Positions 1-64,000 of a stretch of DNA of 64,000 nt are shown here, piece by piece. Origin of the DNA: Macrostomum hystrix (lineage: Eukaryota; Animalia; Platyhelminthes); contig CATNEN010000003.1 in assembly GCA_950097015.1 (NCBI GenBank), positions 4,898,001 to 4,962,000 of the forward strand, in the 5' to 3' direction. The notes under the pieces were generated by a model. The model did not search any database and was not told the origin of the DNA. It was given only the letters and a program-made list of their open reading frames with translations. Position 1 is the stretch's first letter, and each line of letters starts with the position of its first letter. Made by a program: the position numbers and the translations under genes.

Positions 1-250
1 CTCCCGTATCTCATCTTTCCCGTATCTCATCTCTCCCGTGTCTCATCTCTCCCGTGTCTTATCTCTCCTGTGTCTCATCTCTCCCGTGTCTCATCTCTCC
101 CATGTGTCATCTCTCCTGTGTCTCATCTCTCCCGTGTCTCATCTCTCCCATGTGTCATCTCTCCTGTGTCTCATCTCTCCCGTGTCTCATCTCTCCCATG
201 TCTCATCTCTCCCGTGTCTCATCTCTCCTGTGTCTCATCTCTCCCGATTT
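1..250. repeat. 16-bp minisatellite (TCTCATCTCTCCCGTG), intronic, truncated by window edge
   Basis: Direct tandem units. Same family at 4190-5620 and 22390-22970. Confidence 0.95.
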
Positions 251-290
251 TTAAGTTTTTAGATAATCTTTAGGTAGTCTACTCTCACAG

Positions 291-2851
291 GGTGAGATTT
301 CTACCCAACACTAAATCTAACACTGAGCACTATGTTCAAACTTGCAGACAGTTCTCAGGCCAGTCCTCGGGTGTTGACTCGGTTGACGCTGACATCCTAG
401 CCGGAGCTTCTCTGACAATATCCGGCGCTCCGGAGAGTCGTGAATTCGTTGTCACTCGTCAACAATTGGAGGCCGAACTAAACGAATTGGAAACTGTCTA
501 CGCCGAACATCGCAGAAGGAAGACTAACCTAGCAGCCTTCATGTCCGACCTGGGTCGTCGTACGGCTGTGGCCTCCGCTGGCAAGTCGTTCGTATCGATC
601 GGCGGTCAGCAACAGGTGTCTGGCTCATCTGGCTCCTACCTGGAGACCGACCTAGATACCGGGGCTACTATAGATTTGGCGGCTAAATTTCCGCAGCGTA
701 GAACCGCCGTGTCTGCGCGCGGTTCCGCTGTAGCTTCCGTGTCGACTACAATGAGGTCTCAGCAGCAGCAGCAGCAGCAGAGGTCAAGAACAATGCCAAC
801 TCAGTCTCGCGTCGATGCCAATGGCATTCCGTTGCGTGCCAGCGCCTCCGTTACTCTAGATCGTCAAGGGGTTAGCAGTGTATCTGACGATGTTTTCACT
901 CAGCAGCATCAGCAACGGCAGCAGCAGCAGCAGCAGCAACAGCAGCAGTCGTCAAGCTCAAACACTCAACGAACTGTCGGCGGTGGCATTGGTGGCTACG
1001 AAGTTACTGCAACTAAAACTACTAGTAGCTATCAGAGGCCTCCGCCCCCACCTGTGCCGCAGCAGCAGCAGCAGCAGCAGATTCTGCAGCAGCAACAGTA
1101 TGGCGTCACTGTTGTTGGTGAGTAAAATCGATTCAGTTAAAAGCTGCTATCTTTTAATGTCATTAGTGTCAAATGCAATCATAAGCCAGGTCATATCGTC
1201 ATTATCTAGGTCATATCGTCATTGTCTAGGTCATATCGTCTTCATCTAGGTCATGTTGCCATTATCTAGGTCATATCGTCATTATCTAGGTCATATGATC
1301 ATTATCTAGGTCATATCTAGGTCATATCGTCATTATCTAGGTCATATGATCATTATCTAGGTCATATCTAGGTCATAGCATCATTATCTAGGTCATATCA
1401 TCATTAACTAGGTAATATCTAGGTCATATCGTCATTGTCTAGGTCATGGCATGAGCTAGTTATAACAAATGCGGCCTCTAAATCTCATATTTTCTCCCCG
1501 TTCTTCTTACGCGCCGCAATTTAGAAACCAGCAAGAGCTACACAACGTCCGCTGCTCCGACTGCTGTCGGAGGAGGCAACTCCGTCACCCTCAGCGGTCG
1601 GATCCCTGATCCGGACGAGTTCTTGCGCGAGCGGACGGCTCGACTATCGTCAACCAGCGGCGGCAGCGGTCTGCCTCCCGGCCAGCCACCGCCTGAGGTG
1701 TACGTGTCTCAGCCGCAGCTTTACCAAGGCTACGCGGTTAGCCGGGCTAGCGGCGGTGTCGGCGGAGATAATCACACAGTGTCGATGCAGGAGAAGCTGA
1801 ATCTAGCTCTGGGCATCGATTCGCTGGACTCTCCGGTAGGTCGGCAGGCAGCCCGGCCGACAACATCGGCCGCTGCCACACTGGGCAGCGCCGGTACTAA
1901 GAAGCCGTTAATCTCGCTAGACGCCAGTCGATACAAGCGGAACACGAATTATAGTGCCAATCTTCACGGCGATCATCGGAATGAGGCTCTTGATAATCTT
2001 GGTCAGTTTGTTGAAGACATGAAAGGCCTTCAGCGCGGCACTTATCAGCGGGTAGATCACGTGAGTAGATTGAGAACATTTGATTTCAACACAGTAGGGA
2101 TTTTTCCAATTAACAGTGGAAAGACTACGTAATTTTTTCCCATCTGGAGAAGGCTACATGGATATAACCAATAAATCCTACTTCACAATAGCTCTGAGCA
2201 AACTTGAGCAACAGCTCGAACTTGAGCAACAGCTTGAACTTGAGCAACAGCTCAAACTTGAGCAACAGCTTGAACTTGAGCAACAGCTCGAACTTGAGCA
2301 ACAGCTTGAACTTGAGCAACAGCTCGAACTTGAGCAACAGCTCAAACTTGAGCAACAGCTCAAACTTGAGCAACAGCTCGAACTTGAGCAACAGCTCAAA
2401 CTTGAGCAACAGCTCAAACTTGAGCAACAGCTCGAACTTGAGCAACAGCTCGAACTTGAGCAACAGCTCAAACTTGAGCAACAGCTCGAACTTGAGCAAC
2501 AGCTTGAACTTGAGCAACAGCTCAAACTTGAGCAACAGCTCGAACTTGAGCAACAGCTCGAACTTGAGCACCAGCTCGAACTTGAGCAACAGCTCGAACT
2601 TGAGCAACAGCTCGAACTTGAGCAACAGCTCGAACTTGAGCAACAGCTCAAGTATATATTTCATGGTTATTGGTTGAATAGTTTTGGGGATACAGAATAG
2701 AGAATGATATGGGTATCTGAAATACCCACGTGATCTTTCTACTGTTAAGATGTTGGGGATTTAATATGGGATCAATTATTTCGGTTTAATATCGGGTTAA
2801 AGATTTTGAATACAAACCCACGTGACAAACAGCACATTCTGTTTTCAGTAA
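291..2851 (+). CDS. 5'-partial spliced gene for an unknown low-complexity Q/S/G-rich protein
   Basis: Exons ~291-1117 (cacag| ... G|gtgagt) and 1525-2060 (tttag| ... CAC|gtgagt) join in phase (G+AA=Glu) and link the 277-aa and 169-aa ORFs. The probable last acceptor ttttcag|TAA is at 2848/2849. No family recognised. Confidence 0.7.
1185..1450. repeat. ~20-bp minisatellite (CTAGGTCATATCGTCATTAT) in intron
   Basis: Tandem copies with indels inside intron 1118-1524. Confidence 0.9.
2195..2651. repeat. 18-bp minisatellite (AACTTGAGCAACAGCTCG), ~25 copies
   Basis: Regular period 18 downstream of donor 2061. Produces spurious LELEQQ ORFs. Confidence 0.95.
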
Positions 2852-4189
2852 ACATATTCAGCTAATATTTCCTGACTAAAGTGGTACGGCAGCAGCGGCA
2901 GTGGTTGTTCACTAGCGCCTCGAATAATCTGTTTGAAGAAGACAAAATCCAAAATGACCTATCAAAATAAACGTTATCAATTTTATCAACTGGTTTTCAT
3001 TTTTTCCACTAAGAACGGGAAAACGGTTATTAATATTGGTATTTTTCAGCGCACTCTGTCGCAGCTCTTATATATATACATATGCTTACACCTTCATAAT
3101 TCTATACAAACTTCATTCATACGTAAATATAAATCGTTTTTATAGCTAGTTTATTTGTTTGTGTTTTTTATGACTATATCCTTAACAAACTACTCACGAT
3201 ATATAAAATAGTAGTATAGTTAGTTTTTTTACTTTAACTTTAAGTTTAACATAATTCTCTATTTCGAGGACGCCTTTTTTCGAGAGAATATAAAGTTAAA
3301 TAATAAAATGCAAGTTGCCCGAATCTTAGCCGTGTAACAATTTTTTTGTCTTTTTTGTTTTCGTCTCTTTACAAATTGAAAAGGATAAGTTTTAAAATAT
3401 AAAACGCGATAATGTGTTTTTTTGCTTGTAATTTCTACGCCTCTGATCTGTGATCCATTTTTTGCACACATTCCATTTTTAAATTGCCGCCATTTTACGT
3501 TAAATCGTGTTCAATGCCAAAACCACGCTCATTATTTATTACTTAATTATGTAGTGCTTTTTTGATTATTGTGTCTTAATAAACTAATAATTATTTTAGT
3601 TGTGTAAGTTTGTCATTAATAAACTTGTGTTATTTTTTCTCGTAAAATATTTTTTACATTCTTTCATTTAGCTACACGTATGGTATTTAGGCAGCTGGAC
3701 TGTTTCTTGATAATTTCCAACTGTATAAAAAAGAAAAAATTAATTTTATTTTAACTAAACTTTTTACTCAATGTTTTTTTGACAATATGGTAAAATGCGC
3801 GCGTCTGAAGCATTGCATGCTACTTTTGAGGGCGCTTGTCTTTAAAGTTCAGTAGCATATTATGCATATTGTAGTGATTTGTTCTGTTTGTTAAATAAAA
3901 TTTTTGTTTAAATTTGCCCACTTAGTTTGAGTACACAATATAATACTATTTTAGTTGCCGTGGACCAGTAGCTTCCAAAAAAAGAAAAAAAATGTTCTGA
4001 TTATTGCGATCTTTTTTTTAAATCAAGTAATATCATTTTCGCATACTCCACTAGATCTTTTTGTTCTTGGTTAACTGGTCAAAACGAATTCTCAAACTGT
4101 CTTTTTGTTCGAGTTTTTTTATTTAATAATAAAAAATTATGATGGCCAAGTTAATGCTGCCAACTTGGTACCCATTCTGACTGCACCTA

Positions 4190-5620
4190 TCTCTTATCTC
4201 TTGTTTCATTTCTCCCCTGTCTCATCTCTCGCCTGTCTAATCTCTCCCGTGTCTCATCTCTCCCATGTCTCATCTCTCCTGTTTCTCATCTCTCCCATGT
4301 CTCACCTCTCGCCTGTCTAATCTCTCCCGTGTCTCATCTCTCCCATGTCTCATCTCTCCTGTTTCTCATCTCTCCCATGTCTCATCTCTCCTGTGTCTCA
4401 TCTCTCCTGTTTCTCATCTCTCCCATGTCTCATCTCTCCTGTGTCTCATCTCTCCTGTTTCTCATCTCTTCCATGTCTCATTTCTCTCGTGTCTCATCTC
4501 TCCTGTTTCTCATTTCTCCCGTGTCTCATCTCTCCTGTTTCTCATCTCTCCCATGTGTCATCTCTCCTGTTTCTCATTTCTCCCATGTCTCATCTCTCCC
4601 ATGTCTCATCTCTCCTGTTTCTCATTTCTCCCATGTCTCATCTCTCCCATGTGTCATCTCTCCTGTTTCTCATTTCTCCCGTGTCTCATCTCTCCTGTTT
4701 CTCATCTCTCCCATGTGTCATCTCTCCTGTTTCTCATTTCTCCCGTGTCTCATCTCTCCCATGTGTCATCTCTCCTGTTTCTCATCTCTCCCATGTGTCA
4801 TCTCTCCTGTTTCTCATTTCTCCCATGTCTCATCTCTCCCATGTGTCATCTCTCCTGTTTCTCATTTCTCCCCTATCTCATCTCTCCTGTTTCTCATTTC
4901 TCCCCTATCTTATCTCTCCTGTTTCTCATCTTTCAATGTCTCATCTCTACAGTGTCTCATCCCTACCGTCTCTCATCTCTTCCCTGTAATACCTCTCCCG
5001 TGTTTCATTTCTCTGTCTCATCGCTCCCGTGTCTCATCCCTCCCGTGTCTCTCCCGTGTCCTTTCTCTCCGCCGTATCTCTCCCGTATTTCATCCCGCCG
5101 TGTCTCATCTCTCCGTTGTCTTATCTCTCCCATGTCTCATCTCTCCTGTTTCTCATCTCTCCCATGTCTCATCTCTCCTGTTTCTCATCTCTCCCATGTC
5201 TCATCTCTCCTGTTTCTCATTTCTCCCATGTCTCATCTCTCCTGTTTCTCATCTCTCCCATGTCTCATCTCTCCTGTTTCTCATTTCTCCCATGTCTCAT
5301 CTCTCCTGTTTCTCATTTCTCCCATGTCTCATCTCTCCTGTTTCTCATTTCTCCCCTATCTCATCTCTTCTGTTTCTCATTTCTCCCCTATCTCATCTCT
5401 CCTGTTTCTCATCTCTCAATATCTCATCTCTCCCGTGTCTCATCTCTCCCGTGTCTCATCTCTCCCGTGTCTCATCTCTCCCGTGTCTTATCTCTCCCGT
5501 GTCTCATCTCTCCCGTGTCTTATCTCTGCCGTGTCTCAACTCTCCCGTGTCTCATCTCTCCCGTGTCTCATTTATGCCTTAAATCATCTATCTCTTCCTG
5601 TCTCATCGTTCCATTTCTCG
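4190..5620. repeat. 16-bp pyrimidine-rich minisatellite (TCTCATCTCTCCYRTG family)
   Basis: Tandem degenerate 16-mers. The three long + strand ORFs here are artefacts. Confidence 0.95.
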
Positions 5621-5875
5621 TCTCTCCCTGCCTCATCTCTCGCTGTCTCGCCTCTCCTGTGTCAGTTTTTTGTCCTTCCTTATCTCCCTAGTCTCATTTC
5701 TCCACTGTAGATACTATATTATATCACTGCTAAAATAGAAAAATTCTTGCCGTTATTTAGTGAAAATGCTGATATTGCTTCCAAAGCAAAGTAGTGCAGT
5801 GAGGACAGAATATTCAAGTGCCTCATTGGCCAGAAAACAATAATTGACTTTTCCTATGGCTAATGGGAATTTCAG

Positions 5876-8572
5876 CAAGCGTCAGTGAGTACGCAGGCCT
5901 TGCCAGCGCCTCCAACACCGGAGGCTGAGCAGCGCGTGCAAATCTACGACACCCACGAGGATGCTATGAGTCACAGTGAGTCCAACTCACCTGGCCAAGC
6001 TAGCGCTGAGCACTACAAGGTCTACAAAATTCGGTGGTACATTCTGACACTATATTCACTCCTAGCCTTCAATCAGGGTCTAATCTGGAACACTTGGGGT
6101 CCATTGAAAGACGCCATGCAGTCGGCTTATTCTTGGTCTAATTTCGAGTTTGGCATGCTGCCTAATTGGGCACCGATTGGCTTTTTGTTAGCGCTGGCAC
6201 CCAGCCTGTGGATTGTGAATCGTTGCGGCCTCAGAGTTGCTTGTCTATTCGGCGCCGGCATCATGGCAGCCGGTACTTTGGCTCCGTGCTTCCTAGCTAA
6301 GGATGAATCTTACACCTACTTATTCACTGTCTTCTGTCACGTGAATGCTCTATTCTGTGGCCTATCCTGTCCAGTAGCAATGTCGCTACCTCCGGCCCTA
6401 TCAGCGGTCTGGTTTCCGCCTCGTGAACGAGTCCTGTCCACATCGATTGCTGCGCTTAGCAACTATATTGGCAGCGCTTTCTCATTCCAATTCGGTCGAT
6501 TGTTTGTCACCGGATCGAATGTTACCGGATTGTCTTCTGACACTCTGCGGCAGGGAGTGACTAATCTGCTCTATCTGGAGAGTATCTGCGCGTTCACCGT
6601 TCTGATACTGTTCGTGGTACACTTTCCAGCCAGACCTGCGCTAGCTAGCAGTCACAGTGCCGAAGCTAGTCGTCTGAGTGTGCCAGATTGCCTGCGTCAA
6701 CTGATTGGTCTCCACCGTAACAGCGGCGGTGTCGGCAGCCTTGTATCATTTTGGTCCGTCTGTTTAGCCTATTCAATAGTCGGCGGCGTTAACGGCGGTT
6801 TTCTAGCCGCTTTCAATCTCAATGTGGAATCTCTCGGAGCCACTGTTGACGAAGCCGACGCTGCTGGCTTCTGGTCTGTGCTGTCCGCTGGTTTAGTCTG
6901 CCTACCTGTGGCACTGTCGATTGGCCGTTTGCGCAGTCGTTTACGACCCTGCCTTCTGATCCTGCTGCTATTGGCTGGCTGCGCTTACACCTGTTTCAGG
7001 TGAGACTGCTGATTGGCTGATTGGTTTTCTGGCACCATATTAATGGGATTTGATTTTAACTTTTTTTCGGCTTAACAGCTTAACGTAGATTTTGTGCTTG
7101 GGTTTTTGGATTTAAGACTAGACTATTTTAGAGGATATTTTAGACACGCGTTTTATGGGATATTTTGGACACACATGGTTTCAGGGGATATTTTAGACAC
7201 ATGGTTTCAGGGGATATTTTAGACACATGGTTTCAGGGGATATTTTAGACACATGGGTTCTGGGGATATTTTAGACACATGGGTTCTGGGGATATTTTAG
7301 ACACACATGGGTTCTGGGGATATTTTAGACATATGGGTTCTGGGGATATTTTAGACACACATGGGTTCTGGGGATATTTTAGACACACATGGGTTCTGGG
7401 GATATTTTAGACACACATGGGTTCTGGGGATATTTTAGACACACATGGGTTCTGGGGATATTTTAGACACATGGGTTCTGGGGATATTTTAGACACACAT
7501 TGGTTCTGGGGATATTTTAGACACACATTGGTTCTGGGGATATTTTAGACACACATTGGTTCTGGGGATATTTTAGACACACATTGGTTCTGGGGATATT
7601 TTAGACACACATTGGTTCTGGGGATATTTTAGACACATGGGTTCTGGGGATATTTTAGACACACATGGGTTCTGGGGATATTTTAGACACATGGGTTCTT
7701 GGGATATTTTAGACACACATGGGTTCTGGGGATATTTTAGACACATGGGTTCTGGGGATATTTTAGACACACATGGGTTCTGGGGATATTTTAGACACAT
7801 GGGTTCTGGGGATATTTCAGACACACATGGGTTCTGGGGATATTTTAGACACACATGGGTTCTGGGGATATTTTAGACACACATGGGTTCTGTGGATATT
7901 TTAGACACACATGGGTTCTGGTGATATTTTAGACACACATGGGTTCTGGGGATATTTTAGACACACATGGGTTCTGGGGATATTTTAGACACACATGGGT
8001 TCTGGGGATATTTTAGACACACATGGGTTCTGGGGATATTTTAGACACACATGGGTTCTGGGGATATTTTAGACACATTTTTAGTCATATGATATTTATT
8101 TTAGACATATTTTAGATATTTTAGATTTCATTTTCGTTTTCATATAAACGATCCCCTGTACCACTGCCACCCTGCATTCAGCCTCACCTGTCTAGGTGTT
8201 CTACCTCGCTGGCCAGCATTAATCTACATCTCTAGTTGCGCAGGCAGTGTATTTCTCTACTCCTGTGTTCCGTTCTTTTTTGAGTTGGCAGCTGATTTAG
8301 CCTACCCAGCGCCCGAGTCGATCATATGCGGCCTACTAACCCTTGGCAACAATCTGGTTGCTATGGCATTTCTATTCATTGTAGCCTCGGGTGTTGGTCA
8401 AGAATCTGGTCGAACGCTTTGGATCAATTGGACAATGTGTGCTGTTTGTTTCGCTGTCCTACCAGCTTTGTTATTGACTCCGGCTCAACTCAGACGAGAT
8501 CTAGCTGATTCGCCAGATTCTATCAACGTTCTAGACGATGCTGATACAGACTTTTTGTTACCTAGGGCTTAA
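5876..8572 (+). CDS. MFS transporter, SLC49A4/DIRC2 (FLVCR-family)-like
   Basis: Exons 5876-6999 (tttcag| ... AG|gtgaga) and 8182-8572 (attcag|, phase 2) give a multi-TM protein with family motifs YKVYKIRWYIL, WNTWGP, SAVWFPPRER and FFELAADLAYPAPE. Start is either ATG 5966 or an upstream exon. Confidence 0.88.
7140..8080. repeat. 26/28-bp minisatellite (GGGTTCTGGGGATATTTTAGACACACAT) filling the MFS intron
   Basis: Tandem units differing by one AC dinucleotide. Confidence 0.95.
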
Positions 8573-9272
8573 CTGTAGAACAACCAAGGGAGCGACGCAA
8601 GCAAACGAACCTCAATAACACGGCTCCCTTAGTCATGATCCCCTAGTGACAACCGAAGTCGGAGATTATGCAGGCACATTCGGGTGACGTGCTGATAAAG
8701 TTTGAAGGCCTGGCAAAGCCGCACTGAGGCGCAGTGCTAATTAGTGTATTGGGGTTACATGACCTTCGGTCGGAACAGTTGAATATCTCGACGGTCTGAA
8801 GAGCTGGCGACTTGATTATTGTTTCAGAAGATTTTCTTGAGATGTTCTTGGCCCGTTGTAGAAGAGGTTGTAGCCTAGTGGTTAGGGCGTCGGACTCACG
8901 ACTTGAAGCTCGGGGTTCGATTCCCGTCTCCACTTAAACAATTTGTGTCCTTTAGCAAGACACTTAACTCTGCATTGCTTCAGTTCACCCAGCTGTTAAA
9001 TGGGTACCAGCATCAGCTGGGATAATTGAAGGTGGGCGTGGCGTCCCCCCAGTCCATGGACTAAACAGCTGTACGCAGCCTTCAGATGCGCCGCGCAATA
9101 GCTGCGGCTGTGCTGTCGGCTGCACATCTGACCCGATTGGGGCAGGTGTAATCAATTATTATTATTATTATTAATGGCCCGTGTTCTTGAGTTTCCTTCT
9201 CAAGCGTGTTCCAAGGACCACTAGTAGATAGTTGAGTCTACTTGAGTAGTCCGTGGCGTGTTCTTTCTACTT
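8573..9272. mobile_element. Putative TTAA-flanked non-autonomous DNA element (family C), interrupted by a SINE
   Basis: Internal 8645-8830 closely matches 24341-24555. Ends TTAA|CTGTAGAAC and TTCTACTT|TTAA are imperfect inverted repeats. Confidence 0.5.
8863..9172 (+). mobile_element. tRNA-derived CORE-type SINE (family A), full length
   Basis: A box TAGCCTAGTGG, B box GTTCGATTC, CORE-like centre, (ATT)n tail and TSD TGGCCCGT (8849-8856/9175-9182). Near-identical copies at 24827 and 59641. Confidence 0.92.
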
Positions 9273-9651
9273 TTAATTGATTTTCAAACCGGTTTTAGCC
9301 AGTATTTGTCTAATCTTTTTCTATTCAATATAAAGTAATTATTTTTTTCTAGTTAATAGTAATTCCGCTAATAGTTTCGCGTTATTCTACTTTAAGTAGC
9401 TTAAAATGATGTATACATATTGCCTTCTATTATAAATAATTCAATTGGCGAAATGCTAAATATTTTGAGCAAACTCAGATTTACACAATAAAATTTTAAA
9501 TTTTCGAAATTCAGACAGTTGTTTTTATTAACAAAACTCAAGAGTTTATTTTGCACACGTTTTTATTGGTGTTGACGACTTGACTATTATCTTACGTAAT
9601 AAATTGAATTATAGGCTGCGTAGAAAATCGAGAGTAGAAAAGAGAAGTAGA

Positions 9652-9705
9652 CGCGGTGAGAAGGCTTGGGAATCACTGCCTGACAATAAGAAAGTCATGT
9701 CATAC
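9652..9705 (+). mobile_element. SINE family B fragment
   Basis: GAGAAGGCTTGGG...CACTGCCTGAC..AGAAAGTCA matches the copy at 21445. Confidence 0.6.
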
Positions 9706-9744
9706 ACCCGTCTAAGTGGTATAGTGGTATAGGGAGAAGAGAGT

Positions 9745-10505
9745 TGACTAGGGGGAGAAGTAGATTGGTGTAAGGGAGAAGTAGATTAGTATAGGGGAGA
9801 AGTAGACTTGTATAGGGGAGAAGTCGATTGGTGTAAGGGAGAAGTAGATTGGTGTAAGGGAGAAGTAGATTAGTATAGGGGAGAAGTAGACTTGTATAGG
9901 GAGAAGTCGATTGGTGTAAGGGAGAAGTAGATTAGTATAGGGGAGATGTAGACTTGTATAGGGGAGAAGTAGACTTGTATAGGGAGAAGTCGATTGGTGT
10001 AAGGGAGAAGTAGATTAGTATAGGGGAGATGTAGACTTGTATAGGGGAGAAGTAGACTTGTATAGGGGAGATGTAGACTTGTATAGGCGAGATGTAGACT
10101 TGTATAGGCGAGATGTAGACTTGTATAGGCGAGAAGTAGACTTGTATAGGGGAGAAGTAGACTTGTATAGGGGAGAAGTAGACTTGTATAGGGGAGAAGT
10201 AGACTTGTATAGGGGAGAAGTAGACTTGTATAGGGGAGAAGTAGACTTGTATAGGGGAGATGTAGACTTGTATAGGGGAGATGTAGACTTGTATAGGGGA
10301 GAAGTAGACTTGTATAGGGGAGAAGTAGACTTGTATAGGGGAGAAGTAGACTTGTATAGGGGAGAAGTAGACTTGTATAGGGGAGATGTAGACTTGTATA
10401 GGGGAGATGTAGACTTGTATAGGGGAGATGTAGACTTGTATAGGGGAGATGTAGACTTGTATTATAGGAGAAGTAGACTAGTATAGTGGAGAGGTAGACT
10501 GGTAG
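9745..10505. repeat. 21-bp minisatellite (TTGTATAGGGGAGAAGTAGAC)
   Basis: Tandem units. Confidence 0.95.
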
Positions 10506-11169
10506 GGGATACTTTCCTATACTAGACTAGTACAGGAGAGAAGTAGAGAGAGCTGTATTGAGAATGGTGGTGGTATAAAGTGGGTAAGTGGGAAGGAGCT
10601 ACAGCACTGTTTGCTAACTACATACAAGATGAAAAGCAATTGTGGTCGCTCTGAGACTTCATTTGTGCCATTAGAAATCGATCATGTTGGCAAATAATCA
10701 AAGCTAGTCCACTTATCAGTTCCGATGTCGTGTGGCCGTTGACGGCCCCTGTTGGCAGAATTAACTTTCACCCTGTAGAACATTTAATTGTCGTAAAAAG
10801 AAATAGGGATGCTACGGTTTTGTGAGGACTTTTTTTCATCCGAGATTTATTAATGTTTGCCGGCCGCATTGCTGACCAGTTCCTCCCACTTCAAGCTTGG
10901 CCAGAATTTCAAGCTCCTTGCTAACAATTCGTCCGATCGAATTTCTGTCGGGCAGAAAGTTTTTTTCCGATTCGGTCTTACACGATCGTACTAATGGATT
11001 GGCGAGAATGTAATTTCAGACGGCCAGGATTATGTCCCTTTAACTGAGGCTCAAGATCGTCTTCAACGAGTAGTAATTCTAGTTTTGTCTTCTATTCACA
11101 ACCGTCTTCCCTGTGTTTGGTCTGCCACAGTCTGGTCTAAAAACCGGTGAGATCCGGCCTCTAACCCAG

Positions 11170-11640
11170 GCCAATCGTCCACAGACAACCCGTGAGATTT
11201 GTCCACGGACAAACCATTTAAAATTGTCCACAGACAACCCTTGAGATTCACATTCGAAAAACATGTAAGAATCGTCCACAGGCTGTCCGATAGAATCGTA
11301 CACAGGCAACCCGTCAGAATCGTCCACTGACAACCAATCAGAATCGTCCACTGACAACCAATCAGAATCGTCCACTGACAGTCCATCATAATCGTCCAAC
11401 GGCAAAACGTAAGAATCTTCCATGGACAACCCTAAGAATCGTGAGAACCGTCCACAGACCAAGATTTTTGTCCACAGACAACCCTTGGGATTTGCCCTCG
11501 AAAAAACGGTGAGAGTTGTCCACAGACAACCCGTAAGAATCGTGAGAACCGTCCACAGACCAAGATAGTTGTCCACAGACAACCCGTAAGAATCGCCTTC
11601 AGACAGCCGTGAGAATCGTCCGCAGACAACCCATGAGAAC
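11170..11640. repeat. Degenerate ~24-bp minisatellite (AATCGTCCACAGACAACCCGT..)
   Basis: Recurring GTCCACAGACAACC core. Confidence 0.8.
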
Positions 11641-11904
11641 CTCTCTAACCATCTGCGAAAATAAGCCATTACAACAGTCATGCTTGTGTTAGTTACATAC
11701 ATGCTAGTTAAATTTTCTCTGGCTAAAATCGTTTACCTTCAACGCGCATTGATTCTGTCAATCAATCAAACAAATTCAGGATAAGTTTGTTAGCGGGGTA
11801 GGTGAAACAGTAGATTTCTTGAGGATTAGAAATTTATAATGTAACACGCGCTACATATTTTACTTTTTATTAAATATTCTAATCAACAGTAAGGCTAATC
11901 ATGA

Positions 11905-12192
11905 GGGGTGAGTGGCAGAGCAGTTAACGCGTTTGCCTCTCACACCAAGGTCCCTGAGCTCGGTTCTGCGGCGAGGCCGCATTCATTTGGGGCGCAGCCG
12001 CGGAGAGAAGGCTTGGGGGCTTGTCGTGCAATTTACGCCCTTGAGGGCCACTGCCTGACGATGAGAAAGTCAGGGGCAGATGTACCACACCTGTGCGTGT
12101 GTGCTCAGGAGTCAGCGAAATGGGCAGAGTTGCCTCCTCGCTGGCTGCGGGTCTGGTGTCACCAAATAAGGTGCCATTGCTCGCAGTCCTCC
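11905..12192 (+). mobile_element. tRNA-derived SINE family B (internal deletions)
   Basis: A box TGGCAGAGCAGTT. Body matches 21445-21805. Confidence 0.88.
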
Positions 12193-12515
12193 TTTTCTAA
12201 ACAATGTTAATCTGCTTTAATGTTGAATACTTGCTACCATATTTGAGCAACAGGTATTGAAACCATTTTTGTAACCGGCCTACATTTTGAGCATAAGTTA
12301 TTTTACTCTAAAGAGAAATAGCATATTAAGTCTCCAGTGAAGTGAGCACACAAAGAGGCCGTTATATAATATAGGAAATTGGCCAGTCAACATCGACTCA
12401 ATGGATATAGGGCACCCACCTCCGACACCTGTCAATTAAAATTATCTTTCATACATCCTTGATAGAACGCCATATAGGGTGAGAAGATTGCTATTTTTAA
12501 TATCCCTAACTATAA

Positions 12516-12720
12516 GGGGGGGAGCTTCTAGCTCAAGGTCAGAGCGGTAGGTCGGAAGTTCGATTCTCTTTCGTCTTTGAGCGTTAAGTAAGGCAATTAT
12601 TTCCCTAGTGCTTTAGTTTACCCAGCTGTAAAAAGTATATCAGCATTAACTGGGATAGAAATTCAGGCACACGTACGGTGGTCCCTTCCCAGTCCATGGA
12701 CTGAACAGCTGTATACAGCT
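12516..12720 (+). mobile_element. Degenerate SINE family A copy
   Basis: GTTCGATTC B box, then TAGTTTACCCAGCTGTAAAAAGTATATCAGCATTAACTGGGATA, then CCCAGTCCATGGACTGAACAGCTG, colinear with family A. Confidence 0.7.
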
Positions 12721-13362
12721 ACGCAACTTCCTTCCCAGTCCATGGACTGAACAGCTGTATGCAGCTACGCAACTTCCTTCCCAGTCCATGGACTGAACAG
12801 CTGTATGCAGCTAGGCAACTTCCTTCCCAGTCCATGGACTGAACAGCTGTATGCAGCTACGGAATTTCCTTCCCAGTCCATGGACTGACCAGCTGTATGC
12901 AGCTTCGCAACTTCCTTCCCAGTCCATGGACTGAACAGATGTATGCAGCTACGCAACTTCCTTCCCAGTCCATGGACTGAACAGCTGTATGCAGCAACGC
13001 AACTTCCTTCCCAGTCCATGGACTGAACAGCTGTATGCAGCTAGGCAACTTCCTTCCCAGTCCATGGACTGAACAGCTGTATGCAGCTACGGAATTTCCT
13101 TCCCAGTCCATGGACTGACCAGCTGTATGCAGCTACGCAACTTCCTTCCCAGTCCATGGACTGACCAGCTGTATGCAGCTAGGCAACTTCCTTCCCAGTC
13201 CATGGACTGAACAGCTGAATGCAGCTTCGCAACTTCCTTCCTAGTCCATGGACTGAACAGCTGAATACAGCTAGGCAACTTCCTTCCCAGTCCATGGACT
13301 GAACAGCTGAATGCAGCTACGGAATTTCCTTCCTAGTCCATGGACTGAACAGCTGAATGTAG
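12688..13362. repeat. 46-bp minisatellite derived from SINE A sequence, ~14.5 copies
   Basis: Unit CCCAGTCCATGGACTGAACAGCTGTATGCAGCTACGCAACTTCCTT. Confidence 0.93.
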
Positions 13363-14049
13363 CAAAGCGACTTTCGTGTAATTGTTTTAATTGCTGAAAA
13401 ATTTTCACGGAAGAAAAACTGCTGGATGTTGACTTATATTTCGACACCTCAGAAAAGGCGGACATATTCAAGAAAATAACCGGATGAGTTGCCGTGCTCA
13501 TGCAGTCGACCAGAAAAAAACCCATTCACTCGTTCCTGGAAAATTACAGGTCTGGCCCCAGACACCGGGGAACGGAAAGATGAATGACCTGGCAACAAAA
13601 CTGGGAAAGTTTTTTAGTTTCTTCTCAACTCAGCCAACCCGATTTCTGCTTTTTCTTTCTTGTGCTTTTTTGAGCGTAGAAATCTATTTCCTAGTCTTGT
13701 TATTTATTTTCGACAGGTGTGATACGGACATACTCGAATCTGTAGCCATCGCACTGCTTCCAGGAAGCAGAAAATGGCCCCCCGCCCAGCAGCAATTAGA
13801 GGGACGATTTTCTGTTTTAAAATAGCACACAAAGTAAACACCAGAACTCTCAGCTCTCATGCAAAAGCAACACCAGCGATTCTGTTCTGACTTTGTTTAT
13901 CTTCTATCGCATCCTTGATTTGAGTCCGCCAGTTTAGTAGAATATTTGCGCAGAGCTGCTCAGAACTCTTCGATAATCTGACTTACCTGACTGTCTGTTT
14001 AACAGTTGAGGCCAGATAAACTTTTATCTGAAATTCATGTAAAAAGCAG

Positions 14050-14291
14050 CAATAATAACATTAATTGATTACACCTGCCCTGTGTACAGCTGTTCTGTCC
14101 ATGGACTGGGGGGACGCCACACCTACCTTCAATTTTATCCCAGCTAATGCTGGTACCCATTTAACAGCTGGGTGAACTGAAGCAATTCAAAGTTAAGTGT
14201 CGTGCTAAAAGACACAAATTGTTTCAGCGGAGTCGGGAATCGAACCCCCGACCTTCAAGTCGTGAGTCCGACGCTGTAACCTTTAGGCTAC
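14050..14291 (-). mobile_element. SINE family A, internal deletion of the 3' domain
   Basis: Reverse complement of head, CORE and tail. Confidence 0.88.
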
Positions 14292-14858
14292 CTCACGCCT
14301 TGCCACACTTCCGATTTAACACCCACCTCACGCCTTGCCACAATTCTGATTTAACACCCACCTCACGCCTTGCCACAATTCCGATTAGAGACCCACCTCT
14401 CGCCTTGCCACACTTCCGATTTAACACCCACCTCTCGCCTTGCCACACTTCCGATTAAACACCCACCTCACGCCTTAGCACGCTTCAAATTGGACACCCA
14501 CCTCACGCCTTGACACACTTCTGTTTGGACATCCACCTCACGCCTTGACACACTTCTGTTTGGACATCCACCTCACGCCTTGACACACTTCTGTTTGGAC
14601 ATCCACCTCATGCTTTGACACACTTTAATTGGACACCCACCTCACGCCTAGACATACTTCAAATTAGACACCCACCTCACGCCTTAGCACGCTTCAAATT
14701 GGACATCCACCTCATGCCTTGGCACACTTCCGATTGGACACCCACCTCACGCCTTGGCATGCTTCAAATTGGACATCCACCTCATGCTTTGACACACTTT
14801 AATTGGACACCCACCTCACGCCTAGACATACTTCAAATTAGACACCCACCCACGCCTT
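14290..14858. repeat. 35-bp minisatellite (ACCCACCTCACGCCTTGCCACACTTCCGATTTAAC)
   Basis: Period 35, abutting the SINE 5' end. Confidence 0.92.
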
Positions 14859-15379
14859 GTTATTGACCCTCTTTCGATGGACAGCAACCTTATTTGAGTA
14901 CAATAGGCACACAATGATTTAGTCTATGTAGCAATGGATCAAATACTTCCATAGTCATAGTTACTCAATGAAACCATGAAACAGATACAAAAGCGAAGGC
15001 TGTCGCATGTTGAAATGTTATATTCCGCTTTTGTTATTGACTTAATGCCTAAGTATAATAGCATCATCTGTCGGTAACATGGGTGCAGAGCGGAGCCTAT
15101 TCAAAAGGATGTCTTGAGAACTGCATTAGCATCTCCGCTTTGCGTCGACTCAAAAGAGAAATTTGCGCCACAAACTAATTCTCTGTACTGTCTGCTTTTT
15201 AGCTTATATTACAGTATGTATAAGCAACCATACTCCTACGATAGCATCATATCATATTACTCACGATACTATTTGTCACTTCGCTCATGGCTAAAGAGTT
15301 AGTTCCAAGTTGCCATCGACTCAGCTCTTGTGATTCAAATATTTTTTGCTGCGATTCTTGATATTACGGCTCTTGGCTG

Positions 15380-16392
15380 TGCTACGATTCTAGCTGCGAT
15401 ACTAGCTACGATTCTAGCTGCGATACTAGCTACGATTCTAGCTGCGATACTAGCTACGATTCTAGCTGCGATACTAGCTACGACTCTAGCTGCGATTCTA
15501 GCTGCGATACTAGCTACGATTCTAGCTACAATTCTAGCTACGACTCTAGCTGCGATACTAGCTACGATACTAGCTACGATACTAGCTACGATTCTAGCTG
15601 CGATACTAGCTACGATTCTAGCTACGATAATAGCTACGATTCTAGCTGCGATAGTTGCTATGATTCTAGCTACGATACTAGCTACGATTCTAGCTTCGAT
15701 ACTAGCTACGATTCTAGCTGCGATACTAGCTACGATTCTAGCTGCGATACTAGCTACGACTCTAGCTGCGATACTAGCTACGACTCTAGCTGCGATACTA
15801 GCTACGATACTAGCTACGATACTAGCTACGATTCTAGCTGCGATACTAGCTACGATTCTAGCTACGATAATAGCTACGATTCTAGCTGCGATAGTTGCTA
15901 TGATTCTAGCTACGATACTAGCTACGATTCTAGCTTCGATACTAGCTACGATTCTAGCTGCGATACTAGCTACGATTCTAGCTACGATACTAGCTACGAC
16001 TCTAGCTGCGATACTAGCTACGACTCTAGCTGCGATACTAGCTACGATTCTAGCTGCAATTCTAGCTGCGATTCTAGCTATTATGCTAGCTGCGATTCTA
16101 GCTGCGATTCTAGACGGTTCCAGCTGCGACACTAGCTGCGATTCTAGCTATTACGACTCTAGCTGCGATTCTAGCTGCGATTCTAGATACTACGGCTCTT
16201 AGCTGAGATTCTAGATGCGATTCTGATTTTTACGCCCCTAGCTGCGATACTCGCTACGATTCTAGCTGCGATTCTAGCTATTACGACTCTAGCTGTGATT
16301 TTTACTTTTACGACCCTATCTACGATACTAGCTACGGTTCTAGCTATTACGACTCTAGCTACGATTCCAGCTATAAAAGTCTCTAGCTGCGA
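15380..16392. repeat. 12-bp minisatellite (GATTCTAGCTAC/GATACTAGCTGC) with a 240-bp higher-order duplication
   Basis: Tandem 12-mers. 15541-15780 is repeated at 15781-16020. Confidence 0.93.
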
Positions 16393-16884
16393 TTCCTGTC
16401 TGCAGCTTATGTCATGATTCTGAATTCTGGAGTGGATTTGAATTTATCAGGTGCAAGGATGAGAAAATAACAAACCTGTTAGAATAAAAGTCAATTTGAC
16501 AGTGGAAGGTAGATAAATATTAAATGGTCCACTTGTATTCAAACAATAGGAAAACGTCCAACGATGTACACAAACTATGTGAATTTGGAAGACTTTTTCA
16601 AGTACGAAATGTGTCTTTTTATGAACAGCCTCGGAATATCAGGAGAATTTTTACTTGCAGTCCTTAAAATATTGTCAAACAGAATTATAGAATCAAACGA
16701 TGGTTTGCTAAACATGCACTTATACTGCCTTTTCAAATGCAACTTGTGCCTTGTTGAATATCTTCTAAGTGCTCTGTGTCTATTGTCCTAAACTGCCAAT
16801 TCTAGTTGCTGTGTAGCAGTACATTAATCAAACAAATTAGTTAAGTTACGACATAGCCGTTCTAAACTTACACCATACTTAGAT

Positions 16885-17540
16885 ATCATCACCGTCTTTA
16901 ATGGATACACTCCTGACTAATAATCATCGTCTTTAATGGACACCCTTCTGACTAATAATCACGTCTTTAATGGACACCCTCCTGACTAATAATCATCGTC
17001 ATTAATGGACACCCTCCTGGCTAATAATCATCGTCATTAATGGACACCCTCCTGACTAATAATCATCGTCTTTAATGGATACCCTCCTGACTAATAATCA
17101 TCGTCTTTAATGGACACCCTCCTGACTAATAATCATCGTCTTTAATGGACACCCTCCTGACTAATAATCACGTCTTTAATGGATACCCTCCTGACTAATA
17201 ATCATCGTCTTTAATGGACACCCTCCTGACTAATAATCATCGTCTTTAATGGACACCCTCCTGACTAATAATCATCGTCTTTAATGGACACCCTCCTGAC
17301 TAATAATCATCGTCTTTAATGGACACCCTCCTGACTAATAATCACGTCTTTAATGGATACCCTCCTGACTAATAATCATCGTCTTTAATGGACACCCTCC
17401 TGACTAATAATCACGTCTTTAATGGATACCCTCCTGACTAATAATCACCGTCATTAATGGACACCCTCCTGACTAATAATCACCGTCTTTATGGACACCC
17501 TCCTGACTAATAATCACCGTCTTTCATGGACACCCTCCTA
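16885..17540. repeat. 35-bp minisatellite (TAATGGACACCCTCCTGACTAATAATCATCGTCTT)
   Basis: Period 34-35, no spacers. Confidence 0.95.
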
Positions 17541-17832
17541 AGAAATCGTCACCCGTCTTCCATCGTACGAAATTCTAGGAAAACCTAAAATTTGGTATTA
17601 GCAATGGGCTATAGTCATATGCTGTCAATGGGAGAATTTGATGGCTATGAACAGTTTACTTCGTGAGTGGCTGAGCTAGATGGAGCGCCGAAGCTGGGGA
17701 TGTTGGGGGGATAGAGAAGTAGCCCATAAAAGCGAAATCCGTGTGGCCAAATCGTGGGTTCCTGCTACTCACAATTCGCGCAAGTTCTAGTCGCAGTTTC
17801 ATCGCCTTACAGAACTGTGAACCGGATAAACA

Positions 17833-17843
17833 TAGCCAATCAG
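17833..17843 (+). promoter_or_regulatory. Possible CCAAT box upstream of the neuropeptide ATG
   Basis: TAGCCAATCAG fits the NF-Y consensus. It lies only ~30 nt from the ATG, so function is uncertain. Confidence 0.25.
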
Positions 17844-17868
17844 ATTCTGCTTCTGCCGCTCACACAAG

Positions 17869-19105
17869 ATGGTAAGTCTAAAAAAAGACAAATATAGAAA
17901 AATTAAACAACCATGAACCGATTTTTGTCTAAAAGCTTTTTATTTAAGGGCAGTTAAGTTAATCGATTGGAACAGATCCCGTAGTTTTCATTATAAAAAC
18001 TTGGGCCTAATACGAAATGCCGACACGGCCAATTTGAGATGTCGCACCTGGAATTCAGATGAACTCAGACTCAGTCAGCTAAAGACCGGGCTTAGAATTG
18101 CAGAAAGAACTTATTTTTTTTACTTTTTCAGCTAGATACAGAAAGACACAAAATTTTCTTCAAGACACTTCAAAAAAGTCTTCCTCGAAACTCGAGAATT
18201 TGATTCCTCATTTTCCCCCTCTGTCTTTTCTGGCTTTATTCTTCATGCTTCCACTCTTCTTTTATTTTAACTAATTTAGCTGCTATAGCCTAATGCTCGA
18301 TACGTGATGAGGCGGAAGGACTAGAGGAAGAAGGCCTCCCCTGCTCCTTCCTCGAACCACTTTCGAATATATAGAAATTTAACTAAAGCGATGAGAGAGA
18401 AAATATTATGGAGAACGAGCAGATGGACTGGTCAAGCTCGGGACTTCCTCCGGAACGGGACCCGCAACCGTCTTGGACTGATTGAGTTAAGCGGAAATTT
18501 AATAGCCAACCCGGGTACAGCTGCGGCCCTAGGTTAGTACCCGGTGTAGGAAAAAATCCACTAAAAAAATTGTTGCTCCTTGATCAGATCAGGCGATCAG
18601 TATTGAAATGAAAGCCTAGAATTAACAGACAAAGTTTTATATTTGACACCTGTTTTAGAATCGCAGTCACCAAGCCTCCCTACTGGCCCTGCTGGCCATT
18701 ATTGTTGTTTGCGTCTCGGCTGCTCCACACAGCAGCTCTGCTGAATTTGACGATGACGACGACATTGACAAGCGTGCGTACGGAGCTGTACCATGGGGCA
18801 AGCGTGCGTACGGAGCTGTACCGTGGGGCAAGCGTGCGTACGGAGCTGTACCGTGGGGCAAGCGTGCGTACGGAGCTGTACCATGGGGCAAGCGTGCGTA
18901 CGGAGCTGTACCGTGGGGCAAGCGTGCGTACGGAGCCGTGCCGTGGGGCAAGCGTGCGTACGGAGCTGTACCATGGGGCAAGCGTGCGTACGGAGCCGTG
19001 CCGTGGGGCAAGCGTGCGTACGGAGCTGTACCATGGGGCAAGCGTGCGTACGGAGCTGTACCGTGGGGCAAGCGTGCGTACGGAGCTGTACCGTGGGGCA
19101 GGTAA
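17869..19105 (+). CDS. Neuropeptide precursor: signal peptide + acidic spacer + 11x AYGAVPW-amide (PWamide/Wamide type)
   Basis: ATG|gtaagt (17869-17871) spliced in phase 0 to ttttag|AAT (18659) gives M-NRSHQASLLALLAIIVVCVSAAPHSSSAEFDDDDDID-KR-(AYGAVPWGKR)x10-AYGAVPWGR-stop (TAA 19103-19105), 149 aa. Dibasic sites and Gly amide donors are present, and repeat variants are synonymous only. Confidence 0.92.
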
Positions 19106-19599
19106 ACACGAAGCACGGACTTTAGGCCATGCCAGCACGATGAAGCGAGCACCTTACCCTTAAATTCATCGCGAGAACACATCCTTCTGCTCAGAAAATT
19201 GAAACCGATAACTGTTGTTACGAACCTACAAATGACAGCTATGAGCAAAAAAATTCTACAACAATAGACGCTTTGGAACCATCGATGTTACTGCGAGAAT
19301 AGACTGTTGAATGATCCACCGAAAATAGGATAAACGTATGGCTTAAAAAGGAAGGCAATGATACACCTAATTTGTAACCTCCCATGCTGCTGCAAATTTA
19401 CCTGACTGCTCTGCGATAACCGAAAGCTGCGCGTTTGGCAACAGAATACCTCGAGAAAAAAAGAGAAATACACGCTATCGTTTGTTGCAAGTTTAACAAA
19501 ACATTCAGCAGAACATTTTATCTTATTCACTTAGAAAAAAATTGCCGAGAGAAAAAAACAAACGCTTTGGCTTCGTAAAACATACTTTAGAGAATATGT

Positions 19600-19828
19600 C
19601 GCGGAGAGAAGACTTGGGGGCTCGTCGTGCAATTTACGCCCTTGAGGGCCAACCTCCAAAGCAGAGATCAGATAAGTGTACACTGCCTGACGATGAGAAA
19701 TTCAGGGCAGATGTACAGTATCTGTGTGTGTGTGTGTGCTCAGAAGTCACCGCAACGGGCAGAACCGCCTCCTCGCTGGCTGCGGGTCTGGTGCCACGGT
19801 AAATGATGTGCCATTGCCCGCTGCCCTC
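19600..19828 (+). mobile_element. SINE family B, 5'-truncated
   Basis: Matches 21540-21790. Confidence 0.85.
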
Positions 19829-21444
19829 CTACAATCTACCAGCATCCAGTGCAACTAATCGTTCTATTTAGTTTAATATGTCGCGAACTTAGCACAGTAA
19901 ATATTATAAAGAGAAAGAGGCAAAGGATAGTTCTAAACACGATCGATGCCGTGAGCCACTTGCATGTGCTGATAAGCCTGGCCTCAGGGTGCGACCTATT
20001 TGGCTTAGGTCGACATGTGGCACATCTATAGCTGGTCTATTTCTTATCCCTTTGAAAACTGCTGCCACCTCGGGTACATTGTACATCCTGACTGCATTTT
20101 ATTCCTAAATGCAATGGGAAACAAGTTTTTTATGGTGAATGCGCAGACCCAGACATAGACCACTTTCAGAGAGACGTGAAGTTGAGGACAAAAAAGGAAC
20201 TGCAGGAGAGGCCCCCAGTGGGACAAATGACGGAAGTTAAAGGGAATAGTTATTAGGAAACAGAATCTCAGGCGGCAGTTTGGGATTGAGCACTAATTGA
20301 GAAAGATTTATCAATCCAACTGCAATGGAAGGGGCGGGTTTTACACGCGCAAAACACGATATCTCTCAAATTGATCTTAATTTATACTTGAATCAGCGCT
20401 AAACAAGCAGTCTGTCTTTGAAGAGAGCGAGGGCCACAATTACTGTGTTATACGCTCGTAAAATATTACATCGATAAAGTATTGCTGGGTTTGATATTTT
20501 GTACATTTGGTCATCAATGTTAGCAAGTCACTGATGTTCATTTCTTTCGACCCGTATTCTCGTAGATCGTTAACAGTAGCATGAAACACCACGCTAATAG
20601 TTCCCCCCTCGCGAAAGACCTGGGGCTATTTCAAACACCCACTGTCTATTTCACGATAGCTCCTGGCGAAGATCCTGGTGACACGGACAAGTAACATTGC
20701 TCTGTATAAACCTCATTGGCTAATTCTTATTGGTTTAATTCTTAACGACGATAGCGTCACTATCGTTGTTGCTGGGGATGTGAGGTGAAGTCTCTCGTTA
20801 GTTAAACTATTCACTGATATAAATATGACAGTTGTTTTTGCTTTTTGTTTACATTGATTGATGACCAATGCGTCACTAACAAAGGATTAAAAATAAGTAA
20901 TAATACTTAAATGAATATGCAATTAAATAAATTGGATGCACTTGGCGGTAGAAGCGGAGGTGCTGCTGTGTGCCCAATCTCCAGATTGCAGAAGCTAACA
21001 GATGCCTGAATTCCTTGGAAGCCATCAGATGCGTGAAAGTGGAGAGGCTTATAAGTGAGCAACAGAAATCAGGCGGAGCAGTGGGGGGAATTCATAAATT
21101 TGGCACGCATACAACAAACTCCATTCTGTCACTACCTCTTTCCCCATCTCACACGTTGCCTTCACTATGATTAATTGAGCGCATGAGAAAATAAGCGACC
21201 TTCGGCCTGGCTGTCTGCGAGGCTGAAAACTACGCCTTATTTATATTAGATTGATTCAAGAAACGTAGCGGCGGACTGGTCAGCTCAAGGGGTCGCGGTA
21301 TAGACTGAACACTCCAGAATGCGTGCGTGGCCACTTTGCGTCTCGATTTGATTCCACTGCACCCTGTGCAGTTCTTTTTATAAATAAGTCTCACTTTTAT
21401 CTCCAAGGTTTTAGCTAACTACTTGCTTGGTAAGCACCTCCAAG

Positions 21445-21808
21445 GGGAGTGAGTGGCAGAGCGGCTAACGCGTTCGTCTCTCGCACCAAGGTCCTTGAGC
21501 TCGATTCCGCGGCGAGGCCGCATTTATTTGGGGCGCAGCCGCGGAGAGAAGGCTTGGGGGCTTGTCGTGCAATTTACGCCCTTGAGGGTCAACCTCCAAG
21601 GCACAGTGAGAGCGTACACTGCCTGACGATGAGAAAGTCAGGGCAGATGTACACACCTGTGTGAGCGTAGGCCTGTGTACAGTATCTGTGTGCGTGTGTG
21701 CTCAGGAGTCAGCGAAATGGGCAGAATTGCCTCCTCGCTGGCTGCGAGTCTAGTGTCACTAACAGGTGTGTCATTGCTTGCAGCCCTCCCGCAATCATTA
21801 TTATTTAT
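21445..21808 (+). mobile_element. tRNA-derived SINE family B, most complete copy
   Basis: A box TGGCAGAGCGG, B-box-like GCTCGATTCC, structured body, ATT-rich tail and possible TSD TAAGCAC (21431/21812). Confidence 0.9.
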
Positions 21809-22306
21809 TCTTAAGCACTCGCTAAGAGACAGTAATTCTGGCCAACTGAAGCATGTACTCGTAGATCAAGTTTGTGCCAGAAAAGGACGGTTAAGACTGG
21901 AGAGTTAAGAAACGCTCGGTCAGTCAAAAAATAAGGTTAAAAGAAAGAAGAGCCGATTGAGAAGTTTTGATCATATGCAATACACTTTGTATAGTTAAAC
22001 CACATTATTCTGTATCACAGATGTAAGAAAAAATAACAGAATTAGTATTTTTCGTCAAAAAAACATCCGAGGACATTTCAATACGGAGCCACAAATATTA
22101 AACTCATCCAGAAAAAATGAGACTCTGCAGTGTCAAAGAGAACAACGAGAAGTGATAAAAAACATGCGGCAGATGAAAGCAATTCATCCTCTCCAAGACC
22201 CAGTTAACGGACAATATCCTACGAAAAAATATTTTTCGGCAACCAACCGTTGCCAATTTGCCACAGCTGAGAAACGTCAAAATATGATCCGGCCTAGCCC
22301 ATAGAG

Positions 22307-23053
22307 CAGGCAAACTCCGGCCCGCGGGCCAGATGCGGCCCTCGAAGCTCCCAAATCCGGCCCGTTGCCCCTTCTGACATCTACAGTGTCCTGTTTCATC
22401 TCTCCCGTGTCTAATCTCTCCCGTGTCTAATCTCTCCCGTGTCTAATCTCTCCCGTGTCTCATCCCTCTCGTGTCTAATCTCTCCCGTGTCTAATCTCTC
22501 CCTTGTCTAATCTTTCCCGTGTCTAATCTCTCCCGTGTCTCATCTCTCCCGTGTCTCATCTCTCCCCTGTCTTATCTCTCCTGTGTCTTATCTCTTCCGT
22601 GTCTAATCTCTCCTGTGTCTCATCTCTCTCGTGTATCATCTTTCTGTGTCTCATCTCTCCCGTGTCTAATCTCTCCCCTGTCTTATCTCTCCTGTGTCTT
22701 ATCTCTCCCGTGTCTAATCTCTCCTGTGTCTCATCTCTCCCGTGTCTAATCTCTCCCCTGTCTTATCTCTCCTGTGTCTGATCTCTCCCGTGTCTAATCT
22801 CTCCTGTGTCTCATCTCTGTCGTGTATCATATTTCTGTGTCTCATCTCTCCCGTGTCTAATCTCTCCCGTGTCTCATCTCTCCCGTGTCTAATCTCTCCC
22901 CTGTCTTATCTCTCCTGTGTCTGATCTCTCCCGTGTCTAATCTCTCCCGTGTCTCATCTCTCCCCTATCTCATATTTATACAGTCAATGCGGCCCGCTGT
23001 CGTCTTTTAGGTTCTCTCTTTGGCCCGCAAGCAAATAAGTTTGCCTACCCCTG
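22307..23053. mobile_element. Non-autonomous hAT (Charlie-like) element containing the 16-bp minisatellite
   Basis: Left CAGGCAAACTCCGGCCCGCGGGCCAGATGCGGCCC; right GGCCCGC...AGTTTGCCTACCCCTG. These are typical Charlie-type TIRs with GGCCC subterminal motifs. Confidence 0.75.
22390..22970. repeat. 16-bp minisatellite (TCTAATCTCTCCCGTG)
   Basis: Same family as 1-250 and 4190-5620. Confidence 0.93.
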
Positions 23054-24242
23054 CAGTATAGAGATTAACGCTTTTTGTATGCCAATATTTAAATTGTTTT
23101 TTAGCAGGGTTTTAAAGATAGGGCCTACCAGAAATATGTCATCAAAGTTATGCGGAGCCGAGAGCAGGAAATCTCTGCTAATATTAATTATATAAGCTTG
23201 TGATTGAGTCAAATTTCATATTTTTTTTTAGTTACATTTTAATTTTTTATGCATGCAGTATTTTTATATTCCATTAAGCTTGACTTCTACCTTCAATCCA
23301 TGTAGCCATATCTTTAACGAATATTTTTCGTCCTACTAATTGCATTTTAAGATAGATTTTTTATCAACCAAGAAAATTTGCTCAAACTCAAACAAAGGTC
23401 AGTTTTTATTTACCTTATTTGGTAACTGGTAAAAGGGTTTGCACTTAGTTGTGAAAAACAACAAAACATAGTGCGTCGTACTACTTTACTCACTTTTAAT
23501 CAAAATGTCACTGATCAATGGTGCCTTGCGTGATTACTTAATTATAAGCTCTAAGATTAGGCTTGCGGCTATTTTTAGCAACGGCGAACCAAGTTCTATT
23601 CTATGTACATTCGAATGTACAATCGAACACGCCATTATCGATCGTTTTTCCTTCCTTCCATCCACTCAATTCGTAAATCTTTCTCACGACCTTTAACTAC
23701 CGTCTATTTGATTGATCTTAAAGTATTTAAAGTATTTAATTTATTCTTTTTAGTCCTTTAACCAGACTGACCTAACAATATAAATTCAGCAAGCTATTTT
23801 GCTAGCATCTTCCCATCTCGATATTGCCATAAAAAGCCAAGTTAATCACTAATGGAATAATGGAATGGTCAAGCTACAGGTTCCACAGTAAAAAAGACCT
23901 CAAGGAGTCAAGATCTTTCACGGTCAATACTAAATTTGACACACTCATAGTTTGGCAATTCATAAAGAGACTTTGGAGAAAGTTGTTTCTGAAGTGGAAC
24001 CGGCGCTAGTAGGCTGGAGTGCAAAAAGTAAGGCTAAAAGCTATGGAAGTAGCTAGACTAAAGTGCAATAAAAATAATCCAGACTTCTTTCATTCATAAT
24101 GAAGGCCAAACGGAACCTCGGGTTAAGTATTTCCTGAAAAAAAACTGGTCATTTTTAACTAGGCCACGTCAGTTGATTGCGGACAATATGTGAGATTGAC
24201 GCGAAAGTTAGATAATGACCTCCAAGATTTTGATTGATGTTA

Positions 24243-24671
24243 TTACCAATAGGACTACCAAGCCATTTTGCCGACCGTTCTTATACCAAGGGGAATCCCC
24301 CCGCAGAAAAGTTGTTTGACAGCGCTCGAATGCCAAGGTAGGTGACCACCGAAGACGGAGATGATGCAGGCACATTCGGGTGACATGCAAATAAATTTTG
24401 AAGGCCTGGCAAGGCCGCACTGAGGCACAGTGCTAATTCGTGTATTGGGGTGTATAAAATAACACTAGCACTTATGGGAAAATTCTGACCCTCGGCCAGA
24501 AACATTGAATATCTCGACGGTCTAAAGAGCTGACGACTTGATTCTTGTTTCTGAAGCTGCGCCAGAAAATTCTTTTCGTGTTCTCGAGTTTCGTGTGCTT
24601 GTGTTGCTCCGTTCGGGTGCGGCACAAAAAATTTCAGGGGGGAATGCCCCCTTATGTAGTTAGTTCTACTG
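24243..24671. mobile_element. Second copy of element family C
   Basis: 24341-24555 matches 8645-8830. Right end GTTCTACTG|TTAA. Confidence 0.55.
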
Positions 24672-24826
24672 TTAAAGAGAATGAAAAGTGCACAGGTGCT
24701 ATTTTCAAGCTGCGGATGAATATTTCCAAACATCGAATAAATTGTACATTTTCGTCATCGATTATTGTACGCCAGAGAGTGTCTTGTCTTGTAATAATCT
24801 GTCTAGACTGTGTGCATGATTAGAAA

Positions 24827-25150
24827 AGAGGTTGTAGCCTAGTGGTTAGGGCGTCGGACTAACGACTTGAAGGTCGGGGGTTCGATTCCCGACTCCACTG
24901 AAACAATTTGTGTCCTTTAGCAAGACACTTAACTCTGCATTGCTTCAGTTCACCCAGCTGTTAAATGGGTACCAGCATCAGCTGGGATAATTGAAGGTGG
25001 GTGAGGCGTCCCCCCAGTCCATGGACTGAACAGCTGTACGCAGCCTTCAGATGCGCCGCGCAATAGCTGCGGCTGTGCTGTCGGCTGCACATCTGGCCCG
25101 ATTGGGGCAGGTGTAATCATTATTAGTATTAATTATTACAATTAATTATT
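24827..25150 (+). mobile_element. CORE-type SINE family A, full length
   Basis: Near-identical to the 8863 copy. TSD ATGATTAG (24816-24823/25151-25158). Confidence 0.93.
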
Positions 25151-25881
25151 ATGATTAGTAAAAAATGTGGTACCTTAGAACTCAGAATACCTGACCTAAA
25201 AGCAAAGCAAACACATTTTTTATTAACAATAACTATTACTCAGGATAAGAGCATTGAAAACACGGTAGGGTGCTTGCAACTGAGTTTGTTAACACGCAAG
25301 ACTCAATGCTATTAAAAAACCAATGAATCCATCAGCCTCTACTATATGACTAGAATTATGAAAGGATAGATAGTAGGGCTTGACTATCTCCATCTCAAAG
25401 CTCTGAAGAAAAGTTGACGTGCGCGCTCTGGTCACTGTCAAAGGCTGAGAGCTAGATAACTAGTTTTATTTAAGCCAGCTTTCTAAAGCTAAGTGGAACA
25501 GTAACGATGAGCTGTGTACTCAGCCGCAGCTATGGTGTATCAAGGACACACCGAGAAAGATCTAAGTCTTTTTCATCCTGCTAAATATCTCTGATCAAAT
25601 TTGCCGTACGCTTAAAGCTGCTGCTGCTGCTGCGACTGGCTTTTTGAGGCACCGTCCAGCGGTCACGGTTGACGGACTTGAAGAGCTAACTAAGGCATAG
25701 GAGACTTAGTTCTTATATATCCGATATGGGCAGAAGGACTAATATTTAGCTAAAAAATATGGTCGGACCTGATAATATAGATAGACGGATTTTTCGCATC
25801 ATTGAAGTCCTGATCAATTAGTTCCAGGCAGAGCCTTATAGAAACTTTCTAACTTTTGGATTCCATTTTTAGATCTCAAAA

Positions 25882-26030
25882 ACGTTCCTGAACTCGATTC
25901 CGCGACGAGGCCACATGTCGCGCTATTTAAGCCCATGGGGTGCCAACCTCTAAGGCAGAGAGTCAGGGCGGATGTACACACCTGTGAGTGCTCAGAAGTC
26001 AGAAAAATAAGGAGAATTGCCTCCTCGCTG
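25882..26030 (+). mobile_element. Degenerate SINE family B
   Basis: CTCGATTCCGCGACGAGGCC ... GATGTACACACCTGTG ... GAATTGCCTCCTCGCTG. Confidence 0.75.
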
Positions 26031-27733
26031 AAAAATATAACTTAATTATAGCTTTTTATGTTTTTAATTACAGGTCGGACTGAATCATGGTTGAAATTTC
26101 AAGCTTTTTTGTTAAAATGTCAGTTTCGATAATTAAATGAACTTTACTAATTTACCATTTTATGCCTCCAAACGGTAATGGAATCACGATCACAAAAAAC
26201 TATCCCTAATTTCTACCCTCAGTTTCTTTCAAATTTCAGGGCAGCTGCTGAGCTACTACTGGTACCCATCAAATGTTTTTCTTTGACCACGATTCGAACC
26301 CCCGACCTTTCGTTCAGAAGTAGTTTGAGATATAGTTTGAGAATGGGTGAGAAGTAGGCAAATAACTAGACTTGAAGATTTCGACTCAATAGCACTGATT
26401 GAAACAGAAAGAAATTTCCTACTTTGAAAGGCCGCGAAAACTAACAAACTCGAAAAATAAAAAAATGCAAATTTGAATTTGTGGTGACAAAAATTTACAG
26501 CAATCTGCTTCGATTCTTCATTCATTTCAACTGACATTAATTATTACGGTAAGGAACAAAAAAGTGTCGGAGCAGCTAGCTGGCAAACAGATAATAATAT
26601 GCTCAACCATCCTCTCATTTTGAAGATTTTGCAATACATATACAATTTTTTATTTATACTCATAGCATACTACTTACTTCCAAGAAATAGAATAAGTAGT
26701 ATTCTTGCAACTCTAAAAAAACTGGGTTACACACAGGTAGGTACACACAAACAAATGATCGAGAAAGAGAAAGAGAGAGAGAAAGGCGTAAGGAGAACAG
26801 AATATATAAATATAGAGGCATACTCTCTGCCAATGAAACAGTATATACTACACACAATGCAATTGTGCACAAGATGGTATTTGCAAACGTGGCATTAAGT
26901 CGAATCTAATTACGAGAAATACAGTAGGCAGACATATCAAGGGAGAGCTATAGAAGCAAGTATACTATACAACAGCAAGCCACGCATTGAGATTTGACAT
27001 GCCAAAATTAATGAAACTTTTTGTGTCATCGCATATGAAACTGACTTCCGTTTCTAAATAGAGAACAAAATTCTTCTCTCACAAAGTTGACAGGGCTAAT
27101 TTGAACAATATGCAACAGACTACTGTTAGTAAGCAGGTATGAATAAAACAAACAGATAGAAATACAAAAGTGCTCGCAAGAAAATAAATTGAGAAAAATA
27201 GCAACTACAATGGCGTCTTTCCACAGCAGAAGGAATCTATGTACAAGAAGGTTATAATTTCCTTTTCATAGATTTTTTTCAATCGGTCAGAATATATCGC
27301 TGGCTGCTAAACAGCTGGGGGAAGCAACAAGATCTAAATTTGAATAAAGATTGATTGTGAAAGTGAGAAGGCTTAGAATCAATCAAATACGAGTAAGAAT
27401 AGGAAAATAATCTATACGTCCAAATTTATTTTTCATTGAAAATCCGATATGTTTTGAAAAGCTTAAAATGTTCAGTCTTAATTACTCCTTAATTTTTCTA
27501 CTTTTAATCCTGCAAGTTATCAAAGCTTTTAAATTAGAACCTAATTCCCCATTCAAAAGCTTAACTAAATTTACCTCTTAAAGATTTTCCGCAGTTAGTT
27601 AAAAACGCATAGTGTAAGTAGTTAAAATGCGCATTAACATCCAAAAATAGAATTTTCTTCTAACAAAAATAACGAGCTCAAATTAAAAGACACACAGAGA
27701 TCGTCAGACACAAATGCCGAACGGCTAATTGGG

Positions 27734-30700
27734 TCACTGTCTATTACCAGAGGAGGTTGTCGAACCAGTTCGTCTACGCTTAGCCGAAGATGTAGGCGCG
27801 TTAGACTTGGTTGAAACTCGCTTTATTACAGGATCAGTTGCCGAGGCGACGGCGCATGGCGATACTGGAGAGTCACCGGAACCGGCTGTGGTCGTCGCTA
27901 CCGCTGCTGATGCTGCTGTAGCCGGCTGATCCTGAGTGTAGAACAGAATGTATGCCTGGGAGGCTAGAACTTCGTCTAGGCTGCTTGGCTGCACAAATGC
28001 GTCGTTGCAATGAAGCCAGGAGCCTGCGGTACGGAAATTATTGACGAGGATAAATAATTGATTAGACAGTATTCATACATGCATAGATGGGTAAACAGGT
28101 TGATAGAGTATTCGGTAGATTAGGTAGACTGATTGGTAGGCAAAGTAGACGGATGGGTTGGGTAGACAAGGTAGATAGATTGGTCAGGTAGGCAAGGTAG
28201 ACAGATGGGTTGGGTAGGCAAGGTAGACAGATTGGTCAGGTAGGCAAGGTAGAAGGATGGGTTGGATAGAGAAAGTATTTAGTTCGGTTGGGTAGACAAA
28301 GTAGATAGACGGGTTGGGTAGACGAAGCTCTTGCAGTAGTATAATTTACCAGTAGCTCGATTAAAACAGAATGAAGTATAATGGCCGGAGTGAAAGCCGC
28401 GACCGTGATGCACCACAACGCCAGTCAGGTGATAATTATTGCCAGCATAATCCAAGCCTGGCCCATTGGCTGCAGAGGCGGAGCCGGCCTCATTATCAGG
28501 CAGCAGGCAGGACACATCCAATTGGCTGGTGAAGCACACGCGTGAGCAGATTTTTTCTCTGGTGCGACCAATCCAGCGGAATCGTTTCAGATGCAGTCGA
28601 AGCACGCGTGGCAGTCGTTTAATGCGCAACTGTTGTCTAGCTTTGGAATAGAGCGGCACCCGTTTAGTCCGCTGCGACACTGGCGACCTGTTGCAGGTCT
28701 CGCACAGGTAGCTGCGATCTTCAATCTCAGTTTCCCTAGCGAATAGGCGCAATAATTCAGAGAGCTGGCATTCGTTCTGTTCGCCAGTTTGACAACTCTC
28801 AGGAAAGGCTAACGAGATGTCCATGAAGATGTCCTCAGTTTGAGAACATCTGCCGCATTGTAGGCAGCGAATGGTGGACAAATAAGAGCCTTGAAATGTT
28901 CGCGACACAATGTCCTGCGACTGACTAAGCTCCTTCTGCAGCCTATCTAACAATTCGCAGAGAAATTCCTGGGCGTCCTGTTGGCGATAGCCGCGAAAGA
29001 ATGGCACCTGACGCCACACACAGGTTAGTAGGCCCTGCGGCGAGACAACGGCTCTGCGGCCTGACCAGAGTACGCGGAATAAGGCGTGCAATTCCTCCGA
29101 CAATGTACCAGTTGGACCGTCCTCAGCAGCGTAGGCGATGGCTTCGGAGTTGCGCACACTGTTAGACTGATGACTGCCGCCGCTGAGGCCGCCACTGACG
29201 CTTGTTGCTGGCGATGTTCCCTGCTTCTGCTGCTTGGATCGCGGCTTTGAAGAAGACGAAGACTGCTGCTGATGCTGCTGCTGCTGTTCAACCGATTCCA
29301 AGCATTCCATCGATGTTAAACGACGCAACGATTTTCTGCCATTGCCGCTGTCGCTGAGACGTCTACTATTAGCACGCTGAGAAGGGCAGGAAGGCGATTT
29401 GGACATTGGCGAAGACGTAGCCGACTGTTGATTGCCGGTACCGTTTAGAGTCAAATAATCAATAAAATAAGTGGCCAAACAATCGGTGTGGCTCAGTATC
29501 TGCACCACTGAATTGATGTAGCAGGTGTTGCCAAGGTTACGCAATCCAGTAGTACCCGGCAAGATTATGATGGCAGATTTGCCAGCGCCCGATTTGTCTC
29601 TGCCAGACGACGCCGAAGTCAGCGACGAAGAACTGGTTCGACTGCGGCCCACCCCGGTTGACGAAGTAGGCGCCATAGAGGAGGCCGTTTTAACCGCAGC
29701 GGGTCGTCTGCGCAGCATCGCTCTGTGCCACAGGCGCAGAGACCAGGACAGTCGAGAACGCCTGTGAAGCATCAGGGCTGTGTAGCTCAGATCCGCCTGC
29801 ATAAGGTTGTGCGCTTTCCTACGGGAAAAATAAAGAAATCAGTGGGATTTCTACTAACGATTTATCTAAGAAATTAATAAAAATAACTAGAATATAACCA
29901 ACTTAACAACGCTTTAAAAATTATAAATTCTTTACTTAGTCAGTCTGACTTATATACATATTATTAAAACCACGTGACCTATCTAGATGGCATTTCCATG
30001 GCGACCAAACATAACAGTGTTGCGCCATAATTGCGCAATATTATTCTAATCTATTTTTAGTAACAAATTTTTTAAAAGTACACACCCGATTATGAAGGCT
30101 TAATACATTCAACACATACTAACTTAAATGTACATCTATAAACTGTTTATTAGTGACTCATAAAGCATCAATGCAAATCTTGCTTTGATTACTATGGCAA
30201 CGCGTCATATAGCAATAGAAGTGATGTACGAATATATATAGTAGAAGTGTATTTTTTCACTCCGCCTAATGCCTAACGTTTTTGTGTACGCAGATATTAT
30301 TAAGAACGCTAAAAATAGCAACATCAAAGTATGAAGCAGGACAATAGAAAACTTACTGCCTAGGATTCGCTGCTTGCGATCGGAGCAGGCGAGAGCGGAG
30401 GCTGCAATTGGTTAAAACTGAGAAATTCTGAGCTGCAACAGCGTCTAATGCCATCCGTAGGATTTTTATATCTCCAGCGGCATTGTCGTTTAGGATGTAG
30501 TCGTCGCACACATAGCTGCAAGTTAAACATAATAATTTACTACATACTAAATATAAGGCGAGATGGATTCCCAGGATAGAATCAAAGGAAGGCTGAGGGA
30601 ATCGAAGGATTGCAGAGGGAATCGAATGATTGCAGAGAGAATCGAAGGATTGCAGAGGGAATCGAAGGATAGTAGAGGGAATCGAAGGATTGCAGATGGA

Positions 30701-31822
30701 ATCGAAGGATAGTAGAGGGAATCGAAGGATTTCAGAGGGAATCGAAGGATTGCAGAGAGAATCGAAGGATAGTAGAGGGAATCGAAGGATTGCAGAGGGA
30801 ATCGAATGATTGCAGATGGAATCGAAGGATTGCAGAGAGAATCGAAGGATTGCAGAGGGAATCGAAGGATTGCAGAGAGAATCGAAGGATTGCAAAGAGA
30901 ATCGAAGGATTGCAGAGGGAATCGAAGGATTGCAGAGGGAATCGAAGGATTGCAGAGGGAATCGAAGGATAGTAGAGGGAATCGAAGGATTGCAGATGGA
31001 ATCGAAGGATAGTAGAGGGAATCGAAGGATTGCAGAGGGAATCGAAGGATTGCAGAGAGAATCGAAGGATAGTAGAGGGAATCGAAGGATTGCAGAGGGA
31101 ATCGAAGGATTGCAGAGGGAATCGAAGGATTGCAGAGGGAATCGAAGGATTGCAGATGGAATCGAAGGATTGCAGAGAGAATCGAAGGATTGCAGAGGGA
31201 ATCGAAGGATTGCAGAGAGAATCGAAGGATTGCAAAGAGAATCGAAGGATTGCAGAGGGAATCGAAGGATTGCAGAGAGAATCGAAGGATTGCAGAGAGA
31301 ATCGAAGGATTGCAGAGGGAATCGAAGGATTGCAGAGGGAATCGAAGGATTGCAGAGGGAATCGAAGGATAGTAGAGGGAATCGAAGGAAAGTAGAGGGA
31401 ATCGAAGGAAAATAGAGGGAATCGAAGGAAATGAAAGGGTATCGAAGGATCGATTAAGATCGAATAGGTTGAGGCAAATGATTGGGGCGGGAAGAGAGTA
31501 GGGAAACGGTAAGAGAAAAAATTCTCTTCCGCTTTTCCATTCTGCATTGCAATACAGTTATGGAGCTGTATCAATCGCCAAAAAACACTCACCAGAAGAC
31601 AAACTTCTCATTGATCTCAATAGAAAGCGGATGCTTAGTGTCTCTGTGATGCTTCAATGCGTGCTCCTCATTGTAACGACCGCATGCAATATTCTTACAA
31701 TGCAAACAGGCCCAAACTGACTCCGTAGTCGAACAAACTGAACAATTCCATCGTTCCGGTTGCAGTAGGCCCAAATCCATGCAGCCCTTAATGCGACTGA
31801 CGTGCTTGCAATTGTCTACCAT
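27734..31822 (-). CDS. Ubiquitin-specific protease USP44/USP49-like (UBP zinc finger + C19 peptidase)
   Basis: Phase-consistent exons 31822-31593, 30515-30357, 29818-28350 and 28023-27734. UBP-ZnF (CSVC..VWACLHC..IACGRY..HALKH..FCYVCDDY), Cys box GLRNLGNTCYINS, QQDAQEFL, His box HHGRGFHSGHY, WLHCND and AYILFY. Confidence 0.93.
28090..28325. repeat. Degenerate GGTAGAC/GGTAGGC tandem repeat in last USP intron
   Basis: Repeating GGTAGGCAAGGTAGACAGATGGGTT-like units. Confidence 0.7.
30575..31450. repeat. 20-bp minisatellite (GAATCGAAGGATTGCAGAGG) in USP intron 1
   Basis: Exact period 20. Confidence 0.96.
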
Positions 31823-32288
31823 GTGATTAGCTGCAACAGTGTCAAGATGCAACATTAAAAAAGATTTACTAATTAGATGACGAGGTATTTAGGTATACAA
31901 CTGTATGTCTAGTTTCTCTTGATGTTTACCTAATACTAAAAAACCAATTGGAAGACAACAAAAATCTGTTTTTGTCATTTAAAGAAAGGATTTTTAGCAG
32001 TTGTATTTACTTAGCCAAAAGAAATAATAAACAAGCTTAAATGTATTCCAACTATGCAACTTAATTTCAGTACAATGATTACAGGTGAGTATTAGTAGAT
32101 ATTATAATACAACGATTCATATAGAAAGACACTATATATAAGAAACTATATTTTACTAACAATACCAACAGTTTAAAGAAAAAGAAAATTAACTTTTTTT
32201 TAATAGAACCGCTGTTAAGCACTAGAGATTAGATTTTTTGTATCACTTAAAATTTGCGTCGTTGTAAATGAATCTCAACCGCGTCAGT

Positions 32289-35200
32289 CTAGTCCAACTG
32301 ACAATTTAAAATAGCCACTATCGAAGGCCAATATTCGTCCCCTCTATCGCTGACAGCCTTCTGGGATCGAAGTTCCAATAGGCGCTGAGATGGTATGAAA
32401 CTCAGCGCAGATGCTGATGCACTACTAGCAGGAGTAGTAGGCGACAATTCAACTACCCTCGGGCATAAAAGGTAGAGCTGATGCCACACTAAGGACGGCT
32501 CCACCGCGTAGATACAGCGCATCGATTCCAGAGCGGCTAGTCGCAATTCTTCGGGCAATTTTTTTGAAAGGAACGGAGCTAGTCCGGAGTTTACTAGCAG
32601 GTCTAGACTCATTAGTTGCAGCCGAGATCTAAAATTTAGTTTTAGATAAGGAAAAAAGAATTGAGCGTATGATATTTACATTGGTGGGTTTCCATCGGGG
32701 GTGTGTTCTTTGCGGATAGCTTCTGGCGTGCCCGAAAAAGATGACGAGGCATTTGCCTTGCTCTGTTAAGGTAAAGTACAACCCGAGTGCTAAGCTTTAA
32801 TGACTGCTAAAAATTAGCTAATAATGACAGAGTAAATGGGTTAAGTAACTTGTATTCCCCAATTAACAGAAGAAAATATAAATAAAGAAAGTTTCAGTTA
32901 CTAATTCGATTTTTATAGTCTAATATTTGCTGGACTTTGTACATTTTAGCTTTTAAAGTTCGAAAAGATTTTATTCAGATCCTAGAGATCCTAGATCCTA
33001 AAGAAAGCAACGACGCAAGAAAAAAAACAAACACAAAAATAATAATAACCAAATAATTTTTGTTTACCTAACAGCCAATGGACCCAGACTTTGTAGTATG
33101 CAACGAAGTCGACGAAATTCTTGACAGCGTCGAAAAACTGCCGGCTGCCAACTAGGCGCTCGAGCCAGAGCTGCGGGTAGCATTGTTCGACACAGTGGTC
33201 TAATCACATCGTCGGCTATGCGAGACCGTAAAAAGTCACCGGAAAGGTTTGCCACAGCTAGAACCGTGTTGACAGCCTCTAAAGATACAGAATGATCAGG
33301 ATCTGCTAGACGACGAACCGTTGCAGGCCACAGACTATGAATAGTTGGCAATAGACGCTCTTGGGAGGGCCCATCATCGTGCGACATAGCGTAGGCAGCA
33401 TACGTGAGCCCGGCTAATGCCGCCCTACGAACGCTAGGCTCGTCTTCAAAGTGAGTCAAGTGAACTAGACGATCAACTACCTGTTGACAGAGACGAGCAT
33501 GTACTGGCGGTGGAGGCTTCTGAGCACGAGGTTCATCGTCTTCAACGACGCTTGGTTTATCGTCCCCTGCGCTGGATGGATATTCGTATCCGCGCCGACG
33601 ACGCCAGATAATCAACAGTTCTTTTGCAGCCCGGTCTGCTTTCAGAATTCGATCTCTGGAATCGTTGCCATTAACTTCGCCTGAAGTCGGCATAGTCAGT
33701 GCATTAGTAAACATATGTCCTTCTACGTCAATGTTTAACACACGGCAAAGTGATCGCAATAGGAACGCCAATAATGGTACCAACATTCTATGCAATTGTT
33801 CGTAGTGCTTGTCAACTCGATCGCATAGGCGCAAAACTAGAGGCTCCAGTGCTGGCAAAACGTCGGCATTGCAATGAGCTAAAGCGCTGTGCAAAACGGC
33901 AAATGGCTCGTGCGATGGTGGTCCGAGTAGCTTCACTAGGCACTGATTAAAAATGTAGTCAGCATTAGCACCAATTAAACTACCAATGCTAGTCGAATCA
34001 GAAATCGATTGAGCAAGCTGGGAGAGGCATTTAAGGGCAGCAGCTCTAACTGCAGTCAGTGGATGTGCGCAAGCGGCTAGGCATGGATATAGGCAATTCA
34101 TTGGGAGTGTTTGATCATTAGGAAAGTGGCGACCTAAGCGACCAACAAGGCGGAGGGCTAAACGACGGGCAGTCGCTGATTCGCGTCTTTCGCGAGCCGT
34201 TGCTGCATTTGCCGAAGCTTTAGACACTGCGACAAGGGCCATCGACATCGATGACGGTTCGACTTCAGTTGAATCTAGAACAGATAAAGCGCATTCCAGA
34301 AGGCGTTGTTTAGTAGCTTCAATTTTTTTGCAACGTGCAGCGATTGCTACTAGCAGCGCGAGACATCCAAGACGCAGACGACGTTCGGACGTGGATATCG
34401 AAGTCATCGATGACAGGCAGTCAAGTGTAGCATCAGCTAATAAATCCCCAGTATCATCATCACTACTGCTACTAGACATGCGCGTCAACAGTAGTCGAAC
34501 AGCACCGGCGACATCAGCATCCACTCCGTCATCATTGTCTACATCATCGTCAGGTTCAGGATCCGCTTCTTCGACGAGAGACAAACGAGAGGCGTCAGGA
34601 GCGATACAGAATGCAAGGCCTCGGATCAGGCAGTCGCGATGTAGAACGGAGCGAAGACACAAACGACCACTGCTTGGCCGAACATTGGAACAGCCAGCAA
34701 GGCCATTAAGACAGGCGAGCAATTCGTCGCGATTTCCGTGACATCCAGAAGCTAAGCGTTCAAGACTTTCGCACAATTCTAAAGCAGCCTTATCAATGCG
34801 GATAGTTTCACTATCGTCCCCTAGAATCTCGAGCGCAATTGAGCTCACTTTAGGCTGCTGATCGGCACAAAGACGTAAAAGGCGATTTAAAAGACGTGGT
34901 CGGATAACATCGGCTGCATCAGCTGAGGGCAGAATTGGCAAGACATTGTGAAGCAGGCGGCCGCAAAAGTAACAGATTTCAAGGCGAACGGTCCAGTTGG
35001 CCTCGATGTCTGGTCGAAGGGCACTTTCGAGCCAGGCGTCGACGCGCCTTGCTGTATCAGCTGTGAAAGTTTCATTTGAAATCAGCCCCATGGTAAGTAC
35101 GCGGCGCATAACTCGAAGAATAGCGCAACGGGACCTAGAATTTAATCGGATACTGCCTGATAAAACGCTACCTAGTTTACTAACTAAACCAGGCAACAGT

Positions 35201-35961
35201 GGACGTAAGAAGGCTGACACAGCACTTTTACCCAACTTAATGCCTTTAACATCTGTAGCATCTATTTCAAGGGTAGAACAATCACTGTCATTGTTATTGT
35301 CGAAGCCAATGTCAGACAACTGAAGCTTTAACAAACTTGTCAAGCAAATGGCACCAGCGCACCGATCATTAGTATCTCCAGGATCAACAGTGATTCCAGC
35401 GTCCAAAATAAAAGTCACTAGGTGAGCAAACAATGGCAGTTGATCTTTAGTCAACAAGGATGGGATATCAGACACTGAGCAAAGATTAGCAGCACCTGAA
35501 ATGGCCGCTAACATTGGCCGGCGAAGGTTCTCATCAGTTGCTATAACCAATTGGCAATGTTGAATAAGACTAGACAATTCGCTAAGGATTAACACAATCT
35601 GGCTTACTGGAGGACGACGCTCATGATCAGACAAAGGCAGTTGACGTTGCAGCAAACAAGAGAGAAGTAATAACAGTTCAACTAGGGCAGTGGGGCTAAG
35701 AATATCCGAGGACTGTCGTACACAGCGCAGAACAGGCAGCAAAACTAAGTCTAGATAGGTGCGACACTCCTTTTGGTTCAGTCCATCAGCAACTAAATTG
35801 CGAAGATGACAGAGCCCAGCTAGGTTGCTAGGCTCTGCAATAATACATCGACAGGCATCACGCAACTGCACAAAGATAGGCATAGCTCTTGAAGAGGATG
35901 GACTATTGTTGCTGCTGCCATTGTCAATAGCAACAGCTGCACCCTTTGTAGTCTTAGCAAG
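32289..35961 (-). CDS. TTI1: TELO2-interacting protein 1 (TTT complex HEAT-repeat protein)
   Basis: Exons 35961 (acceptor; in-frame ATG 35883)-33068 and 32628-32289 (phase 2). TTI1-like motifs LLPGLVSKL, LIGANADYI, LLPTIHSLWP, SGDFLRSRI and VEPSLVW. About 1050-1080 aa. True start uncertain. Confidence 0.82.
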
Positions 35962-36192
35962 CTAAAATAGTTTTATAGTAGATGAAATTGATAGATACCT
36001 CTAAATTTTTTAAAAGAAAAAACTACTTATACTTAACTAAATTGTTTAATTTTAAAGCTTAGATAAGTCTAGATCTAGAGCTAAAGTAAAAAAACACATT
36101 TTATCAACACATGAAACTTATGAAGCTTTTTATGCAATAACTAATAAACCAAAAAGAAACTAGCTAATAACAAAAAACAAAAAATTGAGTAA

Positions 36193-36916
36193 ATTGTCAA
36201 CTGGGGAATCATCATCAAATGGGGGATTATGGTCAACTGGGGATCATCATCTATTGGGAGTCATCATCAAATGGGGGATAATAGTCAACTGAGAGATAAT
36301 TGTCGACTGGGGGATCATTGTCAACTGGGGGATCATTGTCAACTGGGGGATCATTGTCAACTGGGAGATCATTGTCAACTGGGGATCATTGTCAACTGGG
36401 GGATCATTGTCAACTGGGGGATCATTGTCAACTGGGGGATCATTGTCAACTGGGGGATCATTGTCAACTGGGGGATCATTGTCAACTGCGTGATCATCAT
36501 CAACTGGGGCATCATTGTCAACTGTGGGAACATTGTCAACTGGGGATCATCATCAATGGGGAGTCATCATTAACTGAGGGATCATCATCAATTGGGGGAT
36601 TATTGTCAACTGGGGGATCATTGTCAACTTGGGGATCATTGTCATGGTCAACTGGGGATCATCATCAATTGGGAGTCATCATCAAATGGGGGATCATAGT
36701 CAACTGAGAGATAATTGTCGACTGGAGGATCATTGTCAACTGGGAGATCATTGTCAACTGTGGGATCATTCTCAACTGGGGGATCATTGTCAACTGGGGG
36801 TTCATTGTCAACTGGGGGATCATTGTCAACTGGGGGATCATTGTCAACTGGGGGATCATCATCAACTGGGAGAGCATCATCAACGGGGGGGATCATTGTC
36901 AACTGGGGGTTCATTG
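36193..36916. repeat. 18-bp minisatellite (TGTCAACTGGGGGATCAT) with higher-order duplication
   Basis: Tandem units. Variant block 36230-36330 recurs at 36645-36745. Confidence 0.93.
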
Positions 36917-38382
36917 TAGCTTTAAAAAGCTGTAAATTCAGCTGCTAAAAAGTATATACTAGACGAATTAAAATTATTTCTGCTCCCCGAAGGGGGGCAA
37001 AACTTGCTAGTTGAGTACTAAATATTAAAATTTTTTTACAAAAACTAAAAATTCTGAAAATTAGACCAAGCACTTCATAAAACTGTTTGTATTTGCTGAT
37101 ACACCTTTTTCTGTTCAATTTCAAAAAAATTGCATTCAATTTTGGAAAGCCAACAATCAAATTTGTCAGTTTATATTTAGCTTGACAAATCAACATTCAA
37201 ATTCAGCAAACTCACATTCAGATTCAACAAGCAACATTACAATTTTGGCAACTGGCATTTGATTTCATACTGTCCCAAAAGCTATTGTCCTGTCTATGGT
37301 AAAATGGTGTTGTAGCATGTAGAACTCTTATTTGATTTTGGTATCTTACATTCAATTTCTATCATAGATATCCCAATCACAGATTGAATGAGAGTTTTGT
37401 TGAAATTGAATGGAAAATGTGTAACAAATCAGACAAGCAATTGTCTCAATAGCAAATATATGCCTGAATTAAGGAGGGCTAAACAATTCTGATCAACCTA
37501 AGTTGTACATGGTACAAACAAACATGAGCCACAAGTTCCTAGCCATTACATAATTAATACAAAAATAAGCATTCTATCATACACATACATGCGCAACCTC
37601 CCAAATCTTAGCTGGCCATGTGACTTAGTTTTTGCTCTATATACGACTTAGTTTGCTCTCATTTGCGACTTAGTTTGTTTCATTGCTCTATTTATGACTT
37701 AGTTTGCTCTCATTTGCTCTCTTTTTCTCTCCCTTTTTCCTTTTCTTCATGTCTTCCTTTTTTGTCCCTTGGTCCCCCCTTTGATTTTTTTGCGCTTGGT
37801 CAATTGGTTTTTGCGACTTACCTTGCTTGGCCCTCGTTTCACCTGGCCGATTCGGCCAGGCCGGCCGGGTGTTGTGCATGTATGATCATACATATTACCT
37901 GCCTGATATAACATTTCATAACTAAATACATACAAAAAGTACTTTATCTTTTTAAACATTTTTGATTTAAGAAAAAAGTTAATATAAGCTAGATCACACT
38001 GTAAGGTTTTAAAATTTTAACTAGATATAAGTAATTCTACTCTATCTACATTCTATTTCATAGGATAATACAAGCCAAGAATACTATTTTGGTCATTTCT
38101 TTAACTAGCAAATTCACTAACTTTTCATTTTCATTGTTTTAGTATTGAAAATTACTTATAACTATACCCTATGGGACTAAAACTAAATCACAAAACTTAT
38201 TTATATATTCCAGAGCTAGTTAAACAAATACCACAGAGTAAAATGATACTATTTGTCTTTAACAAACAAACAAAACAAAACCTAAAACAGATAAAATGGT
38301 TCGCTATAATGTATTTAAGTCTGGAGTTACTATTCTCAATTAAAAACTACTAGTTGACTAATGTCTGACTATCTCTTGCAGC

Positions 38383-39502
38383 CCATATTGCGGAAGGAGG
38401 GGTGTACGCCGGAATTTTCCGGCATACACCGGCGTACATTTCTTGGCTGTGTACAGTGTGGCGTACACGACTGGTGTACAAATTAATATGAAGAATTTTT
38501 TTCGTGCATTTTTGTGTTAAGTTATTTTTAAAAAACATTTTTTCTGCTACTATTTTCTCATTTAACTAATCATTTTAATTACCGGAATCGTCACGACAAT
38601 CGTCATGTCGTAATCAATTTTTTGTAATTTAAATTTAAATTTAAATATTTGTCGATTTTTTACCATTAAACCGTTGATAATTATAATATACTGTTCTGAT
38701 CGGACTTCTGGTTCTGGTTATGTTTAATTTCTGTTTTCCGTTAATTGTTACTCTGTTACTGTTACTGAAATGAAAGCAAAAAGTTATTTTATTATTCATT
38801 AAATATAAAAGAATGGCTACTGCTTACACTAGCAATTCATCTGATTCTTACTCTGAATCAGAAGATCGTCAGAGTCATCACTCTCATTCTCATACTTATA
38901 CACCCGCTTGAACCAGTTCCACGCCAGACTAGGCCTTGCTTTATCGAAGCTACTTGCCCACTTGTAGTCCTTGTAGTTGTAGACCGTTGCCTGATCATTG
39001 GACAAAAAGGGGCAGTCTCAGGTTAATGCAACCGGCATATGCCACTGGCCTATTCACAACCACAAGTAGAGCACGTCCATCTTCGCTCACGTCTGACACT
39101 CTGACACTGCATCAATTAACTGCATGTAACGTACAAGTGACTCGCCAATAAACGGATCGCTACTTCACTACTTTAACTTGCGTCACTGCGTGATAACTAT
39201 TTACTGTGTTTTCATGTTTTAAATTAAAAAAATATCATATTTTCATATTAGTTGAATTGTGGCTTAATAATAATAATACTCCGTGTTTATTTCTTTGTAA
39301 TTTTAAGGATGTTTTTTCTTTCACTTACTTTATTTTTGTGGCTTAATCATAATAAACTTGCGATAGGCCAGTAGCACATAGTTTTTGTTGGCGCACATTA
39401 AGAAAGTTGGCGTACATTAAAAAATTGTTGGCGACGTTGGCGTACAATTGAAAATTCAATAAAAATGTGTCCGGCGTACACAGAAAACCTTCCGCAATAT
39501 GG
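38383..39502. mobile_element. 1120-bp non-autonomous TIR DNA transposon with 8-bp TSD
   Basis: Perfect 15-bp TIR CCATATTGCGGAAGG/CCTTCCGCAATATGG. TSD CTTGCAGC at 38375-38382 and 39503-39510. Subterminal GGCGTACA motifs. Confidence 0.92.
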
Positions 39503-40522
39503 CTTGCAGCTTATATATAACTTAAAAATGTAATCACAACTTCTTACATATTTTTACTTTGGCAAAGTTAAATGCAGTTTTAAGTTATATTCTTATGGTT
39601 GAAACTATAGCAATGAATGTGGGATGAGCCAAGATATAAAAATAAATAAGTAAATTCTCTTTGTGGGTAAAATTGATTGGCAAACTAGATTGCAGAGGTA
39701 TAAAAAATAAACTGGTGAGGACAAAATTCATATGCTAAGCCACTAAGCTAAGCTTAGCCAAATAGGGCCTAAAGAAAGATGAAGAAAAATAACCTGAATT
39801 TTATTTCTTAAGCTAATGATTTTTTGTTGCCTGAAAGGCCAAAAGTTGCCTAAAAATCACAGAACAACAATATTTACAGCACTAACTGTGAATCTAGTAT
39901 ACCTAGATTAGAGCTGTAAGTAATAATATGCCTAGGCCTAACTAATACATTTAAGAGAGCATGATCATAGAATGCAAGGTGTCCAAAAAATAGAATTTTC
40001 AAAAAGACACAATAACACATGTCTGCTTGTATGCCGCCTGTTATGGATTTAAATAAAATTTTATACGAGCGAGAATTTATTTCTATCTAAAAAAGATTAA
40101 ACTCTTTTATGCGGCAATCAAGAGAGTTCTTATCTGTTTAATTCGCTGCGAAACAAACAAAGTAGTCAACATGCGTTACATAGGTCATTCGGCTACAACC
40201 GCCGGCGGGCGGCCATCCTGCGAAAAACAATTTCAAAATTTTGTACTTAAATGTACATAGAATGTTTAAGCGTTTTTTACGAAATATGAATAAAATTAAA
40301 TAACATAGCTTAATCAGGTAATGAATAAAGCATATAAATGCAGTGGCTACAATAGAAATTTCCTTGCAACGTTTGTTTTTTTAGTAGTAAAAGTTTAAGT
40401 TACATTTTTCCGTGAAAAGTTCATGTTATTGCATTCAAGAAAAATACCTATTACGTATCCGACCAGCCTGACAGCGACAATTTTAGTTTCACAAATAAAT
40501 TATAATATTTTTTGCCTCTAAT

Positions 40523-43500
40523 ATGTCACATTGGTTTCATCGCAATCCACTGAAAGCGACTGCAAAAGTTTCTTTTGATTTTAAGCTTGTTGCTTCTAAT
40601 AGTGCCTCTCGACAGCTTACGAGGTTAGTCAATGACTCGTTGCAAATTTTTGGTAATTTGTGACATGGTCAACACTTTTGATGCTCAACACATTTAAACT
40701 AGGCCTAAGGTGAACCGAAATGAGATGAGAACAAAAAATCAAGTCATTTGTTTCGGAGCAATACAATTACTGGTACTTAAAGAATTGCTAGTTAGCTAGC
40801 AAGATTGTTTGCTAGGCAGGCCTAGCTGCCTTTCTCAGAAGTTTTGTGAAGGTTGTGATTTTCAATTATGTTCTATTTTTCAGAGAGCTTAGCAAATCTA
40901 TATTCCAATTTGCTTTAAACCGATTTCTCTAGACATCATTTTGATTGATTTTGCAATGGCATTTTTGGCTTCTTGAACTTTAATTGTATAAAATAGTTCC
41001 AGTTTTAGGTGTATAAGGTGCATTTAGTATGTCCTACGTTCCAAGTCGATGACGAAGTTGTAAGATGACGAAGTGTCTAGGATCCTATTTATGCACCTAC
41101 TAAAACTGGAACTATTTTAGGATCCTAGACACTTTGTCATCTTACAACTTTGTCATCTTAGGCCCCTACAACTATGTCATCCACTTGGAACGTAGGACAC
41201 TTTGTCATCCAGCCAATTGGCATGTTTTAAAGTTTGGTCAGTTCATCATCTACTAATAACAAGCAATCAAATCAAGTTCATCATCAATAAAGTGAGGGTG
41301 GGGTGGTGGGGCAGAGGTGTGAACACACTTGACACTCTAAATTGTCAAAAGAGGTGTCAAAACTGTTTTCATTATAAGTGTTAAAAGATAGGCCTAGGTG
41401 CCAGCACAATGTGAGGAGGGGTGGGGAGGGGTGTTTCTGTTCTAACTTTGAAAACTTTTGTTTTATAGATGACAAGGTGTCCAAAAGTTTAAGTATCTTT
41501 GTCATCCACCCTCTAAGATATTAGACAGATTGTCATCTGGATGACAAAGTTGTAAGATGAAGAAGTGTCCAGGTACCCATAAATATATGTCCATATATGT
41601 TTTCGGGGTGTTAAGTTAAAAAAAAACAAGTTGTTCTATTTACAACCAATTTCTATTGAATGGCTTCCCTATCATAGGATGATCACACTTTGTGGCACAT
41701 AGTAAATTAGGCCCTAGGAATTTTTATATATATTTGGCAGTTGTTAATTGTCTGGTTAACTGGACAAATAGCCATTTGATTATTTGTCCAGTTAACTGAG
41801 TTATAAGGGGTTGTAGCACTACCACAAGAACCTCTATCATTTGAAGATAAAATAATTAACAAGCTGCAAATGGACAGTCATTCAGATTTTAAGTTTGTGT
41901 CTCAAATTATTTTAGACACAAAAACTTATTTGTGTCTAAAATAATTTGGATAAGCCGATTTTGGCTGCCGTGTGGATAAGCAGAAAATTATTGGCACGGC
42001 TCCATGTGGATAAAATTGAAATTAATGGCACAGGACCCTGGGAATAAGCTCTGCCATTTTTTTTCATAAAAACTTTAAGCAAACTTAAACTAATTACTTG
42101 ACATATAACTTTTCAGTTATAGCCTATAAGCAAGCTACAAACTTATAAAAGATAGTCAGTCAACAGTCCATTGTCTTCTAGTACGTCTATTACCCTAGTG
42201 GGTCTAGGGTTTAGTTTTAAGTTGATTGTAAAAACTAAAGTATTATTAGGTTTGACACTGACTGTGACTATGTATATGATAGCCATAGTGTGCCATTTTT
42301 GTAGCACGCTGTGTGATGTTCTATGCATCTCCTAAAAAAAGCTTATGTTAATGTTTTCATATGCAATATATTTGCATATAAAATTAAAATTTGCAAATCT
42401 ATCTAAAAGTGTTGTCTAATTGCTTCATTGTCTTCTTTTAATCTTATTGTCTCTTCTTTAGCCATTCTACCCTTTTACTGTCTTGCACTTAATTGAGTTT
42501 TTTTATTACAGTCTTTCACATATAAATTGCAATCAGCAAACCATTAATACTAGACACTGAAATATATAATTTCTGTGAAAACTATAATGCATTAAACATA
42601 GCTATTTAAAACAAACATTGTAGTGATGCAACCTCAAAGCGTAACAAACTTCTGGACATGCTGGCAGACCCTAACCTTGGTTTGTCCATAGTTGAAGAGG
42701 CAGCTAATCAGTACCTTAGCCTTCTAATTGGCTTTGTTCATGGCCCAGAGACTGGCACTGATAGCAGCAAGATTCGGCATGCGCTTAAGTTTAAGTGGAC
42801 AGATTCGCTGCAGTTAAAAGGAGAACAGCCAGCGTAAGAATCTTAATTGTAGTACTTTTTCTTTTGAATGTTTTGTCATCAAATCTAATAAAAAATGATC
42901 GTTTGTCACCTGTCACAAGCAAAGGCTGTTTTTTGTGTTCAGTCCATGGACTGGGGGGACGCCACACCCATCCTCAATTGGCCCAGCTAATGTTAGTACC
43001 CAATTAACTCGCTTGTGATTGTTAACTGAAGCAATACAGACTTAGATGTCTTGCTAAAGGACTTAAATTTTTCCAGTGGAGTCCGGAATCGAACCCCGAC
43101 CTTCAATTTGTGAGTGTGACGCTCTAACCACTAGACTACAACCTCCTCTTCCATCAAACCGTCAAATCTAGATATGGAAAAATATCCCAGATGCTACATA
43201 TGGGTTAGAAATTTAGGTTTGTGTCACGTCCCACCCTGTCCATGGACCGAACAGTTGTACACACACAGGCACAGCCTTGTTACGCTAACAAAATGAACTC
43301 ACATTGGAAAAAAAACGGTTTTAAACGCAGGTGCCAAGCTGATGCCCAATTCGAGCTAATCTGCATGCTAACTAATCTGGCCCTGTGGTACACCAAGCAT
43401 GCTGCTAAATTATCGGCTAGCGAGAAGGTCAGCTTAGATGACGCCAAGGAGGTGCACAAATGCCTGCGCATCGCTGCCGGTATCTTCAAAGAGGTTAAAG

Positions 43501-46464
43501 AGAATCAAATGCAGAAACTAATTCAAAATGATAACATTGGCACAGACTTTGATGATAGAGTTCTTGACGCCTATGTCAATCAGTGCTCAGCTGAGGCTCA
43601 GGAGGTCACCATGGCCAGGGCTATCGAGTTGGAGCACTCGCATACTATCGTGTCTTCTCTGGCCTCTGATACGGCTAGGATGTTCAGAACTGCCGGTCTG
43701 TGATGCCTCTTGATTGGATAGGGCAGTAGATCTAGTGATTGGGAGAGTAGATTTAGTGATTTGGAGAGTAGATCTAGTGATTTGGAGAGTAGATCTAGTG
43801 ATTTGAAGAGTAGATCTAGTGATTAGGAGAGTAGATCTAGTGAATAGGAGAGTAGATCTAGTGATTTGGAGAGTAGATCTAGTGATTTGAAGAGTAGATC
43901 TAGTGATTAGGAGAGTAGATCTAGTGAATAGGAGAGTAGATCTAGTAATTTGGAGAGTAGATCTAGTGAATAGGAGAGTAGATCTAGTGATTTGGAGAGT
44001 CGATCTAGTGATTTAGAGAGTAGATCTAGTGATTTGAAGAGTAGATCTAGTGATTTGAAGAGTAGATCTAGTGATTTGAAGAGTAGATCTAGTGATTTGA
44101 AGAGTAGATCTAGTGATTAGAAGAGTAGATCTAGTGATTTGAAGAGTAGATCTAGTGATTTGGAGAGTAGATCTAGTAATAGGAGAGTAGATCTAGTAAT
44201 TTGGAGAGTAGATCTAGTGAATAGGAGAGTAGATCTAGTGATTTGGAGAGTAGATCTAGTGATTTGAAGAGTAGATCTAGTAATTTGGAGAGTAGATCTA
44301 GTGATTTGGAGAGTAGATCTAGTGATTTGGAGAGTAGATCTAGTGATTTGGAGAGTAGATCTAGTAATTTGGAGAGTAGATCCAGTGATTAAGAGAGTAG
44401 ATCCAGTGATTAAGAGAGTAGATCCAGTGATTAAGAGAGTAGATCCAGTGATTAAGAGAGTAGATCCAGTGATTAAGAGAGTAGATCCAGTGATTAAGAG
44501 AGTAGATCCAGTGATTAAGAGAGTTGATCCAGTGATTAAGAGAGTAGATCCAGTGATTAAGAGAGTTGATCTAGTGATTTGGATTATAGAGCTATTGATT
44601 TAGAGAATAGATTTAGTGATTTTAAGAATAGATCTTGGGACTTGGGGTAAAGATCTTGTGATTTTAAGACTAGTGTTTCACAGAAGGGATCTAGTGATTT
44701 AAAGAATTGATAAATCTTTAAAAAAAATTATTAGTCACTTCAATTAGTGTAGAAAGGTTTTTTATTGAATTACTAAAAGAAGAATTTTTTCTCAATTCGA
44801 ACTCAACAGAACTAGCTCTCTCCACAATGGACGATAAAAAGGTGCTCAAATGGCGTAAATATCTCACCTTCAAGCACTGCTGCTACCAGGCCTACGCCTA
44901 TAGTTATCACGGCGAGGGCCTACTAAAAGTTGACAAATGCGGCGAGGCTATCGCTTGCCTACGCGAGGCTGTCAAGTGTAAGTGTTTCTGTGGCAACAAT
45001 ATAGTTAATGCTGTTTATTATATAATTTGATTTAATGTATGTACGCTGGCGAAATCTTTTGGCTTAATCTATCATTTAGATTGCAATTTTGTTTTATTTC
45101 TACTTACAGTAGCCTTAGCGAATATTTCACTATTTTTTATCTTGCGCAGACTATCAGAAGGCTGAGACTGCTGCCGCCGAGTACAATAAAACAACGGGAC
45201 CAGGCATGACTGTACGACCCGAGCAGCATCTGTTCTTTCGCAAACTTGGCCCACATGTGCGAATGACGCTCGAGAAGTGCGAACGCGAGAATGGATTCAT
45301 GTGAGTTCGATCTGTTTTCGTTGAGTTTCTTGTGCTTATTCAAAGCACTAACATTACTGTTTTCTATACATATCGATGGGAATCTGATCCTAATCGAATG
45401 TCTATCATCATCTTAATTACTTCTCTAATTTCGTTTCAGTATTTTATTTAATCTCATAAAATTATCAGCTATATTATCTTATCATAATCTCATAACTTTT
45501 TCCGGTAAATCCCAGCCGATTCTTTTACCTATTAAAAATCTAATCTCCTCCTAATCTCATGTCTAATCTCACCATAATCTCATTATAATCTCACCCTAAT
45601 CTCATGTCTAATCTCACCATAATCTCATTATAATCTCACCCTAATCTCATGTCTAATCTCACCATAATCTCACGTCAAATCTCACCATAATCTCACCCTA
45701 ATCTCATGTCTAATCTTACCATAATCTCACGTCAAATCTCACCATAATCTCACCCTAATCTCATGTCTAATCTCACCATTCTTACGTCTAATCTCACCCT
45801 TATGCCATGACTAATCTCACCATAATCTTATGTCTAATCTCGTGTCTAATCTCACCATAATGTCATGTCTAATCTCACCATAATCTCATGTCTAATCTCG
45901 TGTCTAATCGCACCCTAATGTCATGTCTAATCTCACCATAATCTCATGTCTAATCGGATGTCTAATGTCGCCCAAAAATCTAATCCGTTCTGACCCGAAT
46001 GTAGAATGAATACCTCATTTTACCCTAATCTCAATTTTATTCTTACCATTATTTCATTTTCAATCTTACCAGAATCTCGTTCTGTACTTGCATAATCGTA
46101 TCTATATTTTCCCGCATCTAATCTCACTCTAATCCGAACTTTTTAATGTCTAATCTCACCCCCATCAATCTGACACCGCAGTTACCACCAGAATGTGCCC
46201 TCGGAGATACCCGAGCTAGAGCTGAAGCCAACCTTCGGTCTGGCCGCTCCGGAGAATTATAAGCTGCCGGAGATGCACAAGCTGTGGACGCCGGACGCCT
46301 ACAAAGGCTTCGATCTGACCAAAATGGGCGTCCAGACGCAGAGTGAGGAGAGCAAGAAGGCCGAGGAGAAGGAGGAGAAGACGCCGGTGCAACCGGTCAA
46401 GGAGCAGCCAATCTATCATAGCGAGAAGGATCCCAACAATTCCAGCGGATGCGTCATCTCCTAG
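40523..46464 (+). CDS. BROX: BRO1 domain and CAAX motif-containing protein
   Basis: Exons 40523-40623, 42624-42833, 43331-43695, 44810-44977, 45150-45300 and 46182-46464, all phase-consistent. N-term MSHWFHRNPLKATA, internal FKWTDSL and EKCERENGFIYHQ, C-terminal CAAX CVIS. Confidence 0.96.
41119..41578. mobile_element. MITE-like element with ~38-bp TIR and repeated TTTGTCATC motifs in BROX intron 1
   Basis: GGATCCTAGACACTTTGTCATCTTACAACTTTGTCATC versus GATGACAAAGTTGTAAGATGAAGAAGTGTCCAGGTACC. Confidence 0.7.
42925..43147 (-). mobile_element. SINE family A, diverged and 3'-truncated, in BROX intron 2
   Basis: Reverse complement of head, CORE and the CAGTCCATGGACTG palindrome. Confidence 0.85.
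43725..44630. repeat. 21-bp minisatellite (GAGTAGATCTAGTGATTTGGA) in BROX intron 3
   Basis: Tandem units. Confidence 0.95.
45540..45965. repeat. 11-12-bp TAATCTCA-based minisatellite in BROX intron 5
   Basis: TAATCTCACCA/TAATCTCATGTC units. Confidence 0.88.
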
Positions 46465-47424
46465 ACTGGGGTCGGTTAGTTCTACTTTGAGATAAACTCC
46501 ATTGAGATTATGAACTATATACTATCTGAGTAGATCAGCTTGATGGTTATCAATAATTAACGAACGCGCTTAGGAAAAAATCTGTGAACCGATTAAAAAG
46601 CGAACAGTTAATGTGATATCTATCTTTTTCCTAAAAATAAATGGACAGCACGTTGAAATACATCGCTAAAACGTAACTTTTTTGTTATAATATGTCAATT
46701 TGTGTATTACCGCTTTTAATGTTTGTTTTGTAGAAATGTTTTTTATTTGTTTTTTTGCTGCAGATGAACCTCCTGCTGTTTTGATTTGGTCTGAAATAAA
46801 ATTATTTATTTGTGGTTATGACAGAAATTAGACTATTTTCACAAAAAAAGTTTTCTTTGCAACTACACTACTCTTCAAATTCGCACAGTAGTGTTATTAG
46901 TATATATGTTTTTACTACTGCGTTGTACATTAAGTGTCTTAAAATGAGAAGAAAACATTAACACTATTAGAAATTGCTTTTTAATCTGTATAATTCATTC
47001 ACTTTATAAATATTTATGAGTAATTTGAATAATTTAAAATATGCTCCTTGAGTCTAAAATTTAAATAGGCCTCACTATGTATATGCAATCGCAGAAATAG
47101 CAATTACTAATCATTGCAGTTTTTATGTCATTTGCTCTCTCTCTGTCTCGATAACTTTATTCAAGAATAAGCCTTTTAATTTCTTCTTTCCTATTGGTAA
47201 AAAGTAAGTGCTTCTTTTAATAACTTGTAATTTTTCTGAACACTTATTTAACTGCTTAATAACTTGCGCTACTAAAAATATAACTTTTAAACTAAACTAT
47301 TTTTCATCAATAAAATACGACCCAGTAAGACCAATACCATACATTTGATACCTTTATCCAGATTTTTTTTATTTTTTTTCACACTTTTACTTTCATTCAC
47401 TTACTTTCTCACTGTCTCACTCTT

Positions 47425-48680
47425 TTATTCATTCACTCACTCATTTACTCACAAACTGACTATCTCACTTATTCATTCACTCATTCACTTATTCATTCAC
47501 TTACTCACTCACTCTCTCACTCACTCACTCACTCACTCACTCACTCACTCACTTACTCACTCACTCACTCACTCACTTACTCACTCACTCACTCTCTCAC
47601 TCACTCACTCACTTACTCACTCACTCACTTACTCACTCACTCACTCACTCACTCACTTACTCACTCACTCACTCACTCACTCACTTACTCACTCACTCAC
47701 TCACTCACTTACTCACTCACTCACTCACTCACTCACTTACTCACTCACTCACTCACTCACTCACTTACTCACTCACTGACTCACTCACTCACTTACTCAC
47801 TCACTCACTCACTCACTCACTTACTCACTCACTCACTCACTCACTCACTTACTCACTCACTCACTCACTCACTCACTTACTCACTCACTCACTCACTCAC
47901 TCACTTACTCACTCACTCACTCTCTCACTCACTCACTCACTTACTCACTCACTCACTTACTCACTCACTCACTCACTCACTCACTTACTCACTCACTCAC
48001 TCACTCACTCACTTACTCACTCACTCACTCACTCACTTACTCACTCACTCACTCACTCACTTACTCACTCACTCACTCACTTACTCACTTACTCACTCAC
48101 TGACTCACTCACTCACTCACTCACTCACTCACTCACTCACTCACTTACTCACTCACTCACTCACTCACTTACTCACTCACTCACTTACTCACTCACTCAC
48201 TCACTCACTCACTCACTTACTCACTCACTGACTCACTCACTCACTCACTCACTCACTCACTCACTCACTCACTTACTCACTCACTCACTCACTCACTTAC
48301 TCACTCACTCACTTACTCACTCACTCACTCACTCACTCACTTACTCACTCACTCACTCACTCACTCACTTACTCACTCACTCACTCACTCACTTACTCAC
48401 TCACTCACTCACTCACTTACTCACTCACTCACTCACTTACTCACTCACTCACTCACTCACTCACTTACTCACTCACTCACTCACTCACTCACTTACTCAC
48501 TCACTCACTCACTCACTTACTTACTTACTCAATTATTCACTCACTCAATCATCCACTCACTCAATCATCCACTCACTCACTCACTCACTCATTCACTCAC
48601 TCATTCACTCACTCACTCATTCACTCACTCACTCAATCATCCACTCACTTACTCATTCACTCACTCACTCATTCACTTAT
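47425..48680. repeat. (CACT)n microsatellite with TACT interruptions
   Basis: About 1.2 kb tetranucleotide tract. Confidence 0.97.
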
Positions 48681-49030
48681 TTGGTAAATCAATCATTCAA
48701 TTCTGAAAGTTACGCTTTATTAAATCTAATCACTACCTAATATTTAGCATCAATGTAATTACCGCTTCGTTGTTGTCTCTATAATGTTAGTTTTTCATTA
48801 TTCATCCCAGTAGGATAAAAAAAATCCCATGGATAAAGTACTTCCGTATGCAGGGCATGTCGAGACAACAAAGTTAACATACAAATGGAGCGACATATAG
48901 GAACAGATGAGCAAATTTAATTATGATGATGAAGAGCAAAGGCTTTGACACTCGAATTGTAGAGAATGCTAGATGCTATGGCCTGTATCCTAGGGTCATA
49001 ATAAAACAATTGCAAAGTAGTGCTATGGGG

Positions 49031-50092
49031 GAATCCTTCAGATTCACAGAATCCTTCAGATTCACAGAGTCCTTCAGATTCTCCGAATCCTTCAGATTCA
49101 CAGAGTCCTTCAGATTCACAGAGTCCTTCAGATTCACAGAATCCTTCAGATTCACAGAGTCCTTCAGATTCACAGAATCCTTCAGATTCACAGAGTCCTT
49201 CAGATTCACAGAATCCTTCAGATTCACAGAATCCTTCAGATTCACAGAATCCTTCAGATTCACGGAATCCTTCAGATTCACAGAATCCTTCAGATTCACA
49301 GAATCCTTCAGATTCACAGAGTCCTTCAGATTCACAGAATCCTTCAGATTCACAGAGTCCTTCAGATTCACAGAATCCTTCAGATTCACAGAAACATTAA
49401 GATTCACAGAGTCCTTTAGATTCACAGAATCCTTCACATTCACAGAATCCTTCAGATTCACAGAGTCCTTCAGATTCTCCGAATCCTTCAGATTCACAGA
49501 ATCCTTCAGATTCACAGAATCCTTCAGATTCACAGAAACATTAAGATTCACAGAGTCCTTCAGATTCACAGAATCCTTCACATTCACAGAATCCTTCAGA
49601 ATCACAGAGTCCTTCACATTCACAGAATCCTTCAGATTCACAGAAACATTAAGATTCACAGAATCCTTCAGATTCACAGAGTCCTTCAGATTCACAGAAT
49701 CCTTCAGATTCACAGAGTCCTTCAGATTCACAGAATCCTTCAGATTCACAGAGTCCTTCAGATTCACAGAGTCCTTCAGATTCACAGAATCCTTCAGATT
49801 CACAGAATCCTTCAGATTCACAGAAACATTAAGATTCACAGAATCCTTCAGATTCACAGAATCCTTCAGATTCACAGAATCCTTCAGATTCACAGAATCC
49901 TTCAGATTCACAGAATCCTTCAGATTCACAGAAACATTAAGATTCACAGAATCCTTCAGATTCACAGAAACATTAAGATTCACAGAATCCTTCAGATTCA
50001 CAGAATCCTTCAGATTCACAGAAACATTAAGATTCACAGAGTCCTTCAGATTCACAGAATCCTTCAGATTCACAGAATCCTTCAGATTCACG
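49031..50092. repeat. 18-bp minisatellite (GAATCCTTCAGATTCACA)
   Basis: About 59 units. Confidence 0.96.
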
Positions 50093-50511
50093 AAGTTCTG
50101 TCTCGTTACACTTTCATATTATTCTAGTTAATAAGCCTTAGACAGAAAATTGGAAAAATTTCCCTATCAATCCAACGGGCCAAAAATCCTGGGATCAGTC
50201 TTATCCAACGATATTAGCTCAATAGGTGTAATGAATTTTGTCTTATTATTGCTTGGTTTGTATGTACCAGATATTTTTCTGTTTCACAGCTTTGGTTTGA
50301 TTAGGGGATTAGACCCCTGTCCATCAAATCTCTGTCTGGCGTGCTGAAGGTGCTCAAAATAATTCTGAATTATAATCCAATGCTTAGTTTCTGCATATTC
50401 GAGTTTACTAAATAGTATAACCGAAGCGGAAATAAATATTTCCTTTTAGTTTCTGTTGATTTAATATTATATAAGTACCTGGAATTATTTTGAGTACGAG
50501 CTTAAGTCATC

Positions 50512-53500
50512 GATTCAGTTTGAGTAGACTCGTGGATTCAGTTTGAGTAGACTCGTGGATTCAGTTTGAGTAGACTCGTGGATTCAGTTTGAGTAGACTC
50601 GTGGATTCAGTTTGAGTAGACTCGTGGATTCAGTTTGAGTAGACTTGTGGATTCAGTTTGAGTAGACTCGTGGATTCAGTTTGAGTAGACTCGTGGATTC
50701 AGTTTGAGTAGACTCGTGGATTCAGTTTGAGTAGACTCGTGGATTCAGTTTGAGTAGACTCGTGGATTCAGTTTGAGTAGACTCGTGGATTCAGTTTGAG
50801 TAGACTCGTGGATTCAGTTTGAGTAGACTCGTGGATTCAGTTTGAGTAGACTCGTGGATTCAGTTTGAGTAGACTCGTAGATTCAGTTTGAGTAGACTCG
50901 TGGATTTAGTTTGAGTAGACTCGTGGATTCAGTTTGAGTAGACTTATGGATTCAGTTTGAGTAGACTCGTGGATTCAGTTTGAGTAGACTCGTGGATTTA
51001 GTTTGAGTAGACTCGTGGATTCAGTTTGAGTAGACTCGTGGATTTAGTTTGAGTAGACTCGTGGATTCAGTTTGAGTAGACTTATGGATTCAGTTTGAGT
51101 AGACTCGTGGATTCAGTTTGAGTAGACTTATGGATTCAGTTTGAGTAGACTCGTGGATTTAGTTTGAGTAGACTTATGGATTCAGTTTGAGTAGACTCGT
51201 GGATTTAGTTTGAGTAGACTTATGGATTCAGTTTGAGTAGACTCGTGGATTCAGTTTGAGTAGTCTCCTGGATTCAGTTTGAGTAGACTCGTGGATTCAG
51301 TTTGAGTAGACTCGTGGATTCAGTTTGAGTAGACTCGTGGATTCAGTTTGAGTAGACTCGTGGATTCAGTTTGAGTAGACTCGTGGATTTAGTTTGAGTA
51401 GACTTATGGATTCAGTTTGAGTAGACTCGTGGATTCAGTTTGAGTAGACTTATGAATTCAGTTTGAGTAGACTCGTGGATTTAGTTTGAGTAGACTTATG
51501 GATTCAGTTTGAGTAGACTCGTGGATTCAGTTTGAGTAGACTCGTGGATTCAGTTTGAGTAGACTCGTGGATTCAGTTTGAGTAGACTTATGGATTTAGT
51601 TTGAGTAGACTCGTGGATTCAGTTTGAGTAGACTTATGGATTCAGTTTGAGTAGACTCGTGGATTCAGTTTGAGTAGACTTATGGATTCAGTTTGAGTAG
51701 ACTCGTGGATTCAGTTTGAGTAGACTCGTGGATTCAGTTTGAGTAGACTCGTGGATTTAGTTTGAGTAGACTCGTGGATTCAGTTTGAGTAGAATCGTGG
51801 ATTCAGTTTGAGTAGACTCGTGGATTTAGTTTGAATGGACTCGTGGATTTAGTTTGAGTAGACTTATGGATTCAGTTTGAGTAGACTCGTGGATTCAGTT
51901 TGAGTAGACTTATGGATTCAGTTTGAGTAGACTCGTGGATTCAGTTTGAGTAGACTTATGGATTCAGTTTGAGTAGACTCGTGGATTCAGTTTGAGTAGA
52001 CTTATGGATTCAGTTTGAGTAGACTCGTGGATTCAGTTTGAGTAGACTTATGGATTCAGTTTGAGTAGACTCGTGGATTCAGTTTGAGTAGACTCGTGGA
52101 TTCAGTTTGAGTAGACTCGTGGATTCAGTTTGAGTAGACTCGTGGATTCAGTTTGAGTAGACTCGTGGATTCAGTTTGAGTAGACTCGTGGATTCAGTTT
52201 GAGTAGACTCGTGGATTCAGTTTGAGTAGACTCGTGGATTCAGTTTGAGTAGACTCGTGGATTCAGTTTGAGTAGACTCGTGGATTCAGTTTGAGTAGAC
52301 TCGTGGATTTAGTTTGAGTAGACTTATGGATTCAGTTTGAGTAGACTCGTGGATTCAGTTTGAGTAGACTTATGAATTCAGTTTGAGTAGACTCGTGGAT
52401 TTAGTTTGAGTAGACTTATGGATTCAGTTTGAGTAGACTCGTGGATTTAGTTTGAGTAGACTTATGGATTCAGTTTGAGTAGACTCGTGGATTCAGTTTG
52501 AGTAGACTCGTGGATTCAGTTTGAGTAGACTCGTGGATTCAGTTTGAGTAGACTTATGGATTTAGTTTGAGTAGACTCGTGGATTCAGTTTGAGTAGACT
52601 TATGGATTCAGTTTGAGTAGACTCGTGGATTCAGTTTGAGTAGACTCGTGGATTTAGTTTGAGTAGACTCGTGGATTCAGTTTGAGTAGACTCGTGGATT
52701 TAGTTTGAGTAGACTTATGGATTCAGTTTGAGTAGACTCGTGGATTCAGTTTGAGTAGACTTATGGATTCAGTTTGAGTAGACTCGTGGATTCAGTTTGA
52801 GTAGACTTATGGATTCAGTTTGAGTAGACTCGTGGATTCAGTTTGAGTAGACTCGTGGATTCAGTTTGAGTAGACTCGTGGATTTAGTTTGAGTAGACTC
52901 GTGGATTCAGTTTGAGTAGACTCGTGGATTCAGTTTGAGTAGACTCGTGGATTTAGTTTGAGTAGACTCGTGGATTTAGTTTGAGTAGACTTATGGATTC
53001 AGTTTGAGTAGACTCGTGGATTTAGTTTGAGTAGACTTATGGATTCAGTTTGAGTAGACTCGTGGATTCAGTTTGAGTAGACTCGTGGATTCAGTTTGAG
53101 TAGACTCGTGGATTCAGTTTGAGTAGACTCGTGGATTCAGTTTGAGTAGACTTATGGATTCAGTTTGAGTAGACTCGTGGATTCAGTTTGAGTAGACTCG
53201 TGGATTCAGTTTGAGTAGACTCGTGGATTTAGTTTGAGTAGACTTATGGATTCAGTTTGAGTAGACTCGTGGATTCAGTTTGAGTAGACTTATGGATTCA
53301 GTTTGAGTAGACTCGTGGATTCAGTTTGAGTAGACTTATGGATTCAGTTTGAGTAGACTCGTGGATTCAGTTTGAGTAGACTTATGGATTCAGTTTGAGT
53401 AGACTCGTGGATTCAGTTTGAGTAGACTCGTGGATTCAGTTTGAGTAGACTCGTGGATTCAGTTTGAGTAGACTCGTGGATTCAGTTTGAGTAGACTCGT

Positions 53501-54086
53501 GGATTCAGTTTGAGTAGACTCGTGGATTTAGTTTGAGTAGACTCGTGGATTCAGTTTGAGTAGACTCGTGGATTCAGTTTGAGTAGACTTATGGATTCAG
53601 TTTGAGTAGACTCGTGGATTTAGTTTGAGTAGACTTATGGATTCAGTTTGAGTAGACTCGTGGATTCAGTTTGAGTAGACTCGTGGATTCAGTTTGAGTA
53701 GACTCGTGGATTCAGTTTGAGTAGACTCGTGGATTCAGTTTGAGTAGACTCGTGGATTCAGTTTGAGTAGACTCGTGGATTCAGTTTGAGTAGACTCGTG
53801 GATTTCGTTTGAATAGACTCGTGGATTTAGTTTGAGTAGACTCGTGGATTCAGTTTGAGTAGACTCGTGGATTCAGTTTGAGTAGACTCGTGGATTTAGT
53901 TTGAGTAGACTCGTGGATTTAGTTTGAGTAGACTTATGGATTCAGTTTGAGTAGACTCGTGGATTCAGTTTGAGTAGACTCGTGGATTCAGTTTGAGTAG
54001 ACTCGTGGATTCAGTTTGAGTAGACTCGTGGATTCAGTTTGAGTAGACTCGTGGATTTAGTTTGAGTATCGTGGATTCAGTTTGAG
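50512..54086. repeat. 23-bp satellite (GGATTCAGTTTGAGTAGACTCGT), ~155 copies
   Basis: Homogeneous 3.6-kb array with CG/TA and C/T variants. Confidence 0.97.
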
Positions 54087-54709
54087 AGGACTAGTGATTT
54101 TTTTTAGTAATTTAGCCAGACACTTGAGTGCATTTTGAGCGAAGCTGCCCACCTACTCAAGTTCTGCCAAATGGATTCTGCCAATAAACACACTTGGTGC
54201 ATTTCGCGTTGAAAAGAAAAGCAATTTTAAATGTAATAGAAGCTGGATACGCGATTAAAGACCAGGTTTTAATACCTACTGTGAACAACCTATTGGCTAG
54301 AAACCGTTGTAGTGCTCAGGAGCTATATTTATGTAGCAAAAAAACACTTCAATGCTGGTTTTTAAGCTGGGTTTGCTCTTACACGAGGGTACTCAAAAGC
54401 TTATTTTCAGATAGTCGTCTAAAAATTGATGAGTAATATTTTCATGCAATGTTGAAGTGTGCGGAAAATATGAAATCCTCTTTAGTGGTCCATGTGGTTG
54501 TTTCTTAAAATTAACTGAGATATCTATTTTGTTAGAGGTAGGTCTTGACCTGTTGCATTAATGGCTTGATTAACCCTGTCAGTTTTGTCTGTCAAGTTTC
54601 TTAAAAAAATGACTATTTCTGAAAAAAAGACAATCAACATTCCGATGTGTTGTTAGAATAAATTATTCTAAATATTGCTCGTCGCCCAGTAAATTTTTTT
54701 TCTGACTTT

Positions 54710-54801
54710 GACAGAGAGGTCAGGAGTTCGAATCTCAGCCCAAAAGAAGCGAATTGTGTCTTTGGGCAGAACACATAAGGGTTAGGGTTAGAGTTAGGGT
54801 T
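54710..54801 (+). repeat. Truncated SINE-like fragment followed by interstitial telomeric repeats
   Basis: GGTCAGGAGTTCGAATC B box, TTGTGTCTTTGGGCAG CORE start, then TAAGGG TTAGGG TTAGAG TTAGGG TT. Confidence 0.5.
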
Positions 54802-55309
54802 AAAGTGAAACAGCTTTTTGAATGCGAAAATTTTGTTCCTTTCTTTTCTTGGAAATTACATAAAAGACAGACCAAGAAAAATGCCGAAGATTATAGATAA
54901 ATACGAGCTATTTTTGAGAAAGATTTAAGCCTGTTGGTTTGACAGTAGGTGTCAAGTTTCTTGAAGCCCAGGCTGACGGTTGTGTTTTGTGTTTGATTTG
55001 ATTTATTAAGATCTTGTTTATCTATTTAAACTGAATTACAACGATGCGTAAATCTCATTGATCAAAGTAAAAAGATACTGATTTGTTTTACGGTCCTCGA
55101 GTTGGTGTTCGATTGAGTGACAGGTAGGATTTCAACAACTTAAATAACCATGATTTAAAATAACCATGTCTTTCTAAATACAGATTTTAATTTCTTTTAT
55201 CGATAAAAATTTAGAGAATTTCGGATCGCGATTACACTTCGATTTGGATTTTTATTGGGATTTTAGAGGATCGTCGATTTGGATTTATGTGGATTTGGTA
55301 AAGTTTGAT

Positions 55310-56385
55310 ACAGACACAGGGTGAGATAGAGACAGGTGAGATAAAGACAGGGTGAGATAGAGACAGGGTGAGATAAAGACGGGGTGAGATAGAGACAGGG
55401 TGAGATAGAGACAGGGTGAGATAAAGACGGAGTGAGATAGAGACGGGGTGAGATAGAGACAGGGTGAGATAGAGACAGGGTGAGATAAAGACGGGGTGAG
55501 ATAGAGACAGGGTGAGATAGAGACAGGGTTAGATAGAGACAGGGTGAGATAAAGACGGGGTGAGATAGAGACAGGGTGAGATAGAGACAGGGTTAGATAG
55601 AGACAGGGTGAGATAGAGACAGGGTGAGATAGAGACAGGGTGAGATAGAGACAGGGTGAGATAGAGACGGGGTTAGATAGAGAGACAGGGTGAGATAGAG
55701 AAATGGTGAGATGGGGTGAGATAGAGACAGTGTGAGATAGAGAGACAGGGTGAAATAGAGAAATGGTGAGATAGGGTGAGATAGAGACAGTGTGAGATAG
55801 AGAGACAGCGTGAGATAGAGAGACAGGGTGAGATAGAGAGACAGTGTGAGATAGAGAAATGGTGAGATAGGGTGAGATAGAGACAGTGTGAGATAGAGAG
55901 ACAGGGTGAGATAGAGATACAGGGTGAGATAGAGAGACAGGGTGATATAGAGAGACAGGGTGAGATAGAGAAATGGTGAGACAGGGTGAGATAGAGAGAC
56001 AGGGTGAGATAGAGAGACAGGGTGAGATAGAGAAATGGTGAGACAGGGTGAGATAGAGAGACAGGGTGAGATAGAGAGACAGGGTGAGATAGAGAGACAG
56101 GGTGAGATAGAGAGACAGGGTGAGATAGAGAGACAGGGTGAGATAGAGAGACAGGGTGAGATAGAGAAATGGTGAGACAGGGTGAGATAGAGAGACAGGG
56201 TGAGATAGAGAGACAGGGTGAGATAGAGAGACAGGGTGAGATAGAGAGACAGGGTGAGATAGAGAGACAGGGTGAGATAGAGAGACAGGGTGAGATAGAG
56301 AGACAGTGTGAGATAGAGAGACAGGGTGAGATAGATAAATGGTGCAGACAGGGTGAGATAGAGAGACAGAGTGAGATAGAGATGG
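55310..56385. repeat. 16/18-bp purine-rich minisatellite (ACAGGGTGAGATAGAG[AG])
   Basis: Tandem units. Same family at 58150-58670. Confidence 0.95.
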
Positions 56386-57181
56386 AGTGCGATGAAGCAC
56401 GGATAATTTCCGTTCTACGGGTATTATATCGAGTTTTAGTTAAAGTTTTTATTTCGACTTTAATAAAGTTAAGACTAAAAGTACCATTCACAAACTCAAC
56501 TCGGAAATTTATGAACACATTTTTGTTTTTGTTAATATTTTCCTTTGGTGTACATAGCTGCTCTGGATCTCTTTTTAACCATTAGATTAGACTTCTATAA
56601 ACGTTCTCAAACAGTCTAAATTAACTCCCAACCCTGGCATTCGTGTTTGTATTTTATTTTCTGAGCGTCAAGTAATCAAAAGGATGCAATGCTGCACAGA
56701 CTATGAAATCTCAAATATAATAGTATTGTGTAGGACTGGACCTAATATAAAATACAGCATTTATTTACAGCCGTATAGTTAGAAAGGCAAGTGCACGATC
56801 TAGAGCCGCGATCAAGTCCTTGGAGACAGATCCACCCAAACCAACCCGGCACTACTCAGTGCTTCCCTCTGCATGGGCAACCATTTTTCTCCCTAACCCA
56901 TTCTCTCTCCTATCCAAGGCCGGGTAAACCTGCTGAGTTAATACCCCCTAAAATCCCTTCTAACCCCGGAGCCCGACTCATAGCGGCGTGAGTACTTGCC
57001 TGGCCCAGTTCGATTGGCTAAAATATATTTGAGCTGCTCCTTGCGATTCCTTCCTTACTTTAAATCCTAAATCCTTGGCCTAGTATTTTAGGTCGTGTTT
57101 TTGAGACGCAGAATATACTAGTATATTTTAATCCATAAAATATACTCTTTTGGTAAGCATTGGGATCATAAGTTAATTGCA

Positions 57182-59639
57182 ATGGGAAACTCAATCGGAA
57201 CAAGAAAAAAGCTACCAAAAGAGGACATGCAATTTCTCATGTCCAACACCAACTTCACTAAGAAGCAAATTAAACAGTGGTACAAAGGATTTATCGTGAG
57301 TCTATTCGTGATCTGTCAAGTCACACCTCTCAGTTTATGATACACAGATATCGGTCATTACCCATTCCCAGTTCATTTCTAATCGGTCATTACCCATTCC
57401 CAGTTCATTTCTAATCTGTCATTAACCATTCCCAGTTCATTTCTAATCGGTCATTACCTATTCCCAGTTCATTTCTAATCGGTCATTACCTATTCCCAGT
57501 TCATTTCTAATCGGTCATTACACATTCCCAGTTCATTTCTAATCGGTCATTACACATTCCCAGTTCATTTCTAATCGGTCATTACCGATTCCCAGTTCAT
57601 TTCTAATCGGTCATTAAACATTCCCAGTTCATTTCTTATCTGTCATTAATCCAAGTTGATCAGTCATTACACCAAGTCATTCAGCATTCAATAAAGCCAG
57701 AATTTTTCACTCTAATCTCGCATTGTTTCCTGGAAAGGGGGTTTGTTTCTTGGAAAATGGATTTTCATAACAAACTGCAATGCGTTTCACAGAAAAATGC
57801 TTCAAATCAAGCTCAGTTTTTTCGCGTTTTCCCGGCCGATTGTGTTAATCACGCTTTCTATTAAAACAGACTGCAGTTTGCTGAAACACTATCTGTTGTC
57901 AGCTTTTCTGAGCTTATTTCGTCTAAAATATTCTTTCAGTAATTTCCCGTTGACGTGAGCACTCTCGCTCACTCCGATCGTAACGCACTTACTCTAGTGC
58001 GTGGTATCGTGTTTCCAGTGGCAATGCATGTTTTATCCCCGATCCTTTTACAAAGGATTAAAACTCAATATAGAGTCTGATCACATTGGCATAATAGAGA
58101 TAGAGACACTTTAATATGCTGACAGTTTAAGATAGAGACCGTTTGAGATTGATACAGGGTGAGATAGAGAGACAGGGTGAGATAGAGAGACAGGGTGAGA
58201 TAGAGAGACAGGGTGAGATAGAGAGACAGGGTGAGATAGAGAGACAGGGTGAGATAGAGAGACAGGGTGAGATAGAGAGACAGGGTGAGATAGAGAGACA
58301 GGGTGAGATAGAGAGACAGGGTGAGATAGAGAGACAGGGTGAGATAGAGAGACAGGGTGAGATAGAGAAATAGTGAGATAGGGTGTGATAGAGAGACAGG
58401 ATGAGATAGAGAGACAGGGTGAGATAGAGAAATGGTGAGATAGGGTGAGATAGGGTGAGATAGAGACAGGGTGAGATAGAGAAATGGTGAGATAGGGTGA
58501 GATAGGGTGAGATAGAGACAGGGTGAGATAGAGAAATGGTGAGATAGGGTGAGATAGAGACAGGGTGAGATAGAGAAATGGTGAGATAGGGTGAGATAGA
58601 GACAGGGTGAGATAGCGAAATGGTGAGATAGGGTGATAGGGACATGGTGAGATAGAGACAGGGTGAGATCGTGATAAGTATTATTTAGATTGACACAGGA
58701 CGATTGCAATCAAATCTAACACAAATTTAACTCTATCAACAACGTCAGCGCGACTGTCCCTCCGGCCAGCTGAGCAAGAAGAAGTTTATCGAGGTCTACT
58801 CAGGCTTCTTCCCCGATGGCAACGCTGAAGAATTCTGCACCCACGTATTTCGCACATTCGACAAGGACAATTCGGGCAAAATCGATTTCAAAGAGTTCCT
58901 ACTGGCTATTAATATAACATCTGGCGGCAAGCCCCAGGAGAAGCTTGAATGGGCCTTCCAAATGTATGACATCGATGGCAATGGCAGCATCGAAAGATCC
59001 GAAATGGTTGAGATCATTAAGGTGAGCTGCAGTGTATGTTATGCATTGTGAAATATAACACCTGTTTGTGGCATTTTATAAACTTTATGAAAAAATGTTC
59101 CAGTTTGCGTGTTATGGAATAGGGGGGGTCTGTCGGTGGCAGAGCGGTTAACGCGTTTGCCTCTCGCGCCAAGGTTCCTAAGTTCGATTCCACGGCGAGG
59201 CCACATTCCACAGCCGGAGAGAAGGCTTGGGGGCTTGGAAGATGAGAAAGTCAGGGCAGATGTACACACCCTGTGAGCGTATGCCTGCGTACAGTATCTG
59301 TGTGCGTGTGTGCTCAGGAGTCAGCGAAATGGACAGAATTGCCTCCTCGCTCGCTGCGGGTCTAGTGTCAACAATGTTGTGCCATTGCCCGCAGTCCTCC
59401 TGCAATTATATCCTTATTATTATTATTATACGAGTCTTTTAAAGCAACAAAGCGTTTCGGGAAGTCAGGAGTTCGAATATCAAATTAAGGCAATCGATTT
59501 GCGCCGATGAGAAAGACTCTTAACAGTTGAAACACCACGGGGATGTTTCAGACACCCTTATTTTTTCCATCTCGTAACTATTCAACCAATCGCCATGAAA
59601 ATGCAGTGCACGCGCCCATATGTTTACCCTCTGTACAAT

Positions 59640-59671
<32 letters not shown>

Positions 59672-60577
59672 TGATTACACCTGCCCCAATCGGGCCAGAT
59701 GTGCAGCCGACAGCACAGCCGCAGCTAATGCGCGGCGCATCTGAAGGCTGCGTACAGCTGTTCAGTCCATGGACTGGGGGGACGCCACACCCACCTTCAA
59801 TTATCCCAGCTGATGCTGGTACGCATTTAACAGCTGGGTGAACTGAAGCAATGCAGAGTTAAGTGTCTTGCTAAAGGACACAAATTGTTCCAGTGGAGTC
59901 AGGAATCGAACCCCCGACCTTCAAGTCGTGAGTCCGACGCCCTAACCACTAGGCTACAACCTCTGTATTCTCATACAATGTAACAGCTTCCAGAATCACA
60001 AAACATCATCATGGTCGAGATATTCAACGATTCTCAAAAACCGCAATTAAAGGCATCATTTTTCTGCTCATAAAATTTTATCATATTGTCATATTCTTTA
60101 TAATATTGACATACCATGGATTCGCCATAGAGGTGCAGAGCAATGTTAATTTCTTTGTCAACAGGGTCTTCAACCAAAATCGCTGAATATCTCGCCGATG
60201 CTGACGTCATATGGCTTTATAAGTTACTTCCTAGTTACGGACGGAAAATTGGTCTAGCTAGAACAGCGCCTGGTTTTTCGTGTTTCAATGGGCAGAACGA
60301 CTTTTATTCACCTGCTACGATTTTAGCCCCTGTTTTACCTCTTCGCAAACCCAGTTAATTATTTGGATCAATTTTTCATCTTCGACAGGCAATCTACAGT
60401 ATGCTAGGCGCTGACGAGTCCAATGTCGACATGTCGCCGGAGGCTCGAACCGCCGAGATCTTCGACAAGATGGACGACAACGGCGACGGCGTCCTATCCA
60501 GGGAAGAATTTATGAAGGGCTGCATGGCCGACAAGCAGCTGTACTCCATGCTGCTTGCTGATGAGCCAGCTGAGTAG
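57182..60577 (+). CDS. Neuronal calcium sensor (NCS-2/neurocalcin-like EF-hand protein), 191 aa
   Basis: Exons 57182-57295, 58749-59021 and 60389-60577 (phase 0): [86 protein letters not shown]. Not in the ORF track. Confidence 0.96.
57350..57648. repeat. 32-bp minisatellite (CGGTCATTACCCATTCCCAGTTCATTTCTAAT), ~9 copies, NCS intron 1
   Basis: Period 32. Confidence 0.93.
58150..58670. repeat. 16/18-bp ACAGGGTGAGATAGAG minisatellite, NCS intron 1
   Basis: Tandem units. Confidence 0.94.
59122..59428 (+). mobile_element. SINE family B in NCS intron 2
   Basis: A box TGGCAGAGCGG, B box GTTCGATTCC, (ATT)n tail, internal deletion. Confidence 0.9.
59641..59964 (-). mobile_element. CORE-type SINE family A, full length, NCS intron 2
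   Basis: Reverse complement of the 24827 copy. TACAATGTAA is duplicated on both sides. Confidence 0.93.
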
Positions 60578-62117
60578 ACTAAAATCGACTTCGAAACAGT
60601 TTCTATTCCCCTTAGTTATACGTCCTAAATATTTCCGCACATAGTAAGTGATTCGTAACATCACCGTTTTTTGTTCAAGTTCTGTGTGCAAAGTTTTGAA
60701 TTGGCGCCAAGAAATTAAAACAAATGCGAAATAATTTATACTTCCGACAAAAGAAAACTATAATTATTAAGAAAAACGTTGTACTTAACAGTGTATATCG
60801 CGTCCTTTATAGTTTATACACTTAATTGCAATTTGAAGGTCAGCAAAAGTGACAATATTTTTGCGTTTCAATTAAATTTTAACAGTCCGTTTTGTTGTTG
60901 TGGACGGCCAATTTGCTTGCTCTCAATGTTGTGCTCATTGTGCTTTAATTATTTACAATTGGTAAGTTTGTTTGTGTGTTTAAAACGTGTTACTAATAAT
61001 TTATCGATAATTACCTATATATTTCCTCTCTATCCTTTACTCCCATGCAGGGGAGCTAATTAATTCATGGTACTAGACCGAGAGGTCGCAAGTTCAAATC
61101 TCAATCAGCCACAAAGAAACGCAGCTTGTGTACTGCATGTACCATGACCCGATGCAGTCTATTAGCTGCGGCTGTGTCATGACGGGCATGCGTTCTATTT
61201 TGATCTATTCAATCCCTGACACCTTAATCTTTACCCTGCAGGTAGGCATATGTCACATAAGAATTGGCATCAACTCGATTTAGTAAAAGGAAGTCTAAAG
61301 CTTTTATTATTCACATGCGATTCAATTTATTGTTTATGCAGACTGCTGAGTTTCGAAAACCGAGTCGTAAAAGTACAATTTAAAACTAAAAAATTTGAAA
61401 AAAAACGATATTCTAATATTAATAAAAAATCGTAAAAAATCTTTTTTTTCATTACTTTAAGGCGTGAACAAAAACTTTTTTTGAACTGTCTAAATAATGA
61501 AGCAGTTTTTGCATCTTTTAAATCGAATGCACCTAAAATATTATAATATTTGATTTGTTTACCTTGACAAAAAATCATATATTGACGGGCAAATGTTGAG
61601 GGATTTACAAAAGTATCAACAAATTGTAGTGTTATTATAATTGAGTTAAAAAGACTGAATTATAAAAAACTGTCGACGATAGTTATTTAAACGGCTGTCC
61701 TATAACTAGAATGACATAAATTCGTTGTTCCATACTGCATTTCATTCTATATAGTTTTCGCCACCGAGTTCGTCCGTACTGCAAAATAATGCATATTATG
61801 AATTCAAATCACAGTAGATGAAAATTCTTAGGACGATTGGACGAAAGAAAATCTTTTTTAACCAATTTAAAATTTTGAAAACGTCTTTTTATATTATCTA
61901 GTCTCATATCTAACACTAAGAACTAACACTATAGTATAGAAAAGTATATTTATTATATTCCTTTGCGTTTTAGTAAACCCACGAAACTACTTTATGCAGA
62001 TTGCTTTGCAAGATATTGACAGTAAATCTACTTACAGTGCTAATCAAGCTAGGAATTAATTTCAAAATATTTTCCTTTAATTTTCGACTAATACGCATTG
62101 GATGGGATTTGACACCT

Positions 62118-62496
62118 CTGTTTTCCAAAAACATCCCGAATATAACATGCAAAAGATTCGCATATTTATCCTGCGATAACATGTTATCGTGTTACAATTA
62201 CATTATAATTTATTATAAATTATTAATTATGTCATTTTTTATTAATGAATACTTTCAGCGGCTTGAAATATAAGTCCAAATACTATAGAAATGCAAAACT
62301 ATAACAATTAGACATACATCACAGGACCTGCAAAGTAACACTGACATGTAGTAACAATAAGCTAGTTACAATTTATACGTTTGCTTTCACGATTAACTTT
62401 CATAGAAGCTCGAATTCTGTAACACGGTAACATGTTATCGCAGGAAAAATATGCGAAACTTTTGCATGTTATATTCGTGATGTTTTTGGAAAACAG
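62118..62496. mobile_element. MITE with ~80-bp TIRs
   Basis: CTGTTTTCCAAAAACATCCCGAATATAACATGCAAAAG..TGTTACA versus TGTAACA..TTTGCATGTTATATTCGTGATGTTTTTGGAAAACAG. Confidence 0.8.
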
Positions 62497-62801
62497 CCCT
62501 CGGATTTAAGCACTGCTTGCTGGACTTCAGAAAGCAAAATATTGTAACCCTTTTATTAAAAATCATAAAACGAAACATGTTTTTTGTTAAGATAAGTAAA
62601 TTTACCTTTCCTTTTAGTTATCGTTTTTTGTTCTAACGGTTGCTTTCTTGGCAGGAATTTGGAAGAAACAGTAAGATAGATTTTCTTAGAACGCATTTTA
62701 GGAACAGTCATAAAACTGCATCAATCTTTTTTATTGTTTAATTCTGCTAACATTAATATATCAGTCCAAAATATATAAAAAAACGTATCAACAATATACT
62801 G

Positions 62802-63907
62802 ATGGATTTGCCTCAGAGTTTGTCCCCTTCAAGTACTACTGGTGTGATTAACGATATAGTTGACCACAGTCAAAGTCAAAGCACAAGTTTTGAACTTGAT
62901 TTAGCGCAAGCACTGGGATTAGAAACGTTAGACGAAGTAAGTATTCAAGATGACAAAGCTAATAAATGGAGCAATAATAAAGGAACAATCATCTTAACTG
63001 TCTTTTGTAAAGTTTACATATAATTTTTTGCCTGTCAGTGGCTATCAGCATTGCTAGAATTTTGCATGGGTAATTTTTTAGCAGAGTTCTATTGTGTTTA
63101 GTTAAAGCCAATATTAGGTTACATTTTGATTACCATTTTTATTCATCACTTCTCCATTTTATCCCAAATAAATGTGGTATTTGTTCAATAATATTTTATA
63201 TCTTGCAATTTTATTGTATTTGCTTTTGCAAAATATTTTTTAAACAAAATGTATATATACCAATTGTGTGTGTTCTACATACAATTTTATATTTTATAAC
63301 AATGCCTGTTGTTAGAAACATAATGTTTGTGACTAGACATAGCAGCAATTTTTTTATTTGTGTTTTTTTGCTACCAATTATGTCCTTAAAAGTGTTAAAA
63401 ATATTATAAATATATGTGTGCTTAAAGCATAGCTTCTGTCAAGTAAAAATACCATGAGTTTTACCAATAGAAGTAAACTTGCTAGTGAGGCAAATAAGGC
63501 AAGAACTGAAGTGACATATTTGGCCCACTCTAAACATTTTATAGAAACTGCATTTGATGTTTTGGGCTTGGTCATGGCTGTGGCCTTCGTATCCAAGGGT
63601 ACATCCTGAGGATTTTGTGTGACGATAGACAAGTGCCTTAGATGGAAAAGTGCTTTATGATATTTATTTCTTAACACAAAAGTTTTAACATTATTTTTAT
63701 CATGAAAAAGTTGTCTATATTTTCATCATTTACATATTTCTAGGTAATGTAAGCAGTATTTTAAGTCTTTTTCTATTCTAATTAGATTTTTTGGATACAG
63801 GAATTATAATGGTAAAATGTTAATATTTCTTCCTCTAGGCAGCTGATGATGAGTTTGGCATTCCTAGGATGCCAGGAGGTATGCGACTGTCCGACATTTT
63901 GACTGAG
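62802..63907 (+). CDS. 5' exons of an unidentified gene (continues beyond window)
   Basis: ATG 62802-62936|gtaagt and ctctag|63839-63907|gtaaga, both phase 0: MDLPQSLSPSS...LETLDE-AADDEFGIPRMPGGMRLSDILTE. Confidence 0.6.
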
Positions 63908-64000
63908 GTAAGATACCTCTTGGGTTCATCTTAAAATAAAAATATGTGTTTTAAAACCTCAAGTTTTTTCTAATATTAATTTCAAACAATTTTTTTGCAT

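Follow-up and report, generated by a model that had tools for sequence, protein, structure and literature searches.

Several flatworms carry neuropeptides that end in an amidated Pro-Trp. The npp-5 gene of Schistosoma gives AAYMDLPW-NH2 and AAYIDLPW-NH2, which have been confirmed by MS/MS and are behaviourally active on cercariae (PMC9495596), and npp-5 of Schmidtea gives PNWKDMPWa and SAWRDMPWa (PMC2953531). A polyclad has the peptide GVWSNDPWa, and an antibody stains larval brain cells (PMC4124852), while in schistosomes the PWamide gene marks a subcluster of brain neurons (PMC11349301). The MIP/allatostatin-B peptides are defined by the pattern W-X6-7-W-amide (PMC3390896; PMC3890597), and a polyclad gene of PW-amide type has been called MIP in recent flatworm work (PMC10396302). 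Within Macrostomum, Dandamudi et al. (2022) listed AYGSMPWa and GRTNNKNVFRWa as products of a propeptide, among RFamide, FVRIamide and Wamide propeptides, and had AYGSMPWa synthesised; three M. lignano DEG/ENaC channels did not respond to it (PMC9234716). A route through peptide-gated channels is therefore without support so far, and, since AYGSMPWa was published as the product of a Wamide propeptide, the family has already been recognised as Wamide in M. lignano.

Here we describe a related gene in a 64,000-nt stretch of genomic DNA (the window, C3:4898001-4962000 of an assembly of 220 Mb in 42 contigs; positions below are those of the window). To judge from sequence, the host is a macrostomid flatworm close to M. 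lignano and not the same as it: an ORF of the window that resembles USP44 (28279-29799, minus strand) shares 72% identity with a protein from M. lignano, and all its other matches, mostly from molluscs and vertebrates with a few other flatworms, stay at or below 43% (next best 42%). We assign a probability of roughly 0.8 to the reading that the locus is a two-exon, transcribed macrostomid gene for a 149-residue preproneuropeptide of the Wamide/NPP-5 type, which would be processed into 11 copies of AYGAVPW-NH2. The broader statement that it is an expressed gene for a secreted, multi-copy amidated peptide is very probably correct.

Contigs from four public runs were mapped onto 17600-22500 of the window. 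These runs are recorded as "?" or "RNA? (a guess)" and not as RNA; from the precisely removed intron and the depths of the exon contigs we infer that they are cDNA. The joint 17870/18658 (equivalent to 17871/18659 with GT..AG borders, 787 nt being skipped) occurs in two runs of study P2 (X5, X6) and one of study P1 (X2), in contigs that match 17769/17770-17870 and 18658-18798 with zero mismatches. Intron depth is 0 across 17928-18583, and exon contigs reach depths of about 30-390 in libraries of only 48-97 million letters. The gene is two-exon, transcribed and spliced, and the junction 17871/18659, which a sequence-only reading of this DNA had proposed, is borne out by spliced contigs in three runs of two studies.

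Exon 1 (17770-17871, plus strand, as are all parts of the gene; 102 nt, contigs from three runs) consists of a 99-nt 5' UTR and a terminal ATG. Its contigs begin at 17769/17770 and depart from the genome at 17870/17871 (X2, X5, X6); an Illumina adapter adjoins 17769 in X5 and the X2 contig begins at 17770, which puts the 5' end at about 17770. The start codon (17869-17871) is the single ATG of the exon and forms its last three bases, with in-frame stops upstream of it and the donor GTAAGT directly 3'. Sequence and spliced contigs agree that this ATG/GTAAGT (17869-17877) supplies the Met in phase 0, as the same reading had proposed. The intron (17872-18658, 787 nt, GT..AG, phase 0) ends in ctgttttag at 18650-18658, and the first base of exon 2 is 18659; upstream of it the frame is closed by nearby stops. 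The proposed acceptor ttttag/18659 and the open frame from there to TAA 19105 are both confirmed by sequence and translation. Exon 2 extends from 18659 to at least 19501, on the evidence of spliced contigs and of contigs that run through the TAA. The 3' UTR (19106-19501) is covered with zero mismatches by the contigs 19071-19439 (X1), 19071-19475 (X6) and 19071-19501 (X5); its extent is a minimum, as read depth past about 19570 is attributable to a repeat copy.

A donor-like AG/GTAAAC at 19101 was considered as the entry to a third exon and rejected, since the contig 19071-19501 is unspliced across the site; contigs that run unspliced through 19103-19105 mean that this donor is unused and that the mature RNA contains the stop codon. 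Antisense ORFs (18667-19248 and others) were likewise rejected because the GT..AG orientation of the intron runs against them. A scan of the locus for bacterial promoters and terminators was empty. The ORF listing contains only a 55-aa, GTG-start piece of the precursor frame (18938-19105), the frame having no start codon of its own, and the gene is thereby hidden from a simple ORF track; its absence from that track had been noticed beforehand.

The translation of exon 2 (18659-19105) reads NRSHQASLLALLAIIVVCVSAAPHSSSAEFDDDDDIDKR, then (AYGAVPWGKR)x10, AYGAVPWGR and a stop, in keeping with the earlier description of a hydrophobic signal, an acidic spacer and KR-(AYGAVPWG-KR)x10-AYGAVPWG-R-stop. 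Counting the Met that exon 1 supplies, the precursor is 149 residues long. Hydropathy and -3/-1 sites were computed on the exon 2 translation with this Met prefixed, while the database searches used exon 2 alone. The N-terminus has a charged n-region (MNRSHQ) and a 14-residue hydrophobic core with a Kyte-Doolittle peak of 3.55 (11-residue). The remainder of the predicted signal peptide, NRSHQASLLALLAIIVVCVSA (18659-18721), would be cleaved at VSA/AP, where VSA/A fits the -3/-1 rule. An acidic spacer follows, APHSSSAEFDDDDDID (18722-18769), and the paralogue and the M. lignano protein P0128 described below have an acidic spacer at the equivalent place. Eleven 30-bp units (18770-19099) each encode KR-AYGAVPWG, that is a dibasic site, a 7-residue peptide and a Gly as amide donor. 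Tandem Repeats Finder reports 18769-19100 with period 30, 11.1 copies, 95% matches and 0% indels. The contigs of the runs break within the array, and the number 11 is the count in the genomic sequence. A terminal Arg codon AGG and the stop TAA (19103-19105) occupy 19100-19105, so that the precursor stops right after the last unit; its sole Cys sits in the signal peptide. A Pfam scan gave sub-threshold noise only.

Prohormone convertases cleave dibasic sites, carboxypeptidase E-type enzymes trim the exposed ends, and PHM/PAL amidates the Gly-extended peptide. In the window precursor the signal peptide would be removed in the ER, after which prohormone convertases would cleave at each Lys-Arg, the last unit having a single Arg; a carboxypeptidase E-type enzyme would trim the basic residues, and peptidylglycine alpha-amidating monooxygenase would convert the C-terminal Gly to the amide. 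The predicted yield is 11 copies of AYGAVPW-NH2, with a calculated [M+H]+ of 762.393. Cu2_monooxygen (PHM) domains are present at no fewer than four loci (at least four) of the genome that contains the window gene. AYGAVPW-NH2 would most likely act as a neuronal signal on a Wamide-type (MIP/sex-peptide-receptor-like) GPCR.

When exon 2 was compared in six frames with the whole assembly, exactly one paralogue emerged in the genome, at C29:5950583-5951149 (L002:1498-2064). Its product reads MRSHLIIVLLILAAACTSVAASEPDIEDVDFRDIGEFEKR, then 15 units of AYGNPPWG, AYGNVPWG or AYGKFPWG, and ends in G-R-stop. The paralogue is 70% identical to the window gene over the whole exon 2 product and shares with it the AYGxxPWG-KR units and the G-R-stop ending; it differs in that its 15 units are of three kinds, that ATG codons lie within the exon and that the stop is TGA. 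Only at residues 4 and 5 of the peptide do the units of the two genes differ in amino acid.

Among 1.84 billion representatives, HMMER picked out P0128, a protein of 96 aa with a signal peptide, an acidic spacer, five copies of AYGSMPWG and a G-R-stop ending, which is the M. lignano "hypothetical protein BOX15_Mlig029361" (PAA46830.1 / PAA69966.1). In BLASTP it is 61% identical to the window product (E 3e-38), with the alignment starting from R-[S/A]-H ahead of the hydrophobic core. Both precursors have the R-[S/A]-H signal peptide, the acidic spacer, KR-AYGxxPWG units and the terminal G-R-stop; they differ in copy number (5 against 11) and in residues 4-5 (S-M against A-V). In a three-way alignment of window gene, paralogue and P0128, R-[S/A]-H and the hydrophobic core align and 20 columns are invariant. 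Full-length similarity to the AYGSMPW precursor, KR-A-Y-G-x-x-P-W-G units and G-R-stop are all present in the window gene, which, as far as sequence can tell, belongs to the Macrostomum AYGxxPW-amide (Wamide) propeptide family. The published AYGSMPWa gene model is Mlig032062.g1, said also to yield GRTNNKNVFRWa (PMC9234716); it differs from BOX15_Mlig029361, the two having been compared by description only.

The 5' ends of the three genes are not alike. P0128 has its annotated Met in the same exon and an N-terminus 11 residues longer, whereas the Met of the window gene stands in a separate exon, and in both the paralogue and the M. lignano gene in-exon Met codons lie 13 residues ahead of the conserved His. 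The window gene appears to have lost this stretch and to take its Met from a separate upstream exon, apparently a derived 5' structure. With the Met in that position, the gene escapes ORF callers that start from an ATG. Such callers, together with repeat masking, would lose it altogether, its coding core being a 30-bp array and its only Met lying by itself at the end of a separate exon. The present analysis adds a verified neuropeptide gene, to all appearance unannotated, and a paralogue to the genome of a macrostomid flatworm.

A second M. lignano protein, P0192, carries [Q/P]SGVFRW-amide units, and its signal-peptide and acidic-spacer region resembles that of the window gene. Its orthologue in the window genome lies at C6:417366-417623; together with the window gene and the paralogue, this makes at least three Wamide-type precursor genes in the animal. 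Most HMMER matches were other KR-punctuated precursors (EFLG-amide type and others) or periodic proteins, and none beyond P0128 and P0192 was relevant. Word-indexed protein searches with exon 2 and with the paralogue returned nothing; repetitive precursors are probably absent from such indices or fall outside the length window, and these blanks carry little weight.

The window peptide and the flatworm PW-amides have in common [Y/W]-x3-P-W-NH2, the aromatic residue standing at -5 from the C-terminal Trp, usually after an Ala; we derived this motif ourselves from the published peptides, and it is not a curated rule. Three features of NPP-5 peptides are found in the window gene: Pro-Trp followed by Gly and a basic site, Tyr at -5 after Ala, and a platyhelminth host. 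Like the window peptide, the NPP-5 peptides (Smp_052880 / Smp_340860; Schmidtea BK007015) have a P-W-NH2 end, Tyr or Trp at -5 and dibasic flanks. They have 8 residues with an acidic Asp at position 5, whereas the window peptide has 7 residues, Gly after Tyr and no Asp. The precursors differ as well, with 11-15 units in the window gene and paralogue, and with 111 aa in schistosomes against 149 aa here. A likeness to the flatworm NPP-5 PW-amides had been suggested from the letters alone, and the Schistosoma, Schmidtea and polyclad peptides do share the aromatic-x3-P-W-amide (PMC9495596, PMC2953531, PMC4124852). The window gene is probably of the flatworm NPP-5 PW-amide type by motif, the comparison being one of peptide motifs of 7-8 residues. 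None of the exact strings AYGAVPW, YGNPPW, YGKFPW and YGNVPW had a match in the literature searched, in which YGSMPW was found once (PMC9234716). We regard AYGAVPW as a new member of the known flatworm PW-amide (NPP-5 / Wamide) group. The three Macrostomum sequences (AYGAVPW, AYG[N/K][P/V/F]PW and AYGSMPW) form a link between schistosome PW-amides of the Tyr type and those of the Trp type in planarians and polyclads, and reveal no new kind of signalling system.

The main competitor to this assignment keeps the secreted amidated-peptide precursor and places it in a Macrostomum-specific Wamide family, kin to the FRW-amide gene of the genus; its NPP-5/MIP ending would then be convergent, and the gene not an orthologue of NPP-5 or MIP. 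Of the motif shared with NPP-5, only some four positions are fixed (A, Y/W, P, W), and the similar signal-peptide and acidic-spacer region of the P0192 FRW-amide precursor, with its orthologue at C6, suggests local family expansion. When two large protein libraries were searched with the Macrostomum queries, there was also no relative outside Macrostomum, and no schistosome or planarian precursor, among the matches listed. Short repetitive precursors, however, rarely keep detectable similarity outside the peptide, and blank searches say little; moreover, the aromatic-x3-P-W-NH2 spacing with a preceding Ala is identical in schistosomes, planarian and polyclad. We consider convergence unlikely, though it is the alternative that survives best, and continue to favour an NPP-5-type Wamide gene.

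The relation to MIP is less direct. C-terminal Trp-amide on many copies in one precursor, a feature of MIP, allatostatin-B and prothoracicostatic peptide, is predicted for the window gene, whose peptide is shorter and has Tyr, not Trp, upstream. A second conserved Trp 6-8 residues upstream is absent from the window peptide, a sequence of 7 residues with a single Trp and a Tyr at -5. The sequence-only reading had likened the peptide to PWamides of the MIP/allatostatin-B Wamide superfamily, with Tyr in place of Trp: the Tyr variant finds a parallel in schistosomes, and the strict W-X6-7-W-amide is missing. The window gene is therefore not filed as MIP, although it may still work like one. A protein-language-model look-up placed the precursor among multi-copy neuropeptide precursors, with the cluster "Prothoracicostatic peptide" (that is, MIP) nearest at 0.89, a value below the tool's evidence level that serves as a lead only. 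With the second Trp missing, orthology to MIP/allatostatin-B is no more than plausible. APGWamide and RGWamide (planarian cpp-1), which end in Gly-Trp-amide and have a precursor with two Cys residues at its C-terminus (PMC8557429, PMC2953531), were also compared and excluded: the window peptide ends in Pro-Trp, and no Cys stands at the C-terminus of its precursor.

A tentative extension, to which we give somewhat less than even odds, is that the AYGxxPW-amides are the early-branching flatworm form of NPP-5, and through NPP-5 of MIP, a minimal 7-residue ligand with Tyr for the upstream Trp that would be active on a receptor of the MIP/sex-peptide type. If true, this would settle the orthology of NPP-5 and MIP and would make the aromatic-x3-P-W core the part that the receptor reads. 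Two genes that vary only at residues 4-5 would then amount to a natural structure-activity series.

In other animals, exocrine secretions too can contain multi-copy amidated peptides, and the window product might accordingly be a processed peptide of non-neuronal use, secreted to the outside as a gland, seminal-fluid or defensive peptide. In favour of this reading, contig depths are high for such small libraries. We nevertheless hold this to be improbable, and clearly more so than convergence, since the architecture of the window precursor is that of a classical neuropeptide and its counterparts are found in the brain, where the schistosome PWamide gene marks neurons (PMC11349301) and the polyclad PW-amide antibody stains larval cells (PMC4124852).

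The coding core of the gene must also be viewed against the repeats of its genome. The six-frame search with exon 2 gave more than 150 periodic matches, many without stops, and dozens of unrelated 30-bp minisatellites in the genome carry open frames. The matches other than the paralogue (L003-L008 and about 150 more) were considered as further paralogues and rejected as unrelated minisatellites with a 10-residue period (L003-L008 were translated). An open frame in a 30-bp repeat is thus common in this genome, and the case for the gene rests on other evidence; it is the signal sequence and acidic spacer, taken together with dibasic/Gly punctuation, with splicing and with conservation both in a paralogue and in a second species, that exceed chance. 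Within the array only three columns are variable, all at third codon positions and all synonymous. This pattern, based on three sites, is equally true of one antisense frame and is a weak test alone; the strand is therefore fixed by the intron and not by synonymy. A transcribed minisatellite with an accidental open frame (a non-coding RNA) would suit a genome full of open 30-bp minisatellites and an array whose synonymy one antisense frame shares, but it is already close to refuted: the paralogue, at 70% identity, and M. lignano both keep the signal peptide, the acidic spacer and the KR...G punctuation, 8/10 codons of the repeat unit show synonymous substitutions only, and the GT..AG splice both fixes the strand and supplies the only ATG exactly in frame.

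Comparison of the genes indicates purifying selection on the predicted processed peptide: five of its seven residues are fixed, as are the signals for cleavage and for amidation. Between the window gene and the paralogue, codon differences at K, R, A, Y, G, P, W and G are synonymous only (CGT/CGA, GCG/GCC, TAC/TAT, GGC/GGA). All three genes (the window gene, the paralogue and the M. lignano gene) keep A, Y, G, P, W, G, K and R without exception despite synonymous changes, and the three Macrostomum peptide sequences also define in this way the residues under constraint.

A second gene of the AYGxxPW-amide type is predicted in the M. hystrix assembly (G000) on contig C29 at 5950583-5951149 (positions 1498-2064 of L002, the stretch cut from that contig). 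Its precursor comprises 15 units and encodes three peptide variants, AYGNPPW, AYGNVPW, and AYGKFPW. An FRW-amide precursor is also predicted in the same genome, on contig C6 at 417366-417623 (L009, the stretch cut from C6, positions 1360-1779), and would release the peptides GTTFRW-amide, QSGVFRW-amide, and PSGVFRW-amide; its M. lignano orthologue is P0192 (hypothetical protein BOX15_Mlig026077). No signal peptide is encoded by the open reading frame of L009, and an upstream exon of this gene is therefore likely. When the exon 2 product of the AYGAVPW-amide gene was searched against the whole assembly in six frames, dozens of spurious matches came from a very large array of at least 18 kb on contig C1 (22873112-22891397). 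This array, which has a 10-codon period and regular TGA stops, is a satellite and no relative of the gene.

In the window, a 35-bp tandem array (17002-17539; 15.5 copies, 96% matches, consensus beginning TTAATGGACACCCTCCTGAC) ends approximately 230 bp upstream of the 5' end of the AYGAVPW-amide gene. Downstream, an element of approximately 300 bp whose opening stretch appears tRNA-like by eye is found at 21450-21760, and a partial copy (19596-19800) lies a short way 3' of the gene's 3' UTR. Both copies are covered by large numbers of divergent contigs (90-95% similarity), and for this reason the element looks like a SINE-type repeat whose family is abundant in transcripts. The read depth past position ~19570 is accounted for by the SINE-like copy located there. 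Further downstream, a minisatellite of ~19-bp units of the GTGTCTAATCTCTCCC type occupies 22390-22800 and beyond; its summed contig depth is extreme, at ~120,000 in X5 and X6 (public sequencing runs, presumably of RNA), and it is probably a genome-wide repeat found in transcripts.

The gene neighbours are of an ordinary kind, each a long intron-free ORF: a TTI1 (TELO2-interacting protein 1) homologue (33064-35883, minus strand), a USP44-like ubiquitin hydrolase (28279-29802, minus strand), and an MFS transporter fragment (5885-7003, plus strand). The USP44-like ORF served to position this genome close to that of M. lignano. A tRNA match on the plus strand (24828-24897) scores 30.5 bits, barely over the Rfam gathering score of 29.
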